Shown in pieces: positions 1-64,000 of a stretch of DNA of 64,000 nucleotides. Numbering within the stretch: the first letter of the stretch is position 1; every line of letters starts with the position of its first letter. The position numbers and the translations under genes are program-made. The stretch spans positions 448,001 through 512,000 of the forward strand of contig JAWLHY010000003.1 of NCBI GenBank assembly GCA_041690135.1, written 5' to 3'. The notes under the pieces were generated by a model. It was not told the origin of the DNA and did no database searches. It saw only the letters and a program-made list of their open reading frames with translations. The stretch is from Armatimonadota bacterium (GTDB lineage Bacteria > Armatimonadota > SYMT01).

Positions 1-188
1 TGCTGGTGGGCATCGTGGCCGCCGTGGTGGCCGTGCTGCCGTCCCTCCTCTCCCCCGGCGCGGAGGTCCCCTACGCCTCGCTGGCAGTCACCCTCGCCGC
101 GGTTTTCCTCAGCGGCTTTCTCTGGACCTGGGCCGCGACGGCTCTCGCCCTTCGGAGCCCGGTGATGGCTGCCTTAAGGAACGAATAG
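1..188 (+). CDS. C-terminal end of a probable ABC transporter permease (FtsX/MacB-like), truncated by window start
   Basis: Two hydrophobic helices ending ...ALALRSPVMAALRNE, resembling the P-x-x-A-L-R-x-E terminus of FtsX-type permeases. Confidence 0.6.
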   Translation, partial: LVGIVAAVVAVLPSLLSPGAEVPYASLAVTLAAVFLSGFLWTWAATALALRSPVMAALRNE

Positions 189-200
189 TCGCCCCAATGC

Positions 201-232
201 GGAGCGCCATCCTCGCAGGAGGATGGCGCTCC
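201..232. repeat. Perfect 14-bp GC-rich hairpin (REP-like palindrome or U-less terminator)
   Basis: ggagcgccatcctc-gcag-gaggatggcgctcc just after the permease stop; no U-tract. Confidence 0.55.
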
Positions 233-303
233 TGGGCGATCTGGAATTCGGATTCCGGGCAGGTTCAACTGCGGCTCGGCGAGTAAACTCACGCCTACAA
301 ACT

Positions 304-340
304 GCGAAGCCTGCCTTCGCAGGCTAGTCGCGGCAGGCGA
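304..340. repeat. Degenerate REP-like palindromic remnant
   Basis: gcgaagcctgccttcgcaggct followed by agtcgcggcaggcga; internal palindrome agcctgc...gcaggct. Confidence 0.35.
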
Positions 341-464
341 TAATCAGATCTCCCCTTCACGATTTCTTAGAAATCCCCGCGTATTCTATGGACGTGAAGA
401 CCGGAGCGAGATTTCCCGCCCCGGTCCGGAACCCATCCCAATCACGATCCACAGGAGTTACGAT

Positions 465-959
465 ATGTTGAAGTCCAAGTCCGTCCGCCTGGCCGCAGTG
501 GCTCTCGGTGCAGCTCTCCTGGCCGCCCCGCACTTCGCGTCGGCCCAGGCTACCGACAAGACGGCCGCCAAGTGCGGAAACTGCGTCGCCGGCAAGAACG
601 TGGCGCAGGGCGAGCAGGGCGCCCGCGGCAAGATGGGCCGCCGCCACCGTGGCATGAACGCCGAGGCCCGCCTGGACCGGATGGCCAAGTTCCTGAACCT
701 GACGGACGACCAGAAGGCGAAGCTGAAGCCGATGATGGAGCAGCACGGGCAGGAAGCCCGCGCCATCTTCCAGGACCAGGCGCTGACCCGGGAGCAGAAG
801 CGCGAAAAGCTCTCCACCCTGCGCAAGGCCCAGCACGAAGCGGTGAGCGCGGTGCTGACCCCCGAGCAGAAGGAAAAGATGGCCGCCGCCCGCGAGCAGA
901 TGAAGCAGCGGTTCCAGAACCGCCGCCAGGGTGCCGGGACGGCGAAGGACAAAGTCTAA
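465..959 (+). CDS. Spy/CpxP-family periplasmic chaperone-like protein (LTxxQ motifs)
   Basis: Signal peptide (AAVALGAALLAAPHFASA); LNLTDDQ, LTREQ and LTPEQ motifs; RBS aggag upstream. Confidence 0.8.
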   Translation: MLKSKSVRLAAVALGAALLAAPHFASAQATDKTAAKCGNCVAGKNVAQGEQGARGKMGRRHRGMNAEARLDRMAKFLNLTDDQKAKLKPMMEQHGQEARAIFQDQALTREQKREKLSTLRKAQHEAVSAVLTPEQKEKMAAAREQMKQRFQNRRQGAGTAKDKV

Positions 960-984
960 CCAGCTTTTGGTTGGATAGCGGTGG

Positions 985-1020
985 GGCGAGCGGGTGCGGC
1001 GGCACCCGCTCGCCTTTTCT
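985..1020 (+). terminator. Rho-independent terminator
   Basis: 13-bp stem ggcgagcgggtgc/gcacccgctcgcc with a 4-nt loop followed by ttttct, downstream of the Spy-like gene. Confidence 0.8.
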
Positions 1021-1032
1021 GGATGAACCCGA

Positions 1033-1812
1033 TCACCCCCTCAAACCGTGCTCGCGCAGAAGCGCATCCGCCCAGGCCGCCTCGGCGGGAGAAAGGCGCG
1101 GTTCGGGGTCCTCGCTGTAATCCACTTTGTAGAGATAGCCGCCGCCTTCGAAGACGCGGTCGAAGACTGCTGCAAGTTGAAGCACCACCTCCGGATCGTC
1201 GCGGCGCAAGGGGACGGGTATGTTGGGTAATGGATCGCGAAGATCAAGGCTGATCAGCCCGAAATCCTGGCTGCCGGCCCGATGGAGTGTGACCCGGTAG
1301 GCGGAAGGCCTGCACCGGTCCGCAGGTACGGCTACCGTGTGCCGCCCGCCGCGCAGGAGGTCGATTTCAATCAGGTTGGTCCGGCTGTGGAGATATTCGC
1401 GCTGCTTCCAGCGGTAGTCTTCGTAGCCGCCGCTCTTGTTCCAGGGACTGAGGATCTCGATCGCGGTCACGATCTCGTGGCTGATAGCATCGCGGATGGT
1501 CACAAACCGCTCCGGCGAACTGAGCTCCGGTATCGAGATGATTTCGGGAGGTGTGACCTGCTCTGTCGAGGGACGAACCGCTACGGCCGTGTTTCCAGCA
1601 GGTTGCCGAGAGGGATCCCGGACGCCCACATCCGGCTCCACTCCACCTTCGTGGAATCCGAGGAGAACTCGTTCTTCAGAACTCGCTACATACCGCGGCA
1701 CAATCTGAGGCTGGAGATCCTTGCAGATTTCGACCACCAGGTGGGTGTGGACCGTGTGCCAGAGATGACCGGCTTCAAGATAGGGGTCCATGCCGGGGAA
1801 GGGGCTGCGCAT
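1033..1812 (-). CDS. DUF4058 family protein (PD-(D/E)XK/Uma2-like fold)
   Basis: Signature start MRSPFPGMDPYLE; EPDV, IEILSPWNK, IEIDLLRGG and LPNIPVPL motifs. Confidence 0.85.
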   Translation of the reverse strand: MRSPFPGMDPYLEAGHLWHTVHTHLVVEICKDLQPQIVPRYVASSEERVLLGFHEGGVEPDVGVRDPSRQPAGNTAVAVRPSTEQVTPPEIISIPELSSPERFVTIRDAISHEIVTAIEILSPWNKSGGYEDYRWKQREYLHSRTNLIEIDLLRGGRHTVAVPADRCRPSAYRVTLHRAGSQDFGLISLDLRDPLPNIPVPLRRDDPEVVLQLAAVFDRVFEGGGYLYKVDYSEDPEPRLSPAEAAWADALLREHGLRG

Positions 1813-1908
1813 CGAGGGTTCTCCGGGTACTGCGGCGGCTCACAATGATCGTACCGCACCCGCTAGAGCTGGTCAACGCTCCCGTTCCGGTCTGGGTAGG
1901 ATGAGAGC

Positions 1909-2595
1909 ATGAAGATTCTACTAATCGAGGACGATGAGGTGATCTCGGAGTTGCTCCGCGAGGGACTGGAAGGGGCGCACTACGCGGTGGACGTGGCCAT
2001 GGACGGCTCCACCGGCCTGGACCTGGCCCTCCGGAACGATTACTCCCTCGTCATCCTCGACCTGATGCTGCCGGGCCGCGATGGCTGGAGCGTGTGCGAG
2101 ACCCTGCGACGACGCCGCAGCACCGTGCCCATCCTCATGCTCACCGCCCGCGACGCGCTGGACGACCGGGTCCGTGGCCTGGAGTTGGGGGCGGACGATT
2201 ACCTTACGAAACCCTTCGAATTCCGGGAGCTACTGGCCCGGGTGCGCGCCCACCTCCGGCGGGAACGGGTGCACCGGACCCGCGTGATCCGCATCGAGGA
2301 TCTGGAGATCGACACCGGCGCCCGTGCCGTGAGCCGCGCGGGGAAGGAGATCCATCTCACCCCGCGCGAATACGCCCTGCTGGAGGCGCTGGCCGCGAAC
2401 GAGGGCCGCACCCTCACCCGCGAGGAGATCCAGGAGCGGGTGTGGCACGACGAGGACAGCTACTCCAACACCGTCAGCGTCCATATCACCTCGCTGCGGA
2501 AGAAGATCGACTCCGGTTTTCCGGTCCGCCTGATCCACACCATTCACGGGGTCGGCTACACCCTGCGCGCTCGCGTGGAGGGAGAAGCGCCATGA
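1909..2595 (+). CDS. OmpR/PhoB-family response regulator
   Basis: REC domain (LIEDD, LDLMLP, ADDYLTKPF) plus winged helix (LTPREYALL, LRKKID, TIHGVGY). Confidence 0.95.
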   Translation: MKILLIEDDEVISELLREGLEGAHYAVDVAMDGSTGLDLALRNDYSLVILDLMLPGRDGWSVCETLRRRRSTVPILMLTARDALDDRVRGLELGADDYLTKPFEFRELLARVRAHLRRERVHRTRVIRIEDLEIDTGARAVSRAGKEIHLTPREYALLEALAANEGRTLTREEIQERVWHDEDSYSNTVSVHITSLRKKIDSGFPVRLIHTIHGVGYTLRARVEGEAP

Positions 2596-4046
2596 GGTGG
2601 CGGTCGTTCCGCGTGCGACTCACCCTCTGGAATGCCGGGGTCCTGGCGCTGGCGTTGACCCTCTTCGGCATGGTGCTGGTCTACAGCATGCAGGTCAGCA
2701 TGCTCCAGGTGATCGACACGGAACTCGCCGACCGCGCCGCGCGCTACGCCTCCGGGCGGCCGTTCCGGTTCCGCGGCTTCGCGGATGGGCCTCGTCGCGG
2801 GTTCCGCGGTGACTCTCCCCGTGCCGAGGCTAATGAAGAATCCGAACCCGACCTCGAACGCCTGATGGCGCTCCGCCGCCCTCGTTTTGTCGGCCCCGCG
2901 GGGCAGAGCCTCCGAACCGGGGGTGAGGACGCCTGGGACCCGGCCGCCGCCCGGGCCGCCTATGCGGGCGAGCGTCGCTACTCCATTGTCCGGTGGGAAG
3001 GGGAGCGGCTGCGCGTGCTGTCCGTCCCGCTCCGCCGCGGGAACGAGACCGTCGGAGTGGTCCAGGTCGCCCGCAGTCTTCAGGAGTTCGACGGCCAGCG
3101 CCGGCGGCAGCTCGCGCTGCTCCTGCTGCTGCTGCCGGTCGCGCTGTCCGTCGCCGTGCTGGGCGGTTGGCACCAGGCGAACCGCGCACTGCACCCCGTC
3201 CGCCGGGTCACGCAGGCGGCGGAGCAGATCAGCGCCGAGGACCTCTCCCAGCGCCTGGAGGTTTCCGGCGACGATGAGCTGGCGCGGCTGGCGCGGACCT
3301 TCAACGGCATGATCGCGCGTCTCGATGCCGCCTTCCGGGGCCGGGAAGAAGCGTACCGCCGGCTGGAGGCGGCTTACGAACAGCAGCGCCGCTTTACCTC
3401 CGATGCCTCGCACGAGTTGCGGACCCCGCTCACCCGCATCAAGACCAGCACCAGCATGGCTCTCAGCGAGGAGCGGTCCGCCCCCGAGTACCGCAAGGCC
3501 CTGGTGATTGCCGACCGCGCCGCCAACGGGATGCAGCGGATCATCGAGGATCTGCTGCTGCTCGCCCGCTCCGACGCGGGCCGCCTCGCTCTCCGGCTGG
3601 AAACGCGCGACATGGCCGAGGTGGTCCGGTATGCCCTGGCCCAACTCCCGGAAGACGCCGCCGGGCGGATCACTCTCGACCTGCCGGAGGAGCCACTCCC
3701 CGTGCGCGCCGATGTGCCGCACCTCGCGCGCGTTTTCGTCAACCTGCTGGAGAACGCCCTCCACTATACCCCTGCGGAAGGCGAGATCCGTCTTACCGCC
3801 CACCGCCGCGACGGCCTGGTGCGGGTCACCGTCTCCGACACCGGCTGCGGCATCGCGCCGGAGCACCTCCCGCACCTCTTCGAGCGCTTCTACCGCGTGG
3901 ACGCCGCCCGCAACCGCCGCGAAGGGGGTACCGGCCTTGGTCTCGCCATCAGCAAGAGCCTGGTGGAGGCCCATGGCGGCATCCTCACGGCCGACAGCGA
4001 GCCCGGCCGCGGCGCCACCTTCACCGTCTCCCTGCCTCTGGTGTAG
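2592..4046 (+). CDS. Sensor histidine kinase (2 TM, HAMP, HisKA, HATPase)
   Basis: ATG at 2592 overlaps the regulator stop (ATGA); SHELRTPL H-box, NLLENAL, DTGCGI, GGTGLGLAI. Confidence 0.93.
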   Translation: MRWRSFRVRLTLWNAGVLALALTLFGMVLVYSMQVSMLQVIDTELADRAARYASGRPFRFRGFADGPRRGFRGDSPRAEANEESEPDLERLMALRRPRFVGPAGQSLRTGGEDAWDPAAARAAYAGERRYSIVRWEGERLRVLSVPLRRGNETVGVVQVARSLQEFDGQRRRQLALLLLLLPVALSVAVLGGWHQANRALHPVRRVTQAAEQISAEDLSQRLEVSGDDELARLARTFNGMIARLDAAFRGREEAYRRLEAAYEQQRRFTSDASHELRTPLTRIKTSTSMALSEERSAPEYRKALVIADRAANGMQRIIEDLLLLARSDAGRLALRLETRDMAEVVRYALAQLPEDAAGRITLDLPEEPLPVRADVPHLARVFVNLLENALHYTPAEGEIRLTAHRRDGLVRVTVSDTGCGIAPEHLPHLFERFYRVDAARNRREGGTGLGLAISKSLVEAHGGILTADSEPGRGATFTVSLPLV

Positions 4047-4078
4047 CAGAGATGGTCGAATAACAGGCAATTACAATC

Positions 4079-4809
4079 GTCTCTGCGAGGAGGGGTAAAA
4101 CCCAGCCGACTTCACAGACCCTATGCTGCCACATTGCCGAAGCGCAGCGAGCCTGAACCTGCACCCGGCACCCGACGTGGCAGGCCCCCTGGTCAGGGCA
4201 GTCGTCGTTACACAGCAGTGGTAACCTCCTGCCAAACCGTGGCAACGTTCGGGACCAGAGCGTTGCCGGTTGGAGACAGCAGCCTGTTGGTGCGGGATCC
4301 AGGCCTCGCATCCACATACCAGGGGGATTGCCCTAGCTTCGCCGGCTAAACTGACGACCGACGATGCGGCGGACCACGGGCGGGTATTACCGTTCGGCAC
4401 GCTTGCAGCATCGCTCAGTGGCCGGCGTGGTCGGTCTCGCTATCACAGGAAAGCCTTTAAGGGGTCAGTGCAAGCAACTGAGCAGGTACGGTTTCCCAGA
4501 GGGAGGCCGCGCAAGCGCCGTCACTCCCGGCAAGCCTCGCAGAGCCGTGTGGAAAAACAGTTTCGTGGCGAGTGGCCAGCAACTGCTCAGTTCCTTCCCG
4601 CAACCCTGAGTCCCGAACGCTGCCAGGGTTTGGCAGCAGGCTACCCTATGCTACGCCGGGCAAACTCGCTTCCGTGTAAGGACAACTCCCCTGACCAGGG
4701 GGCCTGCCGCGTCGGGTATAGAGGTGTGACTTCAGAGCGGCTGTGCTTCGGCAGTGCGGCGGAGGGGTGTCGGGGAAGACGGTTGGCTCCTACCCCTCCT
4801 CGCAGAGAC
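4079..4809. repeat. Long imperfect inverted-repeat element with structured arms (candidate ncRNA pair or MITE-like element)
   Basis: 4079-4097 is the exact reverse complement of 4791-4809; 4171-4198 vs 4689-4716 match 27/28; 4229-4255 vs 4610-4636 match 25/27; located between two convergent genes. Confidence 0.85.
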
Positions 4810-4887
4810 AGCTAAAAACATCACAGTTAGAGTAGGTCGGGCCTCCTGACCAACACACGGTCCGTACCGGCGCAGAGACGCTCATGT

Positions 4888-6348
4888 TCAACAAGATCGT
4901 CCCTGCTTGGGCAACTCCGCGCCGTAGAGGCAAAGCTTCTCCACCTCCCCGTCCGCGTTCAGGCCGAAGGTGACCTGCGTTTCCACACCCGCATTCCGGT
5001 TGTGGGCGGAGAAGGTGTCGTAGTGCCAGTGGGCGAGGAGGAAGCGGAAGCTGCTCCACCGCAGCACCAGCTCTTCGCCTTCCAGCGCCACTTCCGCTGT
5101 GCCGTAGGCGTCGTCGCGGTAGATGCCCGTGTAGGCGGCAAGTTCCCGTGACGGGCGCGTATCCCGGTGGCGCTTCGCTTCGCTTTCCGCTTTCCGCTCT
5201 CGCTCCTCGGCCTCGGCGCGGTCCTGGAGATCCTTGAGCAGGCCGTTCCAGTCCTTCGGCGGCAGCCCCAGGAGGAGGTCGAGCAGGGTATTGCGCAGGG
5301 CCTCGTGCATCCGCGTGGGGCCCGCGTTGACCAGCACTGCGATACCCAGGTTAAGCGAGGGCACCAGGCAGACGGTCGACCGGAACCCGTCGATGGCGCC
5401 GCCGTGGGAGAGCATCTTCCGGCCCCGGTAATCCCACACCATCCAGCCCATGGCGTAGCTTTGCTGGGTGGTTTCGGTCAACTCGAAGGTGAGCTCGTCC
5501 AGATCCCCTTCGACCCGGATAACGATCTGGGGGGTGTGGGTCTCCTTCAGGGACTCAGGAGAGACCAGCCGCTTTCCCTGGAAGCAGCCACCCTGAAGCT
5601 GCATCCGCATCCAGCGGCCGAGATCCGCTACCCCCGAATTGATCGATCCGCCCGGGCCTTCCGCATCCAGCTCCAACCAGGGGATCGGCGCCAGCACACC
5701 CGCCTCGTTCTTGCGGTGGGGGCTGGCGTGGTCCGGAGCGCGCTCAGCGTCCTCGGAGCGGAAGTTGGCCCCCGTCATCCCCAGGGGATCGAAGATGCGC
5801 GCCTGGACGAACTCCTCCCAGGTCCCGCCGGTGAGGGCGCCCACCACCAGTCCGGCGGCCATGAACATGATGTTATTGTATTGATACTTCGCGCGGAGTT
5901 GGACGGTGGGCTGAACATAGCCGATGCGTCGAACGATCTCCTCCCGGCTCCAGGCGGACTGGTACCAGAGCATGTCGTTGCGGGCCATGCCGGTGCGGTG
6001 GGTTACCAGGTCGCGGACCGTTACCTGGGCGTCGGCCAGCGGGTCGGCCAGCCGGAACCAGGGGAGGTGCTTCCGAACGGGGTCGTCCCAGGCCAGCTTC
6101 CCTTCGTCCACCAGCATGGCCAGCGCTGCCGTCGTGAACGCCTTGGTCGTGGAGGCGATCCCGAACAGGGTCTCCGGCGTTACGGGCTCTCCGGTGCGGA
6201 GATCTCGTACCCCGTGTCCCTGTACGTAGAACTCCTCGTCGCCGTGGACCACCGCCACCCCGGCGCCCGGAACTCCCCAGAACTCCAGTCCGGCCCGTAC
6301 TGCCGCCTCCAGCGCCGCCGCGTTGGGAGACTCGTTTCGCTCCTGCAT
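4888..6348 (-). CDS. Serine hydrolase, beta-lactamase/AmpC-like family with C-terminal DUF3471-like domain
   Basis: SxxK (STTK), YNN and HGG motifs; C-terminal YTGIYRDDAYG; ATG at 6348 with ggagg RBS. Confidence 0.9.
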   Translation of the reverse strand: MQERNESPNAAALEAAVRAGLEFWGVPGAGVAVVHGDEEFYVQGHGVRDLRTGEPVTPETLFGIASTTKAFTTAALAMLVDEGKLAWDDPVRKHLPWFRLADPLADAQVTVRDLVTHRTGMARNDMLWYQSAWSREEIVRRIGYVQPTVQLRAKYQYNNIMFMAAGLVVGALTGGTWEEFVQARIFDPLGMTGANFRSEDAERAPDHASPHRKNEAGVLAPIPWLELDAEGPGGSINSGVADLGRWMRMQLQGGCFQGKRLVSPESLKETHTPQIVIRVEGDLDELTFELTETTQQSYAMGWMVWDYRGRKMLSHGGAIDGFRSTVCLVPSLNLGIAVLVNAGPTRMHEALRNTLLDLLLGLPPKDWNGLLKDLQDRAEAEERERKAESEAKRHRDTRPSRELAAYTGIYRDDAYGTAEVALEGEELVLRWSSFRFLLAHWHYDTFSAHNRNAGVETQVTFGLNADGEVEKLCLYGAELPKQGRSC

Positions 6349-6837
6349 GGTATTTGCTCCTCCGCTAACCCTATAAGACCCGTTCACGCTAACGGCTCTC
6401 CGCTCCTACTCGCCCTGGGATGCCGGAGGTGGGGCATCGTGTTCGCGAGTTCCACAGTCGTTGCGGGTGCGGTACCGGGTGCATGGCGGTGTTTGGTCAC
6501 CGTGATTGCGAGCGCCATGTCCGGTACGGGCGCGAACCGTCACCAGGGGCGTACACGGGTTGCACCCGATGCGCGTACCGTGACCGACGGGCATCGCCCA
6601 CACCCAGGGGGAACCCGGCACCCGCCCTCTGCTACCCTCCGCCTCCCACTTCTTTCCTGGCACTCTCTGTGCTCTCCGTGAGCTCTGGGGTGAGATCGGT
6701 TCGGCTGGGGTTATGCCGCGCAAATTTGACTGTGGCTCCAGCTCTCAACCGCTTTGCGGCCGAGCGTGGGATCATCCTCTGGGTCCAGAGTGAAACCTAA
6801 TCACCTCTCCGGTGTCCCAACTCCACAGTTATTGGGC

Positions 6838-9393
6838 ATGAGCAGGGGAGTGGCCGTGCGGCACGCGATCGTTCTGGCAGCATTCGTAACCATCCTGGGA
6901 GCGGCTCCGGCCGGGGCGAGCCTGCAGGTTAGCCCGCGTACCCTGGTTCTCGAGCGCCCGGAGGCCACGGAGCAGCTCCAGGTCCTCGCCCCCAAAGGGC
7001 CGGACCGCAGCCTCGACCTCACCCGCACCGTCCGCTACACCTCCAGCAACCCCCGTGTGGCGACGGTTTCCACCGCGGGCCGGGTGGAGCCGCGGGGAGA
7101 GGGACGGGCGGAGATCCGCATCAGCCACGGTAAGTTCCTCTTGAAGGTGCCGGTGGAGGTCAAGAGCCTCCAGCAGCCGGCGCCAATCTCCTTCGAGCGG
7201 GACGTGATCCCAATTCTGACCAAGGCGGGCTGCAACGGCGGAAGCTGCCACGGCAAGGCCGAGGGGAAGAACGGCTTCAAGCTCAGCGTCTTCGGTTTCG
7301 ATCCGGAAGCGGACTACGGGGACATCACGCGCCGCCCACCGGGGCGCCGGATCAACCCCGTACGCCCGGGCGCCAGCCTGCTCTTGCAGAAAGCGGTGGC
7401 CCAGGTGCCCCACGCGGGCGGCAAGCGATTCGATGAAAAGAGCTCCTCGTATCGCCTTCTCGCCCGGTGGATTGCGGAAGGAGCCCGCCTGACCGAGGCC
7501 GCTCCGCTGACCCGGATCGAGATCTCGCCGCGGCGCCAGACGCTCGGACCGAAGGGCGTGCAGCAGATCCGCGTGATCGCGGTCGATGCCGACGGCCGGA
7601 AACGGTGCGTCACCGCGGAGGCGGAGTACGAATCGAACGCGGGTGTCATCGCCGAGGTGGACCGCGAGGGCTGGGTGCAGGCCTCGGGCATCCCCGGCGA
7701 GGCGGCGGTGCTGGTCCGCTATCAGGGGCAGGTCGCAGTCTGCCGGATCACCGTCCCCCAGCCTGGGGTCGCGTTCCGCCGTCCCGCCGAGACCAACTTC
7801 ATCGATACGCTGGTCTGGAACAAGCTCCAGCACCTCGGCATCCCGCCCAGCGAGCCGGCTAGCGATGCCGAGTTCCTCCGCCGCGCCTACCTGGACACCA
7901 TTGGGACACTGCCTACCGCAGCCGAGACGCGTGCCTTTCTACAAGAGTGCGACGCGGAGCGCCAGGCGGGTGCCGCGAACAACGCGCAGGGGGGCGAGGG
8001 CACCGGGAGCAAGGGAAAGAGCAACAACGCACAGCCCCTTCCTACTCCTACTCCTAATGGCTCTACGGCGCCCATTCAACCCGCGCCCGCTCTGAAAACC
8101 CGCGCTCGCCTGATCGACCAACTCCTGAACCGTCCCGAATACGCCGATTACTGGGCGATGCGCTGGGCCGACCTGCTGCGGGTCGATAAGGAAGTGGTGG
8201 GGCACCAGGCCACGGTGGCGTTCACGCGGTGGCTGCGGCGGCAATTCGCGGAGAATCGTCCCTACGACCAGTTTGCCCGGGAGATCCTCACGGCCCGCGG
8301 GGAATTGACGACGGAAGGCCCGGCGGCACTCTACCGGGTGCTGGAGAAGCCGGAAGAGGCGAGCCGCTCCCTCAGTCAGCTCTTTCTCGGTGTGCGGATC
8401 GAGTGCGCGCAGTGCCACCACCACCCTTCCGAACGGTGGGGGCAGGACGACTACTTCGCCTTCGCGGGGTTTTTCACTGGGATCGCCCGCAAGAAGGTGC
8501 CGGGTGGAGGAGAGGCGATTGTCGTCAAGAACGGGACCAACCTGAAGCACCCCCGTTCGGGCGAGGAAGTGCCGGTGCGGGCGCTCGGCGCCCCGGCGGC
8601 GGAGGTGGCGGCGGGCGCCGATCGCCGTGTCGCCCTGGCGGATTGGCTGCTCTCACCAGAGAACCCCTACTTCGCGCGGGTGATCGCCAACCGGCTCTGG
8701 GCGCACTACTTTGGCCGGGGGCTGGTGGAGCCGATCGATGACTTCCGCGCCACCAACCCGGCCGTGAACGAGCCCTTGCTCGACGCCCTGGCGAAACACC
8801 TGCGGGAGCTAAACTACGACCTCAAGGCGTTCACACGCACGCTGCTCACTTCGCAGGTCTACGCCCTCAGCACGCGGACGCATCCCCAGAACGCCAACGA
8901 CGCGCAGAACTTCTCCCATGCTTCCTACCGCGCGCTGCCCGCGGAGGTGCTGCTGGACGCCATCTGCCAGGCGACCGGCATCCCGGAGCAGTTCTCGGGC
9001 TGGCCCACGGGTTACCGGGCGATCCAGGTGTGGGACAACCGCATCCCCTCCTACTTCTTCCGGATCTTCGGGAAGCCGGTCCGCGCCAGCGTGTGCGAGT
9101 GCGAGCGGAGCAGCGAGCCGAGCATCGCCCAGGCGCTGCACCTGATGAACTCCCCGGAGATCGACGCGAAGATCCGGGCGCGCGAGGGCACGGCCCGCCG
9201 GCTTGCGGAGAGCGATCTATCGCCGGACCGCATCATTGAGGAACTGTTTCTGGGGACCCTCTCCCGCTTCCCCACGCTCAAGGAACGGGAGGCGATGACC
9301 ACCATTTTCCAGGAAGCGGGCAACCGCCGCGCGGGCACGGAAGACGTGCTCTGGGCGCTGCTTAATTCCCGCGAGTTTGTCTTCAACCACTGA
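6838..9393 (+). CDS. Secreted DUF1549/DUF1553 (PSCyt2/PSD1) protein with Ig-like domains
   Basis: Signal peptide; SFERDVIPILTKAGCNGGSCHG, FLRRAYLD, CAQCHHHP, NRLWAHYFGRGLVEP, ending DVLWALLNSREFVFNH. Start could be GTG 6850 or 6856. Confidence 0.9.
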   Translation: MSRGVAVRHAIVLAAFVTILGAAPAGASLQVSPRTLVLERPEATEQLQVLAPKGPDRSLDLTRTVRYTSSNPRVATVSTAGRVEPRGEGRAEIRISHGKFLLKVPVEVKSLQQPAPISFERDVIPILTKAGCNGGSCHGKAEGKNGFKLSVFGFDPEADYGDITRRPPGRRINPVRPGASLLLQKAVAQVPHAGGKRFDEKSSSYRLLARWIAEGARLTEAAPLTRIEISPRRQTLGPKGVQQIRVIAVDADGRKRCVTAEAEYESNAGVIAEVDREGWVQASGIPGEAAVLVRYQGQVAVCRITVPQPGVAFRRPAETNFIDTLVWNKLQHLGIPPSEPASDAEFLRRAYLDTIGTLPTAAETRAFLQECDAERQAGAANNAQGGEGTGSKGKSNNAQPLPTPTPNGSTAPIQPAPALKTRARLIDQLLNRPEYADYWAMRWADLLRVDKEVVGHQATVAFTRWLRRQFAENRPYDQFAREILTARGELTTEGPAALYRVLEKPEEASRSLSQLFLGVRIECAQCHHHPSERWGQDDYFAFAGFFTGIARKKVPGGGEAIVVKNGTNLKHPRSGEEVPVRALGAPAAEVAAGADRRVALADWLLSPENPYFARVIANRLWAHYFGRGLVEPIDDFRATNPAVNEPLLDALAKHLRELNYDLKAFTRTLLTSQVYALSTRTHPQNANDAQNFSHASYRALPAEVLLDAICQATGIPEQFSGWPTGYRAIQVWDNRIPSYFFRIFGKPVRASVCECERSSEPSIAQALHLMNSPEIDAKIRAREGTARRLAESDLSPDRIIEELFLGTLSRFPTLKEREAMTTIFQEAGNRRAGTEDVLWALLNSREFVFNH

Positions 9394-9406
9394 AGCGAGG
9401 GACGCC

Positions 9407-10765
9407 ATGTCGAGAGTTGGCCGGGGAATCTATCGCAACTGCAACGGCGTAACGCGGCGGGAGGCGCTGCGGATCGGCGCTTCCGGAATGCTCGGGGGGC
9501 TCAGCCTGCCGCTGCTGCTGCAGTTGCAGGCGGAAGCCGCGGCGCCGTCGGCGATCAAGAGCGCGGGCAAGGCGAAGGCGTGCATCTTCCTCTTCCTGGA
9601 GGGCGGTCCGAGCACCATCGACATGTGGGACATGAAGCCGGACGCTCCCGAGGAGATCCGCGGGCCGTGGAAGCCGATGAAAACCAACGTCCCCGGCATC
9701 GAGATCGGCGAACTGCTCCCGCACTGCGCGAAGGTGGCGGACAAGTACGCCATCCTGCGGAGCCACAGCCATAACGACAACGGCCACAGCACGGGCTATC
9801 ACTACGTCGTTACGGGCTGGAAGGCGGCCTTCGCCGACGGGGCCAGCCAGCAGGTGCCGAACAATACCCTCTATCCCTCCATCGGCTCCGTCGTCGCCCG
9901 GGAGTTGGGGCCGCGCAGCCCAGTGCCGGTCTACGTAAACATGCCGAACCCGATGCAGGCGGGCGGGCCGGGGTTTCTTGGGGCGGAATACGCGCCGTTC
10001 GTGCTGGAGACCGATCCGGTGCAGCCGGATTTCGAGGTGAAGGATCTCCGTCTGGCGGACAGCGTCGACCGCGCGCGGTTCGAGCGCCGACGTCGTGCCC
10101 TCGGCCAGATCGGGCCGCAGGGCAAAGCGGGCGGCGCCGCGGCGGAGCGGGCCGGAGCCCTTTCCAAGTACTACGAGCGCGCCTACGACCTGATCACGGC
10201 GCCGGAAGCCCGGAAGGCGTTCGACATCCAGTCCGAGCCGGCGAAGCTGCGCGAGGCCTACGGCTACACCTCGCTCGGCCAGTGCGCCCTCCTGGCGCGC
10301 CGGTTGGTGGAGTCCGGCTGCCGGTTCATCGGTATCGACCACGGAAGCTGGGACACCCACTTCAGCCAGTTCCCCAGCCTGGAGCACGACCTCATCCCCC
10401 ACGCCGATCGCGCTTTCAGCGCCCTGGTGACGGACCTCGACCAGCGTGGCCTGCTGGATGAGACGCTGGTGGTGATGATGGGCGAGATGGGCCGCACCCC
10501 CAAGATCAACCCACAGGGTGGCCGCGACCACTGGTCGATGGCCCAGAGCGTCCTGTTCGCGGGCGGCGGAGTGAAGGGCGGACAGGTGGTCGGCGCCACC
10601 GACAAGACGGCCTCCGAGCCGGTGACCGAGCCGTACGGCGTGGAAGATATCCTGCACACGATGTTCCACCAGATGGGGATCGACAGCACGAAGAATTATC
10701 TCACCCCCCTCGGCCGCCCGGTCCCGATCGTCAACGGTGGGAAGTTAGTCAAGGGGTTGGTTTAG
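9407..10765 (+). CDS. DUF1501 family protein with Tat-like N-terminus
   Basis: TRREALRIG, FLEGGPSTIDMWDMKP, ARRLVESG, WDTH, GEMGRTP, GGRDHW. Confidence 0.92.
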   Translation: MSRVGRGIYRNCNGVTRREALRIGASGMLGGLSLPLLLQLQAEAAAPSAIKSAGKAKACIFLFLEGGPSTIDMWDMKPDAPEEIRGPWKPMKTNVPGIEIGELLPHCAKVADKYAILRSHSHNDNGHSTGYHYVVTGWKAAFADGASQQVPNNTLYPSIGSVVARELGPRSPVPVYVNMPNPMQAGGPGFLGAEYAPFVLETDPVQPDFEVKDLRLADSVDRARFERRRRALGQIGPQGKAGGAAAERAGALSKYYERAYDLITAPEARKAFDIQSEPAKLREAYGYTSLGQCALLARRLVESGCRFIGIDHGSWDTHFSQFPSLEHDLIPHADRAFSALVTDLDQRGLLDETLVVMMGEMGRTPKINPQGGRDHWSMAQSVLFAGGGVKGGQVVGATDKTASEPVTEPYGVEDILHTMFHQMGIDSTKNYLTPLGRPVPIVNGGKLVKGLV

Positions 10766-10834
10766 GTCGGAGTATTGACATCTTTCCAATCTGTGTCATC
10801 TGTGGACTCCTCTTCCCCGTGCGGAGCGTTATCC

Positions 10835-13204
10835 ATGGCCCGAGTAACCTCAACCATCCTCCTCGCACTGGTCGTCGGCTCCCCGGCCGCGGCGCAGAAG
10901 GCCCCCGAGGTCGGCTACGTGTACCCTCCGGGCGGGCGCGCGGGGACGACAGTGGAGGTCCACCTGGGCGGTTATGACTGGACCCCCGACCTGCAGTACT
11001 TCGTGCATCACCCGGGCGTCAAACTGGAGATTGCCGGGCCGCTCACCCCGATCTTCCTCACGCCGCCGCCGTACTGGTCCGGCCCCAAGGTCTATGCCAA
11101 CGCCCTCCCGATCCCGCGGGAGCGGCCCGCCCGCCTCACCCTGCCCGCCGATTTACCTCCCGGTCCGATCCGCTGGCAGGTGGCCAACGCCAACGGCGGC
11201 AGCAGCGCCGGCGTGTTCTGGGTGGGGAACGGCACGGAAGTTCTGGAAGAGCCGCACCGCCGCGAGCCCCAGGCGCTTCCCGCCCTTCCACTCACGGTGA
11301 ACGGGCGGGTCAGCCGGATCTCCGAGGTGGACCGCTACCGGTTCTCCGTGCCGAAGTCGGGACCGGTCACCTGCGCGCTCTTCGCCCGCCGCCTCGGCTC
11401 GGACTTCAATGGGGTCCTGGAAGTGCGAGACTCTCGTGGCCGCGTCGTCGCCGACGCGGCCGATACGGAAGGCCGGGATGAGAGCCTCACCTTCGCGGCG
11501 CAGGCGGGAGAGGAATACGTGGTCGGCGTTCACGATCTCGATTTCAACGGCGACCGCGCCTTCGTCTACCGCCTGGAATTGAGCCCCGGCCCGCGGGTGG
11601 TAGCCGCCTTCCCGGCGGCCGGCCGGCGCGGCGAGACCCGCGAGGTGGAGTTCCTGGGCATCGGCGTGGCGACAGGCGCTCCGAAGCTGGAAAGCGTGAA
11701 GCGGTCCGTGTCCTTCCCGCGCGAAGGGGAGACCTTCTCCTACCGGCTGGAGACGCCGCACGGTAGCGCCCCGGCGTTCCCCCTGGAACTCGGCGACCTT
11801 CCGGAGACAGTGGAAGGGGAGAAAGGACCCGCGCAGCCGCTGTCGCTTCCCACGGCGGTGACCGGGTCTCTCGAGCAAGCGGGCGAGACGGACCGCTACT
11901 CCTGCGAGTTGAAGAAGGGGGAGCGGATCTCCCTCGCTCTCCAGGCGCGCCGGATCGGTTCGCCGCTCGACGTGGGCCTGGCGGTGCTGGCTCCGGACGG
12001 CAAGGAACTGGCACGGGGCGACGACCTGCCGGATACCACGGACACCGCCCTGGAGTTCGTGGCCCCCGCCGACGGCACGTACACCCTGGCGGTCTCGGAG
12101 ATGGGGGCGAGAAGCGGCTCCCGCACCGCGAGCTATCGCCTTGTCGCGGAACGGGCGACCCCGGGTTTTCACCTGGAAGTGACGCAGCGCCTCAACGTTC
12201 TCCTGGGCGCCAAGGCGGAGCTGGTGGTGAAGGCGAAGCGGCTCGGCGGCTTCGACGCTCCCATCCCCCTCCGGATCGCCGGTCTCCCAGAAGGCATCTC
12301 CGTGACCGGGGAGCCGGTGATCCCGCAGGGCAAGACCGAGGTCAAGATCTCCCTGCAGGCCGCCGCCGATGCCGCGGCCCTGGCCTCACTGGTCACGGTC
12401 ACCGGCGCGGCCACCCTCGACGGTCGGACCCTGACCGTCACCGCGACCGCACCTGCTGGAGGCAGCCTGGCCGCCCGTGCCCCGGAAGAGAATGCCCTAC
12501 CTTCGGTGCTGGTCTCCAGCATCATGAAGCCGCGCTGGAAGGTCTCCCCCGTGGACAAAGACGGCGGCCGGACCGTCCACCGCGGCACTACCTACCCGGC
12601 TGAGGTGATCATCGAGCGGACCGACGGCTTCACGGGTCCGCTGGAATTGCAGATGGCGGCGCAGCAGGCCCGCCACCGCATGGGCATCTGGGGTCCGGAT
12701 CTCCCCGTGGCCGCCGGCGTGACGCGGACCCACTATCCCTGCTTCATGCCGGAGTGGCTGGACACGACCCGCACCTCGCGCATGATCCTTATCGCGGTGG
12801 GCAAAGTGGCGGATCCGAAGGGTAACGTGCGGTACCTGGTCGCGCCGGGAGATGGCCGCATCACCATGTCCATGGAAGGGGCGCTTCTCAAGGTCAGCCA
12901 CGAGGCCGGCGAGATGAGCGTGCGGCCCGGCGACTCCATTGAGGTTCCGGTCAAGATCGCGCGGTCCGCCAAGCTGCCGGAAGCGGTGCGCCTGGAGCTG
13001 CGCCTCCCCGAAGGCATGGACGGGATGCTCAGCGCGGAGCCGCTGGTCCTCCCGCCCGACCGCGATGCCGCAAAGGTGAAGATCGCCGTCGGTAAGAACC
13101 TCAACCTCAAAGGCGCCGTCCCGTTGACGATCCGCGCCACCGCCATGCAGAACGGCAAGCTCCCCGTCATCTCCGAAACCACCGTCGAGGTATACTTCCC
13201 GTAA
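10835..13204 (+). CDS. Secreted PPC (pre-peptidase C-terminal) domain protein typical of DUF1549/DUF1501 clusters
   Basis: Signal peptide; YVYPPGGRAGTTVEV; two PPC-like repeats (DRYRFS...ARRLGS; DRYS...ARRIGSPLD). Confidence 0.8.
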   Translation: MARVTSTILLALVVGSPAAAQKAPEVGYVYPPGGRAGTTVEVHLGGYDWTPDLQYFVHHPGVKLEIAGPLTPIFLTPPPYWSGPKVYANALPIPRERPARLTLPADLPPGPIRWQVANANGGSSAGVFWVGNGTEVLEEPHRREPQALPALPLTVNGRVSRISEVDRYRFSVPKSGPVTCALFARRLGSDFNGVLEVRDSRGRVVADAADTEGRDESLTFAAQAGEEYVVGVHDLDFNGDRAFVYRLELSPGPRVVAAFPAAGRRGETREVEFLGIGVATGAPKLESVKRSVSFPREGETFSYRLETPHGSAPAFPLELGDLPETVEGEKGPAQPLSLPTAVTGSLEQAGETDRYSCELKKGERISLALQARRIGSPLDVGLAVLAPDGKELARGDDLPDTTDTALEFVAPADGTYTLAVSEMGARSGSRTASYRLVAERATPGFHLEVTQRLNVLLGAKAELVVKAKRLGGFDAPIPLRIAGLPEGISVTGEPVIPQGKTEVKISLQAAADAAALASLVTVTGAATLDGRTLTVTATAPAGGSLAARAPEENALPSVLVSSIMKPRWKVSPVDKDGGRTVHRGTTYPAEVIIERTDGFTGPLELQMAAQQARHRMGIWGPDLPVAAGVTRTHYPCFMPEWLDTTRTSRMILIAVGKVADPKGNVRYLVAPGDGRITMSMEGALLKVSHEAGEMSVRPGDSIEVPVKIARSAKLPEAVRLELRLPEGMDGMLSAEPLVLPPDRDAAKVKIAVGKNLNLKGAVPLTIRATAMQNGKLPVISETTVEVYFP

Positions 13205-13285
13205 TCCCCAGGATTGCGGCCTGGCGATAAAGGCGCGGAAGTTCGCACCCTATCTCGGTGAGCAGAACCAGTTGCTGGTGCGGAC

Positions 13286-13347
13286 CCTCCCTATCCTGAT
13301 CCTCATCTTCATTCTGATCTTTATCGTTCTCTTTTTCCTTATCTTCC
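13286..13347. repeat. Degenerate pyrimidine-rich hexamer tandem tract
   Basis: ccctatcctgatcctcatcttcattctgatctttatcgttctctttttccttatcttcc running up to the next ATG. Confidence 0.7.
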
Positions 13348-13926
13348 ATGCGCTCCCTTGTCATCTCCAGCAGCCTGGATGCGTCGAGCCGCAGCGAATA
13401 TCTGGCGCGGGAGTATGCCTCCGCATTGACCGACCGGGGCGTGGACGTACAGTTCCTCTCCCTGAAGGATCATTCGCTCCCGCGCTTCGACAACAGCGAC
13501 GACATCCTGTCTGATCCCACTTATCGCGTGCTCCACGAGGCAGCAACCTGGGCCGATGGTCTGGTGCTCGCGAGCCCGGTCTACAACTGGGACTGCTGCG
13601 CGGAGCTCAAGCGCTTTGTGGAGGTGGTTGGGACGACGCCGCCGGACGGCTCGGCCCGGAGCCCCTTCTTCGACAAGATCGTCACCTTCGTGAATGCCGC
13701 GGGGTTACCTCACAGCTACATGGCGTTCGCTCCCCTGGCCATCTCGATGCTGCTCGACTTCAAGTGCATCCTCAACCCCTATCACATCTACGTTCACAAT
13801 CGCCACTGGTCCGGCGACACCCTCGGCAGCGAGGCCCTGGCTCGCATCGGCAAGTCCGCGGGCGTGAAAGTCGAGCTCCTGCGCTGCCTGGCGGAGCGCA
13901 GCTACCGCTCCGAGTGGGAAGTCTGA
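13348..13926 (+). CDS. NAD(P)H-dependent FMN reductase (flavodoxin-like)
   Basis: SSSLDASSRS N-terminal loop; ADGLVLASPVYN; ELKRFVE. Confidence 0.85.
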   Translation: MRSLVISSSLDASSRSEYLAREYASALTDRGVDVQFLSLKDHSLPRFDNSDDILSDPTYRVLHEAATWADGLVLASPVYNWDCCAELKRFVEVVGTTPPDGSARSPFFDKIVTFVNAAGLPHSYMAFAPLAISMLLDFKCILNPYHIYVHNRHWSGDTLGSEALARIGKSAGVKVELLRCLAERSYRSEWEV

Positions 13927-13971
13927 AGGGGATGCCCAACAGGTAGGGACGGGACACCCGCAGGTGGGTTC

Positions 13972-15600
13972 TCAGCGAGGCTCGTGAATCGTTTCACCGG
14001 CGGCGATGCTCATCAGGACCTCCGGGTCCACCGGTTTGGGAAGGTAGGCATCGAAGCCCGCCGCTCGACCTCGCTCCACGTCTTCCGGCTGCGAATAGCC
14101 GGAGATCGCGACCAGGCGCGTGCCCTGTGTTCGGCGATCACGCCGGAGCGCTTCCGCAACCCCGTAGCCGTTCATTCCCGGTAGTCCAATATCGCACAGG
14201 ATCAGGTGTGGGCTCCAGGCGCGTGCGGCCTCCACGCCTTCCTGGCCGCTAAAGGCGAGGCGAACCTCGTAACCTTCGATCCCCAGGAGTTCCTGGAGAG
14301 TTTCGGCGGCATCCCGATTATCCTCAATGATGAGCACCCGTCGACCCTCGCCGCGGCGCCCCGGCGCCTCCCGAGCGGCCGGTGGCCGGGAAGAGGCGGG
14401 GGTCGGCGGCGGAGTGGGGAGTAGTGGGAGAGAAATGGTGAACTCCGCTCCCTGGCCGGGCCCGGCGCTGGACGCTGCGATGGCGCCGCCGTGCATCTCC
14501 ACGATCCCTTTGACGAGAGCCAGACCCAGTCCGAGCCCGCCGGTGGTGCGGGCCAGGTCCTGGCGGCCCTGGACGAAACTCTCCCAGATCGTGGGCAGCA
14601 GCTCGGCGGGGATGCCCGCTCCGGTGTCCCGGACCGACACCACCGCCTGTTCCAGGTCGCCCTTGACTTCTTTGCGTACTCCCACGCAGATCCGATCTCC
14701 GGACGTGGTGAATTTCCCTGCGTTGTTCAAGAGGTTGCCCACCGCCTGGCAAAGTCGTACGCGGTCTCCCTGGACGATCAACGGTTCCTGCGGAAGGTCC
14801 GCGTCGACGCGCACTCCAGAGTTCTCCAATCCCAGGCGGTAGTCGTCGACGCAACTGCGGACGGTCTCCACCAGATTCAGGGTCTCGCTCTGAAGCGTGA
14901 GGTTCCCTCGCGAGATGCGAGAGACTTCGAGAAGGTCGGCGACGATCCTGGCCATGTGCTCCGCCTGACGCTTGATGATCTCTCGCTGACGCTGGAGCTG
15001 GGGGTCGGCTGGGCCACGCGCGCGCAGCACCGCAACCGCCGTGAGGATGGGTGCCAGCGGATTGCGCAGTTCATGCGCGAGCATGGCGAGGAACTCGTCT
15101 TTGCGGCGATCCGCTTCCTGGAGCTCGCGAGTAGTTCGGCGGCTTTCTTCCAGCAGACGCGCGTTCTCCTCCGCCCTGGCCCGGAGTTCCTCACGCTGGC
15201 GGGCCACCTCTTGCCGCTGCCGGTAGAGTTCAAAGAACACTTCCGCCTTGCTCCGGAGGATGTGCGGATTGACCGGCTTGAAGAGAAAATCCACCGCGCC
15301 GGCGTCATAGCCCCGGAAGCGGCGTTGTTCGTCGATGGCGCCGGCCGTGAGGAAGATGATCGGCACCCGCCGGGTCCGCTCGGTACCGCGCATCAGCTCC
15401 GCCAGCTCAAACCCGTCCATTCCCGGCATCTGCACGTCCACGATGGCGAGCGCCACGTCATGCACCAGCAGCAGTTCCAGGGCCTCCGTGCCGGAGCAGG
15501 CCTTGAGGATCTCCAGCCCTTCTTGTTGCAGCAGGGCCTCGAGCGCGAGGAGATTGCCCTCAAGATCGTCTACCAGCAGGAATTTGACCGGTGCATGCAT
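13972..15600 (-). CDS. Hybrid histidine kinase/response regulator (REC-HisKA-HATPase-REC)
   Basis: LLVDD...DVQMPGMDG; AHELRNPL; NLLNNAGKF; GLGLGL; C-terminal REC with DIGLPGMNG. Confidence 0.93.
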
Positions 15601-15608
15601 ATTCCCTA

Positions 15609-16241
15609 TTACCCAACCCCCCCGATACCCTGGAGAAAGCCCAGGATCTGTGCAAGACTCATGGCGCGAGCTTTAGGGCAAGCCGCAAGGGCGGCCTGCG
15701 GCATCGCCGGGACCAGCGCCGATTCGGGGCTTTGAACCAGGGCCTGCCCCCCTGCCTCGCAGATCTTCCGAAGTCCTCGCGCCCCGTCCGAGTTGGCTCC
15801 GGTGAGAATGATCCCGAGCAGGTTTTCACCGTATGCGTCGGCCGCCGTCTCGAAGAGCACATCGATCGACGGTCGAGAATAGAGGACCGGTTCATCGCTG
15901 GAGAGTGAAAGACGCCGGTCCGGTTCTATCAGCAGGTGATAATCCGGTGGGGCAAAGTACGCGGTACCGGGCTGTATCGCCTCCTTGTCCTCGGCTTCCT
16001 TGACCTCGATCCGGCATCTGCCCTGGAACAAATCGGCCAGGGCGCTGCGCCTGTCGCGAGGTAAGTGGACCACCACCATCAGCGGAAGTGCGAACTCCGA
16101 CGGAAGCTCGGGAAGAATGAGGGACAGCGCTTCGATGGCGCCGGCCGACGCCCCCACCACGACCGCGTCAATCCGGGCTACCGGGGTGGGCCGGGCTTCC
16201 GGGGTGGGAGTTTGTGCCTGCGGTTGGTCAGGTCCGGTCAC
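15609..16241 (-). CDS. cheB: Stand-alone CheB-type methylesterase (no REC domain)
   Basis: GASAGA, VVHL, PDYHL, RPSIDVLF, LTGANSDG; GTG at 16241 overlaps the cheR stop. Confidence 0.9.
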   Translation of the reverse strand: MTGPDQPQAQTPTPEARPTPVARIDAVVVGASAGAIEALSLILPELPSEFALPLMVVVHLPRDRRSALADLFQGRCRIEVKEAEDKEAIQPGTAYFAPPDYHLLIEPDRRLSLSSDEPVLYSRPSIDVLFETAADAYGENLLGIILTGANSDGARGLRKICEAGGQALVQSPESALVPAMPQAALAACPKARAMSLAQILGFLQGIGGVG

Positions 16242-17065
16242 GCTATCTCTCGCTTCTGATAGATTCGCTCCTCCCGGACAAAATCGACGAAAGCGTCCGC
16301 ATGCGCGGAGAACCGCAGGTTTTCCTTGGCGCCCAAACCCAGGAATCCTTTCCGCACCAGAGAGTCTTTGAACAGCCCGATGGCGCGGTCCTGCAACTCC
16401 CGATCGAAGTAGATGAGCACATTGCGGCAGGAGATGAGGTGCATCTCCGCGAAGACCGCGTCCGAAACGAGGCTGTGATCCGAGAAAACGGCACGGGCGC
16501 GGAGACTCTTGTCGAAAACGGCCCCCCCGTAGGCGGCCGTGTAGTAATCGGACAGGGAGGATTTGCCGCCCGAGCGGCGGTGGTTTTCGGTGAAGAGGGG
16601 GACACGGTCCAACTCGTACACCCCGGCCTCGGCCTTCCGCAGGGCGTCCGGGTTGATGTCGGTCCCGTAGAACATCGTCCGGCTCTCCAGTCCTTCTTCG
16701 CGGAAGAGGATGGCCAGGGAGTAGAGCTCCTCTCCCGTGCTGCAGCCGGCTACCCAGACCTTCAGTGACGGGTACGTCTTCAGATGCGGCACCACCCGCT
16801 CCCGCAGCGCCCGGAAGTAGGATGGATCGCGGAACATCTCGCTCACCTGCACGGTGAGATAGCCCAGGAGTTCCGACAGCACAGCCGGCTCGTGCAGCAG
16901 CCGGTCCTGAAGAAGCGAAAAGCTCCGGCACCCGAAGTGTTCGCGCGCCTGCAGCAGACGGCGCTTGAGAGAGGCGGTGGAGTAGCCCCGGAAGTCGTAA
17001 TGGTACTTCAGGTGAATCGCTTCGAGCAGCAGCCGGATCTCGATGTCCTCGGTTTTCTTCGGCAC
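16238..17065 (-). CDS. cheR: CheR-type protein-glutamate O-methyltransferase
   Basis: YDFRGY, SEMFRD, WVAGCSTGEELYS, GTDIN, CRNVLIYF. Confidence 0.95.
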   Translation of the reverse strand: MPKKTEDIEIRLLLEAIHLKYHYDFRGYSTASLKRRLLQAREHFGCRSFSLLQDRLLHEPAVLSELLGYLTVQVSEMFRDPSYFRALRERVVPHLKTYPSLKVWVAGCSTGEELYSLAILFREEGLESRTMFYGTDINPDALRKAEAGVYELDRVPLFTENHRRSGGKSSLSDYYTAAYGGAVFDKSLRARAVFSDHSLVSDAVFAEMHLISCRNVLIYFDRELQDRAIGLFKDSLVRKGFLGLGAKENLRFSAHADAFVDFVREERIYQKREIA

Positions 17066-17079
17066 GGCTCAGGTCCTCC

Positions 17080-20247
<3,168 letters not shown>

Positions 20248-20477
20248 GCTGGGCGAATTCCTGCGAAGATCGGCGAGGGTCCAGGCGTGCGATCACGATC
20301 GCCACGAGACGCTGCAAGCCATGTCCGGCGGCGTACCGCCCCATCGCATGCGGGACCATGTCCTTCCGGACGGAAGGTGGGACGCCAGCTAACTGGCCTG
20401 ACGAGAGGCCACCGTTGAGGTTGGCCAACTACTAACCGTACGGCCGCCATATTGGCCATCTGTACAGTTTTGAATAT

Positions 20478-20483
20478 ATTATA
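20478..20483 (-). promoter_or_regulatory. Possible sigma70 -10 box for the kinase-cheR-cheB operon
   Basis: Perfect TATAAT on the minus strand in an AT-rich patch about 230 bp upstream of the kinase start; no clear -35. Confidence 0.4.
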
Positions 20484-20571
20484 GCGCTAATGCTTGCGGG
20501 TTAGGGAAATACGATCCGGGAAGGCAGTCGCTCCTCTCTGCCGATGATCCCGCTACCTAAAGACCGCAGTA

Positions 20572-23025
20572 CTAGGCTGCGTTAACCTGGAGAACCAGGA
20601 TGGCAATGTCGTCCCGGAGGTTACCCTCCTGGAAATCCATCACCGCCCGATCGAGCCGTTTGGCGATGGCGGAGGCGTCCATTCCGGCGCAAGTGCCGAG
20701 CAACGCCGCCAGTCGCTCCTCGCCAAAGAGCTCGTGATCCGTGCGGGCCTCCGTAACTCCATCCGTATAGAGGACGACGGCATCACCGGGTCCCAACTCC
20801 AGGATCTCCTCCGTCGCTTCCAGATCGGGAAGAACGCCCAGGAGCATTCCGGTGGTGGCGAGCATCTCGACGTGGCCGTTGCGGCGCATCACCAGTGGGG
20901 GGAGATGCCCGCCGGAAGCCAGCGTGAGCCGGGCTCCGTGGGGAATCAACTCCAGTCGCAGGTAGGCGACGGTGATAAAGCGTTCGCCGGTGCATTGCCG
21001 CAAGAGCGCCTCGTTCAGGGCGGCCAGGATTTCCCCGGGGCTAGAGATATGCAGTGTTACTGCCTGTATCGTGTGCCGGGCCAGGGCCGTCACCGCCGCG
21101 GCCTTCGGCCCCTTGCCGTTCACATCTCCGATAACAACGGCCCAGGTGTGATCACTGGTTTCGAACAGATCGTAGAAGTCGCCTCCCACCTCAATGCCTT
21201 CCCCCGCCGCCCGGAAGCAGGCAGCCAGGGTCATTCCGGGGATGCGCGGGAGCTCCGGTGGCAGCAGGCTCTGTTGCAGGGTGTGAGCGATCTCCCGCTG
21301 GTGGCGGTAAAGCCGGGCATTGTCGATGGCCAGGGCTGCCCGGCCGGCGATCTCCTCCGCCAGGAGGAGATCGGCCGGAACGTAACGGCGCCCGGACTCG
21401 GCATAGAGGAAGCTCAACGCGCCGAGGATGCGGCCGCGTGCCAGGAGTGGAATGATCATTGCGGATTGCGGTCGCAGTTCCTGGAGGAGGCGAAGATGCT
21501 CGTCACCCTGAGCGGCCTCGGCGAAGATGACGTCACGGAGTTCCGGCGCATACACCGGCTTCCCTGTGCGTAATACCTCGGTGACTCCCGTCGCCTGACC
21601 CCGGTCCGGTGGAAAGCGGCGCAGTTCGCGGGCCAGCAAGGCTTTCCCGGGGTCCGCGTGCGCAACCGCCAGCCGCCGCAGCGATCCATCCTCTTCCACC
21701 AGATCTACGGTGCAGTAATCCGCCAGGAGCGGGACGGCAAGGCGTGCGACCCGCTCCAGCGTTACCTCGTATTCCAGGGTAGAGGCAAGTTCCTTGCTTG
21801 CTTCCGCCAGGAACGTTAAAGCCGCTTCCGCGCGTTTGCGCACGGTAATATCCCGCACCACGCAGATCAGCCCGCCTGCTGCGAAGGCGGTGAGAGAGAC
21901 CTCCTGGGGGAAATGGCTGCCGTCGCGGCGTTGTCCCGTCGCCTCGCCGCGCCAGCGCCCCTCTCGCTGGACGATCGGCGTGATCTCTCGCTCGAAGCGG
22001 AGCCTTTCCTCTTCCTGGTAGAGCTCCCTCCAGGATCGGCCGAGCAGCGCTTCCGGGCTTTCATACCCGTATAACGCGGCATGGGCGTGGTTTACGTAGA
22101 CATACCGTTCGTCCACATCCAGGATGGCCACCCCGTCCATCGAGGCTTCCACGGCCGCGCGGAGAACATCCAGGGCTTCCTGGGTCCGCTTTTGCTCGGT
22201 GATATCCAGGAGTACCCCTCGAAGCTGGATGGCTTTTCCGTCTTCACTCCGCGCCACCCTCACGAGATGCCGGAGCCAGAGCACCCGGCCGTTGGAGGCA
22301 AGGGTCCGGTATTCGAGTTGATGATCCCGCCCCGCCTGTGTGGCCTCCCGGCAGTAAGTGACCACCCACTCCCGGTCCTCGGGATGCAGCACCCGTTTCC
22401 AGAAGTCGGGCCGGGTAAGCCATTCCTGGACTGGATAGCCGAGGATCCTTTCCGCGGGCTGGTTTACGAACGTGAACCGGAAGGGCGAAGTGTCCGCTTC
22501 CCAAACGATCGCTTCCAAACCCTGTACGAGGTCGTGAAACCGCTTCTCGGCCGCCTCGGCAAGCCTGCGTGCCGCCTGTTCGCTCGTGAGGGCCTCCTCT
22601 CGAATTCGGGCTGTTTCGACTGCGTGGAGAGCGACCCGGCGCTGGGCATGCACGCCCCAGTTGATCAGAGCCGCCGCGATGACAAACTGCACGATCCGCA
22701 GATAGGTGGAGAGCTGTTGAACCGCGGGGGATGCGTCGGACTGAAGGAGAAAGTAACTGCCGGCGAGGGCTCCCAGGCCGGTAGCCAGGAGCCCGGGCCC
22801 CAGGCCGCCATAGAGACCGCTGATGACCACGGCAACCAGGAAGACAAAGAAGGGGCTCTCCCGGAGCAACGGCTCCAGGAGCAACATCAGGCATAATGCA
22901 ACGCCGGCAGCAATCAGGGCCACGCCATAGCGAACGGCAGAATCGCCCCATGCTGCACGTTCATGACGCGCGGGTTGAGGTCGCGGATGGACAGGGACCC
23001 GATTGGGACGCAGGCTGATGCTCAC
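20572..23025 (-). CDS. SpoIIE/RsbU-type PP2C phosphatase with DUF4118-like TM region, two PAS domains and GAF
   Basis: LQQSLLP, VGGDFYD, GDVNGKG, LYTDGVTEA, DDIAIL; PAS signatures (VLHPEDRE, DITEQKR, DITVRKRAE). Confidence 0.92.
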   Translation of the reverse strand: MSISLRPNRVPVHPRPQPARHERAAWGDSAVRYGVALIAAGVALCLMLLLEPLLRESPFFVFLVAVVISGLYGGLGPGLLATGLGALAGSYFLLQSDASPAVQQLSTYLRIVQFVIAAALINWGVHAQRRVALHAVETARIREEALTSEQAARRLAEAAEKRFHDLVQGLEAIVWEADTSPFRFTFVNQPAERILGYPVQEWLTRPDFWKRVLHPEDREWVVTYCREATQAGRDHQLEYRTLASNGRVLWLRHLVRVARSEDGKAIQLRGVLLDITEQKRTQEALDVLRAAVEASMDGVAILDVDERYVYVNHAHAALYGYESPEALLGRSWRELYQEEERLRFEREITPIVQREGRWRGEATGQRRDGSHFPQEVSLTAFAAGGLICVVRDITVRKRAEAALTFLAEASKELASTLEYEVTLERVARLAVPLLADYCTVDLVEEDGSLRRLAVAHADPGKALLARELRRFPPDRGQATGVTEVLRTGKPVYAPELRDVIFAEAAQGDEHLRLLQELRPQSAMIIPLLARGRILGALSFLYAESGRRYVPADLLLAEEIAGRAALAIDNARLYRHQREIAHTLQQSLLPPELPRIPGMTLAACFRAAGEGIEVGGDFYDLFETSDHTWAVVIGDVNGKGPKAAAVTALARHTIQAVTLHISSPGEILAALNEALLRQCTGERFITVAYLRLELIPHGARLTLASGGHLPPLVMRRNGHVEMLATTGMLLGVLPDLEATEEILELGPGDAVVLYTDGVTEARTDHELFGEERLAALLGTCAGMDASAIAKRLDRAVMDFQEGNLRDDIAILVLQVNAA

Positions 23026-23370
23026 GCGAAGCCTCCCGGAAAAGAGTGGTAGTCGCGACCCCCGTTGCCAGTTTTCCTGCCGCTTGCAGCCCTTGCATCT
23101 CCATTATGGACGATCCCTCGCCAACTGCCATTTACTCTTCAGATTTTGTATATGTGTGCAAAAAGGTTATGGATTGGACACTAGTATACCCAGGCAGTAT
23201 TGAGATCACTGCGTGGAACGGGAGGGATTCGCAGCGGCCCTGACTCCGCGGTTGTTCTTCAATAGGGGTCTCATTCCGGTGGTCCTGGGACGCCCACGGG
23301 AAGCGGTTTGCGCCCGCGGCGAAAGTAACCGGGCTGACCTGCCGTTCCGGCAGCCCCCAGAACCCCGCCC

Positions 23371-23396
23371 GATTGCAGAGCACCTCCCCTGGGTAT
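23371..23396 (+). promoter_or_regulatory. SigB/SigF-like promoter candidate
   Basis: GATT-N16-GGGTAT about 30 bp upstream of TTG 23428. Confidence 0.5.
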
Positions 23397-23427
23397 GAGG
23401 GGGAAGGCGGGAATGGGGGAGGGTGAC

Positions 23428-23721
23428 TTGCTGCGCCGGAGCATTGGGCGGATCTGGATGGCACTCATGCTTGCGCTGCCAGCGTTGCCTGGCAACGCCT
23501 GCCCCATTTGTGAGACCGACACGGGGCAACAGGTGCGGCAGGGGATCTTTGACGGTAGCTTCGGCTGGAACGTGTTCGTCACGCTCCTCCCCTTTCCGAT
23601 TCTTCTGGGTGTCGTGCTGGCCATCTACTTCGGTATTCCCCGCCCTGTGAGGCTCATGGGCCGGCGATCGGACGCACGAATTACGGCGGGGCCGGAGGAA
23701 GCCCGGCGACCGCGGCTGTGA
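23428..23721 (+). CDS. Small exported/membrane protein with CxxC after the signal peptide
   Basis: TTG with ggaggg RBS; signal peptide then ACPICETDTGQQVRQGIF and one TM helix; 8 bp before the DUF2243 gene. Confidence 0.65.
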   Translation: MLRRSIGRIWMALMLALPALPGNACPICETDTGQQVRQGIFDGSFGWNVFVTLLPFPILLGVVLAIYFGIPRPVRLMGRRSDARITAGPEEARRPRL

Positions 23722-23729
23722 GTTGACCT

Positions 23730-24248
23730 ATGCAGAACGTTCCGAACTACCGCCCGCTGATTGCGGCGGGGACGGCACTGGGGATCGGCCTGGGAGGCTT
23801 CGTGGACGGCATTCTCCTGCACCAGATCCTCCAGGTCCACAACATGCTGTCCGCGGTGCGACCGAAGACCACGCTCGTGAACATGGAGATCAACATGTTC
23901 TGGGATGGGCTCTTCCACGCCTTTACCTGGATCATGACCGCCATCGGCCTGGCCATGCTCTGGGGGGCCGTTCGGCGTCCCGACGTGCCGCTCTCTAACC
24001 GGTGCTTCGCCGGCTCCCTGATTATGGGCTGGGGGATCTTCAACGTGGTGGAAGGCACCCTCGACCATCACGTTCTCCATCTCCACCACGTGGTGGAGCG
24101 GCTCGGCGTCTCCGTTTTCGACTATGCCTTCCTGGGCGCGAGCGTGCTGTTGATCCTCGGAGGCTGGAGCCTGATCCGCGCGGGGATGGCGGAGGGGGAG
24201 GTCGGCGCCGCTTCTCATCGATCCCAGGGCCGGGGCCTGGTCGGATAA
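23730..24248 (+). CDS. DUF2243 family membrane protein
   Basis: GIGLGGFVDGILLHQILQVHNMLS, WDGLFHA, FNVVEG and HHVLHLHHV motifs. Confidence 0.88.
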   Translation: MQNVPNYRPLIAAGTALGIGLGGFVDGILLHQILQVHNMLSAVRPKTTLVNMEINMFWDGLFHAFTWIMTAIGLAMLWGAVRRPDVPLSNRCFAGSLIMGWGIFNVVEGTLDHHVLHLHHVVERLGVSVFDYAFLGASVLLILGGWSLIRAGMAEGEVGAASHRSQGRGLVG

Positions 24249-24254
24249 CCGGTG

Positions 24255-25586
24255 TCAAGTCGCTCGTCCGCGCTGCCTCGGCTGCGCCTGTCTTCTCCGC
24301 GCGCCATAGAAATGCATCAACGGCGTCACCGAAGTTCCGTGGAGCACGACCGAAACCGCGATCGAGATCAGGGTCAGAGCCGTGAGGGGGTGCGCCAGGT
24401 CGGGCGGCAGGCCATGTTGGAGCGCATAGGCGAGGTAATAGAGTGAGCCGACCCCGCGGATGCCGAACCAGGCCATGAGCCGGCGCTGCAGGGGCATCGC
24501 TTCCGAGCCCAGCAGCCCGATCTCCACCGACAGAGGCCGGATAAGGAGAAAGAAGAGCGGCACAAACCAGAGTGTCTCCGCAAGAAAGTAGTGCCGGGAG
24601 AGCATGGTGCCCACCAGCACCACCACCCCTACCGTGATGATCCGCTCGAGCTGTTCGTTGAAGCTCAAGAGCGCATGGGCCATGTAAGCCGGGGCATGCT
24701 CCGCGTGGGTAGCCAGCCCGGCGCCAGCCTCACCACCACCCACTGCCGCCACGTCGGGCGGGGGAGCAGCACCGCTGGATTGGCTCTCGATGCGCCGCAG
24801 CGCCAGGCCCGCCGCAAAGACGGAGAGAAACCCGTAGGTGTGCACCAGGAGCGCCACTCCGTAGGATAAGCCGATCAGGCCGACCGCCAGGAAATCATCC
24901 AGGCCCACGGCCTCGCGATACTCGCGGCGGAGGTAGAGCACCAGACGTCCGATCAGGGTTCCCAGAACCGCGCCGACTGCCAGCCCTCCCCCCACGGCCC
25001 AGAGCAGGTCTACCGCGAACCAGCGCCAGCCCCCTTCCCCCAGTTCGTGCAGCCCGAGCAGACCCAGCCCCAGCATCACGAAAGGAAACGCGGTACCGTC
25101 GTTGAGACCCGCTTCGCCGGTCAGGCCAAACCGCAGCCGGTCCCGATCGGTCGCACTCTCGACCTGCACATCGGAGGCGAGTACGGGATCGGTGGGGGCG
25201 AGCACCGCGCCGAGGAGGACGGCCGCGCCGAGTGGGAGCCCCAGGCCCAGTACGCCTACCAGCGTGATCAGCGCGACGGTGATGCCCATCGAGAGGAACG
25301 CGAGCCGCACGGGCGTTTGCCAGTTCCCATTAGCGAGCGGGGTACGCAGCTTGAGGCCCGCGGAGAAGAGTGAGATGATGACCGCTACTTCCGTGAGCCG
25401 TTCCAACAGGGCGGAATCCCGGAGCGGGTCGAGCCGAATCCACCCGTATCCCAGTGCGCCGAGGACTGCGCCCAGGACGAGGTAGAGGAGCGCGGCCGTC
25501 AGCGGCAGTCGCCTCAGCACCGTAGGGGTGAGAGCCAGGGTTATGAAGAGCAACCCGAGAATGATGTACGCCGCGGTAGCCGTCAT
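24255..25586 (-). CDS. Cation:proton antiporter (CPA1/NhaP-like)
   Basis: LAPTDPVLA, EAGLNDG, WFGIRGVGS; many TM helices. Confidence 0.92.
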   Translation of the reverse strand: MTATAAYIILGLLFITLALTPTVLRRLPLTAALLYLVLGAVLGALGYGWIRLDPLRDSALLERLTEVAVIISLFSAGLKLRTPLANGNWQTPVRLAFLSMGITVALITLVGVLGLGLPLGAAVLLGAVLAPTDPVLASDVQVESATDRDRLRFGLTGEAGLNDGTAFPFVMLGLGLLGLHELGEGGWRWFAVDLLWAVGGGLAVGAVLGTLIGRLVLYLRREYREAVGLDDFLAVGLIGLSYGVALLVHTYGFLSVFAAGLALRRIESQSSGAAPPPDVAAVGGGEAGAGLATHAEHAPAYMAHALLSFNEQLERIITVGVVVLVGTMLSRHYFLAETLWFVPLFFLLIRPLSVEIGLLGSEAMPLQRRLMAWFGIRGVGSLYYLAYALQHGLPPDLAHPLTALTLISIAVSVVLHGTSVTPLMHFYGARRRQAQPRQRGRAT

Positions 25587-25655
25587 CGAACCTGCGCCTC
25601 AACTCGCATCGCCGCTGGCACCTCAAGACCAGCTGTCGAGTACCAGCCATGACAG

Positions 25656-25681
25656 ATACCCAGCTGAACCCTGGTACAAGC
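25656..25681 (-). promoter_or_regulatory. SigB/SigF-like promoter candidate
   Basis: GCTT-N16-GGGTAT on the minus strand about 70 bp upstream of the antiporter start. Confidence 0.5.
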
Positions 25682-25846
25682 AGGGGGCCCCGGTGCACTG
25701 GTGAGGCGCAACCTCCACCAAGCCTGCTGGAGCGCTCGGAGGCACAGGCCTGACGGCCGCCGCGCAAGAGCGCCGCGCCGATCCAACGCCGCATCCGATG
25801 GGTAATCCGCACTGACTCCTATTTAACCGTTGCCAGCGACGGTTTC

Positions 25847-25872
25847 CCTTCGGCACGCCCGGAACTGGGTAG
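25847..25872 (+). promoter_or_regulatory. SigB/SigF-like promoter candidate
   Basis: CCTT-N16-GGGTAG about 65 bp upstream of the DUF2254 start. Confidence 0.35.
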
Positions 25873-25936
25873 AACGCTCGGGAGAACGACGCGCTGCCGG
25901 TAGACGAGCGGATGACGAACGCCGCGGAGGGAGAGC

Positions 25937-27304
25937 ATGAAAGCCCGCCTGGGGAAGGTGATGAATGCGCTGGGGGCCAGCCTGTGGTTCCTGCCCTCGC
26001 TGCTGGCCCTGCTCGGCATCGTTGCGGCCTTCGGGCTGATCGAGCTGGACCGACGCTTGGAGCCGGCAAGCTCCGGGGTGGCCGCGCTCCTGTTTCAGGG
26101 CGGGCCGGAGGGGGCGCGAGCCGTGCTCTCGGCCATCGCTTCCTCCATGATGACGGTGACCGGTGTTACCTTCTCGATCACCGTCGTTTCCCTGACGTTG
26201 GCCGCCCAGCAGTACACCCCGCGGGTGCTGCGGCAATTCGCGGCGGATCGGGGCAACCAGGTGGTGCTGGGCACCTTCATCGCCACCTTCATCTACTCGC
26301 TGCTGGTGCTGCGGGTAGTCCGCGCCGACGACGCGGGGCGGTTCGTCCCGCACCTCGCGGTGACGGGAGGTGTGCTCCTCGCCGTCGCCTCCCTGGCGCT
26401 GCTGATCTACTTCATCCATCACGTGGCGGCGATGATCCAGCCTTCCAACATCATCCGGCGCATCGCCCAAACCACCCTCGAATTGATCGATAACCTGTTT
26501 CCGGAGCCCCTCGGCGAGGGCGCACCGCTCGAGGAAGTGCCGGATGAGAAGATTCCGGATGGCTTGGGACGGGGTGTACCCATTCCCATGGGCCAGACCG
26601 GTTATCTCCAGGCGGTGGATGAGGACGCGTTGATGAAGTTGGCGCGGGAGGAAGATCTCCTGATCCGCCTGGAGCGCAGGGTTGGGGATTACGTGATCCG
26701 GGGAATGCTTCTGGCGACGGTATGGCCCCACCAGCAGGCCCGACCGGATCTGGTCGACTGTGTGAACGGCTGTTTCGCGTTCGGGCGCGACCGGACGATG
26801 CAGCAGGATCCCGAGTACGGCGTGCTCCAGCTCTCCGATATCGGGGTGAAAGCGCTCTCTCCCGGCATCAACGACCCGACGACCGCGATGACCAGCCTGG
26901 ATTTCCTGGGCGCCCTGTTGCACCAGTTCGGAGGGCGCCGGATTCCCTCTCCCTATCGAAAAGACGAGGACGGAACGCTCCGGGTGATAGCGCGCGGGAC
27001 CGACTTCGAGCGGATGGCGGACCTCGCCTTCAGTCAGATCCGCCATTACGGGGAGCAGGACGCGGAAGTGACCCTTCAACTCCTGCGGACCTTATGCGCG
27101 ATCGCGCCCGCCGTGCGGTACCATCCAGATCGGCGGGAGGTGCTTCGGCGTCACCTGGAGGAGGTTCGCGCCGGAATGGAGCGCTCTATCCAGTCGCCCG
27201 CGAAACGGCGGCAGGTGGAACAGCAGTTGGGGGTAACCGAGGAAGCGCTGAGCCGCAGCGCGTCAATCTCCTCCGAGCCCTGCCGGGCGCAGTGGGCTGC
27301 GTAG
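25937..27304 (+). CDS. DUF2254 family membrane protein
   Basis: SLWFLP, FSITVVSLTLAAQQYTPRVLR, KALSPGINDPTTA, QIRHYG. Confidence 0.9.
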   Translation: MKARLGKVMNALGASLWFLPSLLALLGIVAAFGLIELDRRLEPASSGVAALLFQGGPEGARAVLSAIASSMMTVTGVTFSITVVSLTLAAQQYTPRVLRQFAADRGNQVVLGTFIATFIYSLLVLRVVRADDAGRFVPHLAVTGGVLLAVASLALLIYFIHHVAAMIQPSNIIRRIAQTTLELIDNLFPEPLGEGAPLEEVPDEKIPDGLGRGVPIPMGQTGYLQAVDEDALMKLAREEDLLIRLERRVGDYVIRGMLLATVWPHQQARPDLVDCVNGCFAFGRDRTMQQDPEYGVLQLSDIGVKALSPGINDPTTAMTSLDFLGALLHQFGGRRIPSPYRKDEDGTLRVIARGTDFERMADLAFSQIRHYGEQDAEVTLQLLRTLCAIAPAVRYHPDRREVLRRHLEEVRAGMERSIQSPAKRRQVEQQLGVTEEALSRSASISSEPCRAQWAA

Positions 27305-27366
27305 CCCGCCGGGTGTGGACGGTGCTTTTGCCCATCACGCCCGGCGGGCCCACCTCGCGGGAGACA

Positions 27367-27729
27367 TCAGGCCGCCATCGCGGTGGTGCGTCCCCCGACC
27401 ATGCGGCGGCAGGATTCGGCGCAGCGGCGGCAGGATTCCGCGCACCGGCGCATCATGTCGTCGTCCGCCATGCGCTCGCAATCCTCGGCGCACCGCTCGC
27501 ACACCTCCGCACACGCCGCGCACGTGTGCACGTGCAGGTCGGAGCCGCGCAGCATGAAGTCGGCGCTGGTCTGGCAGATCTCGACGCAGTCCAGCAGCAG
27601 ACGGATATGCTCCGCCTCGGAATGCCTTCCCCCCTTCTGGAGACAATGGGTGACCGTCTCGACGCAGATGGCGTGGCAACTCTGGCATTCATCGATGCAG
27701 TTTCGCATCTCGGGTGTGATGTTGGGCAT
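27367..27729 (-). CDS. Cys-rich four-helix-bundle copper-binding protein (DUF326/Csp3-like)
   Basis: Repeated CxxxC/CxxC (CIDECQSCHAIC, CAACAEVCERCAEDC, CAESCRRCAESC); no signal peptide; gaggag RBS. Confidence 0.9.
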   Translation of the reverse strand: MPNITPEMRNCIDECQSCHAICVETVTHCLQKGGRHSEAEHIRLLLDCVEICQTSADFMLRGSDLHVHTCAACAEVCERCAEDCERMADDDMMRRCAESCRRCAESCRRMVGGRTTAMAA

Positions 27730-27796
27730 GGAACGCTCCTCGTCTGTTCCGGACACAAGTGAAAGGCCGGGTCTCGCCGGGCAGTGCCGGTCGCAG

Positions 27797-27822
27797 TTAC
27801 CCTCTCCGGTCCAGCCCGAAAC
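27797..27822 (-). promoter_or_regulatory. SigB/SigF-like promoter candidate
   Basis: GTTT-N16-GGGTAA on the minus strand about 68 bp upstream of the Csp3-like start; closest match to the known consensus. Confidence 0.6.
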
Positions 27823-28030
27823 ACCCACCCAGCTGACCGCGCGCGACCCTGCGTTTGCGCAAAGAAGGAGACGGGCACTGTAGAAGGTCGGCGGGCGCGC
27901 GTGCCTTCCATTCGCCGTCACGCATCCGCAGCCTTCTTACCGCCACCGCACTACGAGCCTGACCCGTGAAAATACGCGACCAAGCCATGGGCGCTGGATC
28001 GGGTGAGCCCGCTTGAGGAGGGACCTGAAA

Positions 28031-29491
28031 ATGACCATCACCGAGATCGATTCCGCCCCCGCAATGCGGACAACGGTGGAGGGGCTGCGCCATCTGCCGA
28101 CGACGGCCCGGCCCTGCGTGGATGCTCGCGACGTCGTGGCGCCGCCGGGCTACACGGTAGAGGCCCTGATCGTGGGGCTTTCCCTGCCGACCAAACTCGA
28201 GTTCTCGCCCGACGGCCTCCTCTTCATCGGTGAGGGCGGCAGCACCTGGCCAACCCGCCCCGCCATGCCGCCGCGCATCCTCACCTACGATCCGGTCTCG
28301 GGCGAGCTGGAGGTCTTCGCGACGGAGGAGTTCGCCGGCCCGCGCGGGTTCGCCTTTCTGGATAACTCCGTCTACGTCAGCTCCAAGGGAGGCTACCGGG
28401 GCCGCATCGATGTCTACGACCGGACCACCCGCGAGCGCCGCACGCTCATCGAGGAGATCCCCAGCGGCGGTTGGCACGAGCCGGGCGGGCCGATCATTGG
28501 GCCGCATGATGGTCTCCTCTATTTTGGCCACGGCAGCGTCAGCCTGAACGGGATCGTCGGCCCGGCCGGGTTCACGGTGGACATCGCCAAGCACCCCCTG
28601 GCGCACGACGTCCCCGGCGCCGACGTGACGCTGACCGGAGACAACGACTGGAGCCGGAACCCGGCCGCGGTCTACCCGTTCATCACCGAGACCGGGGCCT
28701 ACAAGCCCTACGGCGTGCCGTCGCAGCAGGGGGAGAAAATCCAGGGCCAGTTGTGGTGCAGCACCGGTATCTGGCGCTGCAAGCCGGACGGGACCGACGT
28801 GGAGTTGATCGCCTGGGGGGTCCGCAATCCCTGGGGCATGACCTTCAGCCCGGATGGCGACCTCTACGTCGCCGACCTCTGCATGGAGGAAAAGGACCCG
28901 CGCCCCGTCGGCCAGGACCCGGGCCGGGTGTGGCACATCAAGAATGCCCGCACCCCGCATGGATCCGTCACCACGCCGGACTGGTACGGCTTCCCCGACA
29001 TCTGTGGTGACGGTCTGCCTGTCGATGCACCCGAGCATCGGCCCTTGCGCGGCCCGGCTCCCACCCGTCTGCTTGCGGACCCGCCCCCGTGGGCCGGGCC
29101 CGCCGTGTACCTGAATGAGCCGCATACCGGCAACGGCAGCCTTGCCTACTGCCCGTACGAGGCCTTCGGGCACCCGGGCAAGCTGTTCCTCTGCCAGTTC
29201 GGCACCTACTGGCCGCTCAACTCGATGCGCCCGGAGCATGAGCACAACGGATTTAACGTGGTCGCTATCGACCCGGCCACCGGCCAGTCCGAGGTCTTCC
29301 TGCGCAACCAGGTCGCCGGCCCCGCGTCCGCCCATCCCGGCGCGGGCGGGTTGGAACGACCCGTGGACTGTGCCTTCAGCCCGGATGGGCGCAGCCTCTA
29401 CGTGCTCGATTTCGGCCTGAACACCGCCACGAAGAATCTCGTTGTCGCCTACGCTCACACCGGCGTGCTCTGGCGCGTCACCCGCCAGTAG
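28031..29491 (+). CDS. Glucose/sorbosone dehydrogenase-like beta-propeller protein
   Basis: AWGVRNPWGMTFSPDG, WYGFPD, GLERPVDCAFSPDGRSLYVLDFG; gaggagg RBS; no signal peptide evident. Confidence 0.8.
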   Translation: MTITEIDSAPAMRTTVEGLRHLPTTARPCVDARDVVAPPGYTVEALIVGLSLPTKLEFSPDGLLFIGEGGSTWPTRPAMPPRILTYDPVSGELEVFATEEFAGPRGFAFLDNSVYVSSKGGYRGRIDVYDRTTRERRTLIEEIPSGGWHEPGGPIIGPHDGLLYFGHGSVSLNGIVGPAGFTVDIAKHPLAHDVPGADVTLTGDNDWSRNPAAVYPFITETGAYKPYGVPSQQGEKIQGQLWCSTGIWRCKPDGTDVELIAWGVRNPWGMTFSPDGDLYVADLCMEEKDPRPVGQDPGRVWHIKNARTPHGSVTTPDWYGFPDICGDGLPVDAPEHRPLRGPAPTRLLADPPPWAGPAVYLNEPHTGNGSLAYCPYEAFGHPGKLFLCQFGTYWPLNSMRPEHEHNGFNVVAIDPATGQSEVFLRNQVAGPASAHPGAGGLERPVDCAFSPDGRSLYVLDFGLNTATKNLVVAYAHTGVLWRVTRQ

Positions 29492-29516
29492 CTTCGGTCC
29501 GGAAGGAGATCCACCG

Positions 29517-30170
29517 ATGAATCCAGCCACCCTCCCGCCCCTGCAAACACCCGTTCCGCCGCCGCACGTTCCGGAAAACCAGGTCCGGCAGCCACTCCCC
29601 ACCGGCCCGGACGGCCAGGCGCCCGCCACTGCCCCGATCGCGATCGAGCTGGATGCGGAGACCTGGAAGGAGTACCTGGACCGCACAGCTCACTGGTTTG
29701 GTAACGTCCAGATGATCCAGACGGCGCACCGGGAGCTGGCGGAAGACACCCTCGGCAAGATCCACGAGACTCACCTGCGGCGCCTCCTGGAAGGAGTCGT
29801 CGAGCGGGCAAAGGTGCACGAACAGGAGGTGGAAAAGCTCTACCGGATCATCGGCCGGAAACCCTCCGGCACCCGCGCGGCGGGAGGGGTCGTCTGGGCC
29901 AAGTTCCGCGAGGCGACCGCGGACCTGATGTCCGGCCTGGGCGGAGGCGCGGCGGGTGGCTGGAAGGACATGCATCAGCTCTTCATCTCCAGCCTCAACA
30001 GCATCAGCGCGTGGGGTGCGGCCCAGGAGTTGGCGTTCGCCCTCGGTAACCGGGAGATCGTGGAAGTCACCTTCCCCGTCATCAACGAGAAGTTCGCCCA
30101 ACACCGGATGCTGCAGGAGCTCCTGATGGAAACAGCTACCCTCGCCATCCTCTACCGGGTCGATGTGTAA
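29517..30170 (+). CDS. Hypothetical protein, possibly ferritin-like (DUF892-like) helical bundle
   Basis: Pro-rich N-terminus then four amphipathic helices with ExxxxH and EKxxxH; aggag RBS; co-oriented with the upstream gene. Confidence 0.55.
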   Translation: MNPATLPPLQTPVPPPHVPENQVRQPLPTGPDGQAPATAPIAIELDAETWKEYLDRTAHWFGNVQMIQTAHRELAEDTLGKIHETHLRRLLEGVVERAKVHEQEVEKLYRIIGRKPSGTRAAGGVVWAKFREATADLMSGLGGGAAGGWKDMHQLFISSLNSISAWGAAQELAFALGNREIVEVTFPVINEKFAQHRMLQELLMETATLAILYRVDV

Positions 30171-30176
30171 AATGAT

Positions 30177-30914
30177 TCACCGATTGTTCGTGTGAGCCGC
30201 GCCGTTGCGCCCGACGGGATGTCGCTTCCAGAGCCGCATGGTGCGGAGTTCACCGCGCCCCACGAGAAGACACGCCGCGGCCGTAACCAGGTAGAGGCCC
30301 AGGAGCAAGACCCACGGTCGCCCTTCCACCGCCGAGGCGCCGATACCGGCATACACCCCGGCGACCGGCACGGACCCGAGCAAGCTGCCGAGGGCGAACC
30401 GCGCGCCATCGAAGTGCGACGCCCCGGCGACGATCGCAACCGTCTCCGCCAGGAGGGGTAGCGGCCGTGAGAGGATGACGGCCGCTGTTCCCCACCGGGC
30501 CAACAGCGTGCGAGAACGGGACGCTTCCGGCGGGGTGATCCGCTGGAGGGGACCGCGCAGTCCACGTCCCAGCGAGAACGCCAGCATGGAGGCGGCGAAG
30601 CTTCCCAGCACGGAGAGTGCCGCGCCCGACCAGGGGCCGAACAGCGCCCCATTGGCCACCATTACCAGGCTGGACGGCACGGGCAGAACCACGTCCAGGG
30701 CAAGCAATAGAAGACTGGTCGTCGCGGTCGCGGGCCCGGCCTGTTTCGCCCAGGTCGTGGGGGCGAGGGCGGCTCCCACCCCGGCCGCTTCCAGTCCCAG
30801 GAAGAGCGCCAGCAGCACCACGGCTACTGAAGAAAAGAGGAGGGCCAGCCCTCCGGGTCGGAGAGCTGGCCGCATTCCATGATCGTGTATGGAAGTGCCG
30901 GGCCGCCGGGGCAT
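30177..30914 (-). CDS. DedA/VTT (TVP38/TMEM64) family membrane protein
   Basis: DVVLPVPSS, GALFG, RPLPLLAE motifs; start uncertain. Confidence 0.8.
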   Translation of the reverse strand: MPRRPGTSIHDHGMRPALRPGGLALLFSSVAVVLLALFLGLEAAGVGAALAPTTWAKQAGPATATTSLLLLALDVVLPVPSSLVMVANGALFGPWSGAALSVLGSFAASMLAFSLGRGLRGPLQRITPPEASRSRTLLARWGTAAVILSRPLPLLAETVAIVAGASHFDGARFALGSLLGSVPVAGVYAGIGASAVEGRPWVLLLGLYLVTAAACLLVGRGELRTMRLWKRHPVGRNGAAHTNNR

Positions 30915-31012
30915 GGCGAAAGTCCCTGTCTATGCGTGGAGTTGCCATGCCTTTGCCCGGCTTACGCCGTCATGAAACTCCGCGACGGGCTGGCGCCCAC
31001 CCTTCCGGGTAC

Positions 31013-31711
31013 TTACTTCGCTTCCGCGCTCTTCGCCGGCACGGCCTCCAGGCTGATCGCCACGTTCACGTCGTTGGCGAGCGCCAGGACGCCGTTATCC
31101 AGGACCTGGTGGTACTTCAACCCGTAGTCCTGCCGGTTCAGTCGCACCCGGGTCTCCACGCCCAGCCGGGATCCGGCGCGAGGATCCTTCACCGGGCCAC
31201 CCAGGCGGAACGGCAGCGAGACTTCCCGGGAAACGCCGTGCATCACCAGCGTGCCGTGGGCGACGAAACCGTTCTGCGTCTTTTCCACGCGGCTGCTCCG
31301 GAAGGTGATCTCCGGGTACTTGGCCGCATCGAAGAAGTCCGGGTTGCGTAGGTGCTCGTCACGCGCCGGGATGTCGGTGTCGATGCTGGCCGTCTTGATC
31401 GTCACCTGAACCGAAGCCTTCTCCGGGTGATCGCTGTCGGCGACGATCGTGCCGGCGAATTCATCGAACCGCCCGCGGATGGTCGCGAGCCCCATGTGCT
31501 TGATCGCGAAGCTGACGTTGCTGTGGAAGGGGTCGATGGTCCAGGTGCCCTTTAAGGGCATCGTCGCCGGAGCGGTTCGGGGGGCGGGCGCCTGCGCGCG
31601 CATTTCGGAGGCGCTCCAGCCGCCCCAGAGGAGGATTCCGGCCGTCAATGCGGCGGTGGTCAGTGTGCGGGTTGTGCGCTGCACCGGGTGGGTTCCTTTC
31701 AGCGGGTCCAT
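31013..31711 (-). CDS. YceI family lipid/polyisoprenoid-binding protein
   Basis: WTIDPFHSNVSF, RDEHLRNPDFFDAAKYPEITF, RQDYG; signal peptide. Confidence 0.93.
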   Translation of the reverse strand: MDPLKGTHPVQRTTRTLTTAALTAGILLWGGWSASEMRAQAPAPRTAPATMPLKGTWTIDPFHSNVSFAIKHMGLATIRGRFDEFAGTIVADSDHPEKASVQVTIKTASIDTDIPARDEHLRNPDFFDAAKYPEITFRSSRVEKTQNGFVAHGTLVMHGVSREVSLPFRLGGPVKDPRAGSRLGVETRVRLNRQDYGLKYHQVLDNGVLALANDVNVAISLEAVPAKSAEAK

Positions 31712-31844
31712 CAGGGATTCCTAAAAGGTGGGGGTGGGTGGCTGTCCTGCTTGCCATGCGTCCACCGCCTACACCACCTTATCCACCGGCGCCTGCCGCA
31801 GACAATCGGTTAGTCCAGTTCCCGCGCCCGTCACAATCGCTGCC

Positions 31845-31982
31845 GGGAAGGGGATCGGGATCCGCTTCCCTCGATTCGTTACGCACTCTCATTCCGGTTC
31901 CCCCTGCGCTTCCTACTCCCACTCGTACCTTTCCGAAGTCTACAACCGTGGGGGCCTTTATCCTTATCTCCCGGTCCTCATC
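31845..31982. repeat. Degenerate hexamer tandem tract with a short inverted partner
   Basis: gggaaggggatcgggat followed by ctctcattccggttcccc, cttcctactcccactcgt and ctttatccttatctc. Confidence 0.5.
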
Positions 31983-32118
31983 GGCCGCAGGCTTGCATCC
32001 TTCTCATTGAAACCGTTCGCGGCGCCATGCCCCCGCCTCCCGAGCGCCAAAGAGGGATGTAGGACACTCGCCTGGAAATATCCGTTAACAGTTCCCCCGA
32101 GCCCACGGAGTGTTCCCC

Positions 32119-34749
32119 TTGAGTCACGACCCCAACCCCAAGCCACAGCCCGTTCCCGTCGCCCGCGTCAATCGTCGCCGCCTCATGCAGGCCTCGGGCG
32201 CGACCGCGGCCGGGCTGGTGGTCGCGCCCGAATCGTTGACGGTTCCACCGGCGGAGGCAGCGGGAGAGACGGATTTCGCCAGCCGGTGGACCGTCTGTCA
32301 CGACCGGGTGTGGCTGGGGCCGGAGTACTGGGCGAACCCGCAGCAGGACTGGCGGGTTGCCGGGGGGCGGATCGAGTGTATCAACGCCGCGCCGGACCGC
32401 AACGTCCACCTGCTCACCCGGCAGCTCGGTGAGAAGCCCGGTGACCTGCACCTCAGCGTCCGTGTGGGCCGGGTGGGGAGCGGGCGGTGGGGGCAGGGGA
32501 AGGGTTCCGCGGGTTTCCGGATCGGCATCCAGGGTCCGCTTCGGGAGTATCGCAACAGCCTCGTCTTCGGTACAGGTCTCAATGCCGGCGTGACCAGCCA
32601 GGGCGGCCTCTTCATCGGGGAGTGGGACTCCGCGAAGCCGGGTGCCGTTCCGGCCGATCTGCCGGCCCTGGAGCTTCGCCTCACCGCGGAGACGAAGGGA
32701 GCAGCCTACACCATTACTCTCGCCGCGCACGATCCCGCGAACGGAAAGCTACTCGCCCAGGTGCGGCGGGAAGGGGTGCCGGCCGAACGGCTTGTCGGCA
32801 ACGTCGCCCTGGTGGCCAACTTCGGAAGCCCGCCCGGTCCCGGCGGTCGCCGCCGGCCGGGCGCGACCGGCGGAAACACCCTCGGCGTGGGGCAGTTCTG
32901 GTTTGCAGACTGGCGTCTTCGCGGCGGCAAGCTGGAGGCGCACGAAGACCATGCTTTCGGGCCGATCCTCTTCAACCACTACACCCTTAGCGATGGCGTC
33001 CTGAAGATGACGGCGCAGATGCCCCCGGTCGGCGCGAAGGAGTCCCAGGCCGTGCGTCTGCAAGTGCGACCTGGCAATTCCGGACCGTGGAAGACCCTCG
33101 GCGAGGAAACGATCCATCCACAGGCCCGCACCGCCACCTTCCGGGTGGAGAAGTGGAATGCGGGCAAAGACGTGCCCTACCGCCTGGCCTACACGCAGGT
33201 ATTCGCGGATGGGCGCACCGAGGAGCATTACTGGGCGGGGACCATCCGCCGCGACCCGGTAGATCAGCCCGTGCTCACGGTCGCGGACATCTCGTGCAAC
33301 ATCCACCAGGCCTTTCCGAACGCCCCCTACGTCGCCAACGTCGGCAAGCTCAACCCGGACCTGATTGCCTTCACCGGCGACCAGTTCTACGAAAGCACCG
33401 GCGGGTACGGCGTGGTCCGCACCCCGCTGGAACCCGCCATCCTGGACTACCTCCGCAAGTGGTACATCCACGGCTGGACCTGGCGTGAATTGACCCGGAA
33501 CCGCCCGAGCGTTTCCATCCCGGATGACCATGACGTCTACCAGGGCAACATCTGGGGCGAGAGCGGCGAGGGGAAGCGGCGTACCCAGGCGATGGGCGGC
33601 TACGAGATGTACCCTGATTGGGTCAACGTGGTCCATCGCACCCAGACGTCGCACCATCCGGACCCGCACGACCCCGCTCCCGTCCGGCAGGGCATCAGTG
33701 TCTACCATGGGCCGATGACTTACGGCCGGGTGAGTTTTGCGATCCTGGCCGACCGGATGTTCAAGTCCGGCCCGGAAGGGAAGGTGCCACCCACCCCCGG
33801 CCGCGGCGATCATGTGCTCGACCCGAATTTCGATCCGAAGACGGCCGACGTGCCGGGCGCGGAGCTCCTCGGTGAGCGCCAGATGCGCTTCCTGAGGGAG
33901 TGGGTCGCGGATTGGCGCGGCGCGGATATGAAAGCAGTCATCTCCCAGACCATCTTTTCCGCCATGGCGACTACCCACGGCGGCGAGCGCCAGGTGCTGC
34001 GGGCCGATTACGACGCCAACGGGTGGCCGCAAACGCCGCGCAACGAGGCGGTGCGCCTGATCCGGAAGGCGTTTGCCGTCCACTTGGCCGGTGATCAACA
34101 CCTGCCGGCCGTGGTGCAGTATGGCGTTGATACCCACCGGGACGGCCCCGTCGCGTTCGCGGGTCCCGCCGTCAACGTGGGGTACCCGCGCTGGTGGGAG
34201 CCCAAGGTGCCCGGACAGAACCGCGCGCCCGGCGCCCCCGAGATCACGGGCGACTTCCTGGACCATTTCGGCAACCCGATGACCGTGGTCGCCGTCAAGA
34301 ATGGGGCCGTCGAGCCGCGCCGTCCCGTGATGGAGATGATGGACGACAAAGCCTCCGGCCTCGGTATCGTCCGGTTCGACAAGCCCAACCGCAAGATCAC
34401 CATCGAGTGCTGGCCGTTTCTTGCCGATCCTACACGGCCCGGCACCCAGTTTCCCGGCTGGCCCGTTACGGTCGATATGATGGACAACTACGGCCGGGCT
34501 CCCGTAGCCTGGCTACCGACTATCAAAGTGAACGGCATGCGCGACCCCGTCGTCGAAGTGATCGACGAGGCCGATGGTGACCTCGTCTACGCCCTGCGTA
34601 TCCGCGGCAGCGAATTCCGTCCCCATGTCTTCAATGAAGGCTCTTATACCCTCCGTGTCGGGGAGCAACCGGGCCGCATGAAGACCCGCAAGGGGATCAA
34701 AGCCTCCCGCGACGAAGGCGGCCGCGTCATCAAGATTGATTTGGAGTGA
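32119..34749 (+). CDS. PhoD-like alkaline phosphatase D family metallophosphoesterase, Tat-exported
   Basis: NRRRLMQ Tat-like motif; GDQFYE, PDDHDV, GDQH; extra N- and C-terminal domains. Start is TTG 32119 or GTG 32110. Confidence 0.85.
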   Translation: MSHDPNPKPQPVPVARVNRRRLMQASGATAAGLVVAPESLTVPPAEAAGETDFASRWTVCHDRVWLGPEYWANPQQDWRVAGGRIECINAAPDRNVHLLTRQLGEKPGDLHLSVRVGRVGSGRWGQGKGSAGFRIGIQGPLREYRNSLVFGTGLNAGVTSQGGLFIGEWDSAKPGAVPADLPALELRLTAETKGAAYTITLAAHDPANGKLLAQVRREGVPAERLVGNVALVANFGSPPGPGGRRRPGATGGNTLGVGQFWFADWRLRGGKLEAHEDHAFGPILFNHYTLSDGVLKMTAQMPPVGAKESQAVRLQVRPGNSGPWKTLGEETIHPQARTATFRVEKWNAGKDVPYRLAYTQVFADGRTEEHYWAGTIRRDPVDQPVLTVADISCNIHQAFPNAPYVANVGKLNPDLIAFTGDQFYESTGGYGVVRTPLEPAILDYLRKWYIHGWTWRELTRNRPSVSIPDDHDVYQGNIWGESGEGKRRTQAMGGYEMYPDWVNVVHRTQTSHHPDPHDPAPVRQGISVYHGPMTYGRVSFAILADRMFKSGPEGKVPPTPGRGDHVLDPNFDPKTADVPGAELLGERQMRFLREWVADWRGADMKAVISQTIFSAMATTHGGERQVLRADYDANGWPQTPRNEAVRLIRKAFAVHLAGDQHLPAVVQYGVDTHRDGPVAFAGPAVNVGYPRWWEPKVPGQNRAPGAPEITGDFLDHFGNPMTVVAVKNGAVEPRRPVMEMMDDKASGLGIVRFDKPNRKITIECWPFLADPTRPGTQFPGWPVTVDMMDNYGRAPVAWLPTIKVNGMRDPVVEVIDEADGDLVYALRIRGSEFRPHVFNEGSYTLRVGEQPGRMKTRKGIKASRDEGGRVIKIDLE

Positions 34750-35129
34750 GGGGACGATCCGCGAATAACGCGAATGAGGCGAATGGGGAAGGCGATGCCG
34801 GCGTGGGGGACGACCCGCGAATAGCACGAATGAAGCTAAGTGGTGGAGTGGGGCGGGCGTCTCTCCCGACACGGTAGCCGCTACGGCGTTTGCAAGGTCC
34901 CCAGCTCTTATCCCCCGTGGCGTGGCGGAACTCAAAGGGATCTCACAGTTGGCTAACGACTGCGCATCCACGATGCGGGGAAGGGACAGCAGCCACTCTC
35001 CTACACCATCCCGTACCCGGGGTGGCTAAAACTGACTCCAATCGCGCTTGCGGGGGCCCTCACTCCTAACACTCGTCCTAATCGGGAGTTGGCCCGGTTC
35101 ATTCGCCCTATTTATCCAATTCGCGGATC
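34750..35129. repeat. Intergenic element bounded by GCGAAT-type nonamer repeats
   Basis: ggggacgatccgcgaataacgcgaatga (34750) repeated as ggggacgacccgcgaatagcacgaatga (34807); inverted copy ttcattcgcc...aattcgcggatc at 35098-35129. Confidence 0.7.
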
Positions 35130-35136
35130 ACTCACC

Positions 35137-36384
35137 ATGACGCGCAGACAGGCAATGCTCATCACCACGGCCGCCATGCTGCTGGCCGTCCGCGTCTCGG
35201 CGGACAACTGGCCCGCCTGGCGCGGCGCGCAGGGCAACGGCCACTGCCAGGAGAAGAACCTGCCCCTGCAGTGGTCCACCACGGAGAACGTGCGGTGGAA
35301 GGTCCCTCTGCCCAGCCCCGGCAACTCCACGCCGGTGATCTGGGGCGATCGCATCTTCCTCACCCAGTCCCTCGATGCGACCGGGTCGCAGCGCGCGGTG
35401 CTGTGCCTGGACCGCAAGGACGGCAAGGTGCTGTGGCAGAAGTCGGTGCCGTTCCAGGGTAGGGAAACGACCCACCGGGACAACCCCTACTGCTCCGGCT
35501 CGCCGGTGACGGATGGGGAGCGGGTCATCGCCTGGATGGGTTCGGCCGGCGTGGTCTGTTACGACTTCCAGGGCAACCAGCTCTGGTTCAAGGACCTGGG
35601 CAAGTTCGAACACATCTGGGGCAATTCGGGGACGCCCGTGCTCTACAAGGACCTGGCCATCCTGAACTGCGGCCCCGGAGAGCGTCAGTTTCTCGTCGCG
35701 CTCGACAAGAAGACGGGTAAGGAGATCTGGCGCGTGGACGAACCGGGCGGGAAATTCGGGACCACCAATCGCGAATGGCTGGGCTCCTGGAGCACTCCCG
35801 CCGTCACCACGATCAAGGGCCGGGAAGAACTCATCATGACCTGGCCGGGAGCGGTGAAGTCCTACGATCCAGCCACGGGGAAGCTCCTCTGGACCTGCGG
35901 CGGTCTCACCCCCCTGGTCTACACCTCACCCCTGGTCAGCGACGAGGTCATCGTCGCCATGTGCGGCTTCGGGGGTTCCTGGATGGGCGTAAAGACCGGC
36001 GGCATCGGCGATGTCACCGCCACCCACCAACTCTGGCGCGTGCCCCGGGCACCCCAGCGGATCGGTTCCGGGGTCATCATCGGCGATCACATCTACATGG
36101 TGAACGAGCCGGGCGTGGCCCAATGCACCGAGTTGAAAACCGGTAAGGTCTTGTGGGAAGAGCGGCTCGGCACCAGTACCTGGGGCAGCCTCGTCCATGC
36201 GGATGGCAAGCTCTACGTGACAAGCCGCCGGGGCGAGACGTATGTCTTCGCGGCGAAGCCCCAGTTTGAGCTGATCGCCCGCAACCCGTTGAACGAGACC
36301 ACCCTCTCCTCTATCGCGGTCTCCAACGGCGACCTTTTTATCCGCACCTATCAGCATCTCTGGTGCATCAAGGGCGGTTCGTGA
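35137..36384 (+). CDS. PQQ-binding-like (BamB-like) beta-propeller protein
   Basis: Signal peptide then DNWPAWRG; repeated DxxxGKxxW blades; ends LFIRTYQHLWCI. Confidence 0.88.
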   Translation: MTRRQAMLITTAAMLLAVRVSADNWPAWRGAQGNGHCQEKNLPLQWSTTENVRWKVPLPSPGNSTPVIWGDRIFLTQSLDATGSQRAVLCLDRKDGKVLWQKSVPFQGRETTHRDNPYCSGSPVTDGERVIAWMGSAGVVCYDFQGNQLWFKDLGKFEHIWGNSGTPVLYKDLAILNCGPGERQFLVALDKKTGKEIWRVDEPGGKFGTTNREWLGSWSTPAVTTIKGREELIMTWPGAVKSYDPATGKLLWTCGGLTPLVYTSPLVSDEVIVAMCGFGGSWMGVKTGGIGDVTATHQLWRVPRAPQRIGSGVIIGDHIYMVNEPGVAQCTELKTGKVLWEERLGTSTWGSLVHADGKLYVTSRRGETYVFAAKPQFELIARNPLNETTLSSIAVSNGDLFIRTYQHLWCIKGGS

Positions 36385-36403
36385 GGGGCTCTCGGACCAG
36401 AGC

Positions 36404-36451
36404 TCAATTTTCAATTTCAAATTTACAATTTACAATTTGCAGTTTGCAATC
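36404..36451. repeat. AT-rich heptamer tandem repeat (CAATTTN, about 7 units)
   Basis: caatttt caatttc aaattta caattta caatttg cagtttg caatc. Confidence 0.85.
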
Positions 36452-36486
36452 CCCCAACTGCACTTCCCAGATCGGAGACCCCAGGA

Positions 36487-37770
36487 ATGCCTTCTCGTTG
36501 GAAGTCCGCCGCCTGTGCGGCCCTCGCCGTGTGCACCCTAGCTTCGCTCACCTCTGCCGCTCTCGCCCAGCGCTCCGCGGCCGGAAAGAGCCGGGAGTGG
36601 TTCCAGTGGCGCGGCCCGGACCGCACTGGAATCTCGCAGGAGACCGGCCTGTTGAAGAGCTGGCCCGCAGAGGGGCCGAAGCTGCTCTGGAAGGCGGAGG
36701 GGCTGGGCGGTGGCTACAGCACCCCGTCGTTTGTCGGAAACCGCCTCTACGGCATGGGCTACAAGGGCACGGATGAAGTCGTCTGGGCGCGAAACCTGGC
36801 CGACGGCAGCGAGCTCTGGCGGGTCCGCATCAACGACATCAACAAGGGGATCGGTTACCCCGATGGCTCGCGCTGCACCCCCACCGTGGACGGCAACCTG
36901 GTCTACGCGCTTGGGGTGAGCGGCGACCTCGTCTGCCTGGAAGCGGCGACAGGCAAGATGCGCTGGCAGAAGAACCTGGTGCGGGACTTCGGCGGCGCCG
37001 TCCCGAACTGGGGTTATGCCGAGTCGCCCCTCATCGACGGCGAGAAGTTGCTCGTCTCGCCCGGCGGGGCCAGTGCCACGGTCGTTGCACTGAATAAGGC
37101 GGACGGCTCCGTAATCTGGAAGTGCGCTACCCCGGATGCCTCCGCCGCCTGCTACGCCTCCATCCTGCCCGCGGACATGGGCGGCAAGCGCCAGTACGTG
37201 GCCTACCTCGCCGGTGGAGTTTATGGCGTCTCCACGGACGGCAAGCTACTCTGGCACTACGCCAGCCCCGGCAACCGCATCGTCTGCACCACCCCGGTCT
37301 ACAAGGACCAGATGGTCTTCGCCACCACCGCCTACGATAAGGGCGGCGGGGCCGTCCGCCTGAAGCCAACAGCTACCGGCGTGGAAGCAACGGAAGCCTA
37401 CTTCGACCGGGAGATCCAGAACCATCACGGCGGCGTGGTGCTCCTGGGCGACCACATGTACTACTTCGAAGGCTGGAAGATCGGGCGTCTCGTCTGCCGC
37501 GAGTTCAAGACCGGCAAGCTGGTCTGGGCCGACGAAACAAAGCGCAAGGGCTCCATCGTCTACGCGGAAGGTCTCCTCTACTGCCGGAACGAGCGCGGCA
37601 CGATGAGCATCGTCGAGGCTAGCCCGAAGGGCTACAAGGAGATCAGCAGCTTTGAGCAGCCGTTCCGGAGCGGCAAGAACGCCTGGGCGCATCCGGTCGT
37701 CACCGGCGGCAAGCTCTACCTCCGCGATCAGGACGTGCTTCTCTGCTACGACATTCGCGACGGGAAGTGA
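36487..37770 (+). CDS. PQQ-binding-like (BamB-like) beta-propeller protein
   Basis: EWFQWRGPDRTG, WPAEGPKLLW, WGYAESPL, NHHGG, WAHPVVTGGKLYLRDQD. Confidence 0.88.
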   Translation: MPSRWKSAACAALAVCTLASLTSAALAQRSAAGKSREWFQWRGPDRTGISQETGLLKSWPAEGPKLLWKAEGLGGGYSTPSFVGNRLYGMGYKGTDEVVWARNLADGSELWRVRINDINKGIGYPDGSRCTPTVDGNLVYALGVSGDLVCLEAATGKMRWQKNLVRDFGGAVPNWGYAESPLIDGEKLLVSPGGASATVVALNKADGSVIWKCATPDASAACYASILPADMGGKRQYVAYLAGGVYGVSTDGKLLWHYASPGNRIVCTTPVYKDQMVFATTAYDKGGGAVRLKPTATGVEATEAYFDREIQNHHGGVVLLGDHMYYFEGWKIGRLVCREFKTGKLVWADETKRKGSIVYAEGLLYCRNERGTMSIVEASPKGYKEISSFEQPFRSGKNAWAHPVVTGGKLYLRDQDVLLCYDIRDGK

Positions 37771-37872
37771 TTTCCGGCTGAGTTCACCCAAAGAACCCTT
37801 CGCGCCGCGAAGGTGTTGCCGCCTCGGCTAAGGTTTGGCTAAGGCGCTGGGGGGAAAGGGCAACCTGTGCTA

Positions 37873-37881
37873 TGGTAGAAT
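37873..37881 (+). promoter_or_regulatory. Possible extended -10 promoter
   Basis: TGgTAGAAT upstream of the GT2 gene. Confidence 0.35.
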
Positions 37882-38113
37882 GGCTTCATTCCAACGCCTG
37901 ATCGGAGCGCCCCCCCCAGACTGCGGCACCCACTGTTCGTAGTCCGGTTAGCGCGGGTCGTGAAGGTCGGGGAATTCAGGCGCTCTTCCGCAGCCTGGGC
38001 AAATGAGGTATGTCCGCCCTCGAGCAGTATAGAGGCGTGAAGCCATACCCGGCTGGAAAAGGTCCGTCGACCGGATTCGGCCTGTGCGCCGCCGAAAAGG
38101 CGGAGAGGAGCCC

Positions 38114-39040
38114 ATGCGAACCAGCATCGTTATACCGACCCGAAACCGCGCGGAAATGGTTGTGGAAGCGGTGACCAGCGTCCTTTCGACGCAGGGGCCG
38201 TGCCGCCAGGTAGTGGTCGTCGACGATGGTTCCACGGATCACACTCGCGAAGCGCTCTCCCGTTTTGGAAACGAGATCGTCGTAGTCGACGGCGGTGGAC
38301 GGGGTAAGGGCAACGCCCGAAATGCCGGGGTCCGGCGCGCGGAAGGGGAATGGATCGCGTTCCTCGACGATGATGATCTATTCCTTCCGGAGGGCCTGGA
38401 GAAGCTCGAGAACACACTTGCCGCGGCTCCCGCGGAAGTGGGGGTCGTCTACGGCCGGCCGCAGTACATCCGCACGGATCCGTCCAACCCCCTGGTGGCG
38501 CAGCTACCCGAAGGACACGGTGAGGAAGGGTGGGTCTTTCCCCGTCTGCTGGCAGGCAGCTTCATGGTGACCGGCACGATGCTGGTGCGGAGGTCGGTCG
38601 TGTTGGAAGTCGGCGGTATGGACCCGACGCTGCCTTACGTGCAGGACTACGAGCTCTGGCTTCGGATCTCCGCCAATTGCCGGTTCCGTCATGTGGATGC
38701 CGATATCTGCCGTGTTCGCCTCCATGCAACGAACAGCACCCGCAACATCGAGGAGGCGGGACGGCTTACGGAGCAGGTAAAGCAGCGGCACTTGCTGTCG
38801 GGTAGCTGCACTCGCTACGCGGCGGCGCGGGCCGCGGAGGGGGACAGTGGAACCCGAGTGGCGCTCGCCGAACTGTGCCTGGATCTCGCCCGACGTCGCT
38901 GGTGGGAAGGTGACGTAACCACGAGCCGTCGCGCGCATCTGCAGGCGTTTCGGCTAGCGCCGCAACTGGCCATCACCCGCCTGGGGCCTCTGTGGCGGGC
39001 CTGGGTGCCCATCCAGCGCCCGCTGCGCACCCATCATTAA
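38114..39040 (+). CDS. Glycosyltransferase family 2
   Basis: SIVIPTRN, VVVDDGSTD, ARNAG, FLDDDD, QDYELWLR; gaggag RBS. Confidence 0.92.
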   Translation: MRTSIVIPTRNRAEMVVEAVTSVLSTQGPCRQVVVVDDGSTDHTREALSRFGNEIVVVDGGGRGKGNARNAGVRRAEGEWIAFLDDDDLFLPEGLEKLENTLAAAPAEVGVVYGRPQYIRTDPSNPLVAQLPEGHGEEGWVFPRLLAGSFMVTGTMLVRRSVVLEVGGMDPTLPYVQDYELWLRISANCRFRHVDADICRVRLHATNSTRNIEEAGRLTEQVKQRHLLSGSCTRYAAARAAEGDSGTRVALAELCLDLARRRWWEGDVTTSRRAHLQAFRLAPQLAITRLGPLWRAWVPIQRPLRTHH

Positions 39041-39091
39041 GTGGAATGGCCGACTGCAAGCTCCGGGTTTGCAGTCGGCGTACTCCGAGCT

Positions 39092-40402
39092 TTACTCTGA
39101 CTTCAGGCTCGCGCAGACCAGTTCTTCGTCGTTTCGCGCGAACACGTGCTGGTTGGCAAAGGCCGGGTGGGACCAGCAGACGCCCCCGCGCTCCCGAAGC
39201 TGGGCCAGGGTCGGTTTCAAGAGCCCGGCCCGGCTGATCTCCTGGAAGCCCGTGGGAGAGAGGCTGCCGATGATCAGCTCTCCCCGCTCGTTGAAGATCC
39301 AGACCCGCTCCCCGTTCCGCACTAGGTGCGCGGCCGCCCACCGGTTCAGGGGCACCACGCTGACATTCTCCCAGAGGCGGTCGCCGGTCTTCGCGTCCAG
39401 GCAGCGCAGCTCGCCCTTGGAGCAGATGCCGTAGATGTAGTCTCCCATCAGGAGCGGCGTTGAGATGAGGGAGTGGAGCGCATCCGTGTTCTGCTCCGTG
39501 GCACCCCGTCGCTGCCAGAGCTGCTCTACAGCCAGCCGGTCCTTCGGGACCCGCAGCATGAGCGACCCATCGATGGCGCTGCTCAGGAAGAGCCGGTCGC
39601 CGTTCAACACTGGGGTGGCGATCCCGATGGGCCACCGCTTCCGTGGGAACGGCGCCGACCAGTACTCGGCGCCCGTCCGCGGATCGAGCCCCACCACCCG
39701 GTCGGCCGTCCACACCACCGTCACCCGCTTTCCGGCCTGGTCGATGGTGATCGGCGCGGAGTAGGAGGCCGGGTCGCCCAGGGCCTTCCAGCGCTCCTTC
39801 CCCGTCCTTTTGTCCAGGGCCACCACGCACGCGTCCTTGCCGCCGATCTGGAGGATCACCACGTCCTTCTCAATCAGGGGCGAGGCCGCGATTCCCCAGG
39901 TGGGGAGATTGATTTCGTATTCCCGGTTCAGGTCCCGGCTCCAGAGCAGCTTGCCGCGGGCCGCATCGAAGCAGTGGAGGTGCCCCAGCGCTCCCAGAGC
40001 GTACGCTCGACCCTCATCGAGGGTGACGGAGGCGCGCGGCCCGGCGGGGTAGCTCACGCCTCCATATGGCGCCTCGTAAGAGTGAGACCAGATCTTCTCG
40101 CCGGTCTTCTCGTCGAAGCAGTGGACCCGCTCCAGTTGCTGCGGCTCGGCTACCCGGTCGGTGACGTAGACCCGTCCTTTGGCCACCGTCGGTCCGCTGT
40201 AACCGCTCCCGATGGGCACGCGCCACTTGATGGGGATCTCCGGCCCGGCGAACTTCCGGATCAGGCCCTTCTCCGTCCACTGCCCGTCTCGGTTTACCCC
40301 GCGCCACTGCGGCCAGTCCTCCGCGCCCGCCCCCAGTGCGGAGAGCAGGACCCATCCCCCCACCACCGCCATGCAAAGTCCACGTCGATTGCCAGTGCCC
40401 AC
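39092..40402 (-). CDS. PQQ-binding-like (BamB-like) beta-propeller protein
   Basis: EDWPQWRG, GYSGPTV, TDALHSLISTP, WSHPAFANQHVFARND. Confidence 0.88.
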   Translation of the reverse strand: MGTGNRRGLCMAVVGGWVLLSALGAGAEDWPQWRGVNRDGQWTEKGLIRKFAGPEIPIKWRVPIGSGYSGPTVAKGRVYVTDRVAEPQQLERVHCFDEKTGEKIWSHSYEAPYGGVSYPAGPRASVTLDEGRAYALGALGHLHCFDAARGKLLWSRDLNREYEINLPTWGIAASPLIEKDVVILQIGGKDACVVALDKRTGKERWKALGDPASYSAPITIDQAGKRVTVVWTADRVVGLDPRTGAEYWSAPFPRKRWPIGIATPVLNGDRLFLSSAIDGSLMLRVPKDRLAVEQLWQRRGATEQNTDALHSLISTPLLMGDYIYGICSKGELRCLDAKTGDRLWENVSVVPLNRWAAAHLVRNGERVWIFNERGELIIGSLSPTGFQEISRAGLLKPTLAQLRERGGVCWSHPAFANQHVFARNDEELVCASLKSE

Positions 40403-40427
40403 AGCCTCTCCCTCGTTGTTCAGCGCC

Positions 40428-40877
40428 CTAATGCGCGGTGAGTGATCGCCGCACCGCTTCTAGATCTGTAGACCGGCCGACCGTGTCGATCATTCTGTCA
40501 AGCTGTTTGAGATCGGTTTCAGATTGGGCCAAGTCCGCAATATCCAGCGGCCCGGGCCGAAGCGGGTACTGATGAACTTCAGGATCGTGTCGTGTTTCGC
40601 CTCGGCGACAATCTCTTGCAGGAGCGGGGACTCGATCATGGCCTGTCGCCCTCCGAGTAGTTAGATCAGTTGACTTTCATTATAGCGAAGCTTCGCCAAG
40701 AACTGAGTGACGACCGGCGAGGTGCGCCTCGATCACACCATCCGGGATTTGACCCGGCTGAACCAGCTCCGCCGGAAGCGGGCGCCAGGAGACCACGTCC
40801 GTGATGCCTCCCAGGCGCAGGATGGAGTCACCATGGTGGTCGATCAACCACTTGGAGCTGCGGTCGTAATTGCCCAT
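40428..40877 (-). pseudogene. Decayed Rpn/DUF4351-like (PD-(D/E)XK-associated) gene
   Basis: N-terminus YDRSSKWLIDHHGDSILRL...PDG is joined out of frame to TQFLAKLRYN...*LLGGRQAMIESPLLQEI...RFGP (TAA at 40661-40663); a second frameshift near 40550 leads to PLDIADL...LEAVRRSL. Confidence 0.7.
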
Positions 40878-40891
40878 TCCTCCAATTGCCT

Positions 40892-42274
40892 TTACGGCGC
40901 CTTCAGACTGGCGCAGACGAGCTCCCGGTCGTTGCGGACGTAGATGCTCTGGTTGGCGTAAGCCGGATGCGCCCAGCAGACCCCGCCGCGCTGGTTGAGC
41001 TGCGGAGTGGTGGGTTGAATCAGGTTGGCCCGGCTGATCTCTTCATATCCCTTTGGCGTGAGCCGGGAGATGATGACGTCGCCGCGCTCGTTGAACATCC
41101 AGACCCGATCGCCGTTGCGGACGAAGTGGATCGTGGCCCACCGGGCCTTCGGCACGGCGTCGAGGCTCTCCCACAAGCGTTCTCCCGTCTTCGCATCCAG
41201 GCAGCGCAGCTCGCCGTAGCTATCCACACCGTAGAGGTAGTCGCCCACCATCATCGGCGTGGAGATAATCGAATGGAGCGCGTCCGTGCTCCGCTCGTTC
41301 GGCCCGCGGCGCTGCCAGAGTTTCTCCACCCCCAGCTCATCCTGCTTCAAGCGCAGCATCAGGGAGCCGTCGTAGAAGCTGGTGAGGAAGAGGCGGTCCT
41401 TCTCCACGATGGGGGTGGCAATGGCAATGACCATCTGCACCGGCGGGTACGGATGATCCCAGTGGAGCTTGCCGGTTTGGGGATCCAACCCGACCACTCT
41501 CTCGCCGGTCCGGCATACCAGCACTTCCTTCCCGGCCTGCTGAATCAGGATCGGTGCGGAATAGGATGGCTTGTCCGGCAGGGCGCGCCACCGCTCCCGA
41601 CCGGTGACCTTGTCGAAGGCCACGAGGCAGGCGTTATCCTCGCCTCCGATATGGGTGATAACAAGGTCGCCATCGATCAACGGGGACGCCGCGAGGCCCC
41701 AGATCGGCATCTGGAGCCGGTATTCGGCGTTCAGATCATGTTTCCAGAGGACCTTCCCACTGGCCGCATCCAGGCAGTGGAGATGCCCGACGGCCCCCAG
41801 CGTGTACGCTCGGTTCTGGTCTACGGTTACCGCGGCGCGCGGCCCGGCCTGGTACTGGATGGACCGGTAGTCCGCGTCGTAGACGTGCGTCCAGACCGGC
41901 TTCCCCGTGCGGGCATCGAAGCAATGAATCCGCTCTTGCTGTGCCGGCTCGGTTACCCGGTCGGTGACGTAGACGCGGCCGTTGGCCACAGAGGGCGCGC
42001 TATAACCGGCACCGACCGGAGCCCGCCAGGTGGCGGGAAGCCGGGGCCCGGCAAACTTCTGCACCAGGCCCTGTTCCTTCCACACCCCATCGCGCGCGGT
42101 GCCGCGCCACTGTGGCCAGTCGTCCGAGAATGCTCCAGCCGCCGCTACTGTAAGAGAGGCAGCCAACAGCGACACGACCGCGGGCTTTAACCTGCGGTAC
42201 GGCGGATTGGCCCTGTGGCGTTTCCCAGGTGTGTGGAGCGTCATGGCGGTGAGAGAGCGGAACAGGCGTGGCAT
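40892..42274 (-). CDS. PQQ-binding-like beta-propeller protein, close paralog of 39092-40402
   Basis: DDWPQWRG, GYSAPSV, TDALHSIISTP, WAHPAYANQSIYVRND; gggagg RBS. Confidence 0.88.
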   Translation of the reverse strand: MPRLFRSLTAMTLHTPGKRHRANPPYRRLKPAVVSLLAASLTVAAAGAFSDDWPQWRGTARDGVWKEQGLVQKFAGPRLPATWRAPVGAGYSAPSVANGRVYVTDRVTEPAQQERIHCFDARTGKPVWTHVYDADYRSIQYQAGPRAAVTVDQNRAYTLGAVGHLHCLDAASGKVLWKHDLNAEYRLQMPIWGLAASPLIDGDLVITHIGGEDNACLVAFDKVTGRERWRALPDKPSYSAPILIQQAGKEVLVCRTGERVVGLDPQTGKLHWDHPYPPVQMVIAIATPIVEKDRLFLTSFYDGSLMLRLKQDELGVEKLWQRRGPNERSTDALHSIISTPMMVGDYLYGVDSYGELRCLDAKTGERLWESLDAVPKARWATIHFVRNGDRVWMFNERGDVIISRLTPKGYEEISRANLIQPTTPQLNQRGGVCWAHPAYANQSIYVRNDRELVCASLKAP

Positions 42275-42383
42275 GGCGGCGCCTCCCTTGCAGTGGCGGC
42301 GAGTGGTTCGTGGGGAGTCGGTATTCGAGACCCTGGAAGCAAGTGCGAGTTATCCGCCAGGGAATCCTGTCTTCCTACGAACG

Positions 42384-44315
42384 CTAAGGCGGGTTGTCAG
42401 GAGCCGGGTTGCTCGCCAGGGCGCGCTCGGCTATGCCCAGGGCCGCCGTGGTGAAGATAATGGGGTAGAGGCGCTCGAAGTACCAGAGGCGAGCGAAATA
42501 GAAGCCGATGGGGCACGGATCGAAGCGACAACCGCCCTCCGTTCGTTCCGCAAGCCACGCCACGCCCGCCCGGAGTGCCGATACCCGTTGCGGGGAGCAG
42601 GCGCCGGCCAGGTGAAACGCTGCGAGTGCGTGGACCGCGAGAGCCGTCTCCTCGATCGAGCCCGCTACGCCCCGTTCTCCTCCCCAGCTTCCGTCGTCGT
42701 TCCGGGCGGACAGTAGCCAGTCTCGCCCCCGAGCCCGCATCCGCTCCAGGTCCGGGTGCAGCGAGCGCTCCAGGGCGGACAGGGCAATCAGGACCCGTGA
42801 GGTGCCATAGACGGGGTTCTCATCGTTGCCGGCGTGCTGATTGCCGAACCAGAGAGGAATCCAGGCGCCGTCGGCCCGTTGCTGCGCACGAAGATAGTCC
42901 AGGGCGCTCCTGGAAGCTCCATCCACGCGGGCTGTAAGGTTGGGGGGAAGGAGGTCGCGCCAGGAATTCCACGCCAAAAGCGTGTGAGCCGTGAGATCGG
43001 CGCCACTGCGATCGAACGGGAGTGCGCCCCAGCCCCGGCAGAAGGTCGGAATGCCGCCGTCCCGGTTCTGCAGGCCCAGCAACCAGGTGACGCCGGCCGC
43101 GGCGGCAGTCCGGACCACCGGGTCGTCGCTACCCAGGTTTCGAAGCGCGAGGAGAGCGCCCGGAGTGTCGTCGGCATCCGGCACGCCGCCCGGAAGGTCG
43201 GTCCAGGCCCACCCACCGGGAGCGGCACGGGTGTAAGGATGCACCTCCCGGTACTGTTGAGCCAGCAACCAGTCTCGAATTTGCGTTCGCTCCTCTGTTG
43301 AAAGGAATGCTGCCGCATCGCCCCCCGCGGCGAGCGCGTTTACAGAGAGGGTGGTGGCCCAGGTGGCCAGGTTGGTATCGATCGGCCAGCTTCCATCGGG
43401 CCGCACCGAGCGGACGAGGAAGTCGACCGCGTTTTCCACCACCGGATGGTGCGCGTGTCCGGCAGCGACCAGGCTCATCGTGACGAAGCTGGTGAGCGGT
43501 GCGGCCTCCAGAAAGCCCCCGCCCTGCGGCTGGATCTCGCGCAGGACGCCCAGGGTCCGCTCCCGCAGGAGTTCCCGGGTGACGTACGCCGCCGGGTTCC
43601 GGGTAGGACGGTGGTGGTGGATCGTCTGCCCGATGGCGATGAGAGCCGGCAGCGCGTAACTGACTACCGGCAACTGCAGCCACTGGAACCACTCGTGCGG
43701 GCAGGCGGCCAGCTCGAAGGGAAGGTCGGGAACGTGCTTCCACGCTTCGCGGCCCTTGCCCAGCCTTCCTGCCAGGGTGCACATCGTCAGGATCGGGACA
43801 GAAAAGGTGCGGTCCTTCCCGTAGCGCGCGATGATCGTCCGGGCGAGGCGGTCCGGCTCCAGCGACCCTGCCGCCTGGCTCAACCAGGTCTCTGCCTTCC
43901 GTACCGTGTCGTGCGCCTCCGGGCCGGCCACGGAGAGCGCCGCCCAGCAGAGCGCCGTGGTACTGATGTTGCTAAGGCTCAGCACCGTGTCGCCCCAGCC
44001 GCCGTCGGCGTTCTGATGTTCGATCAGCCACCGCACGCCGCCGCGCACGAGGCCTTCCAGTTCTTCGGGAGAGACGGGAGATGTGCGGCCCTGTGTTGCG
44101 CGAGCATACAACGCCAGGGCAAATAGAGCCGTGGCCGTAGAGAGGGCGCTGGTGGAGAGTTCCCCTTCCCAGTGGCCGGCGGCCGTGCGTTCGGCCAGCA
44201 GCACATCCCGGGCATGGTGAAGCGCGTTCGAGAGGGTCGAAAAAGATGTCTGGTGCAAGAGATCCGGTGGAATACGTCGTGGAGGGTCGGAAGGATCGAT
44301 CATTCTGAACTTCAT
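42384..44315 (-). CDS. shc: Squalene-hopene cyclase-like triterpene cyclase
   Basis: DxDD motif (PDADDT); QW repeats (QNADGGWG, QNRDGG, QRADGAW, NDDGSWG); PIGFYFARLWYFERLYP. Confidence 0.85.
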   Translation of the reverse strand: MKFRMIDPSDPPRRIPPDLLHQTSFSTLSNALHHARDVLLAERTAAGHWEGELSTSALSTATALFALALYARATQGRTSPVSPEELEGLVRGGVRWLIEHQNADGGWGDTVLSLSNISTTALCWAALSVAGPEAHDTVRKAETWLSQAAGSLEPDRLARTIIARYGKDRTFSVPILTMCTLAGRLGKGREAWKHVPDLPFELAACPHEWFQWLQLPVVSYALPALIAIGQTIHHHRPTRNPAAYVTRELLRERTLGVLREIQPQGGGFLEAAPLTSFVTMSLVAAGHAHHPVVENAVDFLVRSVRPDGSWPIDTNLATWATTLSVNALAAGGDAAAFLSTEERTQIRDWLLAQQYREVHPYTRAAPGGWAWTDLPGGVPDADDTPGALLALRNLGSDDPVVRTAAAAGVTWLLGLQNRDGGIPTFCRGWGALPFDRSGADLTAHTLLAWNSWRDLLPPNLTARVDGASRSALDYLRAQQRADGAWIPLWFGNQHAGNDENPVYGTSRVLIALSALERSLHPDLERMRARGRDWLLSARNDDGSWGGERGVAGSIEETALAVHALAAFHLAGACSPQRVSALRAGVAWLAERTEGGCRFDPCPIGFYFARLWYFERLYPIIFTTAALGIAERALASNPAPDNPP

Positions 44316-44583
44316 TCTAACGGTATCCGCTCACCTTCCACACGATCTGGATGGACGATCCGGCATTGCGCCGGCATCGGCCCCGCTTCCTCCCGACCGA
44401 CATAGAGTTTGGAGGCCTTCTTCCTGGCTTTAGGGCCCCTCGGTGGCAGAAAGTGCCAGCCGGAAGGGGCTCACCTACCGGCCGGGAAACTCCAACAAGG
44501 TCTCTTCCTGGACCGGCTTTGCTCGTCACCTCCCGTGGCTGCGCCGGCCTGAAGTCGTTTACTTACCCGGCCGGAGGTTTGTG

Positions 44584-45840
44584 TTGTCTTCTCCGCTCTC
44601 CCGTGTTTCGCCGTATCGTGCCCTGGTCCTGGGCCTCTCCCTGGCCCTGCCGGTCGTCATGTCGCAGAGTCTTCCTGCGGCCGGGCCGGACCAGCCCGCT
44701 TCCGAGCCCCCTGCGGTCTCCCGGCCCGCCGTGCCGAAGGAAGTGCGGGGCGTGTGGGTGGTCCGCACCGACCTCACCACGCCGCAGGCCGTCTCGCGGG
44801 TGGTGCGGCACGCCCGGCAGAATGGATTGAACACGCTGTTCGTACAGGTGCGGGGACGGGGAGACGCTTACTACAGCGGCGGGCTGGAGCCGCGGGCGAA
44901 GGCGCTGGCGAAGGCCGGGCCGGCGTTCGATCCGCTGTCCCAGATCGTGCGGGAGGGACACGAGGCGGGATTGCAGGTGCACGCCTGGGTGAATGCCTGC
45001 TACGTCTGGTCGGAGAAGAAGGGCCCCGGCCCGGACCACCTGGTCAGCGCGCACCGGGACTGGCTGGCGGTGGACCGCGCCGGCCGGCGGTGCGCCGTGG
45101 GAGACGCGGAAGTCTTCATCTGCCCCGGCAACCCGGCGGCGCGGGCGCACCTGGCGGCGGTATGCCGCGACCTGGCGCGCCGATACGCCGTGGATGGGGT
45201 GCAACTGGACTACATCCGTTATAACAACGGAAATACTTGCTTCTGCGGCCCCTGCCTGAAGCGGTTCGAGACCTATGTCGCACCGAAGAGCACGCCCGCG
45301 AAAATGGCGGCTCTGAAGGCAAAAGGCCGGCTCGGCGTGGTCCAGGGTTATGCCTGGAGCTGGAAACAGTTCCGGCGGGACCAGATCACCGCCCTGGTGC
45401 GTGAGGTGCGCACCGCGGTGAAGGCGGAGCGTCCCTCCGTCCTGTTGAGTGCGGCGGTGATCCCGTGGGGCGCCTTCCCCGGCGATTTCCGCAAGACGGA
45501 AGCTTACAACACGGTGGGGCAGGACTGGTATGGTTGGATTCGCGAAGGGCTGGTCGACGCCGTGTGCCCGATGACCTACCAGGCGAACCTGGCCGGCTTC
45601 AAGAAGTGGGTCCACGGCGTGCAGCGGGACCATCCGGAGTTCCCGGTCTGGTTCGGTATCGGCGCTTACCTGTTCGGGCCGGAGAGCGCCGCGGTGAAGA
45701 TCCAGGCGACCCGGCAGGCCGGCGCCCCAGGCTGGGTGTTGTTCAGTTACACGGCCGTCACCCAGAGCGGCACGAACGATGGTTATCTGAAGTCATTGAA
45801 GGCACGCGTGCTGCCGCGCGAGACGGCCTCGGCTCGCTGA
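44584..45840 (+). CDS. GHL10 (DUF187/YddW-like) glycosyl hydrolase, secreted
   Basis: EVRGVWV, NTLFVQVRGRGDAYY, DPL, VHAWVN, DGVQLDYIRY, QDW, PMTY; TTG start with ggagg RBS. Confidence 0.88.
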   Translation: MSSPLSRVSPYRALVLGLSLALPVVMSQSLPAAGPDQPASEPPAVSRPAVPKEVRGVWVVRTDLTTPQAVSRVVRHARQNGLNTLFVQVRGRGDAYYSGGLEPRAKALAKAGPAFDPLSQIVREGHEAGLQVHAWVNACYVWSEKKGPGPDHLVSAHRDWLAVDRAGRRCAVGDAEVFICPGNPAARAHLAAVCRDLARRYAVDGVQLDYIRYNNGNTCFCGPCLKRFETYVAPKSTPAKMAALKAKGRLGVVQGYAWSWKQFRRDQITALVREVRTAVKAERPSVLLSAAVIPWGAFPGDFRKTEAYNTVGQDWYGWIREGLVDAVCPMTYQANLAGFKKWVHGVQRDHPEFPVWFGIGAYLFGPESAAVKIQATRQAGAPGWVLFSYTAVTQSGTNDGYLKSLKARVLPRETASAR

Positions 45841-45951
45841 GAACAGCAGAGCGCAGTGCAGCTGCGCACGAAGCATTCTCGAGCAGTGCAACTGCCCGAG
45901 ATCGAAAAGTGTCGCCGTGCGAGACGGCGTCTCGCTAACTACGGAATTCCC

Positions 45952-47022
45952 ATGGTACCGATTTCCAATGAGAGGCTTCAGGCGCTCGATGGGTTGATCG
46001 AGCAGGGGTTGGCGGACGGCCTGTTCCTGGGTGCCGCGTACCGCGTCCTGCGCAAGCCGGACCAGGTACTCGCGTCCGGACGGATGGGCTTTGCCCAGGA
46101 AGAGCCGCTGACGCGCGTGCTTTCGAACACCGTATGGGATCTGGCTTCCCTGACCAAGCCGCTCGTCACCGCCACCTCCATCCTGATCCTCGCGGAAGCC
46201 GGTGAGTTCCACCTGGACGAGGAGGTACTGCATTTCTTGCCCGAGGAGGCCCCCAGCCTGGGAGGGATCACCCTTCGGCATTGCCTCACCCACACCTCCG
46301 GCCTCAAGGCGTGGGAGCAGTTCCACTCGCAGAATCTGGAGCGGGAGGAGATCCTGCGGCGCGTCCATGCTTCCGTGCCGGAAAACGCGCCGGGCACGGC
46401 TTACGCCTACAGCGACCTGGGCTACATCCTGCTCGGCGAAGTGGTGGAGCACGTTACCCAGCGAACACTCCCGCAGTTCGCGGAAGACTGGATCTTCGAT
46501 CCGCTCGGGATGCGGAGCACCCGCTACTTGCCCCCGGAGGAGTGGACCCGCCGCATCGCCGCCACCCGCTGCCTGGATCGGCAACGGGTACTGGTGGGGG
46601 AAGTCCACGATGGTAACTGCGCCGCGCTGGGCGGGGTGGCCGGGCATGCCGGATTGTTCGGCACGATCGACGACCTGACCCTCTACGCCCGGATGCTGCT
46701 GAACGAAGGGGAACTGGACGGCAGCCGCGTGCTCTCGCCCCTCGCCGCCCGGCAGATGATGCGGAACCAGAACCCGCCGGGCCTCAACGGCCATACCCTG
46801 GGATGGTTTACCCGTCCCAACAGCTTTCTCCCGGCCGCCGACTTCTGGCCGGAGGATACCTTCGGCCACACCGGGTTCACCGGAACCAGCCTGTTGATCT
46901 CTCCGTCGACCGGCATCGCCGCCATCCTGCTGACGAACCGGGTCTACATGGAGAACGACGGCAGCGATTTCCTGCGCTTCCGCCGCCGGTTCCACAACGT
47001 GATTGCGGCCCTGGTCCCCTAA
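45952..47022 (+). CDS. Serine hydrolase, beta-lactamase family (AmiE/YfeW-like)
   Basis: DLASLTK, YSDLGY, GEVHDGN, GGVAGHAGLF, GHTGFTGT. Confidence 0.88.
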   Translation: MVPISNERLQALDGLIEQGLADGLFLGAAYRVLRKPDQVLASGRMGFAQEEPLTRVLSNTVWDLASLTKPLVTATSILILAEAGEFHLDEEVLHFLPEEAPSLGGITLRHCLTHTSGLKAWEQFHSQNLEREEILRRVHASVPENAPGTAYAYSDLGYILLGEVVEHVTQRTLPQFAEDWIFDPLGMRSTRYLPPEEWTRRIAATRCLDRQRVLVGEVHDGNCAALGGVAGHAGLFGTIDDLTLYARMLLNEGELDGSRVLSPLAARQMMRNQNPPGLNGHTLGWFTRPNSFLPAADFWPEDTFGHTGFTGTSLLISPSTGIAAILLTNRVYMENDGSDFLRFRRRFHNVIAALVP

Positions 47023-47037
47023 AAGGGGGAATGGACT

Positions 47038-47718
47038 ATGGGTTGGCTGAAGGAACTCCGGCGCCGGGTGGAGGCGATCGGCATCCCGTGTGCCGTGCAG
47101 TTGGAGTGCGCTCGCGAGTTCCACGGTAACCGCAAAGGGGGATGGACACTCTGTCCAGACTCCCTGAACTCCGAAAGCGTGGTGTACTCGGTCGGCGTGG
47201 GAAACAACCTCTCCTTCGACGTCTCCCTCGTGCGCCGCTTTGGGTTCCGCGTTCACGCGTTCGATCCAACGCCGGAGGTCATCGCCTGGTTCCACGCCCG
47301 GGAGTGGCCGGCCGAAATACGTCTTCACGAGTACGGCCTGGCGGACTTTGACGGGATGGCGGACTTCTCACCCGATCCGAACCCGAAGGAAGTGTCCCAT
47401 ACCCTCATGGGGCGGCCCGGTTCGCAGGCGCCCATTTCGAGAGTGCCGGTCCACCGGCTGAGCACGGTCATGACGCGCCTGGGCCATTCCCGCATCGATC
47501 TCCTGAAAATCGATATCGAAGGCGCGGAATATGGGGTGATCGAGCAGATTGTCGGGGAAGGGCTGCCGGTCCGGCAATTGCTCGTGGAGTTCCACCATCG
47601 TTTCCCGAACATCGGGAAGCCCCGGACCGTCGAGGCGATCCGCCGACTGAATAGCGCCGGATACCGGATTTTCCACGTCTCCGAGGCTCGCCGGGAGTTC
47701 TCCTTCCTTCAGGGGTAG
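47038..47718 (+). CDS. FkbM family methyltransferase
   Basis: VYSVGVG, FDPTP, DLLKIDIEGAEY, QLLVEFH. Confidence 0.88.
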   Translation: MGWLKELRRRVEAIGIPCAVQLECAREFHGNRKGGWTLCPDSLNSESVVYSVGVGNNLSFDVSLVRRFGFRVHAFDPTPEVIAWFHAREWPAEIRLHEYGLADFDGMADFSPDPNPKEVSHTLMGRPGSQAPISRVPVHRLSTVMTRLGHSRIDLLKIDIEGAEYGVIEQIVGEGLPVRQLLVEFHHRFPNIGKPRTVEAIRRLNSAGYRIFHVSEARREFSFLQG

Positions 47719-47945
47719 CCCGAGGCGTTAGAAACTCGCTGGTCCTGCGTCCTCGCGGACGCTCTGTTGTCAGAACCCGCATCGGTCACCCTACGTCCGG
47801 AGGACGTCCAGGCCACCGGTAGACCGAGGCGTTGGAAACGCCTCGCTGGCTCCCCGTCCTCACGGACGGCCTGTGGGTAGAACCCGTACCGGTTACCATC
47901 CGTCCGGAGGACGTCCAGGCCAGCGAGGGAATTCCAATCCCTCGC
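47714..47945. repeat. REP/REPIN-like tandem palindromic element (two ~104-bp units)
   Basis: Units start ggtagcccgaggcgtt (47714) and ggtagaccgaggcgtt (47818) and share cgtccggaggacgtccaggcca; each unit folds back on itself; located between convergent genes. Confidence 0.8.
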
Positions 47946-47983
47946 GTTGATCCCTCGCCCTGAATCCCTGGCCCCAATCTGCG

Positions 47984-49354
47984 CTACACCGTCTCCAGTA
48001 CTTCGGCGATGGTGCGGTCGAGGATGGTGACGATCCGGTCGATGTCCTCCTCCGTGATGACGAGGGGTGGGCCAAAGGCGATCCAGTGGGGATCGAAGCG
48101 GAAGAGCAGGCCGTTCTCCAGGGCGCGGCGGCCGATGAGTTGGCCGAGTGGCGGGCTGAACCGTTCCTTGGTGGCGGGGTCGCGGACCAGCTCGACGCCG
48201 AGGAAGAGTCCCTTGCCCCGGATATCGCCGATGATGCCGTGCTTTCGGAGCCCTTCCAGGCCGGCCCGGAGGCGCTCGCCCATCCGGCGAGCGTTGCCGC
48301 AGAGGTCCCGCTCGATGATCTCGGTGAGGGCGGCGATGCCGGCCGCGCAGGAGACCGGGTTCCCCTCGTAGGTGTGACCCTCGACAAAGCCGGGGTTCTG
48401 GGGGGCGTCGCCCCAGAAGGCGTCGGCGACCTTATCCCGGCAGATCAGCGCGGAAAGCGGCGCATAGCCGCCGCTGAGTCCCTTGCCCAGGCAGAGGAGG
48501 TCCGGCAACACGCCGAAGGTCTCCGCCGCGAACATCTGGCCAGTCCGTCCCGCGCCGGTGATGATCTCGTCGAAGATCAGGAGCACGTTGTTCCGGTCGC
48601 AGAGTTCCCGCAGCTTCGGCAGGTACTCTTCCGGCGGGTCAATGATGCCGCCCGTGTGCCCGATCGGCTCCACCATCACGGCGGCCACCGTGTCCGGGTC
48701 CTCCATCTCGATCACGTCACCCACCAGGCTCGCGCAGGTGATGTCGCAGGAGGGATAGTTCTTCCCGAAGGGGCAGCGGTAGCAGGTGGGCGGGAAGACG
48801 TGGATGAAGCCGGGGGCCAGCGGCTCATTGACGGTACGCCGTGACTTGAGACCCGAGGCGGAGAGCGAACCCATGGTGGAGCCGTGCCAGCTCTGGTACC
48901 GGGAAATGATCTTATACTTACCGGGGTTGCCGGTGAGGCGGTGATACTGCCGGGCCATCTTGATCGCCGCTTCGGTCACCTCGGAGCCGCCGCACTCGAA
49001 CTTGACCGTGTTCAGGTCGCCGGGCGCGATCCGGGCCAGGAGGTTCGCCAACTGCACGGCGATCGGGTTGGTCCCGTGCATCGCGGGAGAGAAGTGGAGC
49101 CGGTCGAGCTGGTCCTTGATCGCGGCGATCACCCGCTGGTTGTGGTGCCCCACGGAGACCACGTAGATCCCGGAGAGCGCGTCCAGGTACTCCTTGCCGC
49201 TCACGTCCCAGTAGCGGACCCCCTCCGACCGTGCCATGATCAGCGGGTGCTTTGAGAACTCCTTCATCTGGTCGCGCGCCAGCAGCTTTCGGAGGAAGTC
49301 TTCCTGCGTGGTCTGCGCCTCGGCAATCAATTCAGGGACGCGGGTGGTATCCAT
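47984..49354 (-). CDS. Class III PLP-dependent aminotransferase
   Basis: GGSEVTE, WHGST, FDEIITGAGRTG, GKGLSGGY, GHTY. Confidence 0.93.
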   Translation of the reverse strand: MDTTRVPELIAEAQTTQEDFLRKLLARDQMKEFSKHPLIMARSEGVRYWDVSGKEYLDALSGIYVVSVGHHNQRVIAAIKDQLDRLHFSPAMHGTNPIAVQLANLLARIAPGDLNTVKFECGGSEVTEAAIKMARQYHRLTGNPGKYKIISRYQSWHGSTMGSLSASGLKSRRTVNEPLAPGFIHVFPPTCYRCPFGKNYPSCDITCASLVGDVIEMEDPDTVAAVMVEPIGHTGGIIDPPEEYLPKLRELCDRNNVLLIFDEIITGAGRTGQMFAAETFGVLPDLLCLGKGLSGGYAPLSALICRDKVADAFWGDAPQNPGFVEGHTYEGNPVSCAAGIAALTEIIERDLCGNARRMGERLRAGLEGLRKHGIIGDIRGKGLFLGVELVRDPATKERFSPPLGQLIGRRALENGLLFRFDPHWIAFGPPLVITEEDIDRIVTILDRTIAEVLETV

Positions 49355-49379
49355 GGGTGCGGGTTCCTTATCTCACATC

Positions 49380-49407
49380 GCGTAATGCGTATTGCGTATT
49401 GCGTAAC
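49380..49407. repeat. Heptamer tandem repeat (GCGTAWT, 4 units)
   Basis: gcgtaat gcgtatt gcgtatt gcgtaac between the symporter and aminotransferase genes. Confidence 0.8.
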
Positions 49408-49458
49408 CGAACCTGCCGTGGCCAGGGGCAGCTCGGTCGGCAAGTTGTATGCGCGCCA

Positions 49459-51258
49459 TCAGCGCCCCAGCCCCGCCAGGAAGACCAGGAGCAGGATGAG
49501 GGCGAAGACGAGCACCCAGGCGCCGAGGAAGCCGAGGATGTCGATCTTCGTCAGCCGGGGGATCTCCCAGCCCAGCTTCTGCAGGCCCGGATAAGCCCAC
49601 TGCGAAGCTTTACGGTAGTCGAGCGCCATGCCGTGCAGTCCCAGGGTGGCGGTCTCGTGCAGCTTGACGGTATCCCCTTCGGCGACTTCCAGCCGGACCT
49701 CCTCTTCTTTTCCGACCGGGGTGTGCAGGCGGGCGAAGAACGGGTCGAGCTGTTCGGCCGGGTGGGGGCGGGTGCCCAGGCTTACCGCAATCAGGAGGCC
49801 GAACTCCACCCCCAGGGTCAACAGCACCTGCATCGGCCGCGTGAGCTCGTGGAGGCGCATCCCCTCGCCGGCTTGGGCGATCGCAGCGAAGAGGGCGCCA
49901 AAGAGCGGGGTCTTCGCCGCGCCTTCGGGGCCGGTCGTCAGGATGTAGATCAGCAACCCACCCAGGAAGCTGGCCCACACGCCCGCGGCGTTGGTGCGCC
50001 GCCAGGTGACGCCCAGCCAGAACGCGGGACCGAGGAGCCCCACCACCATCAGGGCGAGGTTCAGGAGTTGGGTCACGCTGTCCGCCGTGACCGCCATGAA
50101 GATGCCGAGGGCCAGCAGAGCCGCGGAGGCAATGCGGCTCACCCAGAGGTAATGCCGGTCCTCCCGGTCGCGCACCACGTGCTGGTAGAAGTTGCCCATG
50201 AAGAGCGAGGCGCCCACCACCATGAAGGTCTCGGCACTGGTGACCCCCGCGATGAGACAGGCGATCATCAACCCGCGCCAGCCGTCGCCCAGGAGCGCCT
50301 GGATGGAGCGGCCGTAAAGGGTCTCGCTCGCTTCCTTGAGCTTCTCGCCGTCGAGGCCCTGGAGCACTTCGGGGAAGACGAGGATGGCAATGATGCCGGT
50401 GAAGGCCCAGGCGATGGTGAGCAGGCGCTTGATGAAGTTGCCGTAGCACATGCCGACCCGCGCCTCGAGCTCCGTCTTGCCCGAACCGGTGGCGCTCATC
50501 ACATGGGGCTGCGCGACGATGCCGACAATCGAAAGGATCGACATCGCGAGGATAAACCAGGGGTCTCCCTCATTCGCTCCCGCTGGCGCGGCGATTGCCA
50601 GCATCTCGGGAGAGAGCTGGGCGTGCAGCCCGGCCATGCCCCCCACTTTCTCCAGGCCGGCCGGAATAATCATCACGGAGAGAACGATCAGCATCACGCC
50701 CTGGAGGAAGTCGGTGTAGGCTGCCGCCACTAAACCCCCCGCCATGATGTAGGTGGAGAAGAGCACCGCGAGCACGATGACGGATCCGGTCGTCGGCACC
50801 TGCCCGCCCGTGGCCCCCGAGATCGCCGCGCCCGCGCCGCGCAGCAGCATGGCCATGGAGAGGACGTAGAAGAAGAGCCCCACGAAGGAGTAGAGCATCT
50901 CCAGGCTGCGCCCATAGCGCATCCGGAACACGTCGCCCGTGGTCGTTACGCGCAGCCGCCGGGTGATGGGGGCGATCATCCAGTAGAACGGGGTTCCGAA
51001 GAGCCACATCCACTGGTACCAGATCCCTCCCAGCCCCACCCGGGCCGTGGCCCCCGCCACCTGCACCGCGTGGTCGCTGTGCGTGCCCGTGCAAAGCCAG
51101 TGCATCACCAGCAGGCCCTTGCCGAAACTGCGGCCTCCGAGGAAATAGTCCTCCTCATTCTTCACGCGCCGCGAGGCCCAGAACCCGATCGCCATCACCG
51201 CCAGGAAGTACCCGACGATCATCGCGACATCGATAAACTTCAATCCATAGAGGGTCAT
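49459..51258 (-). CDS. Sodium:solute symporter (SSS) family transporter
   Basis: DYFLGGRSFG, GGLVAAAYTDFLQ, many TM helices, WRRTNAAG. Confidence 0.9.
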   Translation of the reverse strand: MTLYGLKFIDVAMIVGYFLAVMAIGFWASRRVKNEEDYFLGGRSFGKGLLVMHWLCTGTHSDHAVQVAGATARVGLGGIWYQWMWLFGTPFYWMIAPITRRLRVTTTGDVFRMRYGRSLEMLYSFVGLFFYVLSMAMLLRGAGAAISGATGGQVPTTGSVIVLAVLFSTYIMAGGLVAAAYTDFLQGVMLIVLSVMIIPAGLEKVGGMAGLHAQLSPEMLAIAAPAGANEGDPWFILAMSILSIVGIVAQPHVMSATGSGKTELEARVGMCYGNFIKRLLTIAWAFTGIIAILVFPEVLQGLDGEKLKEASETLYGRSIQALLGDGWRGLMIACLIAGVTSAETFMVVGASLFMGNFYQHVVRDREDRHYLWVSRIASAALLALGIFMAVTADSVTQLLNLALMVVGLLGPAFWLGVTWRRTNAAGVWASFLGGLLIYILTTGPEGAAKTPLFGALFAAIAQAGEGMRLHELTRPMQVLLTLGVEFGLLIAVSLGTRPHPAEQLDPFFARLHTPVGKEEEVRLEVAEGDTVKLHETATLGLHGMALDYRKASQWAYPGLQKLGWEIPRLTKIDILGFLGAWVLVFALILLLVFLAGLGR

Positions 51259-51286
51259 GACGGGGCTCGCTCTCCTGGGGCTACTT

Positions 51287-51691
51287 CAAGGTGGGAAGGT
51301 TGAAAGTTGAAGGTTGAAGGTTGAAGGACCGGGTGTTCGGGTGGTCAGGTGTTCGGGTATTCAGGAGTTCGGGCGTTCAGGCACTCCGGCTATCAGGCGT
51401 TCGGGATGTTGTTGGTAAATGGAGGCCGCCTCGGATGACGGTATCGTAGGGGATGTGATGGACACCCGGCACAGCCTGGGGCCGTCCCCATTCCGCACGT
51501 TCCAGGTCTTCCCTAGTGGTTCAGGGTAAGCTGCGGTGACACCTTCCAGGATTGGGCCTTCACATTCACCTCTTGCCCCTGCGGGAGGCTTCAACCTTCC
51601 ACTCCCAACCTTTCAACCTGCAACTTCCAACCTTCCAACCAGGCGTCAGCTACTGCCCAACGGTACCGGTTCAAGGACCATCGAACACCCG
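51287..51691. repeat. Compound tandem-repeat element (AAGGTTG and GGTGTTCR units with inverted partners)
   Basis: gaaggttgaaagttgaaggttgaaggttgaagg (about 51295-51327) vs ttcaaccttcc...caacctttcaacctgcaacttccaaccttccaacc (51590-51640); ggtgttcg/ggtattca/ggagttcg/ggcgttca units at 51331-51405 with gaacacccg at 51683. Confidence 0.85.
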
Positions 51692-51791
51692 GAGCCCTTC
51701 GACGCAACAAACCATGCAGCACGGCGAAACTCCCGGGGACCGGGCGCCGTCAGGCGGATGATGGACTTTTGCTCGATCCGGAGGTGGATGG

Positions 51792-53600
51792 ATGTCTCGA
51801 CCGGCGAAGGCTCTGGTGCTGCTAGGGATGTTGACGGGAGCAACGATACTGACCGGCTGTGGCGCGGAAGGAGGCGGAGCTCCGGCTGCCAGAGCAGGTG
51901 CGGTTCCGCCGAGCGCTCCCGCTCCGACGGGCTACATGGCGTCCGATGCAACCTCGGCTGCCGGCGCGGAAGCGGCGGTGGCCGGAAAGATGTCGTCGCA
52001 GGCGGTGGCGGCAGTGCCGATGCCCGCGGGCGGAGCGGCCGCGCCCCGTTCCGCGGGTGTTCCGGGTGGGGCGCCTCCGGCCCTGTACAACCCGAACATG
52101 TACGTCTCCAGCAACTACATGGGGGGGTCGGGAGCGAAGGACCGGCTGGAGAAGCTGATTGCGGAGGGGGTGCTGGTCGAGGGGAAGCGCGTCAAACTGG
52201 AAGCGTTCTCGCGCAACTACGCACAGGCGTTCCCGATCCCCATCCGCACCGCCCTGGGCCTGACCGCCGACCCCGAGCGGACGAAGATCGTAGAGACCGG
52301 CGGCCGGACTTACCTCCAGGTCGGGCTGCAGGCGATGAAGGGGGAGGCCGCGCGGCGTCCCGCCCTCAACGTGGCGCTGGTGATCGATACCAGCGGCTCC
52401 ATGCACCAGGAGGGGAAGATGGAGGCCGCGCGGAGAGCCGCGATGCGCCTGGTAGAGGGGCTGGGGCCGGGGGATATCCTCTCCGTCGTCTCATTCGATA
52501 GTGCGGCGAAGGTCGTGGTTCCCGCCCGGAAGGTGGACGATCGGCAGTCTCTCAAGCGCCGGATCGAAGCGCTCCAGCCGGGAGGTGAGACCAACATCTA
52601 CGACGGTCTTCGGCTCGGCTATCAGGAGGCGCGCAAAAACTCCGCACGGGACGGAGTCAGCCTGCTCATCCTGCTCTCCGACGGAGAGGTGACTTCCGGC
52701 GTGTCGGATCCTGCAGCCTTCCAACAGTTGGTGGCCGACCAGGCGGATGCGGAGGTCCAGACCACCTCCGTGGGCCTGGGGATCTCCTATAACGAGGACC
52801 TGATGCTGGCGATCGCCCGCGAGGGAAAGGGCAACTACCACTTCATCAAGGACGCCTCCGACACCGAGAAGGTGTTTCAGAAGGAGCTGGATGAGTTGAC
52901 CCAGGTGGTGGCACGAGCGGTCAAGCTGCGGGTCCGGCTGGCGGACGGCGTGGGTCTGGTACGGGTGCTCGGGTCGCAGGTGCTGGACGCGGCGCAGGCC
53001 CAACAGGTGCGGAAGGAAGAACAGAAGATCGACCGGAAGGTGGCGGAGGAACTGGGCATCACCACCAACCGCAAGCAGGAAGACGAGCCGGGCATCAAGA
53101 TGCTGATCCCGAACTTTTTCCGCGGCGATAGTCACGTGGTGATGCTCGAGATCGAAGTGCCGAAGGGGCGCAACCAGCGGAAAATCGCTGAGGTCTTCCT
53201 GAAGTACAAGGACCTGCCGCACCGGGCGAACCGCGAGGCCCAGGCCACGGTTCGGATGCAGTACACGCCGCACCGGTCCGAGATGATCGCGTCGATCCGG
53301 AAGCCGGTGAAGAAGAACCTGCTCGGGTTTCAGACCGGCGAGGCCTTGACGCAGGCCGCCGCTCTTCTCGAACAGGGACGGACCGCCGATGCCGTGAAGC
53401 TGCTCGATGAGCGGATGGTGGTGCTCGGCGTTGCCGCGCGCGAGTGGGGCGACCGCGACCTGGATCACGACGGCAAGCTCCTGGACCGTTATAAGTCCGT
53501 GGTGGCGCAGTACGGCCGGGATCAGCAGTTGGCCGGGTTGGAACTGGGCGACTACCTGCGCAAGTCGCTCACCTACGCGGGCTACCAGATGACGCGGTGA
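51792..53600 (+). CDS. VWA domain-containing lipoprotein (YfbK-like)
   Basis: Lipobox ILTGC; MIDAS DTSGSM, GETN, LLSDG, GKGNYHF; Ala/Pro-rich linker. Confidence 0.88.
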   Translation: MSRPAKALVLLGMLTGATILTGCGAEGGGAPAARAGAVPPSAPAPTGYMASDATSAAGAEAAVAGKMSSQAVAAVPMPAGGAAAPRSAGVPGGAPPALYNPNMYVSSNYMGGSGAKDRLEKLIAEGVLVEGKRVKLEAFSRNYAQAFPIPIRTALGLTADPERTKIVETGGRTYLQVGLQAMKGEAARRPALNVALVIDTSGSMHQEGKMEAARRAAMRLVEGLGPGDILSVVSFDSAAKVVVPARKVDDRQSLKRRIEALQPGGETNIYDGLRLGYQEARKNSARDGVSLLILLSDGEVTSGVSDPAAFQQLVADQADAEVQTTSVGLGISYNEDLMLAIAREGKGNYHFIKDASDTEKVFQKELDELTQVVARAVKLRVRLADGVGLVRVLGSQVLDAAQAQQVRKEEQKIDRKVAEELGITTNRKQEDEPGIKMLIPNFFRGDSHVVMLEIEVPKGRNQRKIAEVFLKYKDLPHRANREAQATVRMQYTPHRSEMIASIRKPVKKNLLGFQTGEALTQAAALLEQGRTADAVKLLDERMVVLGVAAREWGDRDLDHDGKLLDRYKSVVAQYGRDQQLAGLELGDYLRKSLTYAGYQMTR

Positions 53601-53668
53601 GTCGGGATCCGAGTTGCTCGTGCGTAGAGTGAGTGCCGGATCACGCCGGGTGACTCGGACATTTGGGA

Positions 53669-53943
53669 ACGTATTGCGTGATGCGTATTACGTAAGAGAC
53701 GGACATTGGGATAAGCGAGGGCAGGCCGGTTTCAACGGGCGAATGTAGGCGTGATACGGACGCCGCGGCTCCGGACTGCAGACACCGGGAGAGCCGGAAG
53801 CGCGTGATCTTCGAATAGGTTCACAGGAACCCATCGGCGCGGAGTGCTTACGCATTACGTATCACGCAGCAGCCCGAGGTAAATTCTCTGCTACGGTACC
53901 TACCTCGCACGTGGGCTTACGCATCACGTTTTGCGCATCACGC
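53669..53943. repeat. Inverted heptamer tandem tracts (RCGTRWT family)
   Basis: acgtattgcgtgatgcgtattacgtaag (53669-53696) vs cttacgcattacgtatcacgca (53847-53868) and cttacgcatcacgttttgcgcatcacgc (53916-53943). Confidence 0.8.
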
Positions 53944-53959
53944 GCCCAGGGGGTGAGCG

Positions 53960-54994
53960 TTGCCACAGAAGGAATTGGCGGCATATAGGTTGCCCTTGAA
54001 CGGTGACACCGTGCTGACCCCACCCCTCGGGGAGGCGGGGCCGGCGGAGATCGTGGTGGAAGGCGAATTGCACTTCGGCTACGCCGGCTTCCGCTTCGAC
54101 GCCCTGTACCGCGCGGCGCCCAACGGCCGCTACACTCAATCGCACGCTTATCTGCGTTGGAGCCCGCAGGCCCCGGTTCTAATCTCGGAAGATGTGGGAC
54201 GGCATCGGTACGTGTTCCGACTTCCTCCGGAGCTGGCCCGGAGCGGCCAGTCCCTGGGCCTCCGCCTGGACGTGGATCGCCTGGTAACCGAACACCTCAT
54301 CACCCCCTCGGAAGTTCGGCAGTCCTTATCCGGCGACATGCGGGTGCGCGTTCTGCAAGCAGCAGTTCCGCCTCCTTGGGGGCTGCTTATCGGAGGCGCC
54401 GCAGTACCCGCATTGCTGGCGGCCGGCGGAGTTGGGTTCATCGTCCGGCGTCGCATGGAGTTCCGAGGGCTGGATCCCGATCTTCATGCCCAGTTGGAGC
54501 GGATCGAGCAACGGTACGCAAGGGCCGCAAGGGCCGCCCGCGCGGGTGCGGATCGCCTGCTGCCTCTCCAGGGGCGGCTCCGGGGCCTCCGGCAGAGCGC
54601 CATAGGGCTGGCGCGCGAGGCTCAACAACTTCGCACGTCCCGACGGCATCTCGATGGGGTAGGCCTGGAGCGCGAGATCCTCCACCTGCAGGAAATATTG
54701 GGATCGGTTCAGGATCCCGTGGCGCGCCGGGATGGTGAAGCGGCGGTGGCCGAGAAGCGGAAGTCATTCCTGCTGCTGGGGGAACTGGAGGCCGTTGAGG
54801 CCCGGTGCGTGATGCGCCTGGCGAAAATTGAAGCGGTCCTCGATTCGGCGGCGCTCTCCCTCCGGGGCAGCCAGGGCCAGGTGGTCGCCGCTACTTCCGC
54901 CCGGGACGACGATGCGCTCTGTCGCACCCTGGATGCGGAAGTCGCGGCGATCCAGGAAGTCCAGCAGGAGTTGGCCCGCTGTACTCGTGCCTGA
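53960..54994 (+). CDS. Hypothetical membrane protein with a C-terminal coiled coil
   Basis: N-terminal beta-rich domain, TM helix WGLLIGGAAVPALLAAGGVGFIVRRR, long helical tail. Confidence 0.7.
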   Translation: MPQKELAAYRLPLNGDTVLTPPLGEAGPAEIVVEGELHFGYAGFRFDALYRAAPNGRYTQSHAYLRWSPQAPVLISEDVGRHRYVFRLPPELARSGQSLGLRLDVDRLVTEHLITPSEVRQSLSGDMRVRVLQAAVPPPWGLLIGGAAVPALLAAGGVGFIVRRRMEFRGLDPDLHAQLERIEQRYARAARAARAGADRLLPLQGRLRGLRQSAIGLAREAQQLRTSRRHLDGVGLEREILHLQEILGSVQDPVARRDGEAAVAEKRKSFLLLGELEAVEARCVMRLAKIEAVLDSAALSLRGSQGQVVAATSARDDDALCRTLDAEVAAIQEVQQELARCTRA

Positions 54995-55205
54995 GGCAAC
55001 GGCGAGTGTACGGCGAGCAGGGAGATCACTATTGCGGGCTTCTAGGGGTGATGTTGAAGCTACAGGAAAGTAGCCCGGCAATCTTTCAAACGTGACAGCC
55101 CGCACGCACCAAGACGGAACCGGGTCTGCCGACGACTATATTACAGAAGGATTCCCCACGACATCGCCTGCTCGGAACCACGAGCTGACCGCAATGGAGA
55201 ACTCA

Positions 55206-55967
55206 ATGGCGAGAAATTGGCTGACTCATCGACCCGCACTGCTTCCCCTCCTCGGCCTCGCCGGCGTGCTGGGCACCTCGGCGGCAGCGCCGGCGCAGCC
55301 GGGGAAATCCCTGGCGGACTACGCGCAAACCTCCCTCCGTGATCTGACGGCCGACGTCGACGTGATCTCCAAGAACAATGGTGAGCTGAAGAAGATCGGC
55401 AAGGGGTACGTGGACGGTTACAGCCTCTCCAGCCAGGAGATCTGGTGGTCGGTTCCGGACCGCGTCCGCTTCCAGGGCAAGAAAGGACTCATGACCGTCC
55501 GCAGGATCACCAACGGCGACCGGATGTTGCTGGAAGTGCCCCCCCTGCACCGGAAAGTGAGCGATCTTTCCAAGAAGCCGGGCAAAGGGGATAGCATATC
55601 CGACATCGGCATCATCACCGCCGACTGGGCCAAGGACGTCGGAAGCCGCTGGCTCCGGTCCGAGACCCGCAATGGGAAGACGGTGCAGGTGTTCGAGTAC
55701 TGGGAACGGCTCGACCCGCGCTACAAGCACACGATCGTGGTCGATCCGCAGTCCAAGACCATGCTGGAGCGGATCGACCATCACCGTAATAAAAAGGCGG
55801 TCGGCTTCCGCAAGCGCTTCGTCTACTCCGAGATCGTCAACATCAGCGGAATCAACATGCCCTCGCGGGTCGAGTTGTACAACGGAGAGAACCGCCTGGG
55901 GGCCGTCATGAAATACGAGAAGGTTCGCGTGAACACGAACCTCTCGGACAAGCTCTTCAAGATCTGA
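55206..55967 (+). CDS. LolA-like outer-membrane lipoprotein-sorting family protein
   Basis: Signal peptide; PDRVRF; ends VRVNTNLSDKLFKI; ggaga RBS. Confidence 0.7.
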   Translation: MARNWLTHRPALLPLLGLAGVLGTSAAAPAQPGKSLADYAQTSLRDLTADVDVISKNNGELKKIGKGYVDGYSLSSQEIWWSVPDRVRFQGKKGLMTVRRITNGDRMLLEVPPLHRKVSDLSKKPGKGDSISDIGIITADWAKDVGSRWLRSETRNGKTVQVFEYWERLDPRYKHTIVVDPQSKTMLERIDHHRNKKAVGFRKRFVYSEIVNISGINMPSRVELYNGENRLGAVMKYEKVRVNTNLSDKLFKI

Positions 55968-56886
55968 TGGGGTTCGTCTTCGCCATATCTTGAGCCAGCA
56001 GTTCGGAGCCCTCCGTCGTGAGCAGGTCCACGAAGGCACGCTGCGGCCGCGAGAGCGTTTTGCCCTTGCGGTGGATGATCGCCAGCGGCCGGCGGATCAC
56101 GCAATCCGACACGTTCAGCACGCGGAGGGCTCCGCTGCGGGCTTCTTCCCGCACCGAAAGCTGCGGCACCAGCGAGACGCCAAGACCCACCTCTACCATC
56201 TTCTTCAGGATCTCGATGTTGTCGCACTGCATCCGCACCTCCACCTTGACTTCTTGCTGATTGAAGAGGGTGTCGATGGCCTTCCGGGTGGGAATCTCCG
56301 GCTGGAACGCCACGAACGGGTAGCCATGTAGGTCCCGGAGCCGAATGGTCTCCCGTGCCGCCAGCGGATGTTCGTGGTTGCAGATCGCCACCAATTCATC
56401 CTCCACGAAGGGTAGGGTAACGACCCGGCCGCGGTCCTCCGGATAGGCGACCAGCCCGATGTCGGCATGCCCATCGATCACGGAGTGGTAGACCTGATCG
56501 GAGAGCTGGTACTCGATGTGGATATTCACCTCCGGATACCGGCGGATGAATTCCTTGAGGGAAGCCGGCAGCTCATAAAGCCCCACGCTATGCACGGTTG
56601 CGAGCCGGATCGTTCCCAGGACCTTGTCCTGACGCTCCAGCAGCACCGACTTGGCTTCCTGGGCCTTCCCCAGGATGTCCACAGCGTAATCGTAAAGAAT
56701 CTTCCCCTCTTCCGTTACGAGCACCCGGCGGGTGGTCCGCTCCACCAGCTTGGTTCCCAGTTCGTCTTCCAGCTTTTGGATGCTCAGGCTAACGGCGGGC
56801 TGGGTGATGAAGTGCCTTTCGGCGACCTTGGTGAAACTTTGCTCGCGCACGAGGTCCACGAAGAGGCGTAACTGATCAAACTCCAT
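55957..56886 (-). CDS. LysR family transcriptional regulator
   Basis: SFTKVAERHFITQPAVSLSIQKLEDELG HTH; LKKMVEVGLGVSLVP. Confidence 0.95.
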   Translation of the reverse strand: MEFDQLRLFVDLVREQSFTKVAERHFITQPAVSLSIQKLEDELGTKLVERTTRRVLVTEEGKILYDYAVDILGKAQEAKSVLLERQDKVLGTIRLATVHSVGLYELPASLKEFIRRYPEVNIHIEYQLSDQVYHSVIDGHADIGLVAYPEDRGRVVTLPFVEDELVAICNHEHPLAARETIRLRDLHGYPFVAFQPEIPTRKAIDTLFNQQEVKVEVRMQCDNIEILKKMVEVGLGVSLVPQLSVREEARSGALRVLNVSDCVIRRPLAIIHRKGKTLSRPQRAFVDLLTTEGSELLAQDMAKTNPIRS

Positions 56887-56991
56887 GGTGTTCCTTGCCG
56901 TCCCGACCCCCGGGACCTCTGGACGGGCACGGGACCTTCCGGCACTCATTCGCCCGCGTAATTAATTCCCGCCCATTGAATACTCCTGTTT

Positions 56992-57020
56992 ATTATAGGC
57001 ACGGGCGTCGCTTGCGCCAA
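56992..57020 (-). promoter_or_regulatory. Sigma70-type promoter for the LysR gene
   Basis: TTGGCG-N17-TATAAT on the minus strand about 105 bp upstream of the ATG. Confidence 0.6.
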
Positions 57021-57327
57021 CGGTTCGCCGAGTGGGTCGCAAGGACCGAACCCGTTCGGTCGTGGAAAACGGCTCCTACTCCTGAAGGAAGGCGAACGAC
57101 CGAGACCTACTCCTACGGCGGAATGAAGAATCCCTCATTCGAGCTATTGGGGCCCGGCAGGGAAGGAACCATCATTATTGCGGCAACGGCCAAGCAACAA
57201 TCAGTCCGGTTCCACCAGCCAGAGCCAGCACTCGGACCGGCAGCCCGTTCTCGGACGGCAGGTCCCTTACTTTGAGCATCCAACTTTCGCCCTTCGGCGT
57301 TCACTAATCTCCAGAGGAGTACTCGCA

Positions 57328-57684
57328 ATGAAGAACATGGGTAAGAAGCTCCGCCACGGCTTTACGCTCGTGGAAATCATGATCGTGGTGCTGATCATCG
57401 GCATCCTGCTCGCCATCGCCGTTCCGAACTTCATCAAGGCCCGCGAGAGCTCCCGCACCAAGAGCTGCGTCGCCAACCTGAAGCAGATCGACAGCGCCAA
57501 AGAGCAGTGGGCGATGGACAACAAGAAAGTCGCGGGCGACAGCGCGGGCTTCTCCGACCTGGTCGGCACGGACAAGTACATCAAGAGCACGCCCGAGTGC
57601 CCCAGCAGCGGCACCTACACCATCGCCGGCGTGGGCACTAACCCGTCCTGCTCCAAGAGCACCGACGGCCACGAACTGCCTTAA
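57328..57684 (+). CDS. Type IV pilin-like protein (prepilin N-methylation motif)
   Basis: KKLRHG/FTLVEIMIVVLIIGILLAIAVPNF; C-terminal CPSSG...C; gaggag RBS. Confidence 0.93.
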   Translation: MKNMGKKLRHGFTLVEIMIVVLIIGILLAIAVPNFIKARESSRTKSCVANLKQIDSAKEQWAMDNKKVAGDSAGFSDLVGTDKYIKSTPECPSSGTYTIAGVGTNPSCSKSTDGHELP

Positions 57685-57713
57685 TCCAGGGCAGCTTGAC
57701 CACCGTTTTTCGG

Positions 57714-57750
57714 GCGGGCGCGGAAACCTCACGGTTTCCGCGCCCGCATT
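57714..57750 (+). terminator. Strong hairpin after the pilin gene (probable terminator)
   Basis: 15-bp stem gcgggcgcggaaacc/ggtttccgcgcccgc; U-tract weak. Confidence 0.6.
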
Positions 57751-57767
57751 GGCGTACAGCTGTGGGA

Positions 57768-57802
57768 AAGTGCGAGGGGCGAAGTTCGAAATGCGAGGTG
57801 GG
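57768..57802. repeat. Degenerate heptamer tandem repeat (AAGTGCG-like, 5 units)
   Basis: aagtgcg aggggcg aagttcg aaatgcg aggtggg. Confidence 0.6.
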
Positions 57803-57966
57803 GAAACCACGGTGTAATGCATGATGTACTAGAAACGCGTGGTGGCTGGGTGTGAAGGCAAGCCGGCGAGCGGCAGGCTCTTGCGGGATTGGTACTGCGT
57901 CGCGGGAACCACGCAAGCGGGTATCCTGAGGGCAATGATCCCAAAGAGGCGGGAAGGAGGATCGCC

Positions 57967-58914
57967 ATGCATGCCACGACCGAGAAGTCTCCGGTAACGC
58001 GCCGCGTCTGGAGAGAACTGGAAGACACCCTGGCAACCGAAAACCCGGTGAAGCCATTGCGAATCCTGTTTGCCACGGATGGTTCCGAACACGCGCAGGC
58101 GGCTCGGGAGTTCCTGAAAGCGCTGCCGCTGGCGCCGGGGAGCGCCATCGAGTTCACGACCGTCATCACCCGTGATAGCTGGGAGCGGCCCGAGTGGCTG
58201 CGCGAGGCACTGAAGGAGTGGGCACTCCGGATTGAGGAGACGGCAACCCACGAGCTACCCTGGCCGGGAGTGGGTCTCTACACGACAACGCGCGAGGGCC
58301 GGGAGGCCGAGGAGATCCTGGAGGCCGCCGATGAGTTCGACGCCGACCTCATAGTGGTAGGCTCGCGCGGTCTGACCGGCCTCGATGCATTCCTGATCGG
58401 GAGTGTGGCCCGCAACGTTGTGAAACACGCCGTGACGCCGGTCCTCATCGGTAGAGCTCCGATTCAGGGACTGTCCGAGGTGGTACTCGCCGTGGACGAA
58501 TCGCCGCATGCGGCGGAAGCCACCGAGTTCCTAGCCCGGTTTCCATTGCCAAAGGACAGCCGCATTACCGTGGTGCACGTGATCCGCACGACCCACCCGG
58601 CGGTGGGTCTGATGGCGATTGACACCGCGGAGATCTACGAGGCGCTCCAGGAAGCGGAAGAAGAAGAGAAGGAACGTGGCCGGCTGTTGGCGGAGGGCGC
58701 CCGTGCCCGCCTGGAAGCCGCCGGGAAAAACGCTGTTGTCGAAGTGCGGGTGGGGGATCCTGCCGGTCAGATCCTGGCAATCACCACGGAACGGAACGCC
58801 GACCTCATCGTGGCGGGCGCTCGAGGAACCTCCTTAATCGAGAACCTGATCACCGGCAGCGTGGCGGACCGGCTCATAAAGACCGCCCCATGCTCGGTAC
58901 TCATCACCCGCTAG
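57967..58914 (+). CDS. Tandem-domain universal stress protein
   Basis: ILFATDGS...DLIVVGSRG...GSVARNV and a second domain LAVDES...DLIVAGARG...GSVADRL...PCSVL; aggagg RBS. Confidence 0.93.
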   Translation: MHATTEKSPVTRRVWRELEDTLATENPVKPLRILFATDGSEHAQAAREFLKALPLAPGSAIEFTTVITRDSWERPEWLREALKEWALRIEETATHELPWPGVGLYTTTREGREAEEILEAADEFDADLIVVGSRGLTGLDAFLIGSVARNVVKHAVTPVLIGRAPIQGLSEVVLAVDESPHAAEATEFLARFPLPKDSRITVVHVIRTTHPAVGLMAIDTAEIYEALQEAEEEEKERGRLLAEGARARLEAAGKNAVVEVRVGDPAGQILAITTERNADLIVAGARGTSLIENLITGSVADRLIKTAPCSVLITR

Positions 58915-58947
58915 CTAATTTGGCCCTGATTGGTACCGTTCGGCAGA

Positions 58948-59014
58948 GGGAATGGGAGAATGGCGAAACGGGGAGGCGAGAGCCATTCTCCCATCCCCCC
59001 ATTCCCTCCCCATC
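58948..59014. repeat. Octamer tandem-repeat hairpin (GGGAATGG / CCATTCYC)
   Basis: gggaatgg gagaatgg cgaaacgg ... ccattctc ccatcccc ccattccc. Confidence 0.7.
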
Positions 59015-59023
59015 CTCCACTCC

Positions 59024-59049
59024 GGTTAGTGGATACAAGCGGCGGGTAT
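59024..59049 (+). promoter_or_regulatory. SigB/SigF-like promoter candidate
   Basis: GGTT-N16-GGGTAT about 52 bp upstream of the kinase start. Confidence 0.45.
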
Positions 59050-59101
59050 AGTAATCGGGCGGTCTGACGACTGCTACTCACCCTGTGGAGGAGGACCTCT
59101 C

Positions 59102-60268
59102 GTGCCGAGGCAAGACCCCCCGGACGATGCGCTCCAGGCGGATCTCGAACGAACGGCGGAGCGCATCGTCCGGCTCAAGCCCGAGATCATCGAGCGCTGG
59201 AAAGAGCAGGTCCGGTCCGAAGTGCCCGGGGCGCAACCTCAACCGGATCCCCTGCTGATCAACAACCTTCCCGTGTTCCTTGATGATCTGGTCGAGGCGC
59301 TCCGGTTCGGAGGGGGAAATGCATGTACCGTTTCCGAAGCATGTCAGGCCCATGCCCGGGAGCGGGCTAGCCTCGCGGACTACTCCCTGGAGGAGGTGAT
59401 CCGGGAGTATCACCTGCTGCGAGGGGTTCTTCTCGAACTGCTGGAACCTGATCAACCGAGTCTGAAGGCCCGGATGATCATCCACGAGAGTATCGACCGG
59501 GGTATCCAGGAGGCGGCGGAACAATTCATGAACTCTCGCCAGCAGTCTCTCCTGGAGGCGGATCGACGCAAGAACGAGTTCATGGCCACCCTGGCGCACG
59601 AACTGCGGACCCCCCTGGGGGCTATCCGCAATGCGCTGTACGTCCTGGAACAACTGGGGATCGAGGATGAGCGCGCCCTGCGGCAGTTGACACTCGCCAA
59701 CCGGCAAAGCCGGAACCTGGCGCGCCTTGTTGACGACCTGCTCGACGTGTCGCGCGTGGTACGGGGTAAGCTAGAGCTTCGCCGGGAAGTGATCGACCTC
59801 GTGGCCGTGGCGGAAGGAGTCATCCAGACACTCCGGCCGTTGGTGGAGGCCAGTCGCCTGCACTTGCATGTGAGCCTTTCCCAGGAACCGCTCTGCGTAG
59901 AGGCCGATCCCGTGCGTCTGGAGCAAGTCATCTCGAACCTGCTGAACAACTCCGTGCGGTACACGCCGGAAGGCGGGGAGATCTGGGTGAGCCTGGAGCG
60001 TTCATCAGAGCGCTCGGGAGCGGCTTCGAAAGCCGTGCTACAGGTTCGCGATACGGGAATGGGGATCCATCCGGATCTTCTCCCAAAGATCTTCGATCTC
60101 TACATGCAGGCGCACTCGGGCTCAACCCGCTCCCGAGAAGGGTTGGGGATCGGCCTGACGCTGGTCCGGCGCCTGGTGGAGATTCACGGCGGCAGCGTGG
60201 CAGCCGAGAGCGCCGGGCCGGGTCAGGGCAGCCGGTTCACCGTGCGGCTGCCCCTGGTTTCAACCTAG
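59102..60268 (+). CDS. Cytoplasmic histidine kinase with RsbRD_N-like N-terminal domain
   Basis: IIERWKEQVR...HARER...EVIREYHLLR; AHELRTPL; GLGIGL; GTG start with ggagga RBS. Confidence 0.88.
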   Translation: MPRQDPPDDALQADLERTAERIVRLKPEIIERWKEQVRSEVPGAQPQPDPLLINNLPVFLDDLVEALRFGGGNACTVSEACQAHARERASLADYSLEEVIREYHLLRGVLLELLEPDQPSLKARMIIHESIDRGIQEAAEQFMNSRQQSLLEADRRKNEFMATLAHELRTPLGAIRNALYVLEQLGIEDERALRQLTLANRQSRNLARLVDDLLDVSRVVRGKLELRREVIDLVAVAEGVIQTLRPLVEASRLHLHVSLSQEPLCVEADPVRLEQVISNLLNNSVRYTPEGGEIWVSLERSSERSGAASKAVLQVRDTGMGIHPDLLPKIFDLYMQAHSGSTRSREGLGIGLTLVRRLVEIHGGSVAAESAGPGQGSRFTVRLPLVST

Positions 60269-61707
60269 GCAGCCTTTCGTTTGCACTCGTCAGTTTTGCC
60301 TCGATTTGGCTTCTGGTCGGGTTGGACGGTTTCGTAGCCGGCGGCCTTCCAGGCTTTCATGCTGCCGGGGATGTTGAATACCTCGCGGAACCCGTGCTGC
60401 TGGAGCAGGCTGGCGGCGATGCTGGCGCGGTAACCGCTGCCGCAGTAGGTGGCTACCGGCTTCCGGCGATCCAGTTCGCCGAGGTGCTCCGGCAGGTGCG
60501 GCGCGAAGAAGTGGCGGGCCGTGGGGATATGACCCTGCTTCCACTCGTCCGGTCGACGTACGTCCAGCAGTTGCAGGTCGTTCCGCCCCGCATCCAGGCG
60601 TTGCTTGAGGGTGTGCACGCTTAACTGTCCGGTGGTCTCGAAGGGGAGACCCGCTTCGATCCATCCGCGCATTCCCTTCCGTAGGAAGCCGCCGACCTTC
60701 TCGATGCCGATCCGCAGCAGGTGGCGCTGCACCCGGTCGAGTTCGCTTTCGTCGTGCAGCACGAGCAGGATCCGCTGGTCGGGGCCGAGCATCCAGCCGG
60801 ACCAGATCGGAAATTCGTCGCGGAGGGCGATGTTCAGCGCGCCGGGCACGTGGGCCCCACCGAACGCCTCGATCTCGCGGACATCGAGCACCAAAGTTCC
60901 TTCCGCATCCTTCTCTTCGCGGAGCCGGGATGCATCCATCGGCCGGACCGCGGGAAAACATCCCAGCACCGGGGGGCCCTCCGCATTGACCCGCTTCATC
61001 CGTGAATAGTAGACAGGGGGCTCCGGCAGCGAGGCCATGACGACGCGTACGAACTCGTCTTCCGACGAGACTTGAAGCTTGGGGTTGTGAAGGCGCTCGT
61101 AACCGACGGTGCTCGTTTTCCGGTCCCCGATGCTTCCGCCGCACGGCGATCCTTCTCCATGCGCGGGGTAGATCTCGACCTCGTCGCCCAGCGGGAGCAA
61201 CACGTCGTGCAGCGTGTGGAAGAGCTGCCGGGCGAGTCGCTCTTCGGTGCCGCCTCCGAGCAGGTCCGGCCGGCCCACTTCCCCAGCGAACAGCGTGTCG
61301 CCGGTGAACAACCCCCAGGGATCCTGGGAGCCTTTCCCGCCGCTAACCAGCCAGCAGACGTGTTCCGGCGTGTGACCCGGGGTGTGGTAGGTTTGCAGGC
61401 GGAGGCTGCCGATCTGGATTTTGTCCCCCTCACGCAGCGGCTGGTGCTCGAAAGCATAGTCCGGCGATTCTCCGGCGTAGATCGGCGCGCCGGTCTGGAC
61501 GGCGAGCTCCCGGCTGCCGGAGACGAAGTCCGCGTGGATGTGTGTTTCCAGGATGTGCGTGATCCGCGCGTGGTTCTTCCTGGCGATCTCCAGGTAGACG
61601 CCGATGTCGCGCCGGGGATCGATGACCGCGCAGACGCCTTCGGTCTCGTCGCCCAGCACATAGGAGAGATGCGCCAGGCCCTCGCTTTCCACGGTTTCCA
61701 GAATCAT
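60265..61707 (-). CDS. MBL-fold persulfide dioxygenase-rhodanese fusion (CstB/Blh-like)
   Basis: ETHIHADFVSG, TPGHTPEH, FTGDTLF, PAHG..GSPCG; two rhodanese domains, the second with CGSGYR. Confidence 0.9.
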   Translation of the reverse strand: MILETVESEGLAHLSYVLGDETEGVCAVIDPRRDIGVYLEIARKNHARITHILETHIHADFVSGSRELAVQTGAPIYAGESPDYAFEHQPLREGDKIQIGSLRLQTYHTPGHTPEHVCWLVSGGKGSQDPWGLFTGDTLFAGEVGRPDLLGGGTEERLARQLFHTLHDVLLPLGDEVEIYPAHGEGSPCGGSIGDRKTSTVGYERLHNPKLQVSSEDEFVRVVMASLPEPPVYYSRMKRVNAEGPPVLGCFPAVRPMDASRLREEKDAEGTLVLDVREIEAFGGAHVPGALNIALRDEFPIWSGWMLGPDQRILLVLHDESELDRVQRHLLRIGIEKVGGFLRKGMRGWIEAGLPFETTGQLSVHTLKQRLDAGRNDLQLLDVRRPDEWKQGHIPTARHFFAPHLPEHLGELDRRKPVATYCGSGYRASIAASLLQQHGFREVFNIPGSMKAWKAAGYETVQPDQKPNRGKTDECKRKAA

Positions 61708-62537
61708 GGGGATCCTCCTCGGTCGTGCGGGTCGGTTCTCGCCTCCCTATACCCACGGAGCTCTCCGCGCAAGGCCCGAATCTCCTGCCGGAGTTCCTCG
61801 ATCTGGGCCGTTCCCGCCATCTCCGTATCCGCGCGCTCGGCATCCCGGCCGATGAAGAAGGTGGCCAGGGTGGCGGTGACGTAGCCGAACACCCCCACGG
61901 CGTACATGGAGAGCAGGAAACAGAGGAAACGGCCTTCTGCCGATTTCGGCCAGTACTCCGATCCGAGAGTGGTCATGAGCATCGCGGTCCACCACACCGC
62001 ATCCGCATAGCTCCGGAACCCGCCGTCCGGCACCCCCGCCTCCAGGGCGTACATGGCGGCGCCTCCCGCCATGACGATCGCTACGGTGAGGATGGAAACA
62101 TAGCCGAAGCCGCGGCGACCCAGGGTGGCTCGCAGCGCGCGCATCCCCCGGTTGAGCGAGGTAAACAGCCGGAAGAGACGCACCCCGCGAGCGGCCCGCG
62201 CGGCCCGCAAAAGACGGAGGGCGCGTACCACCCGGAACACACGCAACGCCGGCAACAGGAGGGCGAGAGCGGTGAGCCAGCTCTCCTTGAGGTACGCGAG
62301 CTTGTTCGGCGCGATGATCAGCTTGAGACCGAAGTCCACCACGAACACGCCCCAGATGGTGGTCCCGATCTGCTCGAGAAAGGGGTTGATCCCCCAGACC
62401 AACTCGACCACCAGCAGGGCCAGCCAGACGAAGCCGAGGACGACCATCGGGGTTTCGAGCCAGTCCTCCAGCTCGTGAAGCAGTTCCAGGCGCTCGCGCT
62501 CGGTACGCCTCTCCGCCGCCCTCCGACTGTCTTGCAT
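61704..62537 (-). CDS. 6-TM voltage-gated-type ion channel (KvAP-like architecture, atypical filter)
   Basis: Arg-rich S4 (LRVFRVVRALRLLRAARAARGVRLFR); pore helix WWTAMLMTTLGSEYWP; stop overlaps the next ATG. Confidence 0.85.
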   Translation of the reverse strand: MQDSRRAAERRTERERLELLHELEDWLETPMVVLGFVWLALLVVELVWGINPFLEQIGTTIWGVFVVDFGLKLIIAPNKLAYLKESWLTALALLLPALRVFRVVRALRLLRAARAARGVRLFRLFTSLNRGMRALRATLGRRGFGYVSILTVAIVMAGGAAMYALEAGVPDGGFRSYADAVWWTAMLMTTLGSEYWPKSAEGRFLCFLLSMYAVGVFGYVTATLATFFIGRDAERADTEMAGTAQIEELRQEIRALRGELRGYREARTDPHDRGGSP

Positions 62538-62716
62538 CTCCGGAATTCGCGTCTCCCTCTCCCACGGCCGCCGCCCTTCAGGCATTCCCCGTGTGCTGAC
62601 CGGCAAAACGCCTGCCCGTTTGGGAAACTCCCCCTGGTCACCGGCGGGGTTTCGTCTGCCCGTTTTGCTGGGGAACGCAGAACCGTTGGGCAGGCTCGCG
62701 CAAGGGGAGGTCATCC

Positions 62717-64000
62717 GTGCAACACGCCGATTCCGAACACCCGCATTCGCGCGGAAACACAGGTACTCCGGCACATGGTCCCGGCGGAGCGGAATCGCCA
62801 CGGGGCCGGCACGGCGAGGAGGGGGAACACGATCCGGTGGAAATGACCCGGCGGATGCGCCGGCCGTGGATCTGGACGAACTTCCTGAACGCGATCCTCG
62901 GAATCTGGTTGCTCACCAGCCCCTGGACTTTCGGCTATCGAAACGCCGGGATGACCTGGAGCGACGGCGTGAGCGGCGCGCTGATCTGTCTTTTCTCCCT
63001 GATGGCGCTCTGGCCGCGCCTGGACACGATCGGCCGGTGGTCGGCCTGCCTCGTGGGGATCTGGCTGCAGTTCGCGCCCCTGGTGTTCTGGGCGGATACC
63101 GCCGCGGCTTACATTACCGACACCCTGGTCGGCTCGCTGGTTATTGCCTTCTCGATCCTGGTACCGATGATGCCGGGCATGGCCCACCACATGGAGATGG
63201 AGAAGCCGGGGCCGGTGGTGCCTCCGGGCTGGAGCTATAACCCCTCCAGTTGGCCGCAGCGAGCGCCCCTGATCCTGACCGCCGTGGCGGGCTGGTTCGT
63301 TTCCCGCTACCTCGCGGCCTACCAGTTGGGCTATATCGACCGGGCGTGGGACCCCTTCTTCGGTGACAGTACCGTCCGGGTGTTGACCTCTGACGTTTCG
63401 AGGGCCTGGCCGATTTCCGATGCCGGATTGGGGGCTTTTGCCTACACCTTCGAGGCGCTGATGGCTTTCATGGGCGGCCCGCGCCGCTGGCGCACCATGC
63501 CCTGGATGGTCACCTTCTTCGGAATTCTCGTGATCCCTCTTGGCCTGGTGCACATCACCCTGGTCATCATGCAGCCGGTGATGGTCGGTCACTGGTGCAC
63601 ACTCTGCCTGCTGGCGGCCGGGATCATGCTGGTGATGATCCCGCTCGCCGTGGATGAAGTGGTCGCCATGTGCCAGTTCATGGTGCGGAGCGTGCGGGAG
63701 GGAAAGCCGTTCTGGCGCACCTTCATCGTGGGGGGCACCTTCGAGAATGAAGTGAACAAAGACACGCGGGCGCCCGGGTATGGCGCCCCTGTTGGCGCAC
63801 TGGCTCGCGCCGGCATCTGGGGCGTGAGTTTTCCCGGGACCCTGGTCGCCAGTGCGGGGCTGGGGGCCTGGCTGATGTTCTCTCCGGCCGTGTTCAGTAC
63901 GACCGGGCTGGCAGCGGACAACGCCCACGTGGCAGGCGCCCTCGTAGTCACCGTTTCCGTCATCGTGATGGCGGAAGTGCTGCGCCCGGGGCGCCTTCTG
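62717..64000 (+). CDS. Vitamin K epoxide reductase (VKOR) family membrane protein with SPW repeats, truncated by window end
   Basis: Not in the ORF track because it has no stop in the window. GTG 62717 with ggggagg RBS; LGIWLLTSPW, PPGWSYNPSSW, WDPFFG, RWRTMPW, GHWCTLCL. Confidence 0.85.
   Translation, partial: MQHADSEHPHSRGNTGTPAHGPGGAESPRGRHGEEGEHDPVEMTRRMRRPWIWTNFLNAILGIWLLTSPWTFGYRNAGMTWSDGVSGALICLFSLMALWPRLDTIGRWSACLVGIWLQFAPLVFWADTAAAYITDTLVGSLVIAFSILVPMMPGMAHHMEMEKPGPVVPPGWSYNPSSWPQRAPLILTAVAGWFVSRYLAAYQLGYIDRAWDPFFGDSTVRVLTSDVSRAWPISDAGLGAFAYTFEALMAFMGGPRRWRTMPWMVTFFGILVIPLGLVHITLVIMQPVMVGHWCTLCLLAAGIMLVMIPLAVDEVVAMCQFMVRSVREGKPFWRTFIVGGTFENEVNKDTRAPGYGAPVGALARAGIWGVSFPGTLVASAGLGAWLMFSPAVFSTTGLAADNAHVAGALVVTVSVIVMAEVLRPGRLL

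Follow-up and report, generated by a model that had tools for sequence, protein, structure and literature searches.

Two convergent genes of an Armatimonadota bacterium, one for a histidine kinase and one for a beta-lactamase-fold hydrolase, are separated by a gap at positions 4047-4887 of the window, the 64,000-nucleotide segment of contig JAWLHY010000003.1 that was analysed. The two sides of this gap mirror each other, and each can fold by itself. An earlier note, made from the letters alone, described them as inverted, diverged copies of a structured non-coding module with a compensatory change, and named divergently transcribed small RNAs, orphan guide-like ends of an insertion sequence (IS) or a MITE as candidates. 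The locus thus raises the question of whether the arms are a new pair of RNA genes or the remains of something that spreads through the genome. We find that what had looked like a mirror-image pair of RNAs consists of ordinary repeat debris in an intergenic spacer and is no new RNA gene. With high probability, the gap holds three old copies of non-coding, non-autonomous mobile repeats that landed independently in one spacer.

Composition of the spacer

Dispersed repeats make up a 731-bp mosaic within the gap, in which a family A copy (A#1) is followed by a family B copy and then by a second family A copy (A#2) on the opposite strand (Table 1). A BLAST search of the organism's own genome with positions 4060-4830 as query returned 80 matches. 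The view that the gap has no credible ORF holds: all six of its ORFs, including those that overlap B, lack a Pfam match. The exact inverted 19-mers at 4079-4097 and 4791-4809 were likewise confirmed. A repeat search aligned the arms in three blocks, pairing 4079-4157 with 4731-4809 (79 nt, 75%), 4170-4218 with 4669-4717 (49 nt, 88%) and 4220-4255 with 4610-4645 (36 nt, 89%); the similarity had been said to continue to 4290/4570, but it ends at 4255/4610.

A#1 is about 370 bp long and lies between inverted repeats of 12 bp (GTCNYTGCGAGG ... CCTCGCAATGAC); a 21-nt mini-insert interrupts its interior. The nhmmer model of the distal part of the family matches it at C3:452266-452446 (window 4266-4446), and the strand of A#2 gave no match to the distal model. 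As a 24-mer at up to five mismatches, the mini-insert has 27 copies in the genome, most of them directly 3' of CCAGGGGGNNTGCC.

Table 1. Features of the spacer and its flanking genes, in window coordinates
Feature	Position	Strand	Basis or remark
Histidine-kinase gene	2094..4046	+	
Leader 5' of the A#1 head, GGCAAT..ACAATC, weakly conserved	4062..4078	+	Information content upstream of 82 heads climbs between about position -20 and position -1
A#1, complete long-form family A copy, head to tail	4079..4446	+	End-to-end alignment with six other copies of ~350 bp; nhmmer head and distal models both match
Head of A#1 (left terminal repeat)	4079..4097	+	Same sequence as the head of A#2, which is inverted
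GGCAGGCCCCCTGGTCAGGG hairpin module	4179..4198	+	Near-invariant in the family A alignment
21-nt mini-insert within A#1	4333..4353	+	Gap at this site in 6 of 7 aligned long copies
Tail of A#1 (right terminal repeat)	4435..4446	+	Degenerate: TCTCGCTATCAC versus family ..CCTCGCAATGAC
Family B copy, IS630-type MITE	~4457..4610	+	nhmmer match C3:452458-452607, E 1.2e-38; imperfect inverted repeats of ~29 bp at its ends
Conserved 32-nt hairpin at the core of B, CCAGAGGGAGGCCGCGCAAGCGCCGTCACTCC	4496..4527	+	94-97% matches on both sides of the Y1_Tnp gene C9:14121-14351
A#2, truncated family A copy, head at 4809	~4611..4809	-	Stops at about family position 177, abutting B
Second mini-insert copy, within A#2	4644..4668	+	Gap at this site in 19 of 20 aligned A rows; one of the 27 genome copies
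Beta-lactamase-fold hydrolase gene	4888..6387	-	

Relationship between the arms

Although the arms had been described as a pair, each is an independent member of family A. They are 74.3% identical to each other, whereas their closest relatives elsewhere in the genome reach 84.7% for one arm and 79.9% for the other, and in similarity to each arm the partner arm ranks 20th and 12th of 29. An in-place inverted duplication of one segment that later diverged would account for the exact 19-bp ends and for the collinearity of the arms over about 180 nt. However, both arms have nearer relatives on other contigs than in their partner, the left copy runs to the full tail while the right copy has none, and no part of family A is better conserved than the exact 19-mer. 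We therefore give such a local palindrome hardly any credence.

Pairing and covariation

Could the arms nonetheless be a divergently transcribed pair of structured small RNAs, or a single long hairpin RNA, whose helices are under selection? Several features point in that direction. Folded as a whole stretch and compared with 20 shuffles per strand, the sequence reaches -430 and -425 kcal/mol on its two strands (z-scores of -12.9 and -14.3), although it lies this far below the shuffles on both strands because it is an inverted repeat. The small hairpins reported in the arms are present, and the CCCT/AGGG hairpins are near-invariant, being paired in 118 of 120 cells. The head hairpin pairs slightly better than shuffles on the + strand, where 3 of 1000 shuffles reach the observed value; this excess can be explained by relatedness alone, and a real constraint could also be at work.

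Against the small-RNA reading stands the number of copies: family A has about 90, with a median identity of 73.6%, and family B about 50. The compensatory change at the centre of the earlier note, a swap from G-C to A-U, does not survive comparison across the family, since the same column pair in 30 family A copies is mostly G-U (10) and C-U (8), with A-U in 4, G-C in 4, A-C in 2 and C-C in 2. The helix in question is no better paired than shuffles, 112 of 1000 reaching the observed value on the + strand and 59 of 1000 on the - strand, and the counts for the proposed helices overall are 112, 59, 426 and 211 of 1000. A preference of G-U pairs for particular strands had also been proposed, but the helices contradict one another in this respect. 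The inner stem is much more fully paired on the - strand (86.6% versus 52.7%), by way of 94 G-U cells, a point in favour of an RNA, whereas the head hairpin (96.3% versus 83.7%) and the GCCG/CGUGGC helix (97.5% versus 72.5%) favour the + strand.

The centre gives a similar picture. The pairing described there is real (4472-4485 with 4583-4596, 93%), but it belongs to family B and is not part of the arms. Pairing over the 37 pairs of B amounts to 78.2%, compared with 32-52% in slid controls; 372 of 500 shuffles equal or exceed the observed pairing, and the covariation score is 0.119 versus 0.123. RNAalifold retained 4 pairs for B and 17 for A, the latter with a covariation term of -0.48 and a double change in 2 of the 17 pairs. 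Consensus folding, by RNAalifold through its Python binding or by pooled single-sequence folds, gave no usable consensus, and a simple search for helices returned too much noise.

Database and genome comparisons add further counterevidence. A search of positions 3900-5000 against Rfam at E<=1 yielded one 14-bit chance match and nothing else, and four copies of the A2 subfamily, two 3-kb A1 loci, the IS described below and a Y1 transposase locus gave one sub-threshold match only, so that no known family was found in the gap or in the sampled copies. That match, to ar35 (28 bits against a threshold of 45), was set aside because it falls on a terminator hairpin beside a different copy of A, and a hammerhead-like string in the A2 subfamily was rejected for want of Rfam support. 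In BLAST searches of 40 related genomes, the A arm was found in none and the whole of B in none; the central part of B alone matched, in two genomes, one of which (G005) has 12 matches to it. The earlier conclusion that selection acts on RNA or single-stranded DNA structure thus finds no support: neither family covaries above shuffles, Rfam offers no match and BLAST turned up no copy of either element in the 40 relatives. Copy number and missing covariation largely refute the small-RNA reading, which we regard as very improbable.

Family B and its IS630-family parent

The sequence between the two A copies belongs to a family with 62 nhmmer matches, 49 of them full-length at 140-187 bp. The copy in the gap is about 155 bp long and has the ends TTAAGGGG...AACCCTGAG. 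Across the family, the central hairpin falls into three length classes that resemble nested small insertions.

The parent of these ends is an IS of 1223 bp in the same genome (C3:775041-776263) that contains an HTH ORF and a DDE_3 ORF. The former, of 189 aa, matches the Pfam families HTH_33/32/28/23/29; the latter, of 240 aa and in another frame, matches DDE_3 with 65.7 bits against a cut-off of 28.6. The left end of the IS agrees with the 5' end of B, and its right end with the 3' end of B, at 22 of 29 positions each, and the flanks C-TA...TA-G are common to the consensus of 49 B copies and to the parent IS. Two B copies sit inside other repeats, where paralogous empty sites fit a TA duplication, the comparison in each case being with a diverged paralogue and with one TA mutated. 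Judged by its sequence, then, B is an IS630-type MITE, which the DDE transposase of an IS630-family element would move by cut-and-paste into the TA within CTAG.

The interior of B is unrelated to the interior of the IS and the ends alone match, so B is a chimera. The parent IS occurs in a single copy in the genome, with its transposase divided between two frames; it is a candidate source of transposase that may or may not be active today. In spacers between tandem genes, 7 B copies have the same orientation as the genes and 20 the opposite one, a rough count based on a crude gene call.

Ends, copies and spread of family A

Family A is the larger of the two, and its two ends differ in how often they are kept. 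The head model gave 102 nhmmer matches, 88 of which contain the full head (model positions <=5 to >=95), and the model of the distal part gave 26. The left edge is sharp across 33 aligned copies, and seven long copies align from the head through a common tail. The terminal 11-mers of the family occur 110 times, compared with 24 times for a control motif, and a tail-like 11-mer lies 150-750 nt downstream of 19 of the 88 heads, compared with 122 of 2000 random windows. The tail is missing in the other 69, which run on into other repeat modules, and so high a share of tail-less copies is not explained by a simple cut-and-paste MITE. The GGCAGGCCCCCTGGTCAGGG module also stands alone elsewhere, its 16-mer having 88 genome matches at up to one mismatch, and one A subfamily is preceded by octamer tandem arrays. 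Because conservation continues weakly 1-20 nt upstream of the heads, the true left boundary of the element is uncertain; the leader at 4062..4078 could be part of element A or could reflect a target preference.

The mobility of family A is deduced solely from the number of its copies, their sharp ends and their inverted termini, and it would have been moved in trans by some enzyme. The flanks of complete copies share no direct repeat that might be a target-site duplication, one pair being inverted rather than direct. A search for empty sites by way of upstream flanks produced one ambiguous paralogue only (C15 versus C21), and this shares another A tail. A strict search for an autonomous partner found no left-right pair of ends more than 731 bp apart within 4 kb, and none of the nine candidates considered in a relaxed search fits; the best of these, on C11, encloses genes with Pfam matches to DUF1501 and a glycosyltransferase. 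In tandem-gene spacers, A copies run 12 in the same and 5 in the opposite orientation to the genes, again as a rough count from a crude gene call.

One sharp and one ragged end, together with a conserved terminal motif that abuts variable flanking DNA, would also be compatible with guide-RNA-like ends orphaned from an RNA-guided IS, whose RNA would be either a TnpB omega-RNA or an IS110 bridge RNA. However, this 97%-complete genome has no match to TnpB (PF07282) or to the IS110 DEDD domain (PF01548) in searches that gave matches to both in named control genomes. Rfam, too, is silent on such RNAs here, family A is bounded by inverted termini with a well-marked tail, and the Y1 transposase matches lie far from A ends. 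The suggestion of orphan guide-like ends therefore fares poorly, and we attach next to no weight to it.

A different kind of transposition is a more serious candidate, if still an unlikely one. Family A may be a REP/REPIN-like single-stranded DNA hairpin substrate of an HUH tyrosine transposase (Y1, RAYT-like) or of an enzyme that acts on CGTC palindromes, rather than a DDE substrate. In Y1 transposition, as in IS200/IS605 and REP biology, no target duplication is expected, and none was seen. The termini fit as well: all 82 heads have a G at position 0, and 99% continue with T and C at positions 1-2. A C precedes GTC in 67%, and in 90% of 29 tails the next base is a G, so that the ends are framed as CGTC...GACG. 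The genome contains nine Y1_Tnp matches, several of them flanked by repeat families of their own, and A copies avoid divergent spacers (3 of 30, versus about 25% expected by length with a crude gene call). The 18-nt head, moreover, also opens a short palindromic repeat found in many phyla. In the accessible part of their report, Di Nocera et al. (2013; PMC3733652) describe CGTC-tagged palindromes without a dedicated transposase, with a stem of 8-9 bp, a loop of 4-5 nt and a short CCA-like tail. Against this reading, the nine Y1 matches all lie more than 1.8 kb from any A-type end, the nearest being at least 1884 bp away, and family A is about 350 bp long and has at its head no compact stem-loop with a CCA tail of the kind set out there. 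Whether family A is REP/REPIN-like bears only on how it spreads and leaves the composition of the gap unchanged.

The short palindrome with A termini occurs in Alphaproteobacteria, Bacteroidota, Chloroflexota and other phyla. Among 81 public matches, 61 have the same inner arm and 45 the inverted tail; in the present genome, the inner arm of the canonical palindrome follows none of the 36 exact heads and occurs twice overall. Rfam found nothing above noise at 12 public palindrome loci, and a literature search, with many subscription papers outside its reach, turned up no paper that names this palindrome by sequence. It is conceivable, if improbable, that the A termini (the 18-nt head and the inverted tail) are the hallmark of a family of mobile palindromic DNA that extends across phyla, which here bounds a cargo of about 350 bp in about 90 copies and spreads by a one-ended or copy-out route. 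If so, the fixed head and ragged other end of most A copies would reflect an unusual mechanism of that kind and not decay. No transposase is known for the cross-phylum palindrome, either from the accessible part of PMC3733652 or from our own search, and a genome in which its termini bound a long, many-copy element would be a reasonable place to seek its mobiliser.

Discussion

Our results support a model in which unrelated repeats, not RNA genes, fill the spacer. Of the options that had been put forward for the locus, the MITE or non-autonomous element is the one borne out, since arms and centre alike come from families that are dispersed in many copies and end in inverted repeats, and an IS630-family parent can be named for the centre. 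In the course of events that we propose, two family A copies with their heads outward would have come to flank one B copy in the spacer between convergent genes. The apparent structure would then have two sources, namely the head-outward arrangement of the two A copies and the hairpins passed down to each copy from the master copy of its family, and pairing in the copies would not be kept up by selection. Because pairwise identity is only about 74%, the A and B copies are best taken as probable inactive relics. Any present effect is likely to be incidental, for instance if the long hairpin serves both convergent genes as a bidirectional terminator or RNA stabiliser.

The analysis removes a false ncRNA candidate, and it illustrates how head-to-head insertion of diverged repeats can pass for a structured RNA, down to a seemingly compensatory change. 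It also defines two repeat families of about 90 and about 50 copies by coordinates, boundaries and, for one of them, a parent IS, and these can be used for masking or as markers in genome annotation.

Each component of the gap can be set beside a known system. B resembles MITEs derived from IS630/Tc1-mariner elements in being short and non-coding, in its copy number of about 50 and its imperfect terminal inverted repeats of about 29 bp, in flanks that fit a TA duplication within CTAG, and in ends that agree, at 22 of 29 positions each, with those of an IS of this genome that has HTH and DDE_3 ORFs. It departs from a typical IS630-derived MITE in that its interior is not derived from the IS and its 32-nt hairpin core is also found in repeats next to a Y1 transposase-like gene. 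The mini-insert, at 21-25 nt, may be analogous to the very small dispersed repeats that Elhai and colleagues reportedly described in cyanobacteria in 2008, being present or absent in collinear repeat copies and placed at a recurring short motif; it differs from them in sequence and in phylum.

BIMEs and REPIN doublets are mosaic repeat clusters, and the gap as a whole may be compared with them, as it alternates repeat units in one spacer downstream of convergent genes and could form a long hairpin. Its units, however, are ten times longer and come from two unrelated families, and its two inverted A units are not a co-evolving doublet as in a REPIN. Family A itself shares with the CGTC-tagged REPs, as the accessible part of PMC3733652 presents them, the (C)GTC at the outer end, an inverted arrangement, a location mostly outside ORFs and, as far as found, no dedicated transposase. 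It differs from them in holding about 350 bp between its termini in place of a 20-40-bp stem-loop, and in its lack of a CCA tail.

Anatomy of the gap

The spacer between two convergent genes at 4047-4887 (the gap) is very probably a cluster of three repeats, all decayed and non-autonomous, namely a complete copy of a dispersed repeat (family A), a copy of a second repeat (family B) and a truncated, inverted A, together with two tiny inserts (see table). The anatomy described in the earlier note is real, save for one boundary. The 19-bp ends (4079-4097 and 4791-4809) are inverted copies without a mismatch, the three inverted blocks of the arms are collinear, and none of the six ORFs in the gap matches Pfam, in agreement with the claim that it holds no credible ORF. 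Similarity between the arms, which was said to run inward to 4290/4570, stops at 4255/4610. The Rfam check for a known RNA gave a single 14-bit chance match at E ≤ 1. The 731-nt region folds to -429.9 kcal/mol on the plus strand and -424.9 kcal/mol on the minus strand, against shuffle means of about -314 and -308 kcal/mol (z = -12.9 and -14.3; 20 shuffles per strand), because the arms form an inverted repeat.

Coordinates of features in the window and in the contigs (C1, C2 and so on; C3 carries the window) of its genome, G000
Feature	Position	Strand	Remarks
HAMP-HisKA-HATPase_c histidine kinase gene	2094..4046	+	left neighbour of gap
A#1, left A copy	4079-4446	+	complete; distal model matches 4266-4446
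Mini-insert in A#1	4333-4353		21 nt
B copy	~4457-4610	+	
A#2, right A copy	~4611-4809	-	head at 4809; ends at about family position 177, adjoining B
Mini-insert in A#2	~4644-4668		second copy
beta-lactamase-fold/DUF3471 hydrolase gene	4888..6387	-	right neighbour of gap
Inverted block 1	4079-4157 / 4731-4809		79 nt, 75% complementary (repeat search)
Inverted block 2	4170-4218 / 4669-4717		49 nt, 88% complementary (repeat search)
Inverted block 3	4220-4255 / 4610-4645		36 nt, 89% complementary (repeat search)
Head-like GTCTCCGCCAGGAGGGGTAGCGGCC	~30442-30466 (C3:478442)		
Tail-head sites	C1:344524/344561, C1:933370/933333, C15:160809/160773, C10:347450/347417		
Other mini-insert loci	C2:407147-407291, C7:277678-277822, C15:7982-8126, C12:124003-124147		
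Octamer arrays (examples)	C13:71700-71756, C2:1152532-1152726		many others
Octamer arrays near contig ends	C8:99-163, C16:99-145, C21:85406-85472		
Third repeat family	C1:457047, C1:305378, C2:255484, C2:281737, C3:586685, C4:122895, C4:308813, C6:84633, C12:67022		one complete copy, 255 bp (C1:457047-457301)
Y1_Tnp genes with own repeat families	C1:1171500-1173320, C2:54300-55200, C11:209150-210660		22-39 BLAST copies each
Y1_Tnp locus with B core	C9:13700-15520		182-aa gene, 32.5 bits
DDE_3 element	C3:775041-776263		1223 bp, single copy

The arms are independent copies of a dispersed repeat

When 4060-4830 was compared by BLAST with its own genome (9.1 Mb, 65% G+C, 25 contigs), 80 matches showed that the region is not unique, and these cover two parts of the query, namely the arms and 4458-4606. 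With nhmmer, the A head (the part with the left terminal repeat) gave 102 matches, 88 of which start at or before position 5 of the head model and reach position 95 or beyond; the distal part of A gave 26, and B gave 62 (49 full-length). By a crude GC-frame gene caller, whose counts are indicative only, spacers between called ORFs hold 30 of 33 A copies (3 overlap ORFs) and 39 of 49 B copies (9 overlap ORFs and 1 is at a contig edge), and the A spacers are 10 convergent, 17 tandem and 3 divergent against length-based expectations of about 20%, 55% and 25%.

The two arms are 74.3% identical over 145 aligned positions, and the family A median is 73.6%. Their closest relatives elsewhere reach 84.7% (left arm) and 79.9% (right arm), and the opposite arm ranks only 20th and 12th, respectively, of 29. 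Since each arm is closer to other copies than to its opposite, the arms are two independent insertions and not the pair they had been taken for; the same ranks rule out local duplication as their origin.

Nor did RNAalifold and shuffle tests give any sign of selection on structure. For family A, 30 of 37 fetched copies were used (five with a core insert and two divergent ones were left out); RNAalifold kept 17 pairs, 2 of which show a double change, and its covariation term was -0.48. The helix described as compensatory is 74.6% paired on the plus strand and 79.9% on the minus strand, levels reached by 112 and 59 of 1000 shuffles, and the column pair with the G-C to A-U swap reads GU 10, CU 8, AU 4, GC 4, AC 2 and CC 2 across the family. 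Pairing of the inner stem is 86.6% (minus) and 52.7% (plus), reached by 211 and 426 of 1000 shuffles. This stem favors the minus strand, whereas the head hairpin and the GCCG/CGUGGC helix favor the plus strand, so G-U pairs do not single out one transcribed strand. Only for the head hairpin does pairing slightly exceed shuffles (3/1000), an excess that relatedness of the copies can yield. For family B, 40 of the 49 full copies were used; pairing in a 27-bp terminal helix and two small hairpins is 78.2%, compared with 32-52% when the partners are slid. This level is matched or beaten in 372 of 500 shuffles, the covariation score is 0.119 versus 0.123, and RNAalifold kept 4 pairs, all invariant. 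The lack of covariation beyond shuffles in either family indicates that the pairing belonged to master copies and has decayed randomly in their descendants.

We therefore reject a structured ncRNA pair, because the arms are independent copies of one dispersed repeat and, the head hairpin excepted, their helices do not exceed shuffles. The apparent compensatory change is an artefact of matching two diverged repeat copies. The MITE that the earlier note also offered was the right choice, given the copy numbers, the inverted termini and the IS630-type parentage of B.

Family A and its associated repeats

The left edge of A is sharp at GTCNCTGCGAGGAGGGGTA in 33 BLAST-found copies, with unrelated DNA upstream. 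About 350-370 bp can be aligned across seven copies, the window's left arm included, and their common tail, ..CCGGYCTCGCAATGAC, reads as the head in inverse complement, so that A is bounded by 12-bp terminal inverted repeats. In a genome scan, the terminal 11-mers occur 110 times versus 24 for a control motif, and head and tail are paired nine times, at distances of 255-731 bp and never more. A tail-like 11-mer follows 150-750 nt downstream in only 19 of 88 heads versus 122 of 2000 random windows; in the remaining copies the sequence passes into modules of other repeats, namely GGCCCCCTGGTCAGGG hairpins, which recur, and a hexamer-like module of the TCCTTATCC type. A looser motif scan found 82 heads in two subfamilies, the arm type (..GGGGTA..) and GTCATKGCGAGGAGCGRT.., which has octamer tandem arrays before the head; both are weakly conserved 1-20 nt upstream. 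No target duplication was seen flanking complete A copies.

At four places, 33-37 nt separate an A tail from the downstream head of another A in the same orientation, and the spacers are loosely similar; either A inserts beside A or the unit boundary differs from the inverted termini. Elsewhere in the window, GTCTCCGCCAGGAGGGGTAGCGGCC resembles an A head (2 mismatches in the scanned 15-mer) with no A body after it and is probably a chance match.

The mini-insert in A#1 is missing from the other six long copies. It varies from 21 to 25 nt; some A copies carry it and others, collinear apart from it, do not. It occurs in both orientations, usually directly after CCAGGGGGNNTGCC, totals 27 in the genome at ≤5 mismatches (24-mer query), and has the look of a tiny insertion element that is site-specific. 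Immediately upstream of the GTCATKGCGAGGAGCGRT subfamily stand tandem arrays of 8-nt units (TTCGGGTG and TTCAGGCA types) and then GGCAATGNCCACGATC; a single array flank has 343 BLAST matches in the genome, and arrays near contig ends may have caused assembly breaks. The hexamer-like module CCTTATCCTTATC has 275 occurrences genome-wide at ≤1 mismatch; downstream of A heads, it and GGCCCCCTGGTCAGGG hairpins often take turns, spaced about 60-70 nt apart. A third repeat family, ending in CGGTCGGGGCTCGCAATGAC, has the A tail in common.

Mobilization of families B and A

The ends of B, CTAAGGGG...CCCCTTAG, are imperfect inverted repeats of about 29 bp, and two copies interrupt other repeat families whose intact paralogues fit TA duplication. 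The genome has four DDE_3 matches, one of them within a single-copy element whose ends each match those of B at 22 of 29 positions, with flanks C-TA...TA-G, and which codes a 189-aa HTH ORF and a 240-aa DDE_3 ORF in different frames; its similarity to B is limited to the ends. That B is an IS630-type MITE targeting TA is thus well supported. Its interior holds a 32-nt hairpin core that is 94-97% identical in repeats around a Y1_Tnp gene (C9:14121-14351). The core-bearing central part has 12 matches in one same-family genome (G005) and 1 weak match in another relative (G006); no copy of whole B turned up in the 40 relatives searched. The central hairpin falls into three length classes (short GCAA-loop, +17-nt and +34-nt; columns 55-94 of the A1 alignment of B copies, e.g. 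L040, L048 and L055), which look as if a small palindrome had inserted in nested fashion, and its stems vary between copies by compensating changes (CCCG/CGGG, CCCC/GGGG, CCCA/UGGG).

With the IS630-type mechanism of B well supported, what mobilizes A is the only mildly interesting question. TnpB (PF07282) and IS110 DEDD (PF01548) each had 0 matches in this 97%-complete genome, and named control genomes did match. Nine Y1_Tnp matches are present, several of the genes being flanked by repeat families of their own, and none of the nine has A-type ends within 1884 bp. When long elements bounded by A-type ends were sought under relaxed criteria, no convincing candidate emerged; the best, considered as an autonomous partner, was rejected on its contents (DUF1501 and glycosyltransferase genes). 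One Y1-flanking family (C1:1172517) contains GTCCCGCTGCGAGGCGGG, which is like the A head with a 2-nt indel, and a distant link of A ends to a Y1-associated repeat is possible on this resemblance.

Comparison with known systems

An 18-nt pattern of the A head occurs in at least 121 stretches in a scan of one genome per species (596 Gb), where chance could, by rough calculation, yield a few hundred. These matches nevertheless form one family, because inner arm and tail recur: among the matches listed (81 in 80 fetched loci), the same inner arm follows within 60 nt in 61, an inverted tail within 220 nt in 45, and both in 39. Hosts among those listed include Bradyrhizobium, Afipia, Mucilaginibacter, Chloroflexota and others, and 0 of 12 loci scanned held an Rfam family. 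The window's genome has 36 occurrences versus 0 for controls; at all 36 sites the canonical inner arm is missing and no tail lies within 220 nt, and the inner-arm 12-mer has just two occurrences in the genome. Because its heads lack these parts, A has only its termini in common with this cross-phylum palindrome. Among 60 relatives scanned, the pattern does not occur in any of the 6 same-family genomes and has 3 occurrences in G017 and 1 in G028; the two G017 copies examined each represent the short canonical palindrome.

Di Nocera et al. 2013 (PMC3733652) describe CGTC-tagged palindromes as mainly alphaproteobacterial and with no dedicated transposase. Compared by description, A ends fit their CGTC...GACG frame, but A fails the compact stem-loop definition; the base at -1 is C in 67% of A heads, and G follows the tail in 90%. 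At the C9 locus, alternating repeats with the B core lie on both sides of the Y1_Tnp gene, a REPtron-like arrangement of gene and flanking repeats that resembles the Y1 'class 3' genes, whose flanks carry atypical structures according to Quentin et al. 2018 (PMC6006769).
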